A stretch of DNA of 64,000 nucleotides from Chloroflexota bacterium (GTDB lineage: Bacteria; Chloroflexota; Dehalococcoidia; Bin125), in NCBI GenBank assembly GCA_028873865.1, contig JAPPNI010000028.1, positions 14,598 through 78,597 on the forward strand, in the 5' to 3' direction. The notes below the pieces were generated by a model. It ran no database searches. It was not told where the DNA came from and saw nothing but the letters and a program-made list of their open reading frames with translations. The position numbers and the translations under genes were made by a program. Below are positions 1-64,000 of this stretch, one piece after another. Numbering within the stretch: the first letter of the stretch is position 1; every line of letters starts with the position of its first letter.

Positions 1-432
1 TTCTCGATTCGCCTCGGAGACGGTTCAAACGTGATTTCGGCGATCTACGGGGCCGACCTGGCGGATGCGGTGTCGGCATTGCTTGACGCGGAACTTGCTG
101 ACGTAGCGCGCTATCACATCGCCGACGACGCGGGGCCGTACAGCTGGAACCAACTACTCGCAGGGCTGGAGGTCGCCGCAGGCAAGCGACTCTGGATTCC
201 GTCCCTACCGGGCGGTTTTTTTCTCGGCGCCGCGCGCTGCTCAGAATGGTGGTCCACACTGACAAACAGTGAGCCGATGCTGGACCAGACGCGGGTCATA
301 GAAATGCGCCAGCCGGCATGGATCTGCGATCCATCGTCCCTCTCAGGAGACACGGGATGGCAAGCGAACACGCCACTCGAAGAGGGCCTGCGGGAAACTA
401 TGTCCTGGTACCGAGCCCATGGCTGGATCTGA
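1..432 (+). CDS. NAD-dependent epimerase/dehydratase (extended SDR), C-terminal part, 5'-truncated by window
   Basis: Frame is open from base 1. The sequence 'IYGADLADAV...YHIAD..PYSW...D.SS....GWQANTPLEEGLRETMSWYR' is typical of the extended-SDR C-terminus. Confidence 0.75.
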   Translation, partial: FSIRLGDGSNVISAIYGADLADAVSALLDAELADVARYHIADDAGPYSWNQLLAGLEVAAGKRLWIPSLPGGFFLGAARCSEWWSTLTNSEPMLDQTRVIEMRQPAWICDPSSLSGDTGWQANTPLEEGLRETMSWYRAHGWI

Positions 433-1010
433 TGTCTCGACTATGGTCCTTCGATCTTGACGGCGTGCTCGCCGAGCCGCCCTTCGGCTGGAACCCGGCT
501 ATCAATCGCAGGGTCAATCTGCAGCCCGATCCGGACGCCGAGCTCCCTCCTGCCGGTCCGGAGCAAGCCGTTGATCGCCTCCTGACCGCCACCTGGTATC
601 GCTTCCGCTACCGGCTCAGGCCACCTCGCCCAGGATCTCTAGAGGCGGTGCGCGCGGCGGCGACAGCCGGCCGGGTCATCGTGCTCACCGGTCGCCACCA
701 ACGTGGCCGCCGGCAGACGGAAGCCTGGCTGACCAGACATGGATTTGCACCCCACCTCGAGGATCTGGTCATGAACGCCTCGAGTCTGAAGTCGGCCCGC
801 TACAAGGAGGCATATCTGCGCGGTCAGGGGGCGACGCTGCACATCGATGACGACGCCGCCACCGTTGCGTTGTTGGCGCGAAACAGCATTCCATGCGCCT
901 TGCTCAGCTGGCCTCGCAATCGCGATCTCAACTTCCCCGGCGGCGTGACGCGATGCGAGGACATGACGGAGGTCAGGGCGATGATCGAACGGATCTCTGT
1001 GGATGATTGA
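432..1010 (+). CDS. HAD-superfamily phosphatase-like protein
   Basis: ATG at 432 overlaps the upstream TGA. HAD motifs FDLDGVL (I), LTGR (II) and HIDDD (IV) are present. The 318 start in the ORF track is upstream run-on. Confidence 0.7.
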   Translation: MSRLWSFDLDGVLAEPPFGWNPAINRRVNLQPDPDAELPPAGPEQAVDRLLTATWYRFRYRLRPPRPGSLEAVRAAATAGRVIVLTGRHQRGRRQTEAWLTRHGFAPHLEDLVMNASSLKSARYKEAYLRGQGATLHIDDDAATVALLARNSIPCALLSWPRNRDLNFPGGVTRCEDMTEVRAMIERISVDD

Positions 1011-1356
1011 GCCGATCGAAATCTCGGCTCCCACGGAAGCGGTCTGGAGCCTGCTCCGTGAAGAGGCGCAGTCGGGCATCGACGCCGGCCAAGCAGCCGT
1101 GCTTCACGAGGTTCGCGAACGCGAGTTACTCCTCGAAGTTGAGATGGGCGTTGGATTTCACGTACAACACGCGTATCGGCTGGAGCGTCACGGAGAGCGA
1201 TGTCTGATTTCCGATCGCGTCCGGCCGATCGGCTGGCGTTGGCGGCTGAGCAACATCTTTCTCTTCGGTCGCGGACTGCGCGCCATCGAGGCGGCTGCGC
1301 TGCAGGGACTGCTCAATCTCAGAACCGCAGCGGAGGAGCGAGGGGACGGCTCGTAG
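1003..1356 (+). CDS. SRPBCC/START-like (polyketide cyclase-type) small protein
   Basis: N-terminal 'IEISAPTEAVWSLL' and C-terminal helix 'LQGLLNLRTAAE' are typical of SRPBCC; overlaps the upstream stop. Confidence 0.6.
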   Translation: MIEPIEISAPTEAVWSLLREEAQSGIDAGQAAVLHEVRERELLLEVEMGVGFHVQHAYRLERHGERCLISDRVRPIGWRWRLSNIFLFGRGLRAIEAAALQGLLNLRTAAEERGDGS

Positions 1357-1516
1357 CAACGGGCAGAGCGGGAGAGTCTATGCCGACCCTGAGGGAGCTC
1401 CACAGGTTGTTGGCCATGGACATAAGTGAGTCGGAGCGCTTCCGTGTACAGTGTTGATCGCGGTAGGGGCTGCCTTTGGTTCAAGTAAGGCACATCAGGT
1501 GTTTTCCGAAGATGCG

Positions 1517-2902
1517 TTGCGCCCGACTGGATTATTGAGATTCGTCACCCATCGCTTCATCCTGCTCCTGGCGCTCATGGCCGGTGCGTCTCTTGGTGTC
1601 GTCAGAGCCGAAGATCCTGAGCCTGCGGACGCTCAGGTCGGGGGAGGAACTCCCGGTGGGACGATCGCCCTCACCTCGTCCGTCACTTTCACCCAGAACC
1701 TGACTGGACACGTCTACGTCTGGGACCAGGGACGCTTGAGGCCGGCGGCGCAGGCCAAGGTCTCCACCGGCGAGGCGCTCGTCCGAACGGACAGCAGCGG
1801 CCGGTTTGAATTTGAACCCGAGCAACGGACCGGCACCCTCTCGATTGTCAAGCCGGGCTATGACATCGTCCGCCGGCCGATCTACTACGACCAGTCGGTG
1901 ATCGTCCTGCGCAACCTCGTGGTACGCGCGATCTACATCCCCTTCGGCGAGGTCACGAAGCCGGAGGTCCAGGCCTGGGTGCATGCTCTCGTTGACCGGA
2001 ATCTGATCAACGCGGTGGTTGTCGATATCAAGAACGAATCAGGCCAGGTCTTCTCCATCGCAGCGACGCCGACGGTCGAACAGATCGAAGCTTCACGGGA
2101 CGGCAGCTCGGTCGGGACATTCCTCGAAGAGCTGGAAGGCAAGGGCGTTTATCGCATTGGCCGCGTCGTGACCTTCCTGGACAACACCTACCCCTGGTGG
2201 TTCAGAGACAACGCCCTGCACCATGTCAGTGGCGGGTTGTTCCTGGACGGCATGGGAATCACCTGGTCGTCGGCGTACACAGCCGGTGCCCGTGCCTACA
2301 ACATCGAGATCGGCGTCGCTGCAGCCGAATACCTCGACGAGATCCAGTACGACTACGTCCGCTTGCCATACGAGAACGGTCTGCGCGAGCGGTTCGAGAA
2401 CACAGAGGCCCAGCGCGTGGCCGCCATCACCCGCTTCGCCCGCGAGGCCAGTGAAGCGTTGCATCTCGCCGGTGTGGCCGTCTCGTTCGACACCTTCGGT
2501 GTCGTGTCCACGGCGAACAACGATCAGGGCATCGGCCAGTCGGTCGAAGGGCTCGCGCCGTATCTCGATTACATCTCGCCGATGGTGTACCCCAGCGGCT
2601 GGCATCCCGGCTCACTGGGCTTTGCTTATCCGCCCGCGCATCCCGGTCCGGTGGTGCAGATCAACGTGGAGGCAACCGTGGCGCGCATCACCAGGCCCGG
2701 TAGCGCGCTGGTACGTCCCTGGTTGCAGGACTTCCACGACTACCAGCGTCGAGGATTGCCCTACAACTGGGAACAGGTGCACGCGCAGATCGCGGCGACG
2801 GCTGCCGGCGGCGGAATCGGCTTCATGCTCTGGGACCCGTCGCTCGCCTATGAAGAACAGGCCCTCGAGCAGGCGCTCAGCCTCACCTGGCCGCCGTTCT
2901 AA
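1517..2902 (+). CDS. Secreted putative glycoside hydrolase (DUF4015-like TIM barrel) with N-terminal carboxypeptidase-regulatory-like beta domain
   Basis: Motifs VVVDIK, DEIQYDYVRLP, DYISPMVYPS, RPWLQDF. A Sec-type signal peptide (RF..R-FILLLALMAGASLG-VRA^E) favours the in-frame TTG at 1517; the track start is 1451. Confidence 0.7.
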   Translation: MRPTGLLRFVTHRFILLLALMAGASLGVVRAEDPEPADAQVGGGTPGGTIALTSSVTFTQNLTGHVYVWDQGRLRPAAQAKVSTGEALVRTDSSGRFEFEPEQRTGTLSIVKPGYDIVRRPIYYDQSVIVLRNLVVRAIYIPFGEVTKPEVQAWVHALVDRNLINAVVVDIKNESGQVFSIAATPTVEQIEASRDGSSVGTFLEELEGKGVYRIGRVVTFLDNTYPWWFRDNALHHVSGGLFLDGMGITWSSAYTAGARAYNIEIGVAAAEYLDEIQYDYVRLPYENGLRERFENTEAQRVAAITRFAREASEALHLAGVAVSFDTFGVVSTANNDQGIGQSVEGLAPYLDYISPMVYPSGWHPGSLGFAYPPAHPGPVVQINVEATVARITRPGSALVRPWLQDFHDYQRRGLPYNWEQVHAQIAATAAGGGIGFMLWDPSLAYEEQALEQALSLTWPPF

Positions 2903-2923
2903 CAGAGCCGGCGAGCGTTTAGG

Positions 2924-3706
2924 TTAAATCCCGGCGCCCCAGCCAGAATCGACGAGGAAGCGGTTGAGTTGGCCGTTAAACTCGGTCGCTCGCTCGAAGT
3001 AGACGCTGTGACCCGTCGCTGGCACCTCGTAGTACTGCGAGCCGGGCACGTGCGCATGAGCGGCTCGCATCACGACCGGGGGAATCAGCGGATCGGTGCC
3101 ACCGACCACCCAGAGGATCGGCATCGACAGATTGGCGACGACGTCCGGATCGGGCGCGAGCTCATTCAGCACACCGATCAGGGCCGGGTCGCGCGGAGGA
3201 TTCATCGCCATGATCTCGTCGTACAGGAACGCCAGCGCAGGATCCCGCCTGCGGAGAGACTGGTCATAGGCGAGTGAGCCAAGACCCTGCCCCTCGACAA
3301 GTTTGCGTGCCTGCTCCCACGGTTCCCTGATCGCCTCGGTCATCAGACCGCCGACCGTGTCCGCCATAACCAGCGCGGCAACACGTTCAGGAACCTGGAG
3401 CGCAGCTCCGAGACAGGTCCAACCCCCCATTGACTGGGCGACCAGGGCTGCCCGATCGATCCGAAGCTCATCCATCAGGGCGAGCAGGTCGTCGACGAAC
3501 GCGGCTGGTCCGGGTCCGCCGGTGGGGATGCTGCGTCCCCAGCCGCGATGATCGAAAGCGACGCAGCGATAGGACCCGGCGAATACCGGCACTTGCTGCC
3601 ACCAGGAGAGATGATTCCCGCCGGCGCCGTGGGCGAAGATGATCGCTGGACCGCTGCCCGTTTCCTCGTAGAAGATGTCGCAGTTCGGTCGACTCAGCAA
3701 GGGCAT
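2924..3706 (-). CDS. Alpha/beta-fold hydrolase
   Basis: HGAGG oxyanion loop, DHRGWGRS, nucleophile elbow AQSMGG, catalytic D and H (TGHSVYFE). Confidence 0.9.
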   Translation of the reverse strand: MPLLSRPNCDIFYEETGSGPAIIFAHGAGGNHLSWWQQVPVFAGSYRCVAFDHRGWGRSIPTGGPGPAAFVDDLLALMDELRIDRAALVAQSMGGWTCLGAALQVPERVAALVMADTVGGLMTEAIREPWEQARKLVEGQGLGSLAYDQSLRRRDPALAFLYDEIMAMNPPRDPALIGVLNELAPDPDVVANLSMPILWVVGGTDPLIPPVVMRAAHAHVPGSQYYEVPATGHSVYFERATEFNGQLNRFLVDSGWGAGI

Positions 3707-3786
3707 GGCATGTTCCGATCCACCAGCGCGTACGCTCTTGATGCAGGGCCGAGGCTATCAGCCCACCCGGAGCGGAAGAGCCGGTC

Positions 3787-4731
3787 ATGTCGACGATGCG
3801 AATCGCGTTGACAGGAGCGACGCAGCCGGTGGGCGCCGCGATCGCGAGTGAACTCCATCGTCACGACGCCCTGCTCAGCTCTATCGAGATCGAGGATCCC
3901 GGACAACTCCAGGCAGCGCTTGCTGAGATCACCCACGTCGTCCACGCGTACTCCTTGACCGAACCGGGGTTGCCCGCCACTGCGTACACAGACGCAAACG
4001 TTCACACGACGACCATGCTGCTGGACGCCTGCCGCCAGACCGAACTGAAGCAGGTGGTCTTTGTCTCGACGACCGAAACGTACGGACGCCGACTCCCGCC
4101 CTGGCCAGTCACCGAGAGTTGGGTGCCGCGTCCCCTGGGGCCCGCGCTGCAGAGCCGTGTGGCGGCCGAACGAGTCGCCCGCACCTACCGCCGACGCGTA
4201 CCGCTCTCAATTCTCCGCCCGGCGCCCACAATTGTCGACGGCGAGGGACCGGTGATGAAGGTGATTCGACACTTCATTTCACGTCCTCGGGCAGCGCTCG
4301 TGGCTGGCGGACAGGCGCCGGTCTCCGTATTGGCCGGCGCCGATCTGGGTCGAGCAGTCTGGGCGATGCTCAGCCAGCCCGAGGAGGCGGTCGACCAGGT
4401 CTTCCACGTTGCCTCGGCCCACACGACCTGGCGCGACCTCGCTGTCGAGGCCTGTCAGCTACGGGGAGTTGAGGAGCGATTTTGGAACGCGCCCTACCCA
4501 TTCGCGCGCAGTCTCGACGCAATCCGGCTCGCCGGCTGGGTGCTGCCCGAGCCGGAGGGTGTTGAGGCCTACGTTTCGATGACCGGTCGTCCGCACCTGA
4601 TCGACGACTCACGAGCCCGCGTGTCGCTCGGCTACGCACCGGTTCTCGGCGTCAGAGCAGCACTGGCTCAGGCACTCGACCTCTACCGGCGCCCTCCCGA
4701 CGAGACAGCCAGCCGTGAGAGCCAGAGCTAG
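3787..4731 (+). CDS. NAD-dependent epimerase/dehydratase-like (atypical SDR)
   Basis: Rossmann start IALTGAT, VFVST, ILRP, FHVAS. The Gly-rich and YxxxK motifs are degenerate (see findings). Confidence 0.7.
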   Translation: MSTMRIALTGATQPVGAAIASELHRHDALLSSIEIEDPGQLQAALAEITHVVHAYSLTEPGLPATAYTDANVHTTTMLLDACRQTELKQVVFVSTTETYGRRLPPWPVTESWVPRPLGPALQSRVAAERVARTYRRRVPLSILRPAPTIVDGEGPVMKVIRHFISRPRAALVAGGQAPVSVLAGADLGRAVWAMLSQPEEAVDQVFHVASAHTTWRDLAVEACQLRGVEERFWNAPYPFARSLDAIRLAGWVLPEPEGVEAYVSMTGRPHLIDDSRARVSLGYAPVLGVRAALAQALDLYRRPPDETASRESQS

Positions 4732-5885
4732 CCAGTGGCCTTGACCGCGTCGGCCACCTTGTAGGCCAGTCCTTCTTCGAAGATGCTCGGCACGATCCGG
4801 TCCGGCGTCGGATCGGTGACAAAGTCCGCGATCGCCTGGGCAGCCGCGATCTTGTGCTCATCCTCGATCTTGGGGATGCCGCCGTCGAGCAGACCGCGGA
4901 ACATGCCGGGGAATCCGAGCGCGTTGTTGATCTGGTTGGCAAAGTCCGAGCGTCCGGTAGCGACGATCGCCGCGCCAGCTTCGGCAGCCTCATCCGGCAT
5001 GATCTCTGGCGTCGGATTGGCCATCGCGAAGACCATGGCGTCGTCATTCATCGAAGCCACGTCGGAGACGGTCACCAGGCCCGGACCGGCCAGGCCGAGG
5101 AACAGGTCGGAGCCCTCCATGACCTGCGAGGTCTGCGGAATGCTGCCGTCCGCATTGTTGCGGAACTCGCACCACTGCGCCGCTTCACGCTTCCAGGGAT
5201 TCAGGTCCTCGCGGTCGATGGTGAGCAGGCCCTTTGAATCGATCAAGGCGACATCTTCGCAGCCCATCTCGCGAAGGATCGCGCCACAGGCGATCCCGCT
5301 GGCTCCCGCGCCGAGGATCACCGTGCGGATGTCCTTGAAGTCCCGATTGGTCAGGCGCAGCGCGTTGATCACGCCTGCCAGCGCCACCACCGCGGTGCCG
5401 TGCTGATCGTCATGCATCACGGGGATATCGAGCGAGTTATGCAGCCGCTGCTCAATCTCGAAGCAGCGTGGCGCCGAGATGTCCTCGAGGTTGATGCCTC
5501 CCAGCGACGGCGCGATCGCCTCGATCGCCGCAACGATGTCATCCACTTCACGAACGGCCAGCGCGATCGGAATCGCATCGACGCCCGCGAAGTTGCGGAA
5601 CAGCACGCACTTGCCCTCCATCACCGGCAGCGCCGCCTGCGGCCCGATGTCGCCCAATCCAAGCACGGCCGAACCATCGGTGATCACCGCGACGAGGTTG
5701 CCGACCCCGGTCATCACCCGGGCCAGTGACGGATCGCGCGCGATCTCGAGACAGGGCGCAGCGACGCCCGGGGTGTAGACGACTGACAGGTCGTCGTGGT
5801 TCTCCACGGTGACCTTCGAGGCGTAGTCGACCTTGCCGCCCCATTCACGATGCATCTCGATGGCGCGCTGGTCGTAGTCGCTCAT
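4728..5885 (-). CDS. mae: NAD(P)-dependent malic enzyme (short form)
   Basis: YTPGVA, DGSAVLGLGDIG, MEGK, GGINLEDI, HDDQHGTA, MANPTPEI, NQINN. The ATG at 5885 (MSDYD) is preferred over the track's 5981. Confidence 0.92.
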   Translation of the reverse strand: MSDYDQRAIEMHREWGGKVDYASKVTVENHDDLSVVYTPGVAAPCLEIARDPSLARVMTGVGNLVAVITDGSAVLGLGDIGPQAALPVMEGKCVLFRNFAGVDAIPIALAVREVDDIVAAIEAIAPSLGGINLEDISAPRCFEIEQRLHNSLDIPVMHDDQHGTAVVALAGVINALRLTNRDFKDIRTVILGAGASGIACGAILREMGCEDVALIDSKGLLTIDREDLNPWKREAAQWCEFRNNADGSIPQTSQVMEGSDLFLGLAGPGLVTVSDVASMNDDAMVFAMANPTPEIMPDEAAEAGAAIVATGRSDFANQINNALGFPGMFRGLLDGGIPKIEDEHKIAAAQAIADFVTDPTPDRIVPSIFEEGLAYKVADAVKATG

Positions 5886-6037
5886 GTTCTCGCTCTTTCT
5901 GAGGCCTGGAGTGATCAAGCAGGCCGGGAACAGGTATTCGTGCACTCTAGTCGTGAAAGTGAAATCGATCACTAGCATCACGCGCGTTGTGGCGATGCGA
6001 GCAGGCTTTCGTAGCAGCGATTACATCCAAAGCTGCG

Positions 6038-6412
6038 TTAGAGCAACGTTCCCTCAAGGATGCCGCGATGCGCGCGCAGGACCAACTGCCCTTCTTCGCG
6101 CCGTTCGACGATCAACGGTTTGCGGCAGTGCTTGCAGGGCGACGTTTCCTTGCGCCTCAGGAGCCCCTTGGGCGGCACGCGGGCGACTGTCGGTTCCTGG
6201 CAGTAGGGACAGGTGACGTCCCACCTCATGCAGGCCCGGATCCGCAGCGGTTCGTCGTCCTTCTGCCCACGCGAGACCACCAGGTCGTAGTTGCACGTTA
6301 CGCAGTGGGTCACCACCCGCCGCGTGCGTCCGCTCTCCGGCGGCACGCCAACATCGAGCGCCTTCGAACAGTTCGGACAGCGAATGTGGCGGATCTCAAG
6401 CTCAGCGGCCAT
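6038..6412 (-). CDS. Small Cys-rich protein with two tandem zinc-ribbon repeats
   Basis: Four CxxC pairs (CPNC, CVTC, CPYC, CKHC) arranged in two similar ~55-aa halves. Confidence 0.7.
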   Translation of the reverse strand: MAAELEIRHIRCPNCSKALDVGVPPESGRTRRVVTHCVTCNYDLVVSRGQKDDEPLRIRACMRWDVTCPYCQEPTVARVPPKGLLRRKETSPCKHCRKPLIVERREEGQLVLRAHRGILEGTLL

Positions 6413-6482
6413 GCATCCATCCTATCGGGGCTGGCGAGCGCGCCCGCTCAAGCCGACTACCTGATACCAGCAACACTGATGC

Positions 6483-7379
6483 ATGACATACCCTGCATTC
6501 ATGAGCCACCACTTTCGCGGGGCGCAGGACTTCTCCAGTCCGCAGGTCCGGGTCAGAGGCGCGAACGACTTCCGCCAATACTCAAGCCAGCGCCTGCGCT
6601 TGCCAAACGAGCGACCGCCGCTGGGCCCCAGGATCAAGAGGACGATCGGCGCAATCCTGACCCTGGCCATCCTCGGAGGCATCGGCGTCGGGGTCTACTT
6701 CGGCGTCACCCTCCTCCTCGAGGAAGATGAGCCGGCCGCATCCGCCGTAACTCAGACCGCGGAACCGGCTCAGACCCAGAGCGCCGCTCAGACGGCTGTG
6801 GAGCAGACAGCTCAGGAACCCGAAACCGCTACCGCCGCAGCGCCTGAATCATCCTCGCCCGAGGCCGCCGCTCAGGATTCGCAGGAATCGGCCGCCGCCC
6901 AGACGCAGCAAGCGCAGCAACCGGAGCAATCGCAGAGCGCGGATCAGGCGGCCGAGCCGCAGGAGATGGTGGCCGTCTCATCGATCGAACCCAGCGTTGC
7001 CGAAGAACTGGTCACACCGGCGCAGATCGGCGGAGCCGAGATCGCCGTCGAGCGCGTTACCGCCGAACCGATTCCCGCCGGCATTCCCAAGACGCTGGCC
7101 GACGGCGCCGCCTACGATCCGACCGAACCCGGCACCGTCTTCACCTCGCGCTGGCCGGTCGGCACGACCCTGCGCCTGATTCGTCTGCCCGGAGCGACGC
7201 TTCTGACCGATGACGAGCAGGCTGAGGTCGTCGGCGCCGAGGCGCTGGTCGTCGTCCGAGGCACGGAGTCATCCAACACCGACCTACAGCTCAGTCCTGC
7301 GGCCTTCGATCGGATCGCCTTCTACGGCACCGAGCGGATCATCGCCGTCCGCGTCGAGGTGACGGCGGCTCCGCCCTAG
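6483..7379 (+). CDS. Single-pass membrane protein with A/Q/E/S-rich linker and C-terminal RlpA-like double-psi beta-barrel
   Basis: TM helix IGAILTLAILGGIGVGVYFGVTLLL, a low-complexity linker, then WPVGTTLRL...VVVRG...LQLSPAAF...VRVEV resembling the RlpA DPBB. Confidence 0.6.
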   Translation: MTYPAFMSHHFRGAQDFSSPQVRVRGANDFRQYSSQRLRLPNERPPLGPRIKRTIGAILTLAILGGIGVGVYFGVTLLLEEDEPAASAVTQTAEPAQTQSAAQTAVEQTAQEPETATAAAPESSSPEAAAQDSQESAAAQTQQAQQPEQSQSADQAAEPQEMVAVSSIEPSVAEELVTPAQIGGAEIAVERVTAEPIPAGIPKTLADGAAYDPTEPGTVFTSRWPVGTTLRLIRLPGATLLTDDEQAEVVGAEALVVVRGTESSNTDLQLSPAAFDRIAFYGTERIIAVRVEVTAAPP

Positions 7380-7400
7380 CTTCCACAGCGCTTGACTGGG

Positions 7401-7640
7401 TCAGGAGCGGCGGCGGCGGCCGAACGGCATCCGCAACTCTTCGCCGTAGTTGAGAAAGTCCTTCTCGGCCCCGCACTTCGAACAGCGGCCGTGCGACACC
7501 TGTTGGTTCGGACGGTCAATCTCCCACGCATGGGAGCATTCATCTGCCTCGGCGGCAGATACGGCATGATCGGCCGTCGCAGCAGGACTGCGAGGCTTGG
7601 TTCTACGCTCGACCACGGGTTCCGCCTTGTCCACGAGCAC
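7401..7640 (-). CDS. Small putative Zn-binding hypothetical protein
   Basis: C-x-H-x-W...G-R-C-x2-C-G pattern. The in-frame GTG at 7640 is the likely start; the track start is 7694. Confidence 0.5.
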   Translation of the reverse strand: MLVDKAEPVVERRTKPRSPAATADHAVSAAEADECSHAWEIDRPNQQVSHGRCSKCGAEKDFLNYGEELRMPFGRRRRS

Positions 7641-7730
7641 GCGCACGTGCGGCCAGCCTATGACAAACAGCACACACTTACTGATAGGTGACATAACGCT
7701 GCCCGCGGGAAGCGGAGCTGGCGCCGCAGC

Positions 7731-8162
7731 TCAAGACGTCCGCTCGTAGAGCGTGTGGTACTTGTCTCCGCCGGCGATCGCCTGGCGGATGTCCTCGCGG
7801 TCAAGCTCGTAGAGCCTGCCCAACGCGGCCCGGGCGTCGTCCTCGGCCGTCGGATCGCCGGCACAGCGCTCCAGGATGCGCTCGAACAGGCCGGCTTCGA
7901 CGAAGGAATCGACGCGTCCTGCCCACGGAAAAAAAACAAACGATTCCGGGTCGTCAAAGCTGGGACGCAGCCGTCTCAGTTCTCGAATCCGGTCCTGAGG
8001 CGAGCGCACCGGCTCGACGACGCGAACGTAGGGCCCCTCGGAGTCGTTGCGGCGCCCATCGATCAGCAGGCGTTCCTGCAGCCAACCAAACCCGATCACC
8101 ACCACATCCGCCTCGCGCAAAGCGCGCAAAGTTTCCTCGAGATCGAATCCCTCGTCAGCCAT
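7731..8162 (-). CDS. Hypothetical protein
   Basis: 143-aa ORF with normal composition that fills the gap between neighbours; a TATACT lies 6 nt upstream of its ATG. Confidence 0.65.
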   Translation of the reverse strand: MADEGFDLEETLRALREADVVVIGFGWLQERLLIDGRRNDSEGPYVRVVEPVRSPQDRIRELRRLRPSFDDPESFVFFPWAGRVDSFVEAGLFERILERCAGDPTAEDDARAALGRLYELDREDIRQAIAGGDKYHTLYERTS

Positions 8163-8249
8163 GGCGCCAGTATACGATCAGCCTGCCTCGGTTCGTCAAA
8201 GCGACTCAGGGCCTCGATGAGTATGATCGTCCAAAGGTCCCCCCCACCG

Positions 8250-9077
8250 ATGAAACGCTCTCCCAGCGCCGTCCGGCCGCATCGTTCTGCCGAACAGGCC
8301 GACGCCTTTCGCACGCTCTTCCGCCAGCAGGGCGATCGCCTCTGGAACGCCGACCGCGACGTCGACTGGGCCGCCGGCTCTGAGATTCCCGATGCTCGCC
8401 GCGCCGCCTGGCTGCGGATGATGAACGTCTTCCTCGGCCTCGAGGTGATGGGGCTCGACACGATCCAGGTGATGATGAGCCAGGCCACCCACCAGGTCCG
8501 CGATCCGGCGCTGAATCTCTATCTGGCCGCGCAATGCCAGGACGAGGCCCGGCATGTCTACGTGCTGGACCGCTACCTGACCGAGGTCGACGGCCACGGT
8601 TACATCTCGAAACCCGAGGAGTTCCTGATCGAGCGCTTCGGCGGCATGGCCTCCTGGGGCTTGTACCGCGTAGAGAACTGGCTCACCTCCACCCTCTTCA
8701 GCGAGAACTTCGCGGCGCTCTTCCTGCAGCAGGCGCTGGAACTCGACGATGTCGATCCATTGGCCAAGCAGATCTTCCGCCTCATCCTGCGCGACGAGGT
8801 CCGCCACGTGAACTTCCTCCACACCATTCTGCCGCTCCTCATTGACCGCTTGCCCGCGGCCGGTCGCCTGTACGTCTGGCAGAGCCAGCTCCTGCTGGCC
8901 GGAGCCGTCGCCCTCGGCTTGCGCCGGATCAAGGCCGACGTCGCTGCCCTGGGCATCGATGTCGACGTCTACAAGGCCACACTGATCGAGAATCTGGGTG
9001 CCCAATTCGAAGATGCCGGTCTGGACTCGTTCCTCAAGATCGACACCTACGCCAGGGTGATCAACGCAGCCACATGA
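8250..9077 (+). CDS. Ferritin-like diiron protein (AurF/desaturase-like oxygenase family)
   Basis: Diiron ligand pattern E(GLEV)...DEARH...E(SENF)...DEVRH and N-terminal W-N-x-x-x-D-V-D-W. Start is uncertain (in-frame ATGs at 8217, 8223, 8250); the track's 7755 extension overlaps a minus-strand gene. Confidence 0.75.
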   Translation: MKRSPSAVRPHRSAEQADAFRTLFRQQGDRLWNADRDVDWAAGSEIPDARRAAWLRMMNVFLGLEVMGLDTIQVMMSQATHQVRDPALNLYLAAQCQDEARHVYVLDRYLTEVDGHGYISKPEEFLIERFGGMASWGLYRVENWLTSTLFSENFAALFLQQALELDDVDPLAKQIFRLILRDEVRHVNFLHTILPLLIDRLPAAGRLYVWQSQLLLAGAVALGLRRIKADVAALGIDVDVYKATLIENLGAQFEDAGLDSFLKIDTYARVINAAT

Positions 9078-9652
9078 GCACCATCGATGATTGGCGACGC
9101 CTGAGTTCGGAGATCATTGAAGACTTCAGGTTCTTCAGGCTGCGCAAGGACGTCTCGCGTCACCCGACCTCAGGCCGCGACCACCGTTTCTTCATCTTCG
9201 AGTTCCCCGACTGGGTCAACATCATGCCGATCACGTCCGAGCGGGAGGTCGTCTTCGTCAACCAGTTCCGCCACGGCACCCGCGAGCTGACCCTTGAGAT
9301 CCCCGGCGGCATCGTCGACCCGGGCGAGTCGGCGAAGGAAGCGGGACTGAGGGAGATGCTCGAAGAGTCCGGCTACCACGCGCCGGACGCGATCGAACTG
9401 GGCTGGGTGCATCCGAACCCGGCCCTGCAGGAGAACCGCTGCTGGTCGTTCCTGGCCCAGGACGTGTCCCGCGTCATCGACGACGACCACGTAGTTGGCA
9501 CCGGCAGCGAGGCGATCGAGGTGTCGAAGGTGCCGCTCGACGAGATTCCCGGACTGCTCAACGACAAGCTGATCACCCACGCCCTGACGATCGCCGCCTT
9601 CGATCACTACTGGCGCTGGAGCGGCCAGGTCGCCGACCACCGCTCCGGCTGA
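9074..9652 (+). CDS. NUDIX hydrolase (ADP-ribose pyrophosphatase-like)
   Basis: Nudix box GGIVDPGESAKEAGLREMLEESGY; ATGA overlap with the upstream gene. Confidence 0.9.
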   Translation: MSTIDDWRRLSSEIIEDFRFFRLRKDVSRHPTSGRDHRFFIFEFPDWVNIMPITSEREVVFVNQFRHGTRELTLEIPGGIVDPGESAKEAGLREMLEESGYHAPDAIELGWVHPNPALQENRCWSFLAQDVSRVIDDDHVVGTGSEAIEVSKVPLDEIPGLLNDKLITHALTIAAFDHYWRWSGQVADHRSG

Positions 9653-9698
9653 ACCCACTGTCGCCTCCGACACCCACGCTCCGCCAACGACCGCGACA

Positions 9699-9719
9699 GC
9701 ACAATAGTGCGTATACGAT
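9699..9719 (+). promoter_or_regulatory. Degenerate LexA-box-like palindrome GCAC-N4-GTGC plus -10 hexamer TACGAT
   Basis: GCAC-AATA-GTGC-G-TA-TACGAT has the same spacing as the perfect box at 26616-26629. Confidence 0.4.
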
Positions 9720-9810
9720 CGGCTCCGACGACCATCAATCGGCGTCGGAAAGGATCAGAAGTGACCGTCGCCGCCATCCGGACGAATCCTGGAATCACCC
9801 GCCGTCACGC

Positions 9811-9880
9811 AGACAAAATGTGGCCAATTCTGGACAAAACCGGACAAATCTGGACTTTTCCGGACTCATCCGGACCGATG
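9811..9880 (+). repeat. Imperfect tandem 10-bp repeat, ~7 units, consensus YGGACAAATC
   Basis: Units: agacaaaatg tggccaattc tggacaaaac cggacaaatc tggacttttc cggactcatc cggaccgatg. Confidence 0.8.
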
Positions 9881-9934
9881 TCGCGCGAATTCCCAGCCCA
9901 CAGCAGAAGATCGGCCCAATCAGGCCGAAATTTC

Positions 9935-10309
9935 CTACCCCCGCAGCGAATCCACGTCGAAGTCCTCGGGCAGCGGGATGAACAGGCTGCGCCGCGGACC
10001 CTCGATGTCGCGGGTGATATGGCCGCGGCCGGTCACGTCGTCGGCCAGCAGAATGTCGCCGCCATGCAGTTGCAGCCTCGACCCGTCGCCGACCTCAATC
10101 TCGACGGTGCCGCTCAGCGTGACGACGAACTGCCGGCGCGGGGCGTTGTGAAAGTCCAGTTCACCGCCCACCGGCGTCGTGCGGAAGACGATGCCCTCGG
10201 CCTCGAACATCTCGGAGAGGCTGCCGTAACGGCTCTCGGAGAGCGCCACGTCGATCGTCTCGAAGTGCGACTCGCCGTCGTCCCCGGTGTATACGCGTGT
10301 GATTTGCAT
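9935..10309 (-). CDS. Cupin-fold protein (paralog 1)
   Basis: TRVYTGDDGESHF...HNAPRRQ...IEV.DG...D.TG.GH. Confidence 0.8.
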   Translation of the reverse strand: MQITRVYTGDDGESHFETIDVALSESRYGSLSEMFEAEGIVFRTTPVGGELDFHNAPRRQFVVTLSGTVEIEVGDGSRLQLHGGDILLADDVTGRGHITRDIEGPRRSLFIPLPEDFDVDSLRG

Positions 10310-10323
10310 GATGCCGCCCTTTC

Positions 10324-10710
10324 CTAGTCGTCAAACGAGCGGGACCACTTGTGGACATCGAAGTCGTCGGGCAGCGAGACCATCAGGCTCATGCGCGGTC
10401 CCTCAAGGTCCGTCGTCAGGTGGCCGGGGCCCTCCACGTCTTCGGCATAGCAGATGCCGCCGGCGTCGAAGCGGCGGGTTTCGCCGTTCGAGACTTCGGT
10501 CTGAACGGCGCCCGTCATCACGAAGATCATGGTCTTGCCGGGTGCGGTGTGCCAGTCGTTGACGAGTCCCGGCTCCGACACGCGTACGATCACGCTCGTC
10601 GGGCGCAACTGCCGAGAGAGCGCGCCAATCTCAAACTCCTTGAGGTTGAGCGCAATCTCCTCGAAATGCGATGTCCCGTCGTCGCCGGTGTAGATGCGCG
10701 TGAGTTCCAT
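10324..10710 (-). CDS. Cupin-fold protein (paralog 2)
   Basis: TRIYTGDDGTSHF...HTAP...EV.NG...EDVEG.GH. ATG at 10710 with SD-like GAAGGGG. Confidence 0.8.
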   Translation of the reverse strand: MELTRIYTGDDGTSHFEEIALNLKEFEIGALSRQLRPTSVIVRVSEPGLVNDWHTAPGKTMIFVMTGAVQTEVSNGETRRFDAGGICYAEDVEGPGHLTTDLEGPRMSLMVSLPDDFDVHKWSRSFDD

Positions 10711-10758
10711 CTCAGCCCCTTCCATTGGCGTCCTGCTGGTTCGACTCTCGCAGCGATG

Positions 10759-11445
10759 CTACCGCGAGTAGTGAAGCCGCCAGTAGTCGCCGAGCTCCGC
10801 CAGGGACTGCACGATCAGATCGGGATGAACGTCCTTCGGCAGCGGTTCATGGGCCCGGCGCACCCAGACCGTGGTCGCTCCGAGTTCTGCGGCGGGACGG
10901 ATGTCGTGCGTGATTGAACCCGCGATGTGCAGTTGCTGGTCCGGCTCGATCTGGCGCGACCGATAGAGCTCGCGCCAGTGATCATGATCGGGTTTGTAGC
11001 TGCGCACGTCCTCGGCGGTGACCAGCTGATCGAACGACGCGCCCAGCTTGCGCACGCTGACTGCGAGACTCGCGCGCGTCACATTGGACAGGATCGTCAT
11101 CGGAGTCCCAACCGTCGCCAGGCGCTTGAGGAATCCGCCGGCATCCTGAAACGACGGCCAACTGGCGATCGAGTCGGCAAACGATCGAGCCGCCGCATCG
11201 TCGAGCTCGACGCCGAATTCGGACGCTGTGCGTCGTACCGAGATGGCCAGGACATCGTCGTACGGCCGGTAGCGCTCGTGCTCAACTTCCAGTTCCACCG
11301 CGAGGCGCCGCGCGACCAGCGCTGCCTTGTCAACGTCGGCCAGTTCCGGGATGGCGTCAACGGCGGCGCGCGCACCCGACTGCCAATCGATCAACGTGCC
11401 GTAACAGTCGAAGCTAATCACGGCCGCGTCGCGTGGATGCATCAT
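10759..11445 (-). CDS. HAD hydrolase, 2-haloacid dehalogenase-like
   Basis: FDCYGTLIDW, LSNV, SYKPD, HIAGS..HDI.PA. Confidence 0.85.
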   Translation of the reverse strand: MMHPRDAAVISFDCYGTLIDWQSGARAAVDAIPELADVDKAALVARRLAVELEVEHERYRPYDDVLAISVRRTASEFGVELDDAAARSFADSIASWPSFQDAGGFLKRLATVGTPMTILSNVTRASLAVSVRKLGASFDQLVTAEDVRSYKPDHDHWRELYRSRQIEPDQQLHIAGSITHDIRPAAELGATTVWVRRAHEPLPKDVHPDLIVQSLAELGDYWRLHYSR

Positions 11446-12674
11446 GGAGGCTCCTCGGCGCTATGGGAATCGGCGCCAAAGTGGACGATATCGCCGCCGT
11501 ACTTCTCGTTCAGCTCTCTGACCGCCTCATCCACCGCTCGTTGACGCTCCCGGCGAGCCGCCGACTGCGGCGGTTCCACGCTGGGTTGTCCAGACTGATC
11601 GAACAGCGACAGCTGCGCTGCCACCGGCCGTTGTTCAAGGCCCGACACTCCAACCCCCACCAACCTGAATCTTCGCATCGGGGAGACCTGCTCGCGCAGC
11701 AATGACTGTGCCGTTTGCTCAATGGTGGTCGCATCGCTGGTCGGTGCGGACAGCGTTCGTTGACGAGTGAAGGTAGTGAAATCGGACAGTCTTAGCTTGA
11801 TCTGGACGGTGCGCGCCCAAAATCCGTGCTCTTTGAGCCGGCCCGCCACGCTGTTCGCCTGCTCGCTGACCACGGCCGCGAGCCTCGACTCGCTGCCAAT
11901 GTCTTCCGCGAACGTCGTCTCGGATGAAATCGACTTGGTTTCCCGTTCTACCGACACACCTCGGTCGTCCAGACCTCGCGCCAGTTGCCAGAACCACTCG
12001 CCGCGACTGCCGAACCGGTCGAGCAGCCACGGCATGGGTTGTTCGGCCAGATCTCCGATCGTCTCGATCCCAGCGCTGTGCAGTCGATCGGCGGTCTTTG
12101 GCCCCACTCCCCAGAGATCGGAAATCGGCAACGGCGCCAGGAACTCAGCCTCCCTACCCGGAGGTACGATCGTCAGGCCGTCAGGCTTGTCCCGGTCGGA
12201 TGCGATCTTGGCCACCGACTTGCTGGTCGCCACACCGCAGGACACAGTGAGCTGAGTATCACGTCGGACCCGCTCACGAATCCATTGACCCAGCTCGGCC
12301 GGCGTGGCGCCCTCGGACACACGGTGGCTGACATCGATGAACGCCTCATCCATCGAGAGCGGCTCGACCAGGGGCGAGACGTCGCGGAAGATCGACATAA
12401 TCTGAGATGACACCTCGTGGTAGCGCGAGAACCGGGGCTTCACGATCTCCGCATGGGGACACAGGCGGACGGCCGTGCGCATTGGCATCGCCGACCGGCA
12501 ACCGAACGTTCGCGCCTCGTACGATGCCGCGGCAACCACGCCGCGGCTCCGAGGAGATCCGCCGACCAGCACTGGCTTGCCTCTCAACTCTGGGTCGTCG
12601 CGCTGCTCGACCGACGCAAAGAACGCGTCCATGTCCGCGTGAACGATATGCCGCTGGGGTAGCTGGGTCGTCAC
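11442..12674 (-). CDS. dinB: DNA polymerase IV (Y-family)
   Basis: HADMDAFFASVEQ, SYEARTFG.RSAMP, SMDEAF, KIASD..KPDG. Confidence 0.95.
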   Translation of the reverse strand: MTTQLPQRHIVHADMDAFFASVEQRDDPELRGKPVLVGGSPRSRGVVAAASYEARTFGCRSAMPMRTAVRLCPHAEIVKPRFSRYHEVSSQIMSIFRDVSPLVEPLSMDEAFIDVSHRVSEGATPAELGQWIRERVRRDTQLTVSCGVATSKSVAKIASDRDKPDGLTIVPPGREAEFLAPLPISDLWGVGPKTADRLHSAGIETIGDLAEQPMPWLLDRFGSRGEWFWQLARGLDDRGVSVERETKSISSETTFAEDIGSESRLAAVVSEQANSVAGRLKEHGFWARTVQIKLRLSDFTTFTRQRTLSAPTSDATTIEQTAQSLLREQVSPMRRFRLVGVGVSGLEQRPVAAQLSLFDQSGQPSVEPPQSAARRERQRAVDEAVRELNEKYGGDIVHFGADSHSAEEPP

Positions 12675-12708
12675 GCCTTTACGCTACCAATTCGTCGGAG
12701 ATTGACGG

Positions 12709-13308
12709 ATGAGTTTCTTTCAGCGACTGCGCTCACGATTGTCGGCAACGGCGGATCCCGAGGCCGCCACTTCAGCGCTCGCCGAGGCTGAGCGGCAACT
12801 GCGGCGGGGCGCATCTGTTTCTGACATCAGGCTGTCCATCCGGGAGATTTCAGGCGGCAATCGTATCGAGAGAGCCTGGATCGCGTTGCTCCTCGGCGAG
12901 CTGGATGCCGCGCTCGAATTCGCCTACGCGGCCGCTACCGAGCGGCCCTACGATGTCGACTCGCGTATCGTGCACGGCACGGTCCGACTGGCTCGCAACG
13001 AGTTCGACCACGCAGAGCACGAGTTCGACGCCGTGATCGAAGAGTTCGGCGCCGATCCTGATGCGGCCGACGGGCGCAGGGCAACGATCCTGGCGCGCGG
13101 CCAAGCGCCGCTGGACGAGCTGCCGGCATCTGAAGAAGAGTGGGATTCCGCGGCTGTCCTCTTGACCACGCTGTGGCGGGTCGCCGGGGTCGTGGAGAAC
13201 AGACTTACCGGCATGCAGGACAGCCACGCCGATGGCCGGTCAGTCATCATGGAAGCGCTGAGCAAAGGACAGGCCGCTGACCGGGAGGCTGAGCGTGGGA
13301 CTGTTTGA
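12709..13308 (+). CDS. Hypothetical helical-repeat (TPR-like) protein
   Basis: Helical pattern 'AWIALLLGELDAALEFA..A....P.D....I..G...L....F..A...F..V' resembles TPRs; SD GGAG upstream. Confidence 0.55.
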   Translation: MSFFQRLRSRLSATADPEAATSALAEAERQLRRGASVSDIRLSIREISGGNRIERAWIALLLGELDAALEFAYAAATERPYDVDSRIVHGTVRLARNEFDHAEHEFDAVIEEFGADPDAADGRRATILARGQAPLDELPASEEEWDSAAVLLTTLWRVAGVVENRLTGMQDSHADGRSVIMEALSKGQAADREAERGTV

Positions 13309-13621
13309 CGGATTGCGCCGGAGGCTGTCGGCGCTGAACGAAGTGCGGGAGGCGTCTCAGGCTGAAGCCGCCACTCAGGCCGATGTCGACACGGTCAGGC
13401 GCGCGCTGTTGGCGGAGTCGCAACGTCTGGGCCGGCGAGAGCGAATCTCGGTGACGATGCTGATGGAGTATTCCGAAGAAGACTTGCGGACCGTGGATCT
13501 GTTTCAAATCATCGGTCACCTGGACGCTGAAGGAGAGATCGGCAACGTTGAGCAAGATTCCTTCGGCAACCTGAAGTTCGATCTGGCTACGTTGACGAAT
13601 CGACCGAGTCCAAGATCATGA
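13295..13621 (+). CDS. Hypothetical protein
   Basis: 108-aa ORF overlapping the upstream gene by 14 nt; no recognised family. Confidence 0.55.
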   Translation: MGLFDGLRRRLSALNEVREASQAEAATQADVDTVRRALLAESQRLGRRERISVTMLMEYSEEDLRTVDLFQIIGHLDAEGEIGNVEQDSFGNLKFDLATLTNRPSPRS

Positions 13622-13647
13622 TCGCACTATGCAGGTTATGTGCGCCT

Positions 13648-13686
13648 AGACTCCGGAAACCTCGACATAACTCGAGTTTCCGGTCT
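13648..13686. terminator. Hairpin between convergent genes (probable terminator)
   Basis: ccggaaacctcga-cataac-tcgagtttccgg inverted repeat with one bulge. Confidence 0.45.
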
Positions 13687-13696
13687 GAAATCGTGC

Positions 13697-14734
13697 TCAG
13701 GGGGCGCGTTCGAGGACGAGCTGGAACTCCATGATCCCGATGTCGTCGATCGAGAGAACTCGGAAGCCGGTCGGCGGTTCGATGTCGTAGTCGGCCAGCG
13801 CAATCTCCGTCGAGCCCACCACAACGACCAAGCCATCCACGTATTGCCCCTCAAGCGCGATGCTGACCTGATTGGTCACGCCGTGCAGATCCAGCGTGCC
13901 TTGCACCGTCGCACTGAGCGTTTGCTCGCCCGTCGGCAACGCGTCGATCGGGATCGGTTCGGTGAGGACGAATGTGGCAAACGGGTACGTGTCGGTCTCG
14001 ATCCCGCGCGTGCGAAGTGCGCTGTCGCGGAACGATTGATCGCTCGTCAGCGTCCGAAGGTCGGCCTCAATGATCACCGACGTGATGACCGCTCCATCGA
14101 ATTCGAGCGTGACCACCACATCACTGGTGCGCCCCACCGCGGTTGCCGTACCGATGTTGGCTAACTCCTCGCCAATTCGGTAGCCAACGAACGACGTGCC
14201 CTGTCCCGAGAGGTTCCAGGTGCCGGCAAGATCGGCCAGACTCGGAGTCTCCGCGATCGTCGCGCCCTGTTCGGTTTGTTGGGCCTGTTGAACCTGTTGC
14301 TGTGACTGTTGCGCCTCGTAATCCTGCCCTGCTTGTTGATCCGTAGTCTGCTCGGCCTGCTCCTGGCCGTAGTCATATGAGACCGCTGGCTCCGGTTCTG
14401 CGTCCTGCGACTGCTGGCTTTCCTGGCCATCCGAGGCCGCAGAGGAGTCCTGTAGATCCTGGTCCCCTGACTCCTGCCGAGACTGTTCGGCCGAGGGTTC
14501 TTCACCGTTCGCCTGCTCCCGCGATTGCACTGGCTCGCCCGCGCCTTGCTCCTGCTCCTGTTGCCCCTGCCTCACCGACTCAACGGCGGACTCAATCGTC
14601 GCCGGCGGCGGCGCGCTGTCGAACAGGCCGACTTGCCAAAGGATGATCAGCAAGATCCCCACGGAAACGGCGGCGAATGCTAACCCGAGCGCAATGAGTC
14701 GTCTGGGACTGAGACTTGAGATTCGGCTAAGCAC
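13697..14734 (-). CDS. Membrane-anchored YceI-family lipid/isoprenoid-binding protein with Gln/Glu-rich linker
   Basis: N-terminal TM helix, ~100-aa Q/E/S linker, then GTW...SFVGYRI.E...G.T..V.....DL.TL.SDQ..RD..L...ET..YP.A.F...G.L.LHGVT. Confidence 0.85.
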   Translation of the reverse strand: MLSRISSLSPRRLIALGLAFAAVSVGILLIILWQVGLFDSAPPPATIESAVESVRQGQQEQEQGAGEPVQSREQANGEEPSAEQSRQESGDQDLQDSSAASDGQESQQSQDAEPEPAVSYDYGQEQAEQTTDQQAGQDYEAQQSQQQVQQAQQTEQGATIAETPSLADLAGTWNLSGQGTSFVGYRIGEELANIGTATAVGRTSDVVVTLEFDGAVITSVIIEADLRTLTSDQSFRDSALRTRGIETDTYPFATFVLTEPIPIDALPTGEQTLSATVQGTLDLHGVTNQVSIALEGQYVDGLVVVVGSTEIALADYDIEPPTGFRVLSIDDIGIMEFQLVLERAP

Positions 14735-14760
14735 AGTGACCTCTCCGCCTGTTCAGGGAA

Positions 14761-15741
14761 TCAGTCGTCCGAAAGTAAGGCGTCGACAAACGCCTCGGCG
14801 TCAAATGGCGCGATGTCGCCGAGTCGTTCGCCGGTTCCGGCGAAGCGAACAGGAATGTCGAGCTCCTCGGCGATGGCGAAAACGATGCCGCCCTTGCTGG
14901 TGCCGTCGAGCTTGGCCAAGCAGACGGCTGTGACGCCGGTCGCCTGTGAGAACTGCCGCGCCTGGCTGAGGGCGTTCTGTCCGCTGGTGGCGTCGATCAC
15001 CAGCAAGACCTCGTGTGGAGCACCCGAGTGTCTGGACTCGACGACCCGGCGCACCTTGCCCAACTCCGCCATCAGGTTCTTCTGGGTCTGCAACCGCCCG
15101 GCCGTGTCGATCAACACGACATCGGCCTCTCGTGAGATGGCAGCCTCAACGGCGTCGTAAGCGACTGCGCCGGGGTCGGAGCCCGGTTGGTGCGCAATCA
15201 CCGGAGCATCGATGCGTTCGCCCCAGGTCTGGAGTTGCTCAATGGCGGCGGCGCGGAATGTGTCTCCGGCCGCGAGGATGACTGACTTGCCTTCGTCCTG
15301 ATAGGCATGCGCGAGTTTAGCGATCGAGGTCGTCTTGCCCGCGCCGTTGACACCGACCACGAGCACGACATGTGGAGTCGCTTGGGTCGAGTCGCCGTTA
15401 TGTCCGCTCCACAGGGATCCGTTTGCTCGCGGTCGTTCGAGCCCGGCCACCATGCGATCGCGCAGCAAACTACGAATTACGGCGGCATCCTGGCCGCCAG
15501 ATTCCTCTCGGAGTTCTTCGACCCATCGGGTGGACGTGGCGCCGCCGACGTCTCCGAGAATCAGGGTCTCTTCCAGCTCTTCCCAGAAATCCTCGTCGAT
15601 GCGTGAGCGACTGAGGATCCGCCGGAGCGCTCCCAGCTGCCCACGCTTGGTGTTGGCGACGCTGCGCTGGTACTCCTCCCGAACCTCGGCATCAGACTGA
15701 TTGTCCTCGCCCTTGCGGAAGCGGCCGAAGAGTTTGACCAT
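14761..15741 (-). CDS. ftsY: SRP receptor FtsY
   Basis: [36 protein letters not shown]. Confidence 0.96.
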
Positions 15742-16406
15742 CAGTCGGCCGACCGCTCACTCAGCAGACGGTCAGTGAGCCAGACAGAGAGGTCATGCAT
15801 GCTCTGCCGCCCGATCTCGTGCTGCATGGGGTATTCCCGGTAGTCGAGATTCATTCGCATGGCCTGAAGCCGATCGCGGGAGCTTCGACCTCGGTCAACG
15901 CCAACCAGAGGGTCATTGGTCCCATGCTGGACAAGAAGCGGCAGATCGGCAGCGTCGGGGTGGACATCATCGGCAGCATCGTCCGAAAGCCATGTTGAGA
16001 GCATGGCCGCCCCTTGCCAGCGATGCGGTTCACTCAGCGCCAGGCGGTAGGCCAGGAATCCCCCCTGGGAAAAACCCATCAGCGCCAATCGCTCGGTGTC
16101 AGCGTCATAGCGCTCGCAGATCTCGTCGATGAACGATGACAGCGCGGTCGCGACGCGCTCCACCTCGCCGTCCAGAGGCCGGTCATCCGCTCCTCGCTTC
16201 ATCCAGGTGAACATCGGAGCGTACGAGTAGGGCGCGCCTTCCAGGGGGAACTCCGCCTGGGGGCAAACCACCTGTAACCGACCATTGGCAAGCATCGGCG
16301 CGAGCGGAGCGAGGTCCTGACAATGCGCCCCGTGCCCATGCAGGGCGATCAGTGTCGGGTACGGTCCGGGGCCGGCAGGCGTCCAGACGGCGTGAATGAA
16401 ATCCAT
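15741..16406 (-). CDS. Phospholipase/carboxylesterase (alpha/beta hydrolase)
   Basis: LHGHG, GFSQGG, HG..DP.V, M.HEI. Confidence 0.88.
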   Translation of the reverse strand: MDFIHAVWTPAGPGPYPTLIALHGHGAHCQDLAPLAPMLANGRLQVVCPQAEFPLEGAPYSYAPMFTWMKRGADDRPLDGEVERVATALSSFIDEICERYDADTERLALMGFSQGGFLAYRLALSEPHRWQGAAMLSTWLSDDAADDVHPDAADLPLLVQHGTNDPLVGVDRGRSSRDRLQAMRMNLDYREYPMQHEIGRQSMHDLSVWLTDRLLSERSAD

Positions 16407-16461
16407 GGCACTCAGGTTAGGGCAGAACCGGGACCGCCCCGCCGTGACCCATCAGTGCAAA

Positions 16462-19400
16462 TCAGGAGTTTGTTTGAGGAATCTGATCCAGGCGGACCGA
16501 GAGCAACCGGCTGACACCGGCGGCGCCCATCGTGACGCCGTAGATGCCGTCCGCCTGCTCGATCGTGCGTCGATTGTGCGTGATGATCACGAACTGCGTC
16601 TGCCCGGCTCGTTCCTTCAGGGCGGTGACAAACCGCTCGACGTTGGCCTCGTCCAGCGCCGCGTCGACTTCGTCGAGGATGCAGAACGGCGCCGGCCGAA
16701 CCTCCAGCAAGGCGAAGAGCAGCGCAATCGCTGTCAAGGCACGCTCTCCGCCGGAGAGCAGACCTAACGTCGACACCCGCTTGCCAGGCGGTTGAGCACG
16801 GATGTCAACTCCCAGACTCCCACGCTCGGTGGCGGACTCCGAGTCTTCACCTTCGGTCGACGAATCGTCGGTGAGCACCAACTCTGCCTGTCCGCCTCTG
16901 AACATCAGCTGGAAGTAGTGCCGGAACGCCCTGTCCACCTGATTGCAGGCTTCACGGAACTTTCGCTCGATCATCGTTTCCAGGTCATGCTCCGCCTGGC
17001 GCAGCGCCGATTCCGTCGACTCCAGGTCGGAGATTTGCGTCTCCATCTGCTGCCAGCGCTCCTGCTCGGAGGCATACTCCTGGACTGAACCTGGATCGAC
17101 CGGACCCAAGCGTTGCAGTTTGGCCTGAATCTCGTCGACCGCTTGCTTCAGCACGGCGACGGGCGGATCTGCGACCGCCACAGCGACTCCGCCGAGGTGC
17201 GATTCTCCTGTCGAGCCGTTACGGATGTGACCGGCCGCGCCATTGCCGCCGTTGAGTTGCATGATCGGCTGCGACGAGGCACCAGCTGCGTGAATCGATA
17301 TTCCCTCTGAGGCGGCTTCGGCGGCCAACCGGGCGCGAGCCGACTCTGACTCGCGCAGGGCCGCAGAGGCCTCGACATCGCGGCGTTCAGCCGCGAGCCT
17401 CGTCTGCTGAGCCTGTTCCAACTCGCGAGCTGCAGTCGCCCGGCGCTGTTCCAGAATCTCCAGATGTTCGGTGGCCAGCTGATGGGTACCTGTGTCGGAT
17501 GCCGTCGCCTGCGCAACCTCAAGCAGCGGTTCCCGCTCGCGAATCGCCGCCTCCACAGCTTCGAGTTCTCTCCGTAGCGAGAACAAGCGAGCCCGATCGG
17601 CGCGAGCGCGATCGTGGGCGGCCGCCTGCGCGCGCGCTTCGGCCAATTCGACGGCGCAGCGATCTCGTTCGCGCTCAAGCCGCGAGATATCGGTCGATGT
17701 ATCCGGTGACGAATCGCTCAATAGCTGAGCCGACTTGCGTTCGGCCTGTCTTGCCTGGCGGAGCCCTGTGCGGAGCGTTTGGCTCTCTCTCCCGTCCGAG
17801 CGCTGCTGCGCGAGGGAAGTCGCGCGCCGGCGAAGAACCTCTTCGTGCGCGATCCGGCGTTCGTCGACTGCGACCCGCAGCGATTCCACCCTCGCCTCAG
17901 CGTCCAACCGAGCCCGTTCCAGTACCTCGACCTCTCGCTGTTCGCTGTCGGCCTCCGCCAGTTCTTGTAGCTCGGCGGTGAGCCGGGTCCGCTCGGATCT
18001 CAGCTCCGACAGATGCTCCTGCTGCCTCCTGAGGCCTGGTCGCGAACCGCCGGCCTGCACGACGCCATCCGGGCGAACGATGATCCCCGAAGCTGTGACC
18101 GCAGTCCGTCCTGCCTCGGCGACGGCCCTGGCAGCTTCGATGTCGTCGACGAACTCGACATCACCGAGCATCGAGGCGATCAGTTCCTGCGCCTGCGTGC
18201 GGACCAGTGCCGTGACCCTCCCGGCATCGGCCTCGAGGCTCTCGCAGACGCTCGCGATGGCCGCGTCGAGATCGTGATGTAGCTCGGCGTCCATCAGCTC
18301 GCCAAAGATGGCCTCGGCCCGGATTGGGTCTTCGATGGTCGATCTCACGAGGCTGCGCAGGTTGTCAGAGGCCTGGTCGTTCTGCTCCAGGACAGCGAGC
18401 TGCCGCTCGACATCAGCGACGCGACGCTCGAGCTTGCCTCGCTCCGCGGCGCGTGACTCCTGGGCCTCTCGAACCTCCAGCAGCTGACGTTGAGCATCTC
18501 TTGCATCGGCTTCGGCCCGCTGGAGTGCCGTTTGAGCCCCCTCATACGCTTCGCTCGCGATTCGTTCGTCACGATTCGACTGCGATAGATATTCGGCTGT
18601 CGCCTTCCAGCGTCTTGCGAGCCTGGTCGCCCGTGTTCGTATGTCGGCGATCTCGGCCAACGACCGTTCGTGTTGCGTCAGGACTCGGGTGCGCTCGCGC
18701 TCCATGTTCGCGCGCTCGCTTCGGGCAGCATCCAGTTCGCGGTCGGCGTCGGAGAGCGCTCGCCTGGCCGATTCGAGATCCGGAGTTGCCGAGTCGTGCC
18801 TGCTGGTCGGGAGCTGCGTGCTCAGCGCCTCAACCTCTCGGCTCAACCAGGATCGCTGTTGTTGATCGAGTTCCTGCTGGTGTTCTAGGCTGCGAAGCTC
18901 TGAGCGGGCGGTGCGGATCGCTTCGGCTGCCGTCTCAACAGTTCGACGCGCGACCGCGGTCTCTCGTTCGACGACGGCCAGTGCATCGGTCGCCGCCTCT
19001 TGACGCTGTTCCGTACCTGCCCGGGCGATGGCGGCGGAATTGGCGGCCTGGTGCCGGCGCAGGATTTGCGCTTCAACCTCGGCTGCCGCCACGCGGAAAT
19101 AGTCGCGCTGGGCCTCCCCGAGCTGGCCCTGCAGGTCGGCGAGGCGGCGGGCACGACGTGCGGAGCGTTCAAGGGTCTTGAGCCTCGGCGCCAGTTCGTC
19201 GCGCAGAAGGCGCGCGCGCGAGAGATGCTCCTGGGCTCGTTGCCGACGGCGGCGAGATTCCTCCATCTGATGACGATGCTGCCGCACACCGCCGACCTCT
19301 TCAATTGCCTGCCGGCGTTCGTGAGGGCGCAGGCGCAGCATCTCGTCAACCAGGCCCTGACTCATCAGCGCGAAGCCGCCGGCGCCCAACCCACTACTCC

Positions 19401-19785
19401 GGAACAGATCCTGCACATCACGTAGACGCGCCGTTCTGCCGTTGACGCGCACTTCCGACTGTCCGTCGCGATGTACGCGACGCACGATCTCGACCTCGGC
19501 AGCGTCGAGACCGAGCCATTGATCGGCGTTATCGAGCTGGACGCGAACCTCTGCAAAGCCACTCGGCGCGCGATCCCGGCCGCCGGAAAAAACGACATCT
19601 TCGGCGCGTTTGGTTCGCAGCGTGCGGCCGGAGCCCGCGCCAATCGCCCAGCGCAGCGCATCCATGACGTTCGATTTGCCTGAGCCGTTGGGGCCGACGA
19701 TTGCCGTGACCGGGGCGTCAAACTGCAACGCCGTCCGCGCCGCGAACGACTTGTAGCCGTGCAGCTCGACTGCTCGCAGACGCAT
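16462..19785 (-). CDS. smc: Chromosome segregation protein SMC
   Basis: Walker A GPNGSGKSN, Q-loop SQG, coiled coils, signature LSGGE, Walker B/D-loop ILDEVDAALD, ITHN. Confidence 0.95.
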   Translation of the reverse strand: MRLRAVELHGYKSFAARTALQFDAPVTAIVGPNGSGKSNVMDALRWAIGAGSGRTLRTKRAEDVVFSGGRDRAPSGFAEVRVQLDNADQWLGLDAAEVEIVRRVHRDGQSEVRVNGRTARLRDVQDLFRSSGLGAGGFALMSQGLVDEMLRLRPHERRQAIEEVGGVRQHRHQMEESRRRRQRAQEHLSRARLLRDELAPRLKTLERSARRARRLADLQGQLGEAQRDYFRVAAAEVEAQILRRHQAANSAAIARAGTEQRQEAATDALAVVERETAVARRTVETAAEAIRTARSELRSLEHQQELDQQQRSWLSREVEALSTQLPTSRHDSATPDLESARRALSDADRELDAARSERANMERERTRVLTQHERSLAEIADIRTRATRLARRWKATAEYLSQSNRDERIASEAYEGAQTALQRAEADARDAQRQLLEVREAQESRAAERGKLERRVADVERQLAVLEQNDQASDNLRSLVRSTIEDPIRAEAIFGELMDAELHHDLDAAIASVCESLEADAGRVTALVRTQAQELIASMLGDVEFVDDIEAARAVAEAGRTAVTASGIIVRPDGVVQAGGSRPGLRRQQEHLSELRSERTRLTAELQELAEADSEQREVEVLERARLDAEARVESLRVAVDERRIAHEEVLRRRATSLAQQRSDGRESQTLRTGLRQARQAERKSAQLLSDSSPDTSTDISRLERERDRCAVELAEARAQAAAHDRARADRARLFSLRRELEAVEAAIREREPLLEVAQATASDTGTHQLATEHLEILEQRRATAARELEQAQQTRLAAERRDVEASAALRESESARARLAAEAASEGISIHAAGASSQPIMQLNGGNGAAGHIRNGSTGESHLGGVAVAVADPPVAVLKQAVDEIQAKLQRLGPVDPGSVQEYASEQERWQQMETQISDLESTESALRQAEHDLETMIERKFREACNQVDRAFRHYFQLMFRGGQAELVLTDDSSTEGEDSESATERGSLGVDIRAQPPGKRVSTLGLLSGGERALTAIALLFALLEVRPAPFCILDEVDAALDEANVERFVTALKERAGQTQFVIITHNRRTIEQADGIYGVTMGAAGVSRLLSVRLDQIPQTNS

Positions 19786-20498
19786 CAGGACGGGTCTCTC
19801 ATGAGCGACGCCAGGGCTCGGTTGGCGGCCTCCATTTCGGCCGCCTGTTTGCTTCGTCCTTCTCCCTCCGCCAGAGCAATTCCATCCACCTCCACCACCG
19901 CGCGGAACAACCGGTCATGCGGCGGGCCGCACTCTTCGACGATCGAATAGCTCGGCTTGGCGCCGTTCCGCGATTGGGTCAGATGTTGCAGCTGAGATTT
20001 CGGGTCTGCCTGGACCTCTTCGGCAGTGAGCAGGGCAAAATTCTGCTGCAAGAGTCGAAGGATGACACCGCGGGCGGCATCCTCACCACCGTCAATCCAG
20101 ACCGCGCCGAAGGTGGCCTCGAGCGCCCGGCTGAGCACCGAGTGTCGTTCTCTGGCGCCGTCGTTGGCTATCCCGGCCCCTAACAGCAGGCACTCTCCCA
20201 GACCGAGTTGCCTGCCGATCTCGCCGAGCGCCTCGTTGCGCACGAGTTGCGAGCGGGCAACGGTCATCCAACCCTCCCCGGCATTGGGAAAGTCGGTGTA
20301 GAGCCGTTCTGCGACGACTGCACCCAGCACAGCGTCCCCGAGAAACTCCAGCCGCTCATTCGACTCTAGACCGGGTTCGGTCGCCTCGTTGAGGTAGGAC
20401 CGATGCACCATCGCCTGTCGCAATACGGCGATGTCCGCGAAGCGATACTGAAGCCGCTGCTGAAGCCGCTCAAGAGCCTGGTCCGCCGAGACGCACAT
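19785..20498 (-). CDS. rnc: Ribonuclease III
   Basis: NERLEFLGDAVLG signature and C-terminal dsRBD (G.SKQ.AE..AA). Confidence 0.96.
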   Translation of the reverse strand: MCVSADQALERLQQRLQYRFADIAVLRQAMVHRSYLNEATEPGLESNERLEFLGDAVLGAVVAERLYTDFPNAGEGWMTVARSQLVRNEALGEIGRQLGLGECLLLGAGIANDGARERHSVLSRALEATFGAVWIDGGEDAARGVILRLLQQNFALLTAEEVQADPKSQLQHLTQSRNGAKPSYSIVEECGPPHDRLFRAVVEVDGIALAEGEGRSKQAAEMEAANRALASLMRDPS

Positions 20499-20590
20499 AT
20501 CCTGGTCAGCTTCTTCAGGTGATCAATTGCAGCGGAAGACCCGCAAGCATGACTTCACCAACGCGTACGGTGGAGGCGAAGGGCGTCGCG

Positions 20591-21859
20591 ATGAGTACCG
20601 TGCGGTCCATCAGCAGCGGAAATCTCCTCGATCAACTGTTCCGTACCGTCCGCCGTCGCTCAGAAGCGGCGGAATCGCTGCTACATACGTTATGTCATTT
20701 TGCTGCTGGAGAGGAGGTCCAGCTGTTCGCTGTCGGCGGTCTGGTCCGCGACATCCTGTCCACTCACCAGTCGCTTCCGGTCTCACCGCTTGACATCGAC
20801 CTGGCAATCGACGGTGATCCTGCGCCGTTTCATGCGGCGCTGGCATCGGTGGCTACCTCCCAACCAACGATTCACGACCGCTTCGGCACGGCCAGTGTGT
20901 CGCTGGCCGATGGCAGCCATATTGATCTCGCACGCACCAGGAGTGAGCGTTATCCGGCTCCCGGTGCCCTGCCGATTGTGGCTCCTGCGCCCATCGAGGT
21001 CGATCTTGGACGCCGCGATTTCACGGTGAATGCAGCCGCCCTGGCGCTCACCGGCTCGCGCCGCGGAGACTTGATTGATCCGCATGACGCTCTTGGTGAC
21101 CTGGAGCAGAGGATGATCCGGAGCCTGCACCGTGACTCGTTCCGGGACGATCCCACTCGACTGATTCGTGCGGCCCGATACGCCGCTCGAATTGAGGGGA
21201 CGATTGAGCGCCCGACCCTGGCGGACGCCAGGCGCGATCGAGCGAACCTGGCAGCGGTGAGTCCGGCGAGGTTCGGTGACGCGTGGCGTTTGCTGCTCCG
21301 CGAGGAAGACCCGCGCGCTGCCCTGGCCTTTGCGAGGCGATTGCGAATCTCCGAGTCTCGAGAGCCGCGCTGGAAGGTGCCAAAATCTGCCTTGCTCGCG
21401 TCGGACAAACCCGAGCAGTTCTGGGCGGCGATCGGACTGCTCAATCGCGACCCGGAGATTGTTTCCTGGTTGCCGAAGTCAGTGGGAATGCAGCGACGTG
21501 AACGCTTAGCGCTTGAAGCGGGAGCCGGTCTGCGACGGGCACGGCGCAGCATCGGCGCTATGAGGCGGCAGTCCGCAATCGCTCGCGCGCTGGGTCGAAT
21601 CCCCGATTCCGCGCTTCAGGCGGCCGGTGTCATTTGGACGGGTGCGGCAGGAACTGCGATCTCCTGTTACCTGCAACGGCGTCCGAGTATTGGATCTCCA
21701 ATCTCCGCTCAGCGGCTCGGGGAGCTTGGCGTGGAACGCGGTCCCAGGATTGGTCACTGGCTTACAGAGATCGAGGCTGCCATCTGGGATGGCGAATTGG
21801 ACCCGGATGATTCGTCGTCTGTTGCGCGGATGGAACAACGGATACGCTTGTCGCGATGA
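20591..21859 (+). CDS. cca: tRNA nucleotidyltransferase (CCA-adding)/poly(A) polymerase family
   Basis: VGGLVRD, DIDL, ARTRSERY, RRDFTVNA, DDPTRLIRAARY. ATG at 20591 is preferred. Confidence 0.85.
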   Translation: MSTVRSISSGNLLDQLFRTVRRRSEAAESLLHTLCHFAAGEEVQLFAVGGLVRDILSTHQSLPVSPLDIDLAIDGDPAPFHAALASVATSQPTIHDRFGTASVSLADGSHIDLARTRSERYPAPGALPIVAPAPIEVDLGRRDFTVNAAALALTGSRRGDLIDPHDALGDLEQRMIRSLHRDSFRDDPTRLIRAARYAARIEGTIERPTLADARRDRANLAAVSPARFGDAWRLLLREEDPRAALAFARRLRISESREPRWKVPKSALLASDKPEQFWAAIGLLNRDPEIVSWLPKSVGMQRRERLALEAGAGLRRARRSIGAMRRQSAIARALGRIPDSALQAAGVIWTGAAGTAISCYLQRRPSIGSPISAQRLGELGVERGPRIGHWLTEIEAAIWDGELDPDDSSSVARMEQRIRLSR

Positions 21860-22170
21860 GTACCGATGCCTCCGTTGCCGAAGACACGTGGCCGTGTTCG
21901 GTCTGCGGCGAGCCGGCGACGCCTGATGCGCGCTCCGACTGCTACCGCTGCGGCGAGTATTTTCACCTGCGCCTGACGACCACTGCGACCGGACGGGATT
22001 GCGGCGATGTGTGGATCGATGATGAGGTGATGGCCCTGCAGTTTGCCTGCCGAACCTGTTTGGACGAGCAGATGGGCGAGCCGCCTCCGGACGATCAACC
22101 AGAGAGACCGAAGGCTCGGAAGGCGTCCGGCGGCGAGTCGGCTCGCGACCTGGCCCGGCGGAGACGCTGA
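21856..22170 (+). CDS. Small Zn-finger protein with C4-H-C3 (PHD-like) ligand order
   Basis: CSVC-x11-CYRC-x4-H-x11-C-x15-CRTC; overlaps the cca stop. Confidence 0.6.
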   Translation: MSTDASVAEDTWPCSVCGEPATPDARSDCYRCGEYFHLRLTTTATGRDCGDVWIDDEVMALQFACRTCLDEQMGEPPPDDQPERPKARKASGGESARDLARRRR

Positions 22171-22171
22171 C

Positions 22172-22468
22172 GTGCCGAGGCAGAGGCCGCGGAGGCGTCG
22201 CAGGCGAGGGGCGGCTGCGGGAGCTCCGATAACGACGCCTGCCGAGGAGATGGAATTCGAACGGGTGGAGCAGCCGCGTCGCCGCGGACTGCCGACCGCC
22301 GGCGTTGTGGCGGCGATGGGTCTCGGCATCTGGCTTGGCTGGACCTTCACCAGCATCGGAGGCACGGCTGAGCAGATCGCGCTCTGGGTGGGCGTGCTGA
22401 TGGCGGGGCTTGGAGGCGGACGACTGTTTCGCCGGGCGCTGCAGGCGCGATGGAATCGACGGCGTTAG
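22172..22468 (+). CDS. Small membrane protein with Arg-rich N-terminus
   Basis: In-frame GTG right after the upstream stop; two hydrophobic helices. Confidence 0.5.
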   Translation: MPRQRPRRRRRRGAAAGAPITTPAEEMEFERVEQPRRRGLPTAGVVAAMGLGIWLGWTFTSIGGTAEQIALWVGVLMAGLGGGRLFRRALQARWNRRR

Positions 22469-22884
22469 TCGCGGGTGAGGTTGACGCCGCTGCCCTGCAC
22501 GGAGTCGAGTCGAATGATGACGGCGATCCCAGTTCGCTCCATGTCCCGGGATTTCTCGAGGTCGTGCTGACCTTCCCAGATCTGATCGCGTTCGGCCGGG
22601 TCGGTCGTCACGGCGGCCCGGCCTCGGAAAATGAAGAACTTTCTCGCCGGCATGTTCGTGTACATCAGCGCGACGCCGGGGTTTTCCGCTATTGCGTTGA
22701 GCGTTGAGGACGGCTCGCCGCGCACCCAGATGGCGAGCGCGTCGTCGCCGAATGTCTGGGTGCTGCCGCGGAAACTGACCACCGGCTGCGAATCGGAATC
22801 GACCGCGACCATGCACATGGGAAAACCCTCGTCGAGCGCGCCGTTGACGCGGTCGCGGACTTCGTCGGGAAGGACCAGGGACAT
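22465..22884 (-). CDS. Pyridoxamine 5'-phosphate oxidase-like FMN-binding split-barrel protein
   Basis: Pattern 'P.VSFRGS......L..W.R......I..NP.V.L' with a C-terminal beta strand. Confidence 0.75.
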   Translation of the reverse strand: MSLVLPDEVRDRVNGALDEGFPMCMVAVDSDSQPVVSFRGSTQTFGDDALAIWVRGEPSSTLNAIAENPGVALMYTNMPARKFFIFRGRAAVTTDPAERDQIWEGQHDLEKSRDMERTGIAVIIRLDSVQGSGVNLTRD

Positions 22885-22887
22885 GAA

Positions 22888-23439
22888 CTACTCCTCGGCG
22901 TGCAACGGAAGGTCTGAGCGGTCTGGTTCGAGCGGGCGCCGCATCCAGAGCGCGTCCGGCGCCACGCCATCGGGCCAATCGGTGGAACGAAGCGTCACCG
23001 ACCGAAGCGGCGTGTAGCCCAAGCGTAGCCAGAAGTAGAGCGCCACTCCATTGTCGGGAGGCAGGGGCGTGAGTGCGATCGACGCACCGGCCTCTCGGGC
23101 GGCGCGTTCGAGCAATGGGACAGACGCGCCGCCATAGCCGTAGGCCCGCCAGCGGGCGTCGATGGCCAGCCAGGTCCAGACCGCGGCTTTCGAGGCGACC
23201 GGGCTGTTCAGATCGGCCAACCGGCTGCAGAGCGCTCCGACGACCTGGCCGTCGCCGATGATCCACCAACCCTGGTCACCGTCGTTCAGCCGATCCTGCA
23301 GCCGGCAGGGGTCGGCCCGGCCGGCGATTGCCTGGGCCGCTTCCTCCAACCAGTCGGCCTCGATCGCGTCGCCGTCGAAACGGCGGATCGTGGCTCGATC
23401 GCCTTCGACAACGCTGGGCCAGCGAATCGGACTGCTCAC
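22888..23439 (-). CDS. GNAT-family acetyltransferase
   Basis: Motif A 'LAIDARWRAYGYG' and motif B 'N..AL.FW.RLGY'. Confidence 0.75.
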   Translation of the reverse strand: MSSPIRWPSVVEGDRATIRRFDGDAIEADWLEEAAQAIAGRADPCRLQDRLNDGDQGWWIIGDGQVVGALCSRLADLNSPVASKAAVWTWLAIDARWRAYGYGGASVPLLERAAREAGASIALTPLPPDNGVALYFWLRLGYTPLRSVTLRSTDWPDGVAPDALWMRRPLEPDRSDLPLHAEE

Positions 23440-26210
23440 CTGGATCCGCCGATCGGCGGGAGAAACCCGCGCACGTCCTCGGCGACAGCGCCGAGGGGTT
23501 TGCGGATGACCGGAGCGGGGGGAAGCGCATCGAGAAAGTGTCGTCCGTAGCGGCGATTGACGATGCGTCCGTCGAGGATGACCGCTGCTCCGAGATCGGA
23601 CTGGGTGCGGATCAATCGGCCGATTCCCTGGCGAAACTGGAGCAAGGCGGCCGGCAGGGAAAACTCCATGAACTCATTGTCGTACTGCTCGCCGCGGGCC
23701 TTGAGCACCGGATCGTTCGGAGGCGCGAATGGCAATCTGGTCATGACCAACAGCGACAGCGCATCTCCGGGGATGTCGACGCCGGTCCAGAGCGCCGCAA
23801 CGCCGAAGGCGACCGATTTCGGATCATTGCGCAGCGCCTCGACGACCGAGGCCGCCGAACCGTCACGACCCTGACGCAGCAGCACGAGGCCAGCCGATTC
23901 GAGCTCTTCCCTGATGCGCCTCGTCACCTGATTCATGGCGCTGTAGGAACGGAAGAGGACCATGGTGCGGCCACCGGCGGCGATTGCGAGGGTCTTGATT
24001 GCATTTGCCGCAGACTGATTGTGGTCGTTGCTGTCCGCGTCGAGGATGTCGGTAGGCAGATAGATTCGGCAGCGGCGCTCGTAATCGAACGGGGAGCCGT
24101 ATTGCGATTCGGCCGCGTCTTCGATTCCCAGGCGCTCGCGCAGGTACTCGAAGGTTGAGCTCTCCTGGGCGCTGGTCGCCAGGGTCGCACCGGTGAGGAT
24201 GGCTGCATGGCGTTCGTTCCAGAGCGGCTGCAGGTGCGAGGCGACGCTGAGCGGGGCGGCGTGAAGGGTTGCGGCACCGCTGCGGCGATTCTCTCTGGCC
24301 ACCCAGGCGATCTCGTCGCTGGAGTATTCGGTGACTGCCCGGGCAAGGTGGCGTCCTCGCTCGGTCAGATCGCCGAGGACGATCTGCGCTTCGCCGATCA
24401 ATGACTGCAGGTCCCGCTCGTCGTCGGCGTGAGCGTCCGCCGCCTTCGCGGCGCATTCCCGCGCCAGATCGTCTATCGCCTCCGTCAACTGGCCCAGGTG
24501 CGCCTGGGTATCCTCCCAGGTGAGTTCGAGTTCCGACCACGCCCTTGTGCCGCGCGCGCCCTGGGTCAGGGGCACACGGTCCTCGTTGCCTCGCTGATCC
24601 TCTGAGTACTCGGAGGCGAAGGCGGCGATCTGGTCGAACAGCTCCTGCAGTGACTTCTCAGATTGCGCGGCTCGCTGCTTGAGCAGGCCGGATTCGGTTG
24701 CGAAGCCTCGTTTCTCGGCCTGGGCGGCGAGCGAGCCGGAGCCCTCGGCACCGCGCCGTACCGACTCCAGCATCCAGGACTCGTTCATTTCCAACGAGAG
24801 TTGTCCGGTTGCGACGTCTTCCAGCGCGTGGGACTCGTCGATGATGACCACCGCGGCGTCGGGCAGGGTGACGGCGCCGCTGGTGAGCGACCGGACGAGC
24901 AGGGCATGGTTGGCGATTATGACGTGGGAGCTTGCGGCCTGGCGCTGGACCCTGAGCAGGAAACAGGTGCCGTTCATCGCGTATTCGCAGTTTCGGTCGG
25001 AGAGGCAGGCGGTGTCTCTGGCCGAGAGCTTCTCCCATGAACGCTGCATGGGCGACGCCAGCCTGAGCTCCGCCCGATCGCCGCGCTCCGTGGACGAACG
25101 CCAGACGGCGGCTCGGGCGAGCAGCAGCGGGTCTTCCCAATCGGCCGCTCGCCTCAGTTCGTGGTCGACCTTCTCCTGGCAGAGGTAGTTGTCACGGCCC
25201 TTGACGACGGTTGATCTGAGTTCTTCGGCGGCCCGCTCGGAGACGCCTCGGATCAGCTGGCGGGCGATCTCGATGTCCTGGTGCTCGAGTTGTTGCTGCA
25301 GGTTGATCGTGTGGGTGCTGACGACGACCGGGTTGCCGGTCTTGAGCGCCCACAGGGCGGCCGGGACGAGGTAGGCCAATGACTTTCCGGTACCGGTGCC
25401 GGCCTCGACGATCAGCGTGCCTCCGTGCTGCAGCGCTTCGGCGACGTCGCGGGCCATGTCGAGCTGTTCGGTTCGCTCTTCGAACGATTCTTCAGACATG
25501 GTGGCGAAGGCTCGGGCGGTCAGCTCGGCCAGCGAGCCTGCGGGAAGCTCAACCGGCTCGAGCGGTCGGTTCGGCTCTCGTCGTTTCTCTCGGTCGGCTA
25601 AAAGCGTCCGAGGCGTTTCCAGCGCCCATTCGCGCAGCACTCGGCCCGGGCCCCAGAAGAGGTTGCCCGTGCTGGCCACCTCACTCAATGCGTCGCGGGC
25701 GCTCACGGGCAGCTCTTCGAAGCGATTCCTGAGGCCGAGGAAGACCGCGCGGGCCGCTTCCGCGTCGGCCAGGGCTCGGTGGCCGCCCTGGAGATCCACG
25801 CCGTAGCGCCGGCAGAGATCTCCGAGTCGATGAGAGTCGGCGGCGGGATCGATGATCTGGGCGAGCGGCAGAGTGTCAATCGATGGCGTCGAGGAGACGA
25901 AGCCGTGGATTTCGAGGAATTTCTCGTCGAACTGGACGTTGTGGCCGATCAGGGTTGCGCCGTCCAAGAGGCTTCGAACCTGCTCTTCGATATCGGACCA
26001 CTGCGGGGCATCGGCGAGCATGTCGGGGGTGATGCCGGTCATGCGTTGCACGCGCAGGGGGGGCATCTCCAACGGACGCACGAGGGAACTCCAGCGCTCG
26101 AGGACGCGTTCGGGAGTGCAGCGAACGATGCCGACTTCGATGATTTCGTCGAAGCCGGGTTTGAGACCCGTCATTTCCAGGTCGATGGCGGCGTAGATCT
26201 GGTCGGTCAC
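23436..26210 (-). CDS. dinG: DEDDh 3'-5' exonuclease-DinG helicase fusion
   Basis: Exonuclease motifs IDLEMTG, GHNVQFD, HRALADA; helicase motifs EAGTGTGKS, IIDESH, TGATL, GVDIPG, QGIGRLIR. Confidence 0.93.
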   Translation of the reverse strand: MTDQIYAAIDLEMTGLKPGFDEIIEVGIVRCTPERVLERWSSLVRPLEMPPLRVQRMTGITPDMLADAPQWSDIEEQVRSLLDGATLIGHNVQFDEKFLEIHGFVSSTPSIDTLPLAQIIDPAADSHRLGDLCRRYGVDLQGGHRALADAEAARAVFLGLRNRFEELPVSARDALSEVASTGNLFWGPGRVLREWALETPRTLLADREKRREPNRPLEPVELPAGSLAELTARAFATMSEESFEERTEQLDMARDVAEALQHGGTLIVEAGTGTGKSLAYLVPAALWALKTGNPVVVSTHTINLQQQLEHQDIEIARQLIRGVSERAAEELRSTVVKGRDNYLCQEKVDHELRRAADWEDPLLLARAAVWRSSTERGDRAELRLASPMQRSWEKLSARDTACLSDRNCEYAMNGTCFLLRVQRQAASSHVIIANHALLVRSLTSGAVTLPDAAVVIIDESHALEDVATGQLSLEMNESWMLESVRRGAEGSGSLAAQAEKRGFATESGLLKQRAAQSEKSLQELFDQIAAFASEYSEDQRGNEDRVPLTQGARGTRAWSELELTWEDTQAHLGQLTEAIDDLARECAAKAADAHADDERDLQSLIGEAQIVLGDLTERGRHLARAVTEYSSDEIAWVARENRRSGAATLHAAPLSVASHLQPLWNERHAAILTGATLATSAQESSTFEYLRERLGIEDAAESQYGSPFDYERRCRIYLPTDILDADSNDHNQSAANAIKTLAIAAGGRTMVLFRSYSAMNQVTRRIREELESAGLVLLRQGRDGSAASVVEALRNDPKSVAFGVAALWTGVDIPGDALSLLVMTRLPFAPPNDPVLKARGEQYDNEFMEFSLPAALLQFRQGIGRLIRTQSDLGAAVILDGRIVNRRYGRHFLDALPPAPVIRKPLGAVAEDVRGFLPPIGGSR

Positions 26211-26366
26211 GCCTCACTCACGCCTCATGGAGGAACACGGCGGCGGCGAGCCAGGGCCGATTCAGGATTTGCGGCATCCGCTTTCAGGTTTCAGGTGAAT
26301 TTCTTTTCTGTAGGCGGTCGGCGCGCTGATCTCCTGTGTTTTGCTGGAGATCGTGGCGGAAACGCA

Positions 26367-26402
26367 TTCAGGTTTTTTCAGGTTCTTTCAGCTTTTTTCA
26401 GC
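26367..26402 (-). repeat. Second 10-bp tandem repeat, ~3.5 units (plus strand TTCAGSTTYT)
   Basis: ttcaggtttt ttcaggttct ttcagctttt ttcagc; scattered TTCAGG copies also at 26261-26296. Confidence 0.7.
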
Positions 26403-26420
26403 CGGGAGGACGGCTGCGCT

Positions 26421-26510
26421 GTTCGGTCCTGTTCGATTTTGTACGGATTTGTTCGGATTTGTACGGATTTCGATGGTGTTTGTACGGTATTTGACCGGGT
26501 TTGACCGGCT
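26421..26510 (-). repeat. Imperfect tandem 10-bp repeat, ~9 units, minus-strand consensus CGWACAAATC
   Basis: Plus-strand units: gttcggtcct gttcgatttt gtacggattt gttcggattt gtacggattt cgatggtgttt gtacggtattt gaccgggttt gaccggct. Confidence 0.85.
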
Positions 26511-26607
26511 GCGAACGGGGTTGTCCGACGAGGGTTCCGGGGTGTCGTTGAAGTTGCCGGGACGGTCATCAGCCACGCCATCGGTTTGGACCACGGTCGC
26601 TGCGGCC

Positions 26608-26629
26608 ATCATACACGAACATCGGTTCG
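26608..26629 (-). promoter_or_regulatory. LexA (SOS) box of Gram-positive/Chloroflexota type abutting a -10 hexamer
   Basis: Minus strand CGAAC-CGAT-GTTCG-TG-TATGAT; perfect CGAAC-N4-GTTCG at 26616-26629. Confidence 0.7.
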
Positions 26630-26700
26630 CTGGGGATCTCTCGTCAGTGTTCTGCGCTACCGATGTCCGAACCGGGCTGAACGGGCCTGCCTACCCCTGC

Positions 26701-27417
26701 CTACGACACCTCTTCGTCGGCGCATGGGCCGAAGGGACGGAACTCGCCGATGTTGAGACCCTCGTAGCAGACCGTTGCGCCGTCGTGCAGGAGCTGGACG
26801 GTCTGCTCGCGACAGGTCAGCGGCTCGGGGAAGACGGTGGTGTAGCTGCCGATGCCCGATGTCGAGTGGGCGTCGGAGCCGCCCGTGACGGGCTTGCCGA
26901 GGATCCGGGCGACTTCCAACGCGAACAGGTTCTCGCGCCGGGTGTTGCCACCGTTGCCGACCTCGATGCCGTGCACGACCTGGAAGACGTGCATGCGCTC
27001 GGCCGCTTCATCCGGGGTCATCGAGAACGGTTCCTCGCCTCGGCGACGGAAGGTGACAGGATCGAAGAAGTGTCGGAAGGGGTGCGCGACCGACATGAAT
27101 GCGCCGATCTCGTCGCAGACTTCGCGGAGTCGCTCGGCCGAGCGGATGCCGGAGTAGTACTGGTCGATTCCGAAGACGACGATGTGGCCGAGATCGGTGG
27201 AGACTTCCATGCCCTGGTTGAGGTAGATGCCGGCCTCGTTCATGGCTTCGCTGTAGTTGTTCCAGTCGTAGCGTTCCCAGACGCGGTCGTGCTCGGTCAG
27301 GTTGACTCCGGTGAGGCCGATTCGGTTGGCCTCTTCGAGCAGCTCGTCGGGCTGCAGCGCGGAATCGGCGGCGCCGCGAACGGTATGAATGTGGGCATCC
27401 AGGATCGTGCCGGGCAT
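26701..27417 (-). CDS. PHP-domain metal-dependent phosphoesterase
   Basis: DAHIHT, TEHD, GMEVST, GHI, AHPF, GGSDAH. ATG at 27417; the track's 27750 start overlaps the next gene. Confidence 0.88.
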   Translation of the reverse strand: MPGTILDAHIHTVRGAADSALQPDELLEEANRIGLTGVNLTEHDRVWERYDWNNYSEAMNEAGIYLNQGMEVSTDLGHIVVFGIDQYYSGIRSAERLREVCDEIGAFMSVAHPFRHFFDPVTFRRRGEEPFSMTPDEAAERMHVFQVVHGIEVGNGGNTRRENLFALEVARILGKPVTGGSDAHSTSGIGSYTTVFPEPLTCREQTVQLLHDGATVCYEGLNIGEFRPFGPCADEEVS

Positions 27418-27515
27418 CGACTGAGGATCCACGGGGTCTCCAGCTCCAGGGGCGGTGGGGTTGCTCCACTGAGTATAGGCACGGGTGGGGATAATCCTGT
27501 GCCATGCAGTTGCCG

Positions 27516-27935
27516 TCAGCCGGTGGCGAGGTGGGGCAGCATCCAGCCGTAGCAGCCCGCGGCGAGCAGGGCGGTCAGTGTGAATCGTCGCCAGAGCCAG
27601 GGCTGCCAGGCCGTCGCGCCGCCCGCGAGCAGAGCCAGGGCGAGGATGATGCCGAGCGTGAACTGCCAGGAGGGGCTGCCGAGTCCGGAGGAACCGCCGT
27701 CGGCGACATTGAGGAAGACGACGCCGAGCAGCAGTCCGAGGACGGCGCAACCGGCCTGGGCGACCAAGGCCGCGCCGAGGCTGACCATGACCCAGTTGGA
27801 GGGGTCGGGAAACTGCCGGCGGAGCCAGTTGGTGGTCGGGACCGAGACGAGCAGCGGCCCGAAGATTCCCAGTCCAAAGACTCCAACGGCGGCGCCGGAG
27901 ACGAAGCCCGAGAACAGCGCCGCGACGGTTTCCAT
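27516..27935 (-). CDS. Hypothetical membrane protein (~4 TM helices)
   Basis: Hydrophobic ORF starting METVAALF immediately after the ispE stop. Confidence 0.65.
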   Translation of the reverse strand: METVAALFSGFVSGAAVGVFGLGIFGPLLVSVPTTNWLRRQFPDPSNWVMVSLGAALVAQAGCAVLGLLLGVVFLNVADGGSSGLGSPSWQFTLGIILALALLAGGATAWQPWLWRRFTLTALLAAGCYGWMLPHLATG

Positions 27936-27937
27936 GG

Positions 27938-28870
27938 TCAATCCGCGTGGATCGCGGTGGCGCGGTCTCGGGTCAGTGCTCGCGCGATGTGGGTGAAACC
28001 GTTGGCTTGACCCAGACGCTGCGCGGCGCGCTCGGCGGTTTCGGGCTGGAGAATCGCGAACATCGTTGGGCCCGCTCCTGCGAGCAGCGGGGTGACCGGC
28101 TCGATGCCCAGGCCCAGCGAGGCGTGAGCGATGGCAGCGCCCATGCGTCGCCAGGCCGGCGCCAGTCCCTGCATGACCTCGCGTGCGGGACGGTCGAAGG
28201 AGTTGACGCAGTCGTCCTGAGTCGGCGCGTTGCCGTTGGTCATGGAGTCGGCCAGGTTGGTCGTGGCGTCTCCCCTGCGGAAGTCGGAGGAGCGCAGCGA
28301 ACCATACATCGTGGCGGTCTTGGCTGCGGGCACGGGGATCTCGGGGCGATGCAGCAGTATTGCCCAGTCGGACGAGGCTTCGGGGAGCGGGCTGACGCGT
28401 TCGCCTCGGCCGGCCATGCGCACGACGCCGCCGAGCAGGCAGACCGGCACATCGGAGCCGACCTCGGCGCCGATCTGGCGGAGATCGTCGTTGGAGAGGT
28501 CCAGATTCCATGCTCGTCGGGCCAATCGGAGGAACGCGGCGGCATCGGTCGAGCCGCCTCCCAGACCGCCGGTCAGAGGGATCCGTTTGAGGACGTGGAT
28601 GGTCGCTCCACCGGGCAACGGGCCATGGCGCTCAAGCGCGTTCCAGGCGCGCGCGATGATGTCGTCGGACGTCTCGATCGACAGGCGTCGTCCGCGATCA
28701 TCGGTGTAGGTGATCGATCTCTCGCCGTCGGTTCGGGTCAGCTGGACATCGTCGACCAGGTCGAGCGACAGGGCGACGGAGTCGAGGTCATGGAAGCCGT
28801 CCTCGCGCTTGCCGATCACTTCGAGGGTGAGATTCAGCTTGGCTGCTCCCGGCGTTCTCCAGGTGGTCAT
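27938..28870 (-). CDS. ispE: 4-diphosphocytidyl-2-C-methyl-D-erythritol kinase
   Basis: AKLNLTLEV, KRIPL.GGLGGGSTDAA, GSDVP, AGAGPT. ATG at 28870 overlaps the rsmA stop. Confidence 0.93.
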   Translation of the reverse strand: MTTWRTPGAAKLNLTLEVIGKREDGFHDLDSVALSLDLVDDVQLTRTDGERSITYTDDRGRRLSIETSDDIIARAWNALERHGPLPGGATIHVLKRIPLTGGLGGGSTDAAAFLRLARRAWNLDLSNDDLRQIGAEVGSDVPVCLLGGVVRMAGRGERVSPLPEASSDWAILLHRPEIPVPAAKTATMYGSLRSSDFRRGDATTNLADSMTNGNAPTQDDCVNSFDRPAREVMQGLAPAWRRMGAAIAHASLGLGIEPVTPLLAGAGPTMFAILQPETAERAAQRLGQANGFTHIARALTRDRATAIHAD

Positions 28871-29709
28871 CGGGCCTGCTCGGAGTAAGTCTCGAGGTGC
28901 TCTTCCCGCCACCAGGCGAGGCGCGCCCACTCCTCAAGCGTCAGGGTCCCGGGCCGCCGTGCGGGTTCTATCTCGCATGCTTCGAGCCACTCGATTGCGC
29001 CGTCCGGCGGCAGCCAGACTCCTTGCGACAATGCGTTATGTAACTGTTTGCGCGGGCTGCGGAATCCACCGCGGACGACTTCAAAGAAGCGCTCGACGCT
29101 GGGCACGTCAACCGCCGGGCGGTCTCGGACTCGCAGCATGACCACGGCCGATCGGACCTGCGGCGGGGGATCGAAGGCTTCACGCTCCACGCTGAAGAGC
29201 ATTTCCGCTTCGGCGTAGAACTGGACCGAGACGGCCATCAGTGACAGTTTGCCGGGGTTGGCGGTGATCCGCTGGGCAACCTCGTGCTGGATCATCGCGA
29301 GCATCCATGCTGGTTGCTCATCTTCTTCTTCGAGGAACTTGCGAAAGATCGGAGCGGTGATCGCATAGGGCAGGTTGCCGACGAGTCCATACGGCGGTTG
29401 CGCGGCGACCAGTGCGAGAGCCTCAACGGGATCGGTTTCGAGGACATCCTGTTCAACCACCACGACAGAGCGGTCAATCCCCTGGGCGGCCAGTCTCCGA
29501 CGGGCGCGGAAGGCCATCGCCTCGTCAAGCTCTATCGAGACCAGGGGCCGACTGAGCTCGGCCAAACGAGATGTCAACGCGCCGTCGCCGGCGCCGACCT
29601 CAAGTATTGGAGCGGGTTCTGAAGGAACTGCTTCGACGATTCGTTCGAGGACTCGTTCGTCACGTAACAGGTGTTGGCCGAGGCGCGCTCGACGCCGTCG
29701 CGCGCTCAC
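28867..29709 (-). CDS. rsmA: 16S rRNA m6,2A dimethyltransferase KsgA/RsmA
   Basis: LGQHLL, EVGAGDGALT, GNLPYAIT, F.PPPQV.S, RKQLHN. The GTG at 29709 is chosen because the track start (29763) lies inside the SRP RNA. Confidence 0.93.
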   Translation of the reverse strand: MSARRRRARLGQHLLRDERVLERIVEAVPSEPAPILEVGAGDGALTSRLAELSRPLVSIELDEAMAFRARRRLAAQGIDRSVVVVEQDVLETDPVEALALVAAQPPYGLVGNLPYAITAPIFRKFLEEEDEQPAWMLAMIQHEVAQRITANPGKLSLMAVSVQFYAEAEMLFSVEREAFDPPPQVRSAVVMLRVRDRPAVDVPSVERFFEVVRGGFRSPRKQLHNALSQGVWLPPDGAIEWLEACEIEPARRPGTLTLEEWARLAWWREEHLETYSEQAR

Positions 29710-29752
29710 GCTGACAACCGGGTGCGATGAAACCGGGACATCGAGAAGTGAG

Positions 29753-30022
29753 TGGTCGTGCACCTGAGGTCGAACGCCGCCATGAGCTTGCCTTCGCTAG
29801 CCGGCTCTGCCCAGGCACTCCCACGTCACCCGACCGAACAACCGCTTACCGCTGCTTCCTCTCGGACCTGACGGGGTTCACGGCGGGCCGCCGCGCGGGA
29901 CCCAAGCTTCATCACTGCTTGGCGTCGGTAGTTCTCATGTCGCCGCCCTCAACTCAGGAGTTCAACCCCGCTAGAGCGGATTGCGGGTACAGGGCACCGC
30001 TAGCTCCCCATCTAGCACGACC
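29753..30022 (-). ncRNA. ffs: Signal recognition particle RNA, large bacterial type (with Alu domain)
   Basis: 5' GGUCGUGCUAGAUGGGGAG.UAGCGGUGCCCUGUACCCGCAAUCCGC; S-domain GAACCCCGUCAGGUCCGAGAGGAAGCAGCGGUAAG; the 5' and 3' ends pair (GGUCGUGC/GCACGACC). Ends are approximate. Confidence 0.93.
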
Positions 30023-30029
30023 GTCCATA

Positions 30030-30038
30030 ACTCTACCA
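30030..30038 (-). promoter_or_regulatory. Extended -10 promoter for SRP RNA
   Basis: Minus strand TG-G-TAGAGT, about 7 nt before the RNA 5' end. Confidence 0.45.
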
Positions 30039-30124
30039 TCCGCAGGATCGGTGACCGGTCAGAGTAAACTCATTGCAGCAGGACGTATTCGGCGTCGGCT
30101 CAAGCGCGATTATGGGAGCAGCCC

Positions 30125-31525
30125 ATGCGAATTGTCTCCATCGGCTGTCCCGTGCCCAGTCCGAACGTCGACAACCACTCGATCGCCAATGCTCCGTCGA
30201 TTTTCGACTACGACGCGTGCATCTTCGACCCGCAATCGGTGTCCGAGCAGATTGAGGGCATCGCGGCCAGCGCGCTGGATGTCAAGGCGCATGACGGCCG
30301 CGCGATCACGCAGGGTGAATCGGGCGCGTTTCACTTTGGCCTGGCCGAGCTGTTGCAGCAGCGGCAGCTGGAGTTCCAGCTGCTGCTTGAGCACGGCGGG
30401 GTGCTGGTCGTCTTCGTCTACCCCAATGTGCGTCACCCGAACGTGGCCGCTTTTCCGGGGCTCAACCGCTACTCGCTGATCCCCGGCCCGGACGGCGATC
30501 CGTTCAGTTGGCCGGCGCTGCGGCCGGCGGACGGCAAGGATGTTCGCCCGACGCTCGCGCACCATGCGGCGAGCGCCTATCTCGACGAGCTGAGCGGCCG
30601 GCTTCGTTACCGAGCGATCTTTGACCTGGGTGCGTCCGACGGCGGTACGGTCGTGGGACGCTCGGTCGGCGGCGCGGCCGTCGCGGCGGAGTTTCGCGTC
30701 GGTCCGGGCCGGATCGTGGCGTTGCCACCCGCCGACAGCCTCTCGACGTCGCAGCGCAAGCTGTTCGGTTCGGTGCTGCTTGAGATGCTCGAACGCCTCG
30801 TACAGGAGCCGGCGCAGCAGGACGCACCGGTCTGGGTGCGGCGATACGACACTCCCGAGGCGAGCGAGGCACGGGACGGGTTGACCGCGGCGAAGGATGA
30901 GCTCAAGCAGGCTCAGCGCCGGGTGACGGAAGCGGAATCGCTGGTCGCGGACACGACGCACTTCCAGCGGATGCTGTGGCAGAGCCAGAGCCGCGCCTTC
31001 CAGGACGTGATCCAGGACGCATTCCGGCTCCTTGGTTACTCGGTTTCGACCACGGACGATGGGATGGAGCTTCGCGATGGCGGCGATATGTCGGTCGTGG
31101 AGATCGCGTCCGCCAACGAGGCGCTGAGCGATCGGTTGTACCTGACGCTGCAAGGCCGAATCGAGGAGCATTTCCTGCGGCGCAAGAGCCGGCCGAAGGG
31201 GATCATCGTCGGGAACGGCTTCCGTCAAACCGACCCGCGGATCCGTCGTGAGCCGTTCCCGAAGACGCTGGTCGACGCTTGCGAGACGTACGACTATGCG
31301 CTGATTCCAGTTGAGGCACTGTATGACTTGGTGACCTTCGCCAGCGAGACATCGGATGAGCCTGAGTTGCTTGCGGAGGTTCGCCGTTCGATCGCGGAGG
31401 CGGTCGGCGTGCTTGAGATTGCGCTCGAGGATGAGGTTGAGGAAGAGACCGAGGAGGACGCGGACGACTCGGGCACGGTTGCGGCCGACAACAGCGCAGT
31501 CGCCGCGCCTGTGGAAGCCGACTGA
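30125..31525 (+). CDS. Hypothetical protein: alpha/beta N-terminal region, coiled coil, C-terminal restriction-endonuclease-like domain, acidic tail
   Basis: C-terminus DAFRLLGY...D...VVEIAS...KGIIVGNGFR..DP..R..PF resembles PD-(D/E)xK folds; family not confirmed. Confidence 0.6.
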   Translation: MRIVSIGCPVPSPNVDNHSIANAPSIFDYDACIFDPQSVSEQIEGIAASALDVKAHDGRAITQGESGAFHFGLAELLQQRQLEFQLLLEHGGVLVVFVYPNVRHPNVAAFPGLNRYSLIPGPDGDPFSWPALRPADGKDVRPTLAHHAASAYLDELSGRLRYRAIFDLGASDGGTVVGRSVGGAAVAAEFRVGPGRIVALPPADSLSTSQRKLFGSVLLEMLERLVQEPAQQDAPVWVRRYDTPEASEARDGLTAAKDELKQAQRRVTEAESLVADTTHFQRMLWQSQSRAFQDVIQDAFRLLGYSVSTTDDGMELRDGGDMSVVEIASANEALSDRLYLTLQGRIEEHFLRRKSRPKGIIVGNGFRQTDPRIRREPFPKTLVDACETYDYALIPVEALYDLVTFASETSDEPELLAEVRRSIAEAVGVLEIALEDEVEEETEEDADDSGTVAADNSAVAAPVEAD

Positions 31526-31531
31526 TCGAGC

Positions 31532-33382
31532 CTAATTCTTGCCCAACTGCAGGACGGCGAGGAATGCCTCCTGGGGAATCTCGACGTTGCCGACGCGCTT
31601 GAGCCGCTTCTTGCCCTCGGCCTGGCGGGCCAGCAGCTTGCGTTTCCTGGTGATGTCTCCGCCGTAGCACTTGGCGGTGACGTTCTTGCGCATTGCGCGA
31701 ACCGTTTCGCGGGCGATGATTCGGCCGCCGACGGCCGCCTGGATCGGCACGTCGAATAGCTGGCGGGGAATCAGGCGACGGAGACGGTCGGCCAGTTCTC
31801 GGCCCTGGGTCGCCGCGGCGTCGGAGTGCACGATGGCCGAGAGCGCATCGACGGGTTCACCGTTGATGAGCAGGTCGAGCTTGACCAGTTTCGCGGCCCG
31901 ATAGCCGATCAACGAGTAGTCGAGGCTCGCGTAACCGCGAGTCCGCGACTTCAACTCGTCGTAGAAGTCGGTGAGAATCTCGGAGAGCGGCAGCTCGTAC
32001 TCGAGCAGGACGCGAATCTCGCTGGTCGTCTGGGCGGATCCGTTGGCGCCGTTGTTGCCACTGCTGCGCTGCAGGTACTCCATGTGGTCGAAGATGCCGC
32101 GCCGGCTGGTGACGGTCTCCATGACCGGGCCGACGTAGTCGTGGGGGGCGATGACGGAGATGCGCACCCAGGGTTCGCGGATCTCGGAGACATGGTTGGG
32201 GGCCGGGAGGTCGGAGGGGTTTTCGATGAGCTGCACTTCGCCGTCGACACCTTCGACCTCGTACTCCACGGATGGGGCGGTGAATACGAGCTCCAGTCCA
32301 TACTCGCGTTCCAGGCGCTCCTGCACGATTTCCATGTGCAGCAACCCCAGGAAGCCCATGCGGTAGCCGAAGCCGAGGGCGGCGGACGACTCGGGTTGAT
32401 ACTGAATAGCGCTGTCCGAGAGGCGGAGCTTGTCGAGGGCGTCAGATAGTTCCTGGTAGTCGGCGGAGTTGGCCGGGTAGAGACCGGCGAAGACCATGGC
32501 CTTGGGCTCGCGGTAGCCGGGCAGCGGATCGGATTGATGCCGCCCGCCGATCGTCATGGTGTCGCCGACGCGAACGTCGGCGACGTCCTTGAGACCGGTC
32601 GCGACGTAGCCGACATCACCGGCGGACAGGGAGTCCAAGCGACGCAGTTCGGGCGAGAAACTGCCGACCTCCATCGCCTCGAAGCGGCGGTTGGTGGCGG
32701 CCAGGCGAAGCGGAGATTGCCCTCGCACTTCACCGTCGACGACGCGAACGTGCGCGATCACACCTTTGTAGGAGTCGTATTCGGAGTCGAAAATCAGGGC
32801 TCGCAAGGGCTCGTCGGGAGCGCCTTCGGGCGGTGGAATTCGTTCCACGATGGCGTCGAGCAGTTCGCTGATGCCCTGTCCAGTCTTGGCCGAGACGTAG
32901 AGGATCTCGTCGCGGGAGAAGCCGATCACATCGACCAGCTCGGCCGCGATTGCTTCGGGTTGCGCAACGTCGAGGTCGATCTTGTTGACCACCGGAATCA
33001 GGGTCAGGTCTTGCTCCATGGCCAGATAGACGTTGGCCAGGGTCTGGGCCTGAATGCCCTCGACGGCGTCGACGACCAAGAGCGCGCCTTCCGCTGCGGC
33101 GAGGCTGCGGGAGACCTCGTAGGAGAAGTCGACGTGGCCGGGCGTGTCGATCAGATGGAGGCGGTACTCGTGGCCTTCCGGCTGGCGATAATCCATGCGG
33201 ACGGCGCGCGCCTTGATCGTGATGCCCTTCTCTCGCTCCAGGTCCATGGAGTCGAGCAATTGGTCGGACATGTCGCGGCGGTCGACGGTCGCGGTCGCCT
33301 CGATGAGGCGATCTGACAAGGTCGATTTGCCGTGATCGATGTGGGCGACGATGCAGAAATTACGAATGCGCGAGGCGTCCAT
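31532..33382 (-). CDS. lepA: Elongation factor 4
   Basis: [46 protein letters not shown]. Confidence 0.97.
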
Positions 33383-33431
33383 GTGGTCCGATCGTAACAG
33401 TCGGCTGGCCCTGCGCCGTGTCCCGGAAACG

Positions 33432-33459
33432 CAGAGCGGGGCCGGCCGGCCCCGCTCTG
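33432..33459. terminator. Perfect 28-bp palindrome between oppF and lepA (hairpin/terminator candidate)
   Basis: cagagcggggccgg|ccggccccgctctg. Confidence 0.5.
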
Positions 33460-33481
33460 TTGTGATCCCTGATAGCCGCGC

Positions 33482-34697
33482 TTAGACGCGGTGGCAGCGC
33501 ACGAAGTGGTCTTCGACGATTTCCCGCCACTCGGGGTCTTCCTCGCGACAGATGTCGATCGCGATGGGGCAACGAGTGTGGAAGTTGCAGCCCGGCGGCG
33601 GCGCGATCGGGTTGGGCACGTCACCGGTCAGGATCAGGCGCTCACGTCGCCGTTCCAGCGCCGGGTCGGGGATTGGCACAGCGGAGATCAACGCCTGCGT
33701 GTACGGGTGCAGCGGATTCTCGTAGAGCCGGTCCGACTGGGCCAGCTCGACGATCTTGCCGAGGTACATCACCGCGATGCGGTGCGAGATGTGACGCACG
33801 ACCGAAAGGTCGTGGGCGATGAACAGGTAGGTCAGACCGAAGTCCGCCTGCAGGTCCTCGAGCAGGTTGATGATCTGCGCCTGAATCGACACGTCAAGCG
33901 CCGAGACGGGCTCGTCGCAGACGATGAAGGCGGGCTCCACGGCGAGCGCGCGGGCGATGCCGATGCGCTGACGCTGGCCACCGGAGAACTCGTGCGGGTA
34001 GCGGCTGGCGAAGTAGGGGTTCAGACCCACGGTCTCGAGCAGCTCGCGGACGCGCTCCTTGCGGCGGCCTTTCTGCAGACCGTGAATGACCATCGGCTCG
34101 GAGACGATGCTGCCGACGCTCATGCGCGGGTTGAGCGAGGCGTAGGGGTCCTGGAAGATCATCTGCATCTGGCGCCGGTAGGCGCGCAGGTTGCGTCCGG
34201 CCAGCGTGGTCAGGTCGACCGCGCCGCCATTCTCGTCAGCGCCGGGAACGCTCACGGATTCGGCCCCACCGTCGTCGTCGGCGCCGATGTGCGACGTGAA
34301 CTGCGGAGGCGACATGAAGACCTGGCCGGCCGTCGGCCGGTAGAGCTGAAGGATGGCCCGGCCGGTCGTGGACTTGCCGCAGCCGGACTCTCCCACGAGG
34401 CCCAGGGTCTCGCCCTCGCGCACGGCGAACGAGATGCCGTCGACCGCCTTGATGTCAGCGACCTTGCGCTTGAGCAACAGACCGGCAGTCACGGGGAAGT
34501 ACATCTTGAGGTCCTGGACCTCAAGCAACGTGTTGTCGTGCGGCTCGGTTCGTCCGCTGGCGATCAGGTCGGCGATCGCGGCGGTCGCCTGGCCCACGGA
34601 CGCGGCCGCGGCTGCGCGCATGGCCTCCGGCGTCATGGTGCCGGCGGCGGCCTCTTCCTGGGATTGCGACTCTTCGACGACGTCAGGTTGTTCGTTC

Positions 34698-34705
<8 letters not shown>
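33482..34705 (-). CDS. oppF: Oligopeptide/dipeptide ABC transporter ATP-binding protein
   Basis: [44 protein letters not shown] at 34705 overlaps the oppD end. Confidence 0.9.
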
Positions 34706-35744
<1,039 letters not shown>

Positions 35745-35819
35745 AAGAACACTCCTTCAGCGACGCCTGTGGTTCCAATGTTCGCAACACGACCGACCGG
35801 TATGCGGTCGGGCGAGCGT

Positions 35820-35904
35820 TGGTGGGGAAGAGGAGACTCGAACTCCTACGCCTTGCGGCACATGATCCTAAATCATGCTCGTCTGCCAATTCCGACACTT
35901 CCCC
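35820..35904 (-). tRNA. tRNA-Leu(UAG)
   Basis: GGGGAAG acceptor stem, anticodon arm CAUGA-UUUAGGA-UCAUG, long variable arm, UUCGA T-loop, CCA; 85 nt. Confidence 0.97.
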
Positions 35905-35987
35905 CCTGGACGACGAGAAGGCCGGAGCACCGGCGTCGTCGCGCGAGAGGCGCGGAATCATAGGCAGACCGCTCAGACTGTCGAAGC

Positions 35988-36063
<76 letters not shown>

Positions 36064-36318
36064 CCGCTCGTGAACGGCTCCCGAGGCCGATGGCTTCGGG
36101 ACGTCACACAATCTTACACCGCCCCCACGACTTCCGCCCTGGACGCTACTGCTGCTCATCGGCTGTTCGCCAGAGAGAACGCTATTCAGTTGTTCCACTA
36201 CAGCTCCGGTCGGGTTTGGCCTGCAAGCTAGCCAACAGGACGCAGAACGTCAACGAGTTGACACGATTGTAGATGCAAGAGCGAGTCATTTCAGGGCGCT
36301 CGTCAGCGGCCGGCTTCG

Positions 36319-36348
36319 TTGACCAAGCTCAACCGCGAGGAATACGAT
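36319..36348 (+). promoter_or_regulatory. Sigma70-type promoter for tRNA-Val/thrS
   Basis: TTGACC-N18-TACGAT. Confidence 0.55.
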
Positions 36349-36405
36349 GAATCGACAACTGATTGGTTGCGGGCCTGGTCCCGTAGCTGGCCAGGAAGCT
36401 GGCGG

Positions 36406-36482
36406 GGGCGGTTAGCTCAGTTGGCTAGAGCGCTGCGTTGACATCGCAGAGGTCACTGGTTCAAGTCCAGTATCGCCCACCA
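36406..36482 (+). tRNA. tRNA-Val(GAC)
   Basis: GGGCGGU acceptor stem, CUGCG-UUGACAU-CGCAG anticodon arm, GGUUCAA, CCA; 77 nt. Confidence 0.97.
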
Positions 36483-36552
36483 CACGCACAAATCGGTCAG
36501 CCCGGCATGATCCGCCAGTGATCGCTGCGGGCTCAGCCCAGATAGCAGGCGG

Positions 36553-46276: not shown

Positions 46277-46525
46277 ATGGCAGTCAAGAGCTACATCCTG
46301 ATCGAGACAGAGGTCGGCACTGCCAAGCAGGTGGCGCTTTCGCTTGGCGAGATCACGCACAGCGACGGCGAGATCAAATCGGTCGAGCTGGTTACCGGAC
46401 CGTTCGACGTGATCTGTCTCGTCGAAGCGGAGAATCTTGAGCAGCTCGGCAGCTGCATCACCGACTCGATCCAGACTGTTGCCGGAGTCAAACGGACCAC
46501 GACCTGCCTGACCATCCAAGTTTGA
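46277..46525 (+). CDS. Stand-alone Lrp/AsnC ligand-binding (RAM) domain protein
   Basis: YILIE...G....V...L.......V..VTGPFDVI..VE........I...I....GV.RT.TC. ATG at 46277. Confidence 0.8.
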   Translation: MAVKSYILIETEVGTAKQVALSLGEITHSDGEIKSVELVTGPFDVICLVEAENLEQLGSCITDSIQTVAGVKRTTTCLTIQV

Positions 46526-46545
46526 GCCTGGACGGGACTGCTTCG

Positions 46546-47871
46546 ATGTCCTCGCACAAGGCACCAGTTGCCCGCTCGACCGAACCGCCCGTTGACATGC
46601 TTCCCGTCGAGGACGCCCTCGACCGCATCCTTTCGTTCTGTCGAGTGTTGCCATCTGAGACGCGCGCTATCGACGATGCCGTCGGCCAGGTGCTGGCGAC
46701 CGACATCACCGCGCCATTCGACATCCCTCCGCATGACAACACGGCTATGGACGGCTACGCCGTCCAGTCGGCGAGCACCGACGACGCGGCCGAGTCGAAT
46801 CCGATTCGACTGCGAGTGATCGGGGAGCTGGCGGCCGGCTATCTGTACGACGGCGCCGTCGGCCCGGGTGAAGCGGTACGGATCATGACCGGCGCGCCGA
46901 TGCCGGATGGCGCGGATACGATCGTTCCCTTCGAGGAGACGGACGAGTTCGGTCTGCGAGCGCCGGGGCAGGAGCACGAGACGATTGAAGATGTGGGCAT
47001 CCTCAAGGCTGCCGGACCGGGGAACAACATTCGCCGCCGCGGCGAGGACGTTCGCCGGGGCCAGCAGGTCCTCAATGCCGGGACCGTGCTGCGCGGCCCC
47101 GAGGTGGCGGTCCTCGCCTCGCTCGGCGTCGGCGAAGTCGAAGTGATCCGCAGACCGCGAGTCGCCATCCTCTCGACGGGCGACGAACTGCTCTCGCCCG
47201 GCGAAGCGCCGGCACCGGGCAAAATTTACGACTCCAATTCCTATGGTCTCAGCGCGCTCGTCACGCAATACGGCGGGATCCCCGAACGATTCGGTATCGC
47301 TCAGGACACGATTCCCGCATTGACGGCCAAGATCAACGAAGCGCTGGAATCCTGTGACATGGTCATCACTTCCGCCGGCGTGTCGCGCGGCGACTTCGAT
47401 GTGGTCAAGGAAGTCCTTGCCCGAGAGGGCGCGATCGACTTCTGGACGGTGAAGATGAAACCCGGCAAACCGCTCGCTTTTGGCGAGTTCGACGCTCCCG
47501 AGGGCCGACGGGTACCGCACATCGGTCTGCCGGGGAATCCGGTCTCCTCACTGCTCGCCTTCGAACTGTTCGGACGACTCGCGATCTACCAGATGATGGG
47601 CCGCCAGCCGCACCCTCGCCCGATCGTTCGGGCGATCGCCGACGAGGACATCGTCAACACGGACTGGCGACGGGTGTACGCCCGAGCGACCCTGAGCCAG
47701 GACGAAGACGGACGGTGGCACGCTCGCCTGACCGGCCCGCAGGGCAGCGGCGTGCTGACCTCGATGGCGCTCGCCAATGGCTACGCTGTGTGCCCAGAGG
47801 ACCGTGAACGGGTCCACGCCGGTGAAGAATGCGATGTGATCATGGTCGACTGGGATCATCCGCTCGACTAA
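46546..47871 (+). CDS. moeA: Molybdopterin molybdotransferase
   Basis: AMDGYAV, RIMTGAP.P.GAD, STGDEL, DSN, GVSRGDFD, KPGKP, GLPGNPVS, QGSG.L.S. Confidence 0.95.
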   Translation: MSSHKAPVARSTEPPVDMLPVEDALDRILSFCRVLPSETRAIDDAVGQVLATDITAPFDIPPHDNTAMDGYAVQSASTDDAAESNPIRLRVIGELAAGYLYDGAVGPGEAVRIMTGAPMPDGADTIVPFEETDEFGLRAPGQEHETIEDVGILKAAGPGNNIRRRGEDVRRGQQVLNAGTVLRGPEVAVLASLGVGEVEVIRRPRVAILSTGDELLSPGEAPAPGKIYDSNSYGLSALVTQYGGIPERFGIAQDTIPALTAKINEALESCDMVITSAGVSRGDFDVVKEVLAREGAIDFWTVKMKPGKPLAFGEFDAPEGRRVPHIGLPGNPVSSLLAFELFGRLAIYQMMGRQPHPRPIVRAIADEDIVNTDWRRVYARATLSQDEDGRWHARLTGPQGSGVLTSMALANGYAVCPEDRERVHAGEECDVIMVDWDHPLD

Positions 47872-47901
47872 CACACGAATCATCAGAGAATCGAGCGAGA
47901 C

Positions 47902-49227
47902 ATGTCCGTTGCCACCGCCCTCCGATCGGTCATTGCTCCGGTCTATATCAAGGCCCGGCTGGCCCAGGAGAAGCTCCAGTCCGGAGTTGTCTGGTACCCG
48001 TTGGACCCGAAGTTCATCGCCAATCCCTACCCGACGTACAAAGAACTGCGCGAGCGCGACCCATACCACCCAAGCCCCCTGACCGGCGCGATGGTCATCT
48101 CCAAGTACGACGATGTCGACGCCGTCCTGCGGAACTACAAGGTCTTCTCTAATCAACGCGGTCCGGTCGGAACGCGCAACCGCCGCAACATCGGCGAACA
48201 GATCGAGAATGAGCTACAGCCGTCGATGCTGTCGCTCGATCCGCCCGATCACACACGCCTGCGTGGGCTGGTGAGCCGGGCATTCACACCACGGCAGATT
48301 GCCAAGATGGAGGAGCATATCCGGGCGACGGCCCACGGCTTGCTCGATGAAGTCGAGGGCGACGACGAGTTCGACCTGATGTCCAATCTGGCGGCCCTGT
48401 TGCCGACCGTCGTGATCGCGGAGATGATCGGGGTTCCAACCAGGGATCGTCAGCAGTTCAAGGAATGGTCCGACAAGTTCGCGCGCGTGCTGGAGCCCAA
48501 TCTGTCGGCCGACGAACTGTCGGTCGTCTTCGAGACGGGCCAGCTGTTCGACCAGTACTTCAGAGGTATCGTCGCCGAACGTCGCGACGATCCGCAGGAC
48601 GACCTGGTCTCCCGCCTGATCGAAGCCGAGGAAGAGGGCGACAAGCTGACCGAGGCCGAAATGCTTGTCACACTACGGCTGCTGCTGGTCGCGGGTAACG
48701 AGACAACGACCAACCTGATCGGCAACGGGCTCAAGGCGCTGCTGGAACACCCCGATCAAATGGAGTTGCTGCGCCAGCGGCCTGAACTGATCGACAACGC
48801 AATTGAGGAGTTGCTGCGTTACGACTCGCCGGTGCAGTTGGACGGGCGAATGACGCTGGATGAGTTCCAGATCGACCGTCATACGCTCAAGCCCGGCCGG
48901 CCCGTATCGCTGCTGATCGGCGGCGCTAACCGCGATCCCGAGGAGTTCAGCGATCCCGAGATGTTGGACATCACTCGCGAGGACGCCGGCAACATTTCGT
49001 TCGGTCGGGGTATCCATCACTGCCTGGGCGCGCCGCTCGCGCGGCTTGAGGGCAAGATCGCGTTCGAGGCCCTGCTGGAACGTTTCGACAACATCCAGTT
49101 CGGCACGCGGACGCCGGAGTACAAACCCAACATCGTCCTGCGCGGCCTGCGGCACCTCGACATCCGCGTTGACCGGGCCGGCACCAAGAGCGTCAGCGCA
49201 CAGACCGCGGAGGCCGCCGCCGACTGA
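47902..49227 (+). CDS. Cytochrome P450
   Basis: DPPDHTRLR, AGNETT (I-helix), EELLRYD (ExxR), FGRGIHHCLG (heme Cys). Confidence 0.96.
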   Translation: MSVATALRSVIAPVYIKARLAQEKLQSGVVWYPLDPKFIANPYPTYKELRERDPYHPSPLTGAMVISKYDDVDAVLRNYKVFSNQRGPVGTRNRRNIGEQIENELQPSMLSLDPPDHTRLRGLVSRAFTPRQIAKMEEHIRATAHGLLDEVEGDDEFDLMSNLAALLPTVVIAEMIGVPTRDRQQFKEWSDKFARVLEPNLSADELSVVFETGQLFDQYFRGIVAERRDDPQDDLVSRLIEAEEEGDKLTEAEMLVTLRLLLVAGNETTTNLIGNGLKALLEHPDQMELLRQRPELIDNAIEELLRYDSPVQLDGRMTLDEFQIDRHTLKPGRPVSLLIGGANRDPEEFSDPEMLDITREDAGNISFGRGIHHCLGAPLARLEGKIAFEALLERFDNIQFGTRTPEYKPNIVLRGLRHLDIRVDRAGTKSVSAQTAEAAAD

Positions 49228-49257
49228 CGGCACCTCGCGTTCGGAGCGTTGAAGGAG

Positions 49258-49536
49258 CTACGTGATCGTCTCGAATCGGGCAAACTCTCCGCTCGCTACT
49301 CCCCACTTCAACTCCACCTCGCGGACCAGCGCGTGCGCGGGACCGATTTTCAGCTCGTCCAGGAACTCCTCAAGCGACTCCCGCGGTCCTTCCGCGATCA
49401 CTTCCACGCTCGAACCGTCGGGCAGATTCTGAACCGTGCCTGAAATCCCGGCGATTCGGTCGGCCGCCAGCTCGGCGAACATGCGGTAGCCGACCATCTG
49501 GACGCGGCCGCGAACGCGGACCGTCATCCGAACCAT
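49258..49536 (-). CDS. acyP: Acylphosphatase
   Basis: V.GRVQMVGYR, G.V.NL.DG.SVEV.AEG. Confidence 0.92.
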   Translation of the reverse strand: MVRMTVRVRGRVQMVGYRMFAELAADRIAGISGTVQNLPDGSSVEVIAEGPRESLEEFLDELKIGPAHALVREVELKWGVASGEFARFETIT

Positions 49537-51281
49537 CAGGCAGCGCCGACAACAGCGTCGATCGCTTCGCTGACGATCTCGGCCGGGACATCATCTCGAA
49601 CGATCGGATTGCCGACGCTCTCCAGCAGCACCCAGCGCTGCTTGCCGCCAACCACCTTCTTGTCGCGCGACATGGCCTCTACGATCTCGGCCCGGCCGAG
49701 TCCGGGCGGGCTCTGTGTCGGCAAACCGAAACGTTCAATCAGCCGGCGATGTCGGGTCACGAGCGCTTCGTCGATCAGCCCCATGGAGCAGCCGATCTCG
49801 GCCACCGCGACCATACCCATGGCCACGGCCTCACCGTGCAAGACGGCGCTGTAGCCGGTTACGGCCTCAATCGCATGGCCCAGCGTATGGCCGTAGTTGA
49901 GAATCGCGCGGATGTCCGACTCGCGCTCGTCAGCCGAGACGACGGTCGCCTTGATCGCCTGGTTCCTGGTGATGATCTCGACCAACAACTTCCGGTGAGA
50001 CTCGTCCTCCAGCGCCGCGGCCGGATCGAGGAGCAGGTCCGCCGACTCGTCCAGGAGGCCGAGCATCGGCTCGTCGCGGATGAATCCGTGCTTAATCACC
50101 TCAGCGAAGCCGGAGCGCAGTTCACGCGGAGGCAGCGTCGCGAGCGTTGCGGCGTCGGCCAGCACCGCGTGCGGCTGGTAGAAGGCACCGACCAGGTTCT
50201 TGCCCGAGGGCAGGTCGATCGCCACCTTGCCGCCGATCGCGGCATCGACCATGCCGAGCACGGTCGTCGGCGCGTGGACCAGCGGCATGCCGCGCAGATA
50301 GGTCGCGGCGGCGGTACCGGCCAAGTCAGTGGTCACGCCGCCTCCGAGAGCGAAGATGATGTCTCGGCGCTCGGCCCGGTGCGAGGACAACCAGACGTAC
50401 AACGCATCCAACGACGACAGCGACTTGCTCGCTTCGCCAGAAGGCACGGCGTACGACTCGACTGAACGTCCGCCGGCTCGGAGTGAATCGATGGCGGTGA
50501 CCCCGTGGGTGTCGATAATCGCCTGGTCGGCGATCAGGAACACCCGGCCGCTCAACCCCAGTTGGTCGAGGATGTCGCCGCTGCGCTCCAGCAGTCCCCA
50601 GGCGCAATAGACGGGATATCGGGCGGAACCCGCCTCGACCATGCAGCCAACGTCGGAGCCGTAGTCGACCACCGGCGGCGGCTCTATCCCGGGGCCATTC
50701 CGCATTTCGCGCAGTCGGGCGTCCGAGGCCAATACGCTGCCTGCTCGCCGACGAACCGCGTCAACGATCTCCTCCACGGCTTCACCGATCTCGATTTCGT
50801 CCGTATGCACGGTCAAGTCGGAGAGGGCGTAGAACGGCTGTCGAGCGGCTTTGAGTGTCTCGACCCGGCGGCGCGGATCGGCGCCGGCCAGCATCGGCCG
50901 GACCTCGGTCGTTCCCTGTTCGGTCTCGGCGTATCGCGCGAGAATGGTGGCCGAGCGGGCCTCAAGGGTGACGACGAACCCGCCGTCGGCGAGCACGGAG
51001 CGATTGTCGGCGTTCAGCCAAACTCCGCCGCCGGTCGCGATCACCACACCATGCTGCTCGGCGGCATCGCGGACCGCCTGCTGCTCGCGCGCCCGAAACC
51101 CGGTTTCACCTTCCAGCTCGAATATCTGCGGGATCGTCCTTCCGGCCTCTCGCTCGATTTCGACATCGAGATCGAGGGCTGACCAACCAAGCTGATGGGC
51201 AATGTAGGGCGCCAGCACCGACTTGCCGGTCGTGCTGAACCCGATCAGAACGACCCGCCTGAGCCCGGGGGGCGCGGTCAC
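49536..51281 (-). CDS. aroKB: Bifunctional shikimate kinase / 3-dehydroquinate synthase
   Basis: AroK motifs GFSTTGKS, DLD..IE, GE..FR, ATGGG; AroB motifs GGGVTTD, GGKVAID, GAFYQP, LNYGHT.GHAIE, DKK. GTG at 51281 overlaps the aroC stop. Confidence 0.93.
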   Translation of the reverse strand: MTAPPGLRRVVLIGFSTTGKSVLAPYIAHQLGWSALDLDVEIEREAGRTIPQIFELEGETGFRAREQQAVRDAAEQHGVVIATGGGVWLNADNRSVLADGGFVVTLEARSATILARYAETEQGTTEVRPMLAGADPRRRVETLKAARQPFYALSDLTVHTDEIEIGEAVEEIVDAVRRRAGSVLASDARLREMRNGPGIEPPPVVDYGSDVGCMVEAGSARYPVYCAWGLLERSGDILDQLGLSGRVFLIADQAIIDTHGVTAIDSLRAGGRSVESYAVPSGEASKSLSSLDALYVWLSSHRAERRDIIFALGGGVTTDLAGTAAATYLRGMPLVHAPTTVLGMVDAAIGGKVAIDLPSGKNLVGAFYQPHAVLADAATLATLPPRELRSGFAEVIKHGFIRDEPMLGLLDESADLLLDPAAALEDESHRKLLVEIITRNQAIKATVVSADERESDIRAILNYGHTLGHAIEAVTGYSAVLHGEAVAMGMVAVAEIGCSMGLIDEALVTRHRRLIERFGLPTQSPPGLGRAEIVEAMSRDKKVVGGKQRWVLLESVGNPIVRDDVPAEIVSEAIDAVVGAA

Positions 51282-52477
51282 TGCCACTCTCCGCGAGGGA
51301 TGGCGGTCTCGAGGAACGACTGCATGTTTCTTCGCGTTTCCGGAAGTGAATCGCCGCCGAACTTCTCCAGGATGGCATCGGCGAGGACCAGCGCCAGCAT
51401 CGCCTCGACGATCACGCCGGCCGCGGGCACGACGCATACGTCGGAGCGTTCGTAGTGCGCTTCGACGCGCTCGCCGGTCGTCAGATCGGCGGACGGAAGC
51501 GGGTGCGCCAGCGTCGCAATCGGTTTGACCGCAACCCGCACGACGAGGTCCTCGCCATTCGAGATGCCGCCCTCGATGCCGCCCGCGTGGTTGGTCCGGC
51601 GTCGCCAGGGCCGGTCGCCCCAGGCATCCTGGGGGAGGACGACATCGTGGTAGCCGCGTCCGGTCAGCGCGGCGCCGCTGAAGCCATCACCGATCTCGAC
51701 GCCCTTGAAGGCGTTCATCGAGAGAATCGCCTGGCCGATCCGGCCGCTCAACTTGCGGTCCCACTGGACGTGGGAACCCAACCCGAAGGGCACGCCCGTG
51801 ACCCGCGCCTCGAGGGTCCCGCCCAGCGTGTCGCCCTCCTGCTTGGCAGCGTTGATCTCTTCGATCATCGCCTGCGTCACGTCGGCGTCGGCACACCTGA
51901 CTGGCGACTCCTCGACCGCTTGCCAATCCACTTCCGTGTCCGGATCGAGGGCGACGGCACCGATCTGAACGACGTGGCTGCGGAAGTCGCAGCCCAGTTC
52001 CTCGCAGAGCCGCCGGGCAACCGCGCCCGCGCCGACGCGCGCGGCGCTCTCCCGCGCCGAGGCGCGTTCGAGGGAATCGCGGACATCTTCATAGCCGTAC
52101 TTCAGCGAGGCCGTCAGATCAGCGTGCCCGGGGCGGACGCGCGTCACCTGAGTCGGCGGTGGATCAACTGAGCCAAGCGACATCGTCTCGCGCCACGGTC
52201 GCTTGTCAGGGCCAAGTCCCTTGTCGAAATCACGGTTCTCGATCCACAGGGCGACCGGACTGCCGATTGTCCGTCCCTGCCTGACGCCGCCGCGGATCTG
52301 GGCGTAGTCAGTTTCGATTTTCATGCGGCCGCCGCGTCCGTAGCCCTTCTGGCGCCGCGCCAGTTGTTCGCGGATCCGCTCCTCCGACAGGGGCAAGCCA
52401 GAGGGAACGCCGTCAATGATCACCGTCAAACCGGGACCGTGAGACTCACCAGCCGTGAACCAGCGAAAGCTGCCCAT
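51278..52477 (-). CDS. aroC: Chorismate synthase
   Basis: TAGESHG, RPGHAD, RASARE, GG.EGG.SNGE, KPI.T, RSD.C.VPAA. Confidence 0.96.
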   Translation of the reverse strand: MGSFRWFTAGESHGPGLTVIIDGVPSGLPLSEERIREQLARRQKGYGRGGRMKIETDYAQIRGGVRQGRTIGSPVALWIENRDFDKGLGPDKRPWRETMSLGSVDPPPTQVTRVRPGHADLTASLKYGYEDVRDSLERASARESAARVGAGAVARRLCEELGCDFRSHVVQIGAVALDPDTEVDWQAVEESPVRCADADVTQAMIEEINAAKQEGDTLGGTLEARVTGVPFGLGSHVQWDRKLSGRIGQAILSMNAFKGVEIGDGFSGAALTGRGYHDVVLPQDAWGDRPWRRRTNHAGGIEGGISNGEDLVVRVAVKPIATLAHPLPSADLTTGERVEAHYERSDVCVVPAAGVIVEAMLALVLADAILEKFGGDSLPETRRNMQSFLETAIPRGEWQ

Positions 52478-53145
52478 CAGTCGGTCCTCTGTTCCTCGGC
52501 TGCTGCATCGGTCGTCTCAGCCACGATATCGGCGAAGCGATCCTCGGGCAGTTCGATTGGACGCGGTTCGCCCGATGGGGCGCGATCGGCCGTCGTCTCG
52601 AACTCCTGGGCGAGCACGTCCGGTGGCAGATTCCAGTCCAGACTCATCGCCGACGATCGGTCGGCCTCGACGCAGAGGATTGGCAGCGCCTCCGCCACTC
52701 CCTCCGGGTTGCGGAAGGTGGTGTACACGTCGACCCTGACGTCATTGGGGCGAAAGTTGGGAATGTCGTAGAAGATCATCTCAACCAACCGGAGCGCCGT
52801 GGCATAGGCGGTGTCGAGTGATGATGCCGTTTGCTCTCGCCGGCCGCCGACGTTGCCGAACTCCGGATCGGCCGAGGTGCTAACGCGAACGTGTTTGGCG
52901 GAGGCACTGACCAGGTCGAGTCCCTGCACTCCGGCCCAGACGGCGGCGCTGACGTCTTTGGGCGGGCGCTGGGTGCGCCAATGTTCCATCTCCTGGTCGA
53001 GGATGCCCTGGATCGCGCGCATGTCGTTCTGCGCGACCAGCTGTCGCCAGAAGCGGTGCGTACGCGCCTCCTTGAACAACACCAGGCCGATGCCGCCGAA
53101 AATCACGGCGATCACCAGAAACGCAATGGTGAGTCCTTCGTTCAT
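52477..53145 (-). CDS. Hypothetical membrane-anchored protein inside the aro operon
   Basis: N-terminal TM helix; overlaps the aroE stop and the aroC start. Confidence 0.7.
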   Translation of the reverse strand: MNEGLTIAFLVIAVIFGGIGLVLFKEARTHRFWRQLVAQNDMRAIQGILDQEMEHWRTQRPPKDVSAAVWAGVQGLDLVSASAKHVRVSTSADPEFGNVGGRREQTASSLDTAYATALRLVEMIFYDIPNFRPNDVRVDVYTTFRNPEGVAEALPILCVEADRSSAMSLDWNLPPDVLAQEFETTADRAPSGEPRPIELPEDRFADIVAETTDAAAEEQRTD

Positions 53146-54002
53146 GAGCCGCTCTCCGACATCGCGGCGTGAGCCTCGGCCAGCATGACGTCGACCGGCG
53201 CTTCGCGCTCGGTCCACAACTCGAACGCTGCGGCTCCCTGGTAGACCAGCATCGGCAACCCACCGACCGCCTGCAGCCCAGCTTCAAAGGCCGCGGTGAC
53301 CAACGGCGTCTCCTGGGGATTTGCGATCAGGTCGGCGACGAATGCGTCATGCCGCAACCACGACGGGTCAAAGGGAAGTCGTCCATCGGTTTCGCTGTCT
53401 CTGAGGCCTACGGAGGTGCACTGCACGACCAGGTCGGCCGACTGGACGGCCGCTGGAACTCCATCTTCATTCGCTCCCATCGAGCGGAGTTGCACGCCAG
53501 CGGAGGCCGAGGCGAGATCATGCCTGAGGCGTCCCGCGCGGACGGCGGTGCGGTTGATAATCGTCAGCGCCTCGACACCGCGCCAGATTAACGCCCAGGC
53601 GATCGCTCTGGCAGCGCCTCCGGCTCCCCAGAGCACTGCGCGGGCACCCGACGGATCGAATCCCGCCTCGGACAGCGAGCGCTGAAAGCCGGTCACATCG
53701 GTGTTGTAGCCCTGCAGGTGACCATTGTTGTTGACGATGGTGTTGATCGCACCTACGAAGCGTGCGGTCTGGTGCAATCCATCCATGTGCCGGAGCGCCG
53801 CCTCCTTGTATGGAATGGTGACGTTGGCTCCCAAGGCGTCATCTTGCCGGAGACTGGTGATGAACTTCTCCAGTTCCGCCGGCTGCAGGTCCCACGCCTC
53901 GTAGCTGACATCCAGTCCGGCGGCGTCGAAGCCGGCCTGCTGAAAGCGTGGCGAGATGCTGTGTGCGACCGGATGTCCGATCACTCCGACACGCAGCGTC
54001 AT
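53142..54002 (-). CDS. aroE: Shikimate dehydrogenase
   Basis: G.PV.HS.SP, G.NVTIPYK, GAINT, NTD..G, GAGGAARA, GL.MLV.QG. ATG at 54002. Confidence 0.95.
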   Translation of the reverse strand: MTLRVGVIGHPVAHSISPRFQQAGFDAAGLDVSYEAWDLQPAELEKFITSLRQDDALGANVTIPYKEAALRHMDGLHQTARFVGAINTIVNNNGHLQGYNTDVTGFQRSLSEAGFDPSGARAVLWGAGGAARAIAWALIWRGVEALTIINRTAVRAGRLRHDLASASAGVQLRSMGANEDGVPAAVQSADLVVQCTSVGLRDSETDGRLPFDPSWLRHDAFVADLIANPQETPLVTAAFEAGLQAVGGLPMLVYQGAAAFELWTEREAPVDVMLAEAHAAMSESGS

Positions 54003-55072
54003 TGCGAGCCTCCGCGGTAGCGTTCCACGTTGGCCTGGTGCTCCTCGTAGGTGACCGCGAAGGCGTGCGTGCCGTCGCCACGAGCGACGAAGAAGAGATA
54101 GGGCACTTTCGCCGGACTGGCGGCGGCTTCGATCGACGCGAGACCGGGAGACGCAATTGGAGTCGGCGGGAGACCGGAGACGATGTAGGTGTTGTATGCG
54201 GACTCGCGGACCAGATCTTCGTCTGACAGATCCCGCTTCCACCAGTCGGCCGGAACTCCAACCGCATATTGCACCGTGGAGTTCATCTGCAACGGCATTC
54301 CGGCATCGAGCCGATTCCAGATCACGGCGGATACGAGAGCGCGTTCGGAGTCTTCGGCCGCCTCCCGTTCAATGATCGAAGCGATGGTCAGGATTTCGTG
54401 CAGCGTCCTGCCTGACTCCGCGATCTGCTCCCACAACTCCGGGGTGAGCGAGTCATTGAATCGTTGCAGCATCAGGCGCAGCGCATCCTCCGCTGTCGAT
54501 CCGAGCGGAAACGAATAGGCGCTAGGGAAGATATATCCCTCGAGCGAGGTCACCGAAGGCCGTCGAGCAGCAAGCGAGCCGGCCAGCGTCGTTTGCGCAG
54601 CCGCCTCCAACGCCGCAGCGAACTCGGCGGGATCGACGACGCCAGCCTGTGCGAGACGTTCCGTCACCTGCTCAAGCCTCAGCCCCTCAGGAATCACCAC
54701 GCGCAGCGGCGATGTCTCTCCAAAGTGTATGCGTCTCAGGATTTCGTACGTCGTCAAGCCTGCCTCAAACGAATAGGAACCCGGCTCCAACTGACCTTCC
54801 CAGCCGAGCAACAAGGCCAACAGCTCGAAGCGGGTATCGGAAGCGATGGCCCGACCGGAGAGCAGTCGTCGAGCGATCACTGCGGCAGAGTCACCTTGCA
54901 CAATCGTCACTGATGCAGGCTCTGAATGGACAGTTTCGGGTACGGGCTCTCCCTCAAGTTCCGGTCCGAGGTCGGGCGTGCGAGAGATCGCAACCGTTAC
55001 TGAGGCGACCGCGACCATCACGGCAATCAGCAGGCCCAGCGTGACGATGGTGCGCCAGGAAAGACCGAGCAT
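53999..55072 (-). CDS. mltG: Endolytic transglycosylase MltG
   Basis: N-terminal TM, IPEG, LEGY.FP..Y, ASIIERE, N RL..GM.LQ.., S.YNTY..GLPP.PI..PG. Confidence 0.93.
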   Translation of the reverse strand: MLGLSWRTIVTLGLLIAVMVAVASVTVAISRTPDLGPELEGEPVPETVHSEPASVTIVQGDSAAVIARRLLSGRAIASDTRFELLALLLGWEGQLEPGSYSFEAGLTTYEILRRIHFGETSPLRVVIPEGLRLEQVTERLAQAGVVDPAEFAAALEAAAQTTLAGSLAARRPSVTSLEGYIFPSAYSFPLGSTAEDALRLMLQRFNDSLTPELWEQIAESGRTLHEILTIASIIEREAAEDSERALVSAVIWNRLDAGMPLQMNSTVQYAVGVPADWWKRDLSDEDLVRESAYNTYIVSGLPPTPIASPGLASIEAAASPAKVPYLFFVARGDGTHAFAVTYEEHQANVERYRGGSQ

Positions 55073-55575
55073 CAGGCTCCGCTATCGGCGAGTTCCCGAG
55101 CCTGCTGTCCCTCGCGGGCGTCCAACCAACGCTGCAAGATGCGCGCCGCCGCGTCTGCATGAGAGCGTTCCCGCTCGCGACGCTGACGCTTGACGCTCTT
55201 GCGGCCGATGGCGCGAGACTTGCGGCTGGTCCCCGGAACTCCGGGCGTCGGTCTGGGTTCCGCGGCGTCACTGGAAAAGCGCTCATCCTGGGCAATGCAC
55301 TCCGCTCCTAGAGAAGCGGCGAGGGCCTCGCCAAATTCGCGGAATGCGGTCGCCTGCGCATCTTCGCGGCCATCGGGCCTGAGCGGGACGCCGATCACGA
55401 GTTCAGAAACATCTTCGTCGCCCAACATCCTTCTCAGGGCATCGCGGAGGTCACCGTTTCCCTGGCGACGATCGAGCGTGCCGACGGGTAGGGCCAGCGA
55501 TGATCCTCTAGTCGCGCGGGCCACGCCGACCCAACGTTCTCCCGGATCTATGCCGACCGCGCAGCCGCGGGCCAT
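55072..55575 (-). CDS. ruvX: YqgF/RuvX RNase H-fold nuclease (pre-16S rRNA maturation)
   Basis: GIDPG..WVGVA, VIG.P, DERFSS, D..AA..ILQ.WLD; conserved alaS-ruvX-mltG order. ATG at 55575. Confidence 0.85.
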   Translation of the reverse strand: MARGCAVGIDPGERWVGVARATRGSSLALPVGTLDRRQGNGDLRDALRRMLGDEDVSELVIGVPLRPDGREDAQATAFREFGEALAASLGAECIAQDERFSSDAAEPRPTPGVPGTSRKSRAIGRKSVKRQRRERERSHADAAARILQRWLDAREGQQARELADSGA

Positions 55576-55585
55576 GGAAATCGAC

Positions 55586-58234
55586 CTAACCAACCTGCTC
55601 CCGAACCGCATCGACTGCCGAGCCGAGCGCCTCGTCAAGCTTGTCAGCATCGCGGCCGCCGGCCTGCGCCATTTCAGGGCTGCCTCCTCCGCCTCCCCCG
55701 GCGATCCGAGCGATCCCGCCGATCAACTTGCCGGCATTGACGCCACCGGCCACCGCGCCGTCGGTCGCCATGGCGACGAATAGCGGACGATCATTCGCCA
55801 CCGCGCCAAGGACGATGACGCCCTGCCGGTCGCTCTCGCTCAGCCGGCGGCGCACCTCGTCGCCGGCTCGGCGCAGCGCATCGGCGGACTCCACTGCGAC
55901 GCGGCCAACAGCCACGGCGATACCGTCGACATTGGCCGCGCCTTCCGCGATCTGCTCGGCGACTGTCGCGCCAGTCTTCGCCTCGACCGCTTGCAGGCGA
56001 CGCCGCAGTTCTGCGGCCTCAGCCTGCAGTTGAGTGATTCGGTCTCCGGCGGTGTCGGGAGTCGCTCTTACTGCGGACGCAATCTCGGACAGAGCATCCA
56101 GGCGCTGATCGGTCCAATCGGAGGCCGTTGAGCCGGTCAGCGCCTCAATCCGCCGGACACCGGCTCCGACACTGCCTTCCGAGATGATCTGAAACGCCCC
56201 GACAAATCCGGTCGCCGGCGCGTGCGTGCCGCCGCAGAGTTCCTTCGAGAAACAATCGTGCACGTGCGGTGCGGGATCACAGATCTCGACCACGCGGACG
56301 TCGGTTTCGTATTTTTCGCCGAAGATCGCCATCGCACCGGTCTTGAGTGCGTCGTCGTACGACATTTCCGTAGTCGACACAGGAATGTTCTCGCGGATCC
56401 GCTCCTGCACCAGTTGCTGCACTGCGCGGAGATCGGCTGCCGCCGGCGCTTCGGGCTGGGTGTAGTCGAAGCGCAAATGATCCGGCGCGACCAGCGAACC
56501 GGCCTGTCGTACATGGTCGCCCAGTACATGACGCAGCGCCGCGTGAAGCAGGTGCGTCGCTGTGTGATTGCGCGCGGCGTCGGCGCGTCGCCCTTGGCTG
56601 ACGGTTGCCGTCACCTGATCGCCAACGGCGATACCGCCCGAGACCACCTTGCCCGCGTGAGCGATCACATCTCCGAACGCGCGGGTGTCGTCGATATCTA
56701 CTTGCAGATCGCTGCCTCGCAACCAACCAGCGTCGCCGACCTGACCTCCGCCTTCGGGATAGAACGGTGTCCGGTCGAGAACAACGCTGACACTTTCACC
56801 GACCGAGGCCCGTGCAACCCGCTCACCGTCGGCGACGATAGCGACCACCTCGGCCTCGGTTTCAATGGTCTCGTAGCCCGCGAACTCCGTGGCGATCTCA
56901 AGTTCGGCGTAACTGACAGCATCCTCGTCGTAGGCGAAGGTCGCCTGCTGGCGCGAACGCTCTCGCTGCTCCTCCATCGCCGACTCAAACTCTGCCCGCA
57001 CTGCAGCTTCATCCGAGAGGGCATCGTTCTCCCGCGCCACTTCGGCCGTGACCTCGAAGGGCAAGCCGTAGGTGTCGTAGAGCTCGAAGGCGTCACGGCC
57101 GGAGATGGTGCCGGAATCCAGCTCCGCGATGCGGCCTTCCAGCAGCGAGCGGCCGGTCGACAGAGTGCGGCGGAATCGATGTTCCTCCTGGTCGAGCACA
57201 TTTGCGACCAGCGCCGAATGTTCGTCCAGTTCCGGATACCAGGCGCCCATCACGCCTCGAACTTCCACCGCGAGGTCTGAAAGCAGATCATCTTCGATGC
57301 CGAGCGAGTCAGCCATGTAGAGGGCTCTGCGGATCAGTCGGCGCAGGACATACCCGCGACCCTCATTGCCTGGGATCGCCCCGTCGGCGATTAGGAAGGT
57401 CATCGCCCGGCCGTGTTCGGCCACGACACGCATCGCCCGGCGCTCGGCGTCGTTGGCGGTGTGATAGTTACGCTCGCAGCGTTCGCCGATGTAACCCAGT
57501 AGGGGCGCGAAGAGGTCGGTGTCGTACAGGTTGTCCTGGTCCTGGAGCATCATCGCCCAGCGTTCGAGACCGGCGCCGGTGTCGATGCTCTGGGCGGGCA
57601 GGTCGGCCCTCGTGCCGTCGTCGAACCGCGTCCACTGCATGAAGACGAGGTTCCAGATCTCCAACCATTTCTCCTCGGCCTCGGCGGGGCCGGCATCGTC
57701 TCGGTATCCCGGCCGCATGTCGTAGTGCAGCTCGGAACAGGGACCACAGGGACCGGTCGGCCCGGCCGCCCAGAAATTGCCCTGGTCCTCGCCGTAGCGG
57801 TAGATCTTCGAGTCCGGCAGGCCGATCTTCTTCCACTGGTCGTAAGCGAAGTCGTCGTCGGTGAAGACCGTCGCGACGAGCCGCTCGGGCGGAATACCGA
57901 TCACGTCAGTGACCAGCTCCCAGGCCCAGGCCTGCGCTTCGGTCTTGAAGTAGTCGCCCAGCGAGAAGTTGCCCAGCATCTCGAACATGGTCAGGTGCGA
58001 GGCGTCGCCGACCTCGTCGATGTCCGTCGTGCGGAAGCACTTCTGGATCGAAGTCAGGCGATGATGTGGCGGCTGCGCTTCGCCGAGGAAGTACGGCTTG
58101 AAGGGCACCATGCCGGCGCTGGTGAACAACAGAGTCGGATCGCCAGGCGCCGTCAGCGGCGCCGACGCAACGGCGAGGTGGTCGCGATCAACGAAGAAAT
58201 CGGTAAAGGTCTGTCGAATCGTCTGTGCGTCCAT
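55586..58234 (-). CDS. alaS: Alanyl-tRNA synthetase
   Basis: LLFTSAGMVPFK, FEMLGNFS.GDYFK, GPCGPCSE, DTGAGLER, HTATHLLH, ELCGGTH, GGGGG....AQAGG. ATG at 58234. Confidence 0.97.
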   Translation of the reverse strand: MDAQTIRQTFTDFFVDRDHLAVASAPLTAPGDPTLLFTSAGMVPFKPYFLGEAQPPHHRLTSIQKCFRTTDIDEVGDASHLTMFEMLGNFSLGDYFKTEAQAWAWELVTDVIGIPPERLVATVFTDDDFAYDQWKKIGLPDSKIYRYGEDQGNFWAAGPTGPCGPCSELHYDMRPGYRDDAGPAEAEEKWLEIWNLVFMQWTRFDDGTRADLPAQSIDTGAGLERWAMMLQDQDNLYDTDLFAPLLGYIGERCERNYHTANDAERRAMRVVAEHGRAMTFLIADGAIPGNEGRGYVLRRLIRRALYMADSLGIEDDLLSDLAVEVRGVMGAWYPELDEHSALVANVLDQEEHRFRRTLSTGRSLLEGRIAELDSGTISGRDAFELYDTYGLPFEVTAEVARENDALSDEAAVRAEFESAMEEQRERSRQQATFAYDEDAVSYAELEIATEFAGYETIETEAEVVAIVADGERVARASVGESVSVVLDRTPFYPEGGGQVGDAGWLRGSDLQVDIDDTRAFGDVIAHAGKVVSGGIAVGDQVTATVSQGRRADAARNHTATHLLHAALRHVLGDHVRQAGSLVAPDHLRFDYTQPEAPAAADLRAVQQLVQERIRENIPVSTTEMSYDDALKTGAMAIFGEKYETDVRVVEICDPAPHVHDCFSKELCGGTHAPATGFVGAFQIISEGSVGAGVRRIEALTGSTASDWTDQRLDALSEIASAVRATPDTAGDRITQLQAEAAELRRRLQAVEAKTGATVAEQIAEGAANVDGIAVAVGRVAVESADALRRAGDEVRRRLSESDRQGVIVLGAVANDRPLFVAMATDGAVAGGVNAGKLIGGIARIAGGGGGGSPEMAQAGGRDADKLDEALGSAVDAVREQVG

Positions 58235-58366
58235 AGCTTGGAGGCCGCCTCGATGGTTCAATCGCGCACCGGAAGACCAACCCGCGCCAGGCGCGGACTG
58301 CAATTTCCGAGTATACGCAGCGCTCGGCTGGACCAGAGCCACATTTGAGCCGCGTCGTCTCGGTAG

Positions 58367-58396
58367 TTGACAGTCTGCGAATCGTCTACGTAGCGT
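58367..58396 (+). promoter_or_regulatory. Sigma70-type promoter for the glmU operon
   Basis: TTGACA-N18-TAGCGT. Confidence 0.55.
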
Positions 58397-58428
58397 TATT
58401 GCACCGCCCGCTTGCATCGGAGCCCCGC

Positions 58429-59844
58429 TTGAGTTCCGACGACGATCCACCAGAATCCCACCCGTCCGCGCATATCACGGCGGTGGTGTTGGCCGCCGGT
58501 CGCGGTGAGCGTCTGCGCTCGGAACTCCCGAAACCGCTTTTTCCCATTTGTGGCCGCGCGATGTCGTCGCACGTGCTCCACGCTCTTGCCGAGTCGGGGA
58601 TCGGCCGCGCGGTCGTGGTCGTGCCGCCGGGCGAGCGCGGCGAGCGAATCGAGCAGGCATTGCGGGCCGATGCCCCCTGCCTGGAACTCCGCTTCGTCGT
58701 CCAACAGCAACCCAGGGGAACCGCAGACGCGGTGCTCGCGGCGCGCTCGGCAGTCAATACGCCTCTGTTATGCGTCGTGAACGGGGACCTTCCTCTGCTC
58801 ATTCCAGTCCAGATCCGCCCCGTTCTGTGTCAGAGCGACGCGGACGCAGTCATCACCACGGCCGTCGTTGACCATCCCGGGAAGATGGGCCGGATCGTCC
58901 GGGATGAGAAAGGACAGCTTGAGGGCATCGTCGAACATCGCGACGCCGACCGGGCGGAGCGCTCGATCCGGGAGGTCAACGTCGGACTGTACCTGTTCCG
59001 CGCTGAGTTCCTCTGGTCCACTCTTGAACGAATCGCCGAGCAAGCCTCGGACGGTGAAGCCTATGTGACGGACGCGATCCCACGCGCGATCAGGGATGAC
59101 CGCGCAATCGCCGTCGCAGTCGAACTGCCAGACGGCCGGCTCAACGTTGAAACGCCTGCCGACGCTGCAGACGCCGAGCTGGTCGTCAGGCAGCGGATCG
59201 TTGACCGCCTGCTGGAATCGGGCGTTCATATCCGCGACCGGCGCGCAACCTGGATCGATGCGCGAGCGTGGGTTGAGTCTGGCGCCCTCATCGAACCGGG
59301 CTGTCACATCCGAGGACTGTCAACGATCGGGGCTCACTCGAAGATCGGTCCTAACGCGATCATCGAGGATTCTCAGATCGGCAGCCGGTCTGTATTGGAG
59401 TCCTGCACCGTGCGCGGCTCCGACCTCGGAGACCAGGTGGAGGTCGGACCATACTCGACCATCCGGCCTGGCTGTGCGATCGACTCCCATGTCCACATCG
59501 GCACCCACGCCGAACTGAAAGATGCGCGCATCGGTGCACATGTCCAGATCGGACACTTCAGCTACATCGGTGACGCGGATGTCGGCGCCCGAACCAACAT
59601 TGGCGCCGGCGCGATCACCTGCAACTTCGACGGCGAGTCGAAACAGCGGACCGTCATAGGCGAGGACGCCTTCATCGGCTCCGACACGATGTTGGTCGCC
59701 CCGCTCTCGATCGGAAATCGAGCCCGAACCGGCGCCGGAGCGGTAGTCACCCGGGACGTTCCTGACGACGGCAACGCCGTTGGACATCCGGCGCGGCTGA
59801 CGCCTGCCAGACGATCCCGCGCGGGCGAGGAGCGTGGCCCATGA
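58429..59844 (+). CDS. glmU: Bifunctional UDP-GlcNAc pyrophosphorylase / glucosamine-1-P acetyltransferase
   Basis: LAAGRGER..S..PK.L, Q.....GTADAV, GD.P.., hexapeptide repeats, H.SYIGDA, NIGAG.ITCNFDG. TTG at 58429 (SD CGGAG) lies downstream of the promoter. Confidence 0.93.
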   Translation: MSSDDDPPESHPSAHITAVVLAAGRGERLRSELPKPLFPICGRAMSSHVLHALAESGIGRAVVVVPPGERGERIEQALRADAPCLELRFVVQQQPRGTADAVLAARSAVNTPLLCVVNGDLPLLIPVQIRPVLCQSDADAVITTAVVDHPGKMGRIVRDEKGQLEGIVEHRDADRAERSIREVNVGLYLFRAEFLWSTLERIAEQASDGEAYVTDAIPRAIRDDRAIAVAVELPDGRLNVETPADAADAELVVRQRIVDRLLESGVHIRDRRATWIDARAWVESGALIEPGCHIRGLSTIGAHSKIGPNAIIEDSQIGSRSVLESCTVRGSDLGDQVEVGPYSTIRPGCAIDSHVHIGTHAELKDARIGAHVQIGHFSYIGDADVGARTNIGAGAITCNFDGESKQRTVIGEDAFIGSDTMLVAPLSIGNRARTGAGAVVTRDVPDDGNAVGHPARLTPARRSRAGEERGP

Positions 59845-61121
59845 GCGAGAGCTCAATCATTGCCCTGGTCGTTCTCATCCTCGCTGTTGCGCTGCTCGTG
59901 CTCGAGGCGATCGCCGAGGCCGGCGTGATCTCATTGCCACGCTCGCGAGCCCGTCTGCTCGCCAGCCGTCAGCCGGACAGCCGACGCGCAAATCGGTTAA
60001 CGCGAATCACGGCCGACCGGGAACGTGCGCTGGGCTCATTTGCAGTCGGCCGCACCGTCGCGGTTGCCAGCGGTTTCACCGCGATCTTCTACATCGTCAT
60101 TCGCGAGACCGGCTTCCAGTGGGAGTCGTTGGTGGTCACCGGCCTCGTCTCCGCCATCGTCGCCGCCTTGATTCATTCGGTTCCGCGTCGCCTGGCCGCC
60201 ACCTGGCCCGAAGGCTTCGCCATGAACTTCGTTCCCGTCATCGACCTGCTCGATGCCGTCTTCCTGGTTCCTGCCGCGATCCTCGAGGCCCCTGCTCGAC
60301 TGGTCACCGGCCTCGGACGACGACATACCGAAGTCGCGCCGCAACCGACCGACATCGAAGTGTTGATCGAGCAGGAGAACGAGACCATCGCCGATGACGA
60401 GCGCGAGATGATCCGCGGAATCATGACGATCGGCGACCGTATCGTCCGGGAAGCAATGACGCCGAGGCCCGACATCGCCGCGCTGCAGTCGGAAACCGAT
60501 CTGACCAGCGCCGCCAACTTCTTGCTGGAACACGGATTCTCCCGGGTTCCCACCTACGAAGACTCGATCGACAACATCACCGGAATCGTCTACGCCAAGG
60601 ACTTGATGGCCGAGATCCTCAGGCAGCCGCAGCGCGGGATCTCGGAGATCGCACGCGATCCGATTTTCGTCCCTGAATCCAAACTGATCGACGACCTCCT
60701 GCATGAGCTGCGAGGTTCACGCGTTCACATGGCGATCGTGCTCGACGAATACGGCGGCACCGCTGGGCTGATCACCCTGGAAGACATCCTTGAAGAAATC
60801 GTCGGTGAAATCGCCGACGAATACGACCCGGCAGGCGCGGACGACGAAGGCGCTCGGCTGGTCGATGGTGCGCTGATCCTCGACGGGCGCGCGCCCCTGG
60901 CCGCGCTGGAACAGGTCGGTGGACACATCGAGGCAGCCGATTACGACACGGTCGCCGGCCTGGTGTTTGACCGCTTGGGCCGGATCCCCGAGGTCGGCGA
61001 CGAAGTGCAGCTGGGCACGCTCAAAGTGGTGGTCGAGCGGATGAACGGGCGGCGAGTAGTCCAGATGCGGGCAGAATCCGGCGAATCCACCGCGGCTGAC
61101 AACAAGGCCGTCACGCGCTAA
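59841..61121 (+). CDS. Hemolysin/CNNM family protein (DUF21-CBS-CBS-CorC)
   Basis: TM N-terminus, V.E.MTPR.DI, FSRVP.Y....DNI.GI...[33 protein letters not shown]. Confidence 0.92.
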
Positions 61122-61132
61122 TGTGAGCGCCC

Positions 61133-62242
61133 GTGCCGCACTTCACTCAGCCCTCAGCCGACGATGTTCAGTTTCGGGTGGCGTTCTCTCACGTCACCGG
61201 TATCGGCCCGGCCCGCATGGCCGGGTTGGAGCGATTCTTCGATGGACTCGAGGACGCGTGGCAGGCTGATCGCTCCCAGCTGCGCCAGGCCGGTCTCGAC
61301 AATCGCACCGTCGACGAGATCGAGACCACGCGCGCGACCCTCGATCCCGCTGAGGCTTACCAGCGCACGCTGGAAGCCGGGATTGCAGCGTTGAAGCCCG
61401 ATGATGACGAATATCCGCGACGCCTCCGAGAGATACCCGACCCTCCTCCACTGCTATACGTCCGCGGTGAACTGCTTGAACGAGACGAATGGTCGCTCGC
61501 CGTGGTCGGCACCAGGCGGCCAACCCCGTACGGTGTTCAGGCCACGCGATCTCTTGCGGCCGACTTGGCTGCCGCCGGCTTGACGATCGTGTCGGGGCTG
61601 GCTCGCGGTGTGGACGGCATCGCGCACGAGACCACGCTCGATCAAAACGGCCGGACTCTCGCAGTCGTCGCCAGTGGACTGGACCATGTGTATCCCCCGG
61701 AACACAAACCACTGGCGGGAAGAATCCTCGACAGCGGCGGCGCAATGCTCAGCGAATACCCGCTCGGCAAGCGTCCCGACGCCAGGTATTTCCCGCGCCG
61801 AAACCGGATCATTGCCGGCATGACACTGGGAACACTCGTTACCGAGGCCGGTGAAAAGTCCGGAACCTGGCATACCGTGACCTCAGCGCTCGACCAGGGA
61901 CGTGAGGTCTTCGCGGTTCCCGGACCGATCACTTCCGAGCAGTCGGCCGGCGCGAACAACGTGATCAAGCGCGGCTTGGGTAAGCTCGTCACTTGTGCCC
62001 AGGACGTGCTCGACGAGCTCAACCTGGGTCCCATTGAGCGTCAGGCGGAGTTGGTCGAGCAGTTACCGGAGGATCCGATGGAGGCGCTGTTGCTCGAACG
62101 GCTCGGCAGCGAACCGATCCATGTCGACGAACTCTCGCGTCTGATCCAGCAGCCCGTCCACGAGACGGCCGCCGCCATGGCGACCCTTGAACTCAAAGGT
62201 TTCATTCATCAGGTAGGACCGATGACCTATGCCCGACGCTAG
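61133..62242 (+). CDS. dprA: DNA-processing protein DprA (Smf)
   Basis: [51 protein letters not shown]. Confidence 0.95.
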
Positions 62243-64000
62243 CGGCGCAGACTCCGGCAGCGGGAAAACGCTCGTGATCGTCGAGTCCGGCGCCAAAGCC
62301 GACACGATCTCGCGTTTCCTTGACGACGACTACGTTGTCAGCGCCTGCTTTGGGCATGTCCGCGACCTGCCGCGCCGCGCCGCCGAGCGACCCGCGAAGA
62401 TCAAGGGCCAACCCTGGGCCGACCTCGCCGTCGACGTCGATCACGGGTTCCAGCCCTACTACATCGTGCCCAGCGAGTCGAAAAAGCACGTCACCCGACT
62501 ACGCAAAGAAATGCGTCAGGCGGACCGTGTCCTGCTGGCGACCGACGAGGATCGCGAAGGCGAATCAATCGGCTGGCACCTGGTCGAGGTGCTCAAGCCG
62601 AAAGTACCCTACGAACGAATCGTGTTCCACGAGATCACTCCGACCGCCATCGAGCAGGCGCTGGAATCACCGCGCGACATCGATGAACACCTGGTCGAAG
62701 CCCAGGAGTCCCGGCGCATCCTCGATCGCCTCTATGGCTACTCGCTCAGTCCCGTGCTCTGGCGGAAGCTCGGCCAGGGGACATCGGCAGGCCGCGTGCA
62801 GAGCGTCGCGCTGCGATTCCTCGTCGACCGCGAGCGCGAGCGCATGGCCTTCGTCAACGCCGAGTACTGGGGCGCCAACGCCGATTTCGTGATCGGCGAC
62901 AGCCAGCTCAGCGGCCGCCTGCTCTCACTGGGCGGCGTCGAACTCGCCAGCCAGACCTCCGACTTCGATCCAGCCACCGGCCAGCTCGCCGCATCGGACA
63001 AGCGCTGGGAGACCGAGGAAACGCTCGAAGACATCCGCCCGGCGCTGGTCGACGCCGACTGGCTGGTCTCGACCATCGCCAAGACCCAGGCGCGAATGCG
63101 TCCTGCCCCTCCGTTCACGACCTCGACCATGCAGCAGGCCGCCTCGAACCGGCTCGGCATGGGCGCCGCCCGCGCCATGGCTGCAGCCCAGCGCCTCTAC
63201 CAGGGCGTCGATCTGGGCGCGGAGCGCGTCGGTCTCATCACCTACATGCGCACCGACTCCGTCACTCTCTCCGATCAGGCCCTCGCCCAGGCTGCCAACT
63301 ACATCCAGACCACCTACGGCGACGACTACCACCAGTTCCGCACCTACAAAACCCGCTCGCGCAACGCGCAGGAGGCCCACGAAGCAATCCGTCCCACCGA
63401 CATCGCCCGCACCCCAGACTCCCTGCGCGGCGTCCTCGACGGAGACGACTTCGCCCTCTACGACCTCATCTGGCGTCGATCCCTGGCCTGCCAGATGGCC
63501 GACGCGCAAGTCGAACGAACCCGAATCGAGCTCGAAGCCCAATTGACCGGCCGGCCCGCCGACGATCCCGCCGTGATGATCGCTAACGGACAGGTCGTCC
63601 TCTTCCCCGGCTGGTACGAAGTCCTGCCCCCACGCGGAGACGGCCAACAACTCCTGCCCGACGTGACTGAGGGTGAACCCGCCCGACTCATGAACTTCGA
63701 GCCCAGGCGCAGCGACTCGCAGCCGCCCGCCCGCTACACCGAAGCGACACTGGTCAAGAAACTCGAGGACGACGGACTCGGCCGACCCAGCACCTACGCC
63801 GCGATCATCAAGACCCTCACCGACCGCAACTACGTCACCCGCAGCGGACGCACGCTCATCCCCACCTTCCTCGGCTTCGGCGTGACTGACCTCCTCACTC
63901 AGCACTTCGCCGACCTCGTAAACGCCGAGTTCACCGCCGACATGGAAGACACGCTCGACCAGATCGCCCGTGGCGAGGCCCGCGCCGAGCAACACCTGCA
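62229..64000 (+). CDS. topA: DNA topoisomerase I (type IA), 3'-truncated by window
   Basis: Read by hand from ATG 62229: LVIVES, GHVRDLP, ATDEDREGE, SAGRVQS, catalytic LITYMRTDS, QEAHEAIRPT, GLGRPSTYA. Absent from the track because no stop falls in the window. Confidence 0.96.
   Translation, partial: MPDASGADSGSGKTLVIVESGAKADTISRFLDDDYVVSACFGHVRDLPRRAAERPAKIKGQPWADLAVDVDHGFQPYYIVPSESKKHVTRLRKEMRQADRVLLATDEDREGESIGWHLVEVLKPKVPYERIVFHEITPTAIEQALESPRDIDEHLVEAQESRRILDRLYGYSLSPVLWRKLGQGTSAGRVQSVALRFLVDRERERMAFVNAEYWGANADFVIGDSQLSGRLLSLGGVELASQTSDFDPATGQLAASDKRWETEETLEDIRPALVDADWLVSTIAKTQARMRPAPPFTTSTMQQAASNRLGMGAARAMAAAQRLYQGVDLGAERVGLITYMRTDSVTLSDQALAQAANYIQTTYGDDYHQFRTYKTRSRNAQEAHEAIRPTDIARTPDSLRGVLDGDDFALYDLIWRRSLACQMADAQVERTRIELEAQLTGRPADDPAVMIANGQVVLFPGWYEVLPPRGDGQQLLPDVTEGEPARLMNFEPRRSDSQPPARYTEATLVKKLEDDGLGRPSTYAAIIKTLTDRNYVTRSGRTLIPTFLGFGVTDLLTQHFADLVNAEFTADMEDTLDQIARGEARAEQHL

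What the first reader, a model, noticed from the sequence alone, without database searches (positions are those of the whole stretch)
26260..26629. Dispersed element family: SOS-box promoter + RTG-ACC-GTC start + 10-bp tandem repeat (two copies in this window)
Seen: two intergenic regions share the same ordered parts. Copy B (minus strand): GAAC-CGAT-GTTC-G-TG-TATGAT, then 38 nt, then ATG ACC GTC CCG GCA ACT (26569, MTVPAT), about 60 nt, then ~9 x CGWACAAATC. Copy A (plus strand): GCAC-AATA-GTGC-G-TA-TACGAT (9699-9719), then 41 nt, then GTG ACC GTC GCC GCC ATC (9761, MTVAAI, SD AAAGGA), 50-60 nt, then ~7 x YGGACAAATC. Both sit 46-71 nt after the stop of a co-oriented, unrelated gene (Nudix; PHP). 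Known: GAAC-N4-GTTC is the LexA operator of Firmicutes, Actinobacteria and Dehalococcoides. Inference: these are diverged members of one family, either a damage-inducible small RNA/mini-protein cassette or a non-autonomous mobile unit. It matches no element class I recognise (no terminal inverted repeats, transposase or spacers).
Basis: partly seen in the sequence, partly recalled or inferred. Interest (0 to 1): 0.82.

Follow-up and report, generated by a model that had tools for sequence, protein, structure and literature searches.

The report
Dispersed SOS-box promoter–leader cassette family
The two sites are real members of an undescribed family of about 250-420 bp non-coding cassettes, found in roughly 1-12 copies per genome in one clade of uncultured Dehalococcoidia, that probably hand a DNA-damage-controlled promoter and leader to whatever gene lies downstream (here the repair helicase gene dinG).

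Summary
A profile built only from copies in other genomes hits the window at exactly two places: copy B (26631-26266, minus strand, E=4e-57) and copy A (9698-9854, plus strand, E=1e-3).

About 80 further copies were found, all in Dehalococcoidia/Chloroflexota MAGs. Exact-core counts range from 0 to 12 per genome, and none was found on viral contigs.

Both window sites are presence/absence polymorphic. In most relatives PHP and dinG are about 29 nt apart, and the Nudix and cupin stop codons abut.

The shared anatomy, in order:
- a GAAC-N4-GTTC-type palindrome in fixed register with a -10 hexamer;
- a GAAAG-type ribosome site and an ATG 36-42 nt after the -10;
- a short ORF whose peptide is not conserved;
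- array 1, of CGAACAAAT-type 10-mers;
- array 2, of CCTGAAAAAA-type 10-mers that give stops in all frames;
- a near-invariant 27-nt imperfect palindrome;
- an A-run and two more array-2 words.

In 79% of copies a co-oriented gene follows within about 10-80 nt of the tail. These include uvrB, dinG, two glycosylases and many metabolic genes.

My best reading is a portable LexA-type promoter plus translated leader, possibly acting with Rho. Regulation and the mode of spread are untested. It matches no known element class.

The parts
26617..26628 (-). Copy B: perfect GAAC-N4-GTTC palindrome (GAACCGATGTTC), the operator-like box of the head module
   Evidence: The same box sits 3 nt upstream of a TAnnnT hexamer in 30 family copies, and 2 nt downstream of it in 9 more. 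In orthologous copies the half-sites are kept while the N4 spacer varies (CGAT/CAAT/TAAT).
26608..26613 (-). Copy B: -10-like hexamer TATGAT; no -35 element
   Evidence: the sigma-70 consensus scan finds no full promoter. Family consensus is TAcgAT.
26378..26569 (-). Copy B: leader ORF, from ATG 26569 to TGA 26380-26378 (63 codons). It runs through array 1 and stops on the TGA ladder of array 2. The peptide is not conserved.
   Evidence: One search lists the 67-aa ORF 26378..26581, which opens at an in-frame ATG four codons upstream; the 63-codon ORF from ATG 26569 is. ATG lies 36-42 nt after the -10 in 27 of 41 headed copies. A GAAAG-type ribosome site is present in 24 of 33 copies against 9 of 99 control windows. 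Codon-position substitutions are 49:50:48.
26417..26530 (-). Copy B: array 1, about 10 units of the 10-mer CCG(T/A/G)(A/T)CAAAT, without stop codons
   Evidence: Family word is CGAACA(A/G)AAT. Indels between orthologous copies are 10 or 20 nt.
26365..26401 (-). Copy B: array 2, four units of CTGAA(A/G)AA(A/G)C. Each holds a TGA, so the 10-nt register closes all three frames.
   Evidence: 26367-26401, period 10, 88% matches. Leader ORFs of the family end 37/38, 47/48 or 56/58 nt before the core.
26328..26353 (-). Copy B: core, the imperfect palindrome CGATCTCCAGCAAAACACAGGAGATC
   Evidence: Column counts over 98 copies. Predicted as a hairpin in the RNA fold. It is the most conserved block of the family.
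26281..26309 (-). Copy B: A-run (AGAAAAGAAA) and tail (CACCTGAAACCTGAAAG, two more array-2 words). The profile match ends at 26266.
   Evidence: Tail words always match the array-2 word of the same copy.
23436..26210 (-). Downstream co-oriented gene: exonuclease-DinG helicase (924 aa)
   Evidence: Pfam RNase_T, DEAD_2 and Helicase_C_2. In 12 of 17 orthologous loci it starts about 29 nt after the PHP gene with no cassette.
9699..9719 (+). Copy A: head, palindrome GCACAATAGTGC + GTA + TACGAT
   Evidence: Aligned to the family head by nhmmer.
9747..9763 (+). Copy A: GGAAAGGA ribosome site and GTG start, 41 nt after the -10
9810..9879 (+). Copy A: a single array of seven 10-mers (CTGGACAAAA type); no CCTGAAAAAA array
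   Evidence: The same CTGGAC word occurs in L239 (orthologous site) and L231:1081-1110.
9884..9934 (+). Copy A: variant core CGCGAATTCCCAGCCCACAGCAGAAGATCGG and a short tail, ending at the cupin stop codon (CTA 9935-9937)
   Evidence: Related variant cores occur in L239 and L231. Not detected by the core profile.

Best explanation
Both sites are members of an old, lineage-restricted family of non-coding intergenic cassettes of about 250-420 bp. Each cassette is a small transcription unit.

1. A promoter is overlapped by a GAAC-N4-GTTC-type operator. I infer that LexA binds it, so transcription is damage-inducible.
2. A 5' untranslated stretch of roughly 30 nt (inferred from the 36-42 nt between -10 and ATG; the transcription start was not mapped) leads to a ribosome site and an ATG. 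This opens a short leader ORF. I infer it is translated only for the act of translation, because its peptide is free to vary.
3. The ribosome runs over an A/C-rich, G-poor array of 10-nt words. It is released on a second array whose words put a stop codon in every frame.
4. A conserved 27-nt imperfect palindrome, an A-run and two more words follow.
5. A host gene usually starts 10-80 nt further on, in the same direction.

The cassette therefore works as a portable 5' regulatory region. At copy B it splits dinG from the upstream housekeeping operon and gives it its own operator-controlled promoter.

The C>G, regularly spaced-C arrays followed by a hairpin look like a Rho loading site plus a pause site. 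I therefore propose that read-through into the downstream gene is gated by leader translation, as in a Rho-dependent attenuator.

Copy A is a diverged subfamily member stranded between convergent genes, with nothing downstream to regulate.

Shown: the family, its anatomy, the insertion polymorphism, the orientation bias and the lack of coding constraint. Inferred: LexA control, translation of the leader, the involvement of Rho and any benefit to the host.
For: Family and anatomy:
- About 80 copies share the same ordered modules.
- A profile built without the window finds B (E=4e-57) and A (E=1e-3) and nothing else in 64 kb.

Operator and promoter:
- The palindrome lies in one of two rigid registers with TAnnnT: 3 nt upstream (30 copies) or 2 nt downstream (9 copies).
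- Half-sites are kept and the spacer varies among orthologous copies.
- GAAC-N4-GTTC is the LexA motif of B. subtilis and M. tuberculosis (PMC3323433).
- Twelve of 21 perfect boxes in 860 kb of this clade's DNA lie in cassette heads.

Leader:
- ATG lies 36-42 nt after the -10 in 27 of 41 headed copies.
- A GAAAG-type ribosome site is present in 24 of 33 copies against 9 of 99 control windows.
- ORFs end on a 10-nt ladder inside array 2.
- Codon-position substitutions are 49:50:48 and indels are 10 or 20 nt.

rut-like arrays:
- Array composition is A32 C35 G20 T13, against A19 C34 G30 T17 in the background.
- The best 78-nt C/G ratio has a median of 2.67, against a background 99th percentile of 2.35.
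- YC dimers show autocorrelation peaks at 10 and 20 nt.
- RhoTermPredict-type criteria (PMC6407284) are met by 70 of 81 copies on the sense strand, 1 of 81 on the antisense strand and 30% of random segments.
- The RNA is otherwise unstructured (z=-1.3).

Regulatory position:
- The downstream gene is co-oriented in 61 of 77 copies and starts about 90-160 nt after the core.
- The same cassette-gene pairs recur across species.
- Downstream genes include uvrB, dinG, an HhH-GPD glycosylase, UDG and thymidylate kinase, among about 40 families.

Insertion polymorphism:
- The dinG site is empty in 12 of 17 relatives.
- The Nudix/cupin site is empty in most of 43 relatives and filled in 4 genomes, counting the window itself.

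Age and constraint:
- Paralogues are 67-83% identical, yet the core is nearly invariant.
Against: - No lexA or recA of this clade was retrieved, so the motif's owner is not verified.
- No -35 element is present.
- Most downstream genes are metabolic or housekeeping (esterase, CoA-transferase, Ffh, GluRS, pyrophosphatase), which is unusual for an SOS regulon.
- About half of the copies have no recognisable head, and some have none at all (L173, L192).
- Sixteen of 77 copies face a convergent gene; copy A is in the same situation, though it was not among the 77 counted.
- The rut criterion is also met by 30% of random segments. The spacing of C residues is 10 nt, not 11-13. No rho gene of this clade was found in the held DNA.
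- Every word keeps a fixed G and a specific sequence, which a purely compositional rut site would not need.
- The near-invariant core is not explained by a simple pause hairpin. Its 5' arm carries systematic mismatches, and three copies have the loop inverted.
- Outside the core, the cassette diverges about as fast as third codon positions.
Confidence: 0.5

Rival explanations
1. A selfish, non-autonomous mobile element (MITE- or BOX-like) with no host function. The promoter, ribosome site and arrays would be relics of a parent element, and copies persist because they are tolerated in intergenic DNA.
For: - Presence/absence polymorphism at both window sites.
- Exact-core copy number ranges from 0 to 12 among related genomes.
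- The anatomy is modular and mosaic. Different head types sit on the same body at one orthologous locus, and headless copies exist.
- The number of repeat units is variable.
- Copies co-occur with other small repeats, and the Nudix/cupin spacer is an insertion hot spot.
- Outside the core, divergence is close to that of third codon positions.
Against: - No terminal inverted repeats, no clear target-site duplication, no transposase nearby and no viral copies.
- Paralogues are old (67-83% identity) and sit at orthologous positions across species. Even so, the operator register, start codon, stop ladder and core remain intact.
- There is a strong orientation and position bias relative to the downstream gene (61 of 77).
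Confidence: 0.22
2. A DNA-level protein-binding platform. The 10-bp-phased words are direct repeats of the operator half-site (CGAACA, TGAAA/C) and are bound cooperatively by LexA or another repressor. This would form a roadblock or decoy between the upstream operon and the downstream gene. The core palindrome would be a second operator or a recombination site.
For: - Array-1 words equal the half-site of the head box, including its variants: GTAC, GCAC and GGAC mirror the right-half variants GTAC, GTGC and GTCC.
- The period is exactly 10 bp with phased A-tracts.
- The G is fixed in every word.
- The core tolerates inversion of its loop, as a double-stranded DNA site would.
- The core lies in a fixed phase with array 2 (6-7 mod 10).
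Against: - The words differ strongly between copies within one genome (CCTGAAA, CTGACCA, CTGAACA, CTGGACA).
- Array 1 and array 2 are not in a constant phase with each other.
- There is no within-copy match between the box variant and the array word (copies A and B).
- The strict strand asymmetry (A/C-rich sense strand, stop ladder, start codon) is not needed for a double-stranded DNA site.
Confidence: 0.13
3. A damage-induced non-coding RNA that acts in trans as a sponge for an RNA-binding protein such as Rho, Hfq or a CsrA-like factor, using the repeated single-stranded words.
For: - The RNA is unstructured, A/C-rich and carries 8-14 repeated motifs.
- About a dozen copies per genome could be induced together from similar promoters.
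- Copies with no gene to regulate, such as copy A, are still maintained across three genomes.
Against: - No terminator defines a discrete RNA.
- The motif sequence varies between copies.
- GGA motifs occur only in the A-type subfamily.
- The conserved start codon, ribosome site and stop ladder point to translation in cis.
- The position bias next to downstream genes also argues for a cis role.
Confidence: 0.08
4. A family of SOS-induced small-protein or toxin genes (type I toxin-antitoxin-like, or a division inhibitor).
For: - The promoter, ribosome site and ATG are conserved, and the ORFs are 25-67 codons long.
- Because the repeat is 10 nt, any frame yields the same 10-residue periodic peptide (RTKSNKIEQN type) and the same KKPEKT* end.
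Against: - Substitutions fall evenly on the three codon positions, and indels shift the frame by 10 or 20 nt.
- Of all frames in this T-poor region, 62% are open anyway.
- The peptides are hydrophilic, of low complexity and without a shared N-terminus.
- No NCBIfam match was found.
Confidence: 0.04

Closest known systems
Putative mobile promoters and promoter-carrying small repeats such as Correia, ERIC and REPIN (Nijveen, Matus-Garcia and van Passel 2012, PMC3575422)
   Same: Similar non-coding sequence sits directly upstream of unrelated genes within a genome and across species. It carries a promoter, has no transposase of its own and can rewire the regulation of the neighbouring gene.
   Different: - No terminal inverted repeats.
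- An operator-overlapped promoter, a translated leader and two 10-nt arrays are built in.
- Copies are old and diverged (67-83% identity). The published criterion of at least 80% identity over 50 nt is met by only 12 of 66 and 10 of 45 same-genome pairs, and by none in the strict -150..-50 window.
LexA (Cheo-box) controlled promoters of Firmicutes and Actinobacteria, GAAC-N4-GTTC (PMC3323433). The same motif has been reported for Dehalococcoides; that statement is from my own memory and was not retrieved here.
   Same: The same palindrome overlaps or abuts the -10. It occurs upstream of the classical SOS genes uvrB and dinG.
   Different: Here the operator-promoter is part of a repeated cassette that also precedes many metabolic genes. 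Many copies have degenerate right half-sites (GTCC, GTGC). LexA binding is untested.
Leader-peptide, Rho-dependent attenuators such as tnaC-tnaA, mgtL and corL (own knowledge), and the generic Rho-terminator architecture used by RhoTermPredict (PMC6407284)
   Same: A short upstream ORF whose product does not matter, followed by unstructured RNA with C>G and regularly spaced C residues, and then by a hairpin, ahead of the regulated gene.
   Different: - The rut-like region is a true tandem repeat with a 10-nt period, not 11-13 nt.
- It lies largely inside the leader ORF.
- It ends in a stop ladder covering all three frames.
- The cassette is multi-copy.
Pneumococcal BOX elements, boxA-(boxB)n-boxC (own knowledge)
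   Same: A modular intergenic repeat with a variable number of internal tandem units and no typical transposon ends. Copies lie next to genes and can affect their expression.
   Different: The tandem units are 45 bp in BOX and 10 bp here. BOX forms stable RNA structures, whereas this cassette is unstructured apart from one hairpin. BOX has no operator or leader. No sequence similarity was tested.
MITEs
   Same: Small, non-coding, multi-copy, intergenic and insertion-polymorphic.
   Different: No terminal inverted repeats, no clear target-site duplication and no related autonomous element were found.

Membership tests
LexA/SOS-box regulated promoter | GAAC-N4-GTTC palindrome | tested here: met
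   Copy B is perfect. Copy A is GCAC-N4-GTGC, a symmetric variant. Thirty-six of 81 copies have GAAC-N4-GNNC in register with a -10; with the relaxed first half-site G[ATC]AC the count is 41. Twelve perfect boxes lie in heads.
LexA/SOS-box regulated promoter | Operator overlaps or abuts the core promoter | tested here: met
   Two fixed registers relative to TAnnnT: box + 3 nt + hexamer, or hexamer + 2 nt + box. No -35 element.
LexA/SOS-box regulated promoter | The genome encodes LexA, and lexA and recA carry the same box | not tested
   tblastn with E. coli LexA and RecA found no such gene in the window or in about 1 Mb of held clade DNA.
LexA/SOS-box regulated promoter | LexA binding and damage induction | not testable with these tools
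   Needs EMSA and expression data.
MITE | Terminal inverted repeats | tested here: not met
   Only short, imperfect internal pairs were found, and none joins the two ends.
MITE | Target-site duplication | tested here: inconclusive
   Weak direct repeats of about 14 nt (9-10 of 14 matching) flank the L002 and L010 inserts. Nothing is discernible at the Nudix/cupin site, where the ancestral spacer is 0-2 nt.
MITE | Small, non-coding, multi-copy, insertion-polymorphic | tested here: met
Putative mobile promoter (PMC3575422) | At least 80% identity over at least 50 nt upstream of non-paralogous genes in one genome | tested here: inconclusive
   Zero of 45 and 0 of 21 pairs qualify in the strict -150..-50 window. 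Over the whole cassette, 12 of 66 and 10 of 45 pairs qualify, and nearly all pairs align at 67-83%.
Rho-dependent terminator/attenuator (RhoTermPredict criteria, PMC6407284) | A 78-nt window with C/G > 1 and regularly spaced C residues | tested here: met
   Seventy-nine of 81 copies qualify. C/G is at least 2 in 70 of 81 on the sense strand, 1 of 81 on the antisense strand and 30% of random segments. The period is 10 nt.
Rho-dependent terminator/attenuator (RhoTermPredict criteria, PMC6407284) | A hairpin pause site within 150 nt downstream | tested here: met
   The core palindrome (arms of up to 11 bp, 5-nt loop) starts about 15-45 nt after array 2.
Rho-dependent terminator/attenuator (RhoTermPredict criteria, PMC6407284) | Rho present and termination observed | not tested
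   No rho gene of this clade was found in the held loci. No transcript data are available.
Small-protein / type I toxin gene | Purifying selection on the peptide; a hydrophobic helix | tested here: not met
   Codon positions 49:50:48 and frame-shifting indels. The peptides are hydrophilic and rich in P, T, R, N and Q. No NCBIfam hit.
Any Rfam RNA family | Covariance-model match | tested here: not met
   Nothing at gathering thresholds. Only chance-level hits with E>3 in permissive mode.

The most novel reading that the evidence does not exclude
The cassette is a self-contained, copyable 'SOS switch' with three linked parts. A LexA-repressed promoter provides damage control. A translated but sequence-free leader runs over a synthetic-looking Rho loading array. 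A stop ladder in all three frames sets where ribosomes leave the RNA. Read-through into the host gene would then depend on both DNA damage and the state of translation. By being copied in front of a dozen or so genes per genome, the cassette would have built much of this clade's damage regulon and split operons such as PHP-dinG. A stronger variant of this reading is that the co-induced array RNAs titrate Rho, or the array DNA titrates LexA, genome-wide.
Probability: 0.18. Interest if true: 0.85.

Novelty: new variant of a known kind. Interest (0 to 1): 0.62.

Why it matters
If the reading is right, a whole stress regulon in an abundant but uncultured bacterial clade was assembled by copying one ready-made regulatory cassette, not by evolving operators one gene at a time. 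This clade includes sponge-associated and environmental Dehalococcoidia.

It would also offer a natural, compact example of three control layers packed into about 300 bp: repressor control, leader translation and (probably) factor-dependent termination. The 10-nt repeat design makes the peptide and the stop signal independent of reading frame.

Even under the minimal reading, it is a new family of small dispersed repeats. The family has a clear profile and can be used to annotate these genomes, to mark strain-level variation and to explain otherwise puzzling long intergenic gaps.

Tried and rejected
- **Known RNA families.** Rfam gave nothing for either site at gathering thresholds and only chance-level hits in permissive mode.
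- **Global RNA structure.** z = -1.3 for both copies. A second hairpin between the core and the A-run looked plausible by eye but is not enriched over shuffles (mean z +0.3). An alifold consensus gave nothing.
- **Protein coding.** No Pfam hit for either ORF across copy B at the default E <= 0.001, and no NCBIfam hit for six leader peptides at E <= 1. The codon-position test was negative. ORF length is uninformative because 62% of frames are open in this T-poor sequence.
- **Phage or virus origin.** The only hit in viral contigs is a chance match in a 35% GC phage.
- **Transposon ends.** No terminal inverted repeats. Target duplications are unclear.
- **Replication origin or DnaA boxes.** Rejected because the element is absent from the same locus in most relatives and has many copies spread round the chromosome.
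- **CsrA-type GGA sponge.** GGA motifs occur only in the A-type words.
- **Other 10-11-bp-phased direct-repeat operators.** I considered CtsR-type heptads (GGTCAAA-N3-GGTCAAA does occur in copy B, 26505-26489), PhoB/OmpR boxes and GlnR boxes. They remain analogies only, because the words differ too much between copies.
- **An outward promoter in the core or tail (CACGAT as -10, TGAAAC as -35).** The spacings do not fit.
- **First pattern scan.** A gapped pattern fixed this.
- **lexA, recA and rho.** Searched for in the held DNA; none was found.
- **Literature.** Searches for the core sequence, for Dehalococcoides LexA and for REP13E12 with LexA found nothing in the held library.
Full report
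**1. The observation**

- On the minus strand of copy B, the box GAACCGATGTTC (26628-26617) is followed after 3 nt by TATGAT (26613-26608).
- After 38 more nt comes ATG ACC GTC (26569), and then about ten CCGWACAAAT units (26530-26417).
- On the plus strand of copy A, GCACAATAGTGC (9699-9710) is followed after 3 nt by TACGAT.
- After 41 more nt comes GTG ACC GTC (9761), preceded by GGAAAGGA, and then seven YYGGACNNNN units (9810-9879).

The flanking genes are as described:
- Copy A lies between Nudix (9074-9652, +) and a convergent cupin gene (9935-10309, -).
- Copy B lies between a PHP-domain gene (26701-27750, -) and an exonuclease-DinG helicase gene (23436-26210, -).

A single GAAC-N4-GTTC in 64 kb is what chance gives. 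The combination is not chance.
- The relaxed pattern GNAC-N4-GNNC-N2-3-TAnnnT occurs only at these two places on either strand.
- The decamer is enriched, and 7 of its 15 matches lie inside the two arrays.

**2. A real, dispersed family**

I fetched 17 orthologous dinG loci from Dehalococcoidia MAGs.
- In 12 of them PHP and dinG are about 29 nt apart.
- In four of them (L002, L007, L010, L017), as in the window, a roughly 450-bp insert with the same ordered blocks fills the gap.

A gapped pattern (core plus A-run) then gave 102 stretches without hitting a limit, about 80 of them true copies, all in Dehalococcoidia/Chloroflexota MAGs.

Exact-core copies per genome vary widely:
- 12 in OZ241962.1, spread over the whole chromosome;
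- 11 in jk18x34bins.13;
- 7 each in IRC3_bin_11, S18_105 and jk18x25bins.9;
- 0 in several close relatives.

Further points on distribution:
- In 422 kb of loci that were not chosen for the element, the profile finds it only at the two anchor sites, plus one decayed copy. The density is therefore tens per genome, not hundreds.
- A full-length nhmmer profile built from 25 non-window copies hits the window twice only: copy B (26631-26266, E=4.3e-57) and copy A (9698-9854, head plus array, E=1.2e-3).
- Viral contigs hold only a chance match.

**3. Copy A**

At the Nudix/cupin site the two stop codons abut or overlap in most of 43 relatives.
- The site is filled by a family member in four genomes: the window, L238, L239 and L240.
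- L239 and a paralogue in L231 share copy A's CTGGAC word and its variant core (..TCCAGCCCACAGCAG..). Copy A therefore belongs to a diverged subfamily and is not simply a wreck.
- L239 and L240 carry the operator downstream of the -10, whereas the window copy carries it upstream. The heads are exchangeable modules.

**4. Anatomy**

*Head.*
- In 30 copies the consensus is a.AGAAC.cATGT.C-gta-TAcgAT.
- In 9 copies it is GC-TAynaT-CA-GAACA.atG..C.
- The registers are rigid.
- Orthologous copies keep the half-sites and vary the spacer.
- No -35 element is present. A small 'cAC' is conserved 33-36 nt upstream of the -10.

*Leader.*
- ATGs are rare in this sequence, yet they pile up 36-42 nt after the -10 (27 of 41 headed copies).
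- A cGAAAGc-type ribosome site lies 8-13 nt upstream of the start in 24 of 33 copies, against 9 of 99 control windows.

*Array 1.*
- It consists of 3-10 units of CGAACA(A/G)AAT-like 10-mers without stop codons.

*Array 2.*
- It consists of 2-5 units of CCTGAAAAAA. In some copies the word is CTGACCAAAC, CTGAACAAAC or CTAACCA.
- Every word holds TGA or TAA, so the 10-nt register closes all three frames.
- The leader ORFs end 37/38, 47/48 or 56/58 nt before the core, typically as ..KKPEKT*.

*Core.*
- The sequence is CGATCYCCNGYAAAACACTGGAGATCG.
- The right arm and loop are almost invariant.
- The left arm has C opposite A at two positions in about half of the copies.
- In three copies the loop is inverted relative to the flanks.

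*3' end.*
- After 12-35 variable nt come an A-run of 6-9 and two more words.
- These words always match the array-2 word of the same copy.

**5. Coding or not**

- Among orthologous copies, substitutions inside the leader ORF fall 49:50:48 on the three codon positions.
- All indels are 10 or 20 nt.
- Of all frames in this T-poor region, 62% are open.
- The peptides share only composition.
- No protein family matches.

The peptide is therefore not under selection, although the start signals are conserved. This is the signature of a regulatory upstream ORF, not of a mini-protein gene.

**6. RNA or DNA**

- Neither copy folds better than shuffles (z=-1.3).
- Rfam finds nothing.
- The spacer after the core has no conserved hairpin.

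The arrays have a distinctive composition on the sense strand:
- They are A32 C35 G20 T13, against A19 C34 G30 T17 in the background.
- The best 78-nt C/G ratio has a median of 2.67, above the background 99th percentile of 2.35.
- YC dimers recur every 10 nt.

RhoTermPredict describes a Rho terminator as a 78-nt window with C>G and regularly spaced C residues, followed within 150 nt by a hairpin (PMC6407284). By that description:
- 70 of 81 copies qualify at C/G of at least 2 on the sense strand;
- 1 of 81 qualifies on the antisense strand;
- 30% of random segments also qualify, so the criterion is permissive.

On the other hand, every word keeps a fixed G. Array-1 words equal the operator half-site (CGAACA). 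LexA proteins that bind direct GTTC repeats are known (PMC3323433). A DNA-level role for the arrays is therefore not excluded.

**7. Context and age**

- The next gene downstream is co-oriented in 61 of 77 copies and starts about 90-160 nt after the core, which is 10-80 nt after the tail.
- The same cassette-gene pairs recur in different species.

The downstream genes fall into two groups:
- DNA-related: uvrB, dinG, an HhH-GPD glycosylase, a uracil-DNA glycosylase and thymidylate kinase.
- Metabolic or housekeeping: an esterase, CaiB-type CoA-transferase, carboxyltransferase, rhomboid, luciferase-like oxidoreductases, Ffh, GluRS, a pyrophosphatase and transporters.

On age and constraint:
- Within a genome nearly all copies align, but at only 67-83% identity.
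- Between species the cassette as a whole diverges about as fast as third codon positions, while the core, words and head signals persist.

The family is therefore old and mostly inherited in place, with occasional gain, loss and module exchange. The retained signals look selected.

**8. Interpretation**

The best-supported model is a portable 5' regulatory cassette. It combines an operator-controlled (probably LexA) promoter, a leader translated for its own sake, an array on which ribosomes are released in any frame, and a hairpin ahead of the host gene.

At copy B it separates dinG from the SRP-RNA/GHMP-kinase/PHP operon and gives it its own promoter. Gating of read-through by Rho and leader translation is my preferred mechanism for the 3' half, but it rests on sequence features alone.

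Rivals, with their evidence, are given separately:
- a purely selfish repeat;
- a DNA-level repressor platform;
- a trans-acting sponge RNA;
- a small-protein gene (disfavoured).

**9. Comparison with known systems**

The cassette works like a mobile promoter (PMC3575422) joined to a leader-peptide attenuator, and its head looks like a Gram-positive SOS promoter (PMC3323433). It is not a member of several classes:
- MITEs, because it has no terminal inverted repeats;
- any Rfam family;
- any protein family.

It meets the published mobile-promoter similarity threshold only in part. I found no description of it in the held literature.

**10. What remains unexplained**

- The matching of tail words to array-2 words across 90 nt.
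- The fixed G in every word.
- The mechanism of spread.
- The owner of the operator motif in this clade.

Noticed in passing
L152, L139, L166, L231, L069 and others (upstream of cassette heads); window 37731: A REP-like hairpin repeat, GGTCCCCTCTCCC-N3-5-GGGAGAGGGTTAGGGTGAGGGCC, lies within about 370 nt upstream of 12 of 81 cassette copies. About 2.6 would be expected from its overall density. One half-motif occurs in the window.
   Followed up: partly
L245, L248-L250, L267, L271, L273, L278 (about 3080-3350); L276, L277: The Nudix/cupin spacer is an insertion hot spot. Other relatives carry an unrelated long inverted-repeat element there (GTAGGGGCGACCCTTGTGGTCGCCC ... GGGCGACCACAAGGGTCGCCCCTAC) or tandem GTCATTCCTGCGCAGGCAGGAACC units.
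   Followed up: no
L237, L242, L243 and others, about 3076-3080: In relatives without an insert, the Nudix and cupin genes end on overlapping stop codons on opposite strands (..GCTAG.. or ..GTTAG..).
   Followed up: no
window 26686-26704 and 26207-26227: Copy B is bracketed by two small tandem duplications. CCTGCCTACC x1.9 includes the PHP stop codon, and TCACGCCTCAC x1.9 includes the dinG GTG start. Relatives have single units.
   Followed up: no
L001:340-521 (minus strand): A decayed headed copy (TAGTAT-GT-GAACTTAAGTTC plus array remnants; nhmmer E=3e-4) lies about 110 nt from the SRP RNA gene and points away from it.
   Followed up: partly
L019, L029, L034 (core positions given): In 3 of 81 copies the loop of the core palindrome is inverted relative to the rest of the cassette (GTTTT instead of AAAAC). 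This is the kind of hairpin-mediated flip known from other repeat-rich DNA.
   Followed up: partly
window 29756-30020 (-); 35820-36482; 63494-65: There is a bacterial large SRP RNA gene just upstream of the PHP/dinG operon, and four tRNA genes (Leu, Lys, Val, Arg).
   Followed up: no
window, whole: Cumulative GC skew has a minimum near 21 kb and a maximum near 43 kb. This probably reflects switches of gene strand. RNase III and SMC genes lie at 16.4-20.5 kb.
   Followed up: no
window 26505-26489 (minus strand): Two array-1 units read GGTCAAA-CCC-GGTCAAA, which is identical in form to the CtsR operator of Firmicutes (heptad direct repeat). Other copies use different words, so this is probably a coincidence.
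   Followed up: no
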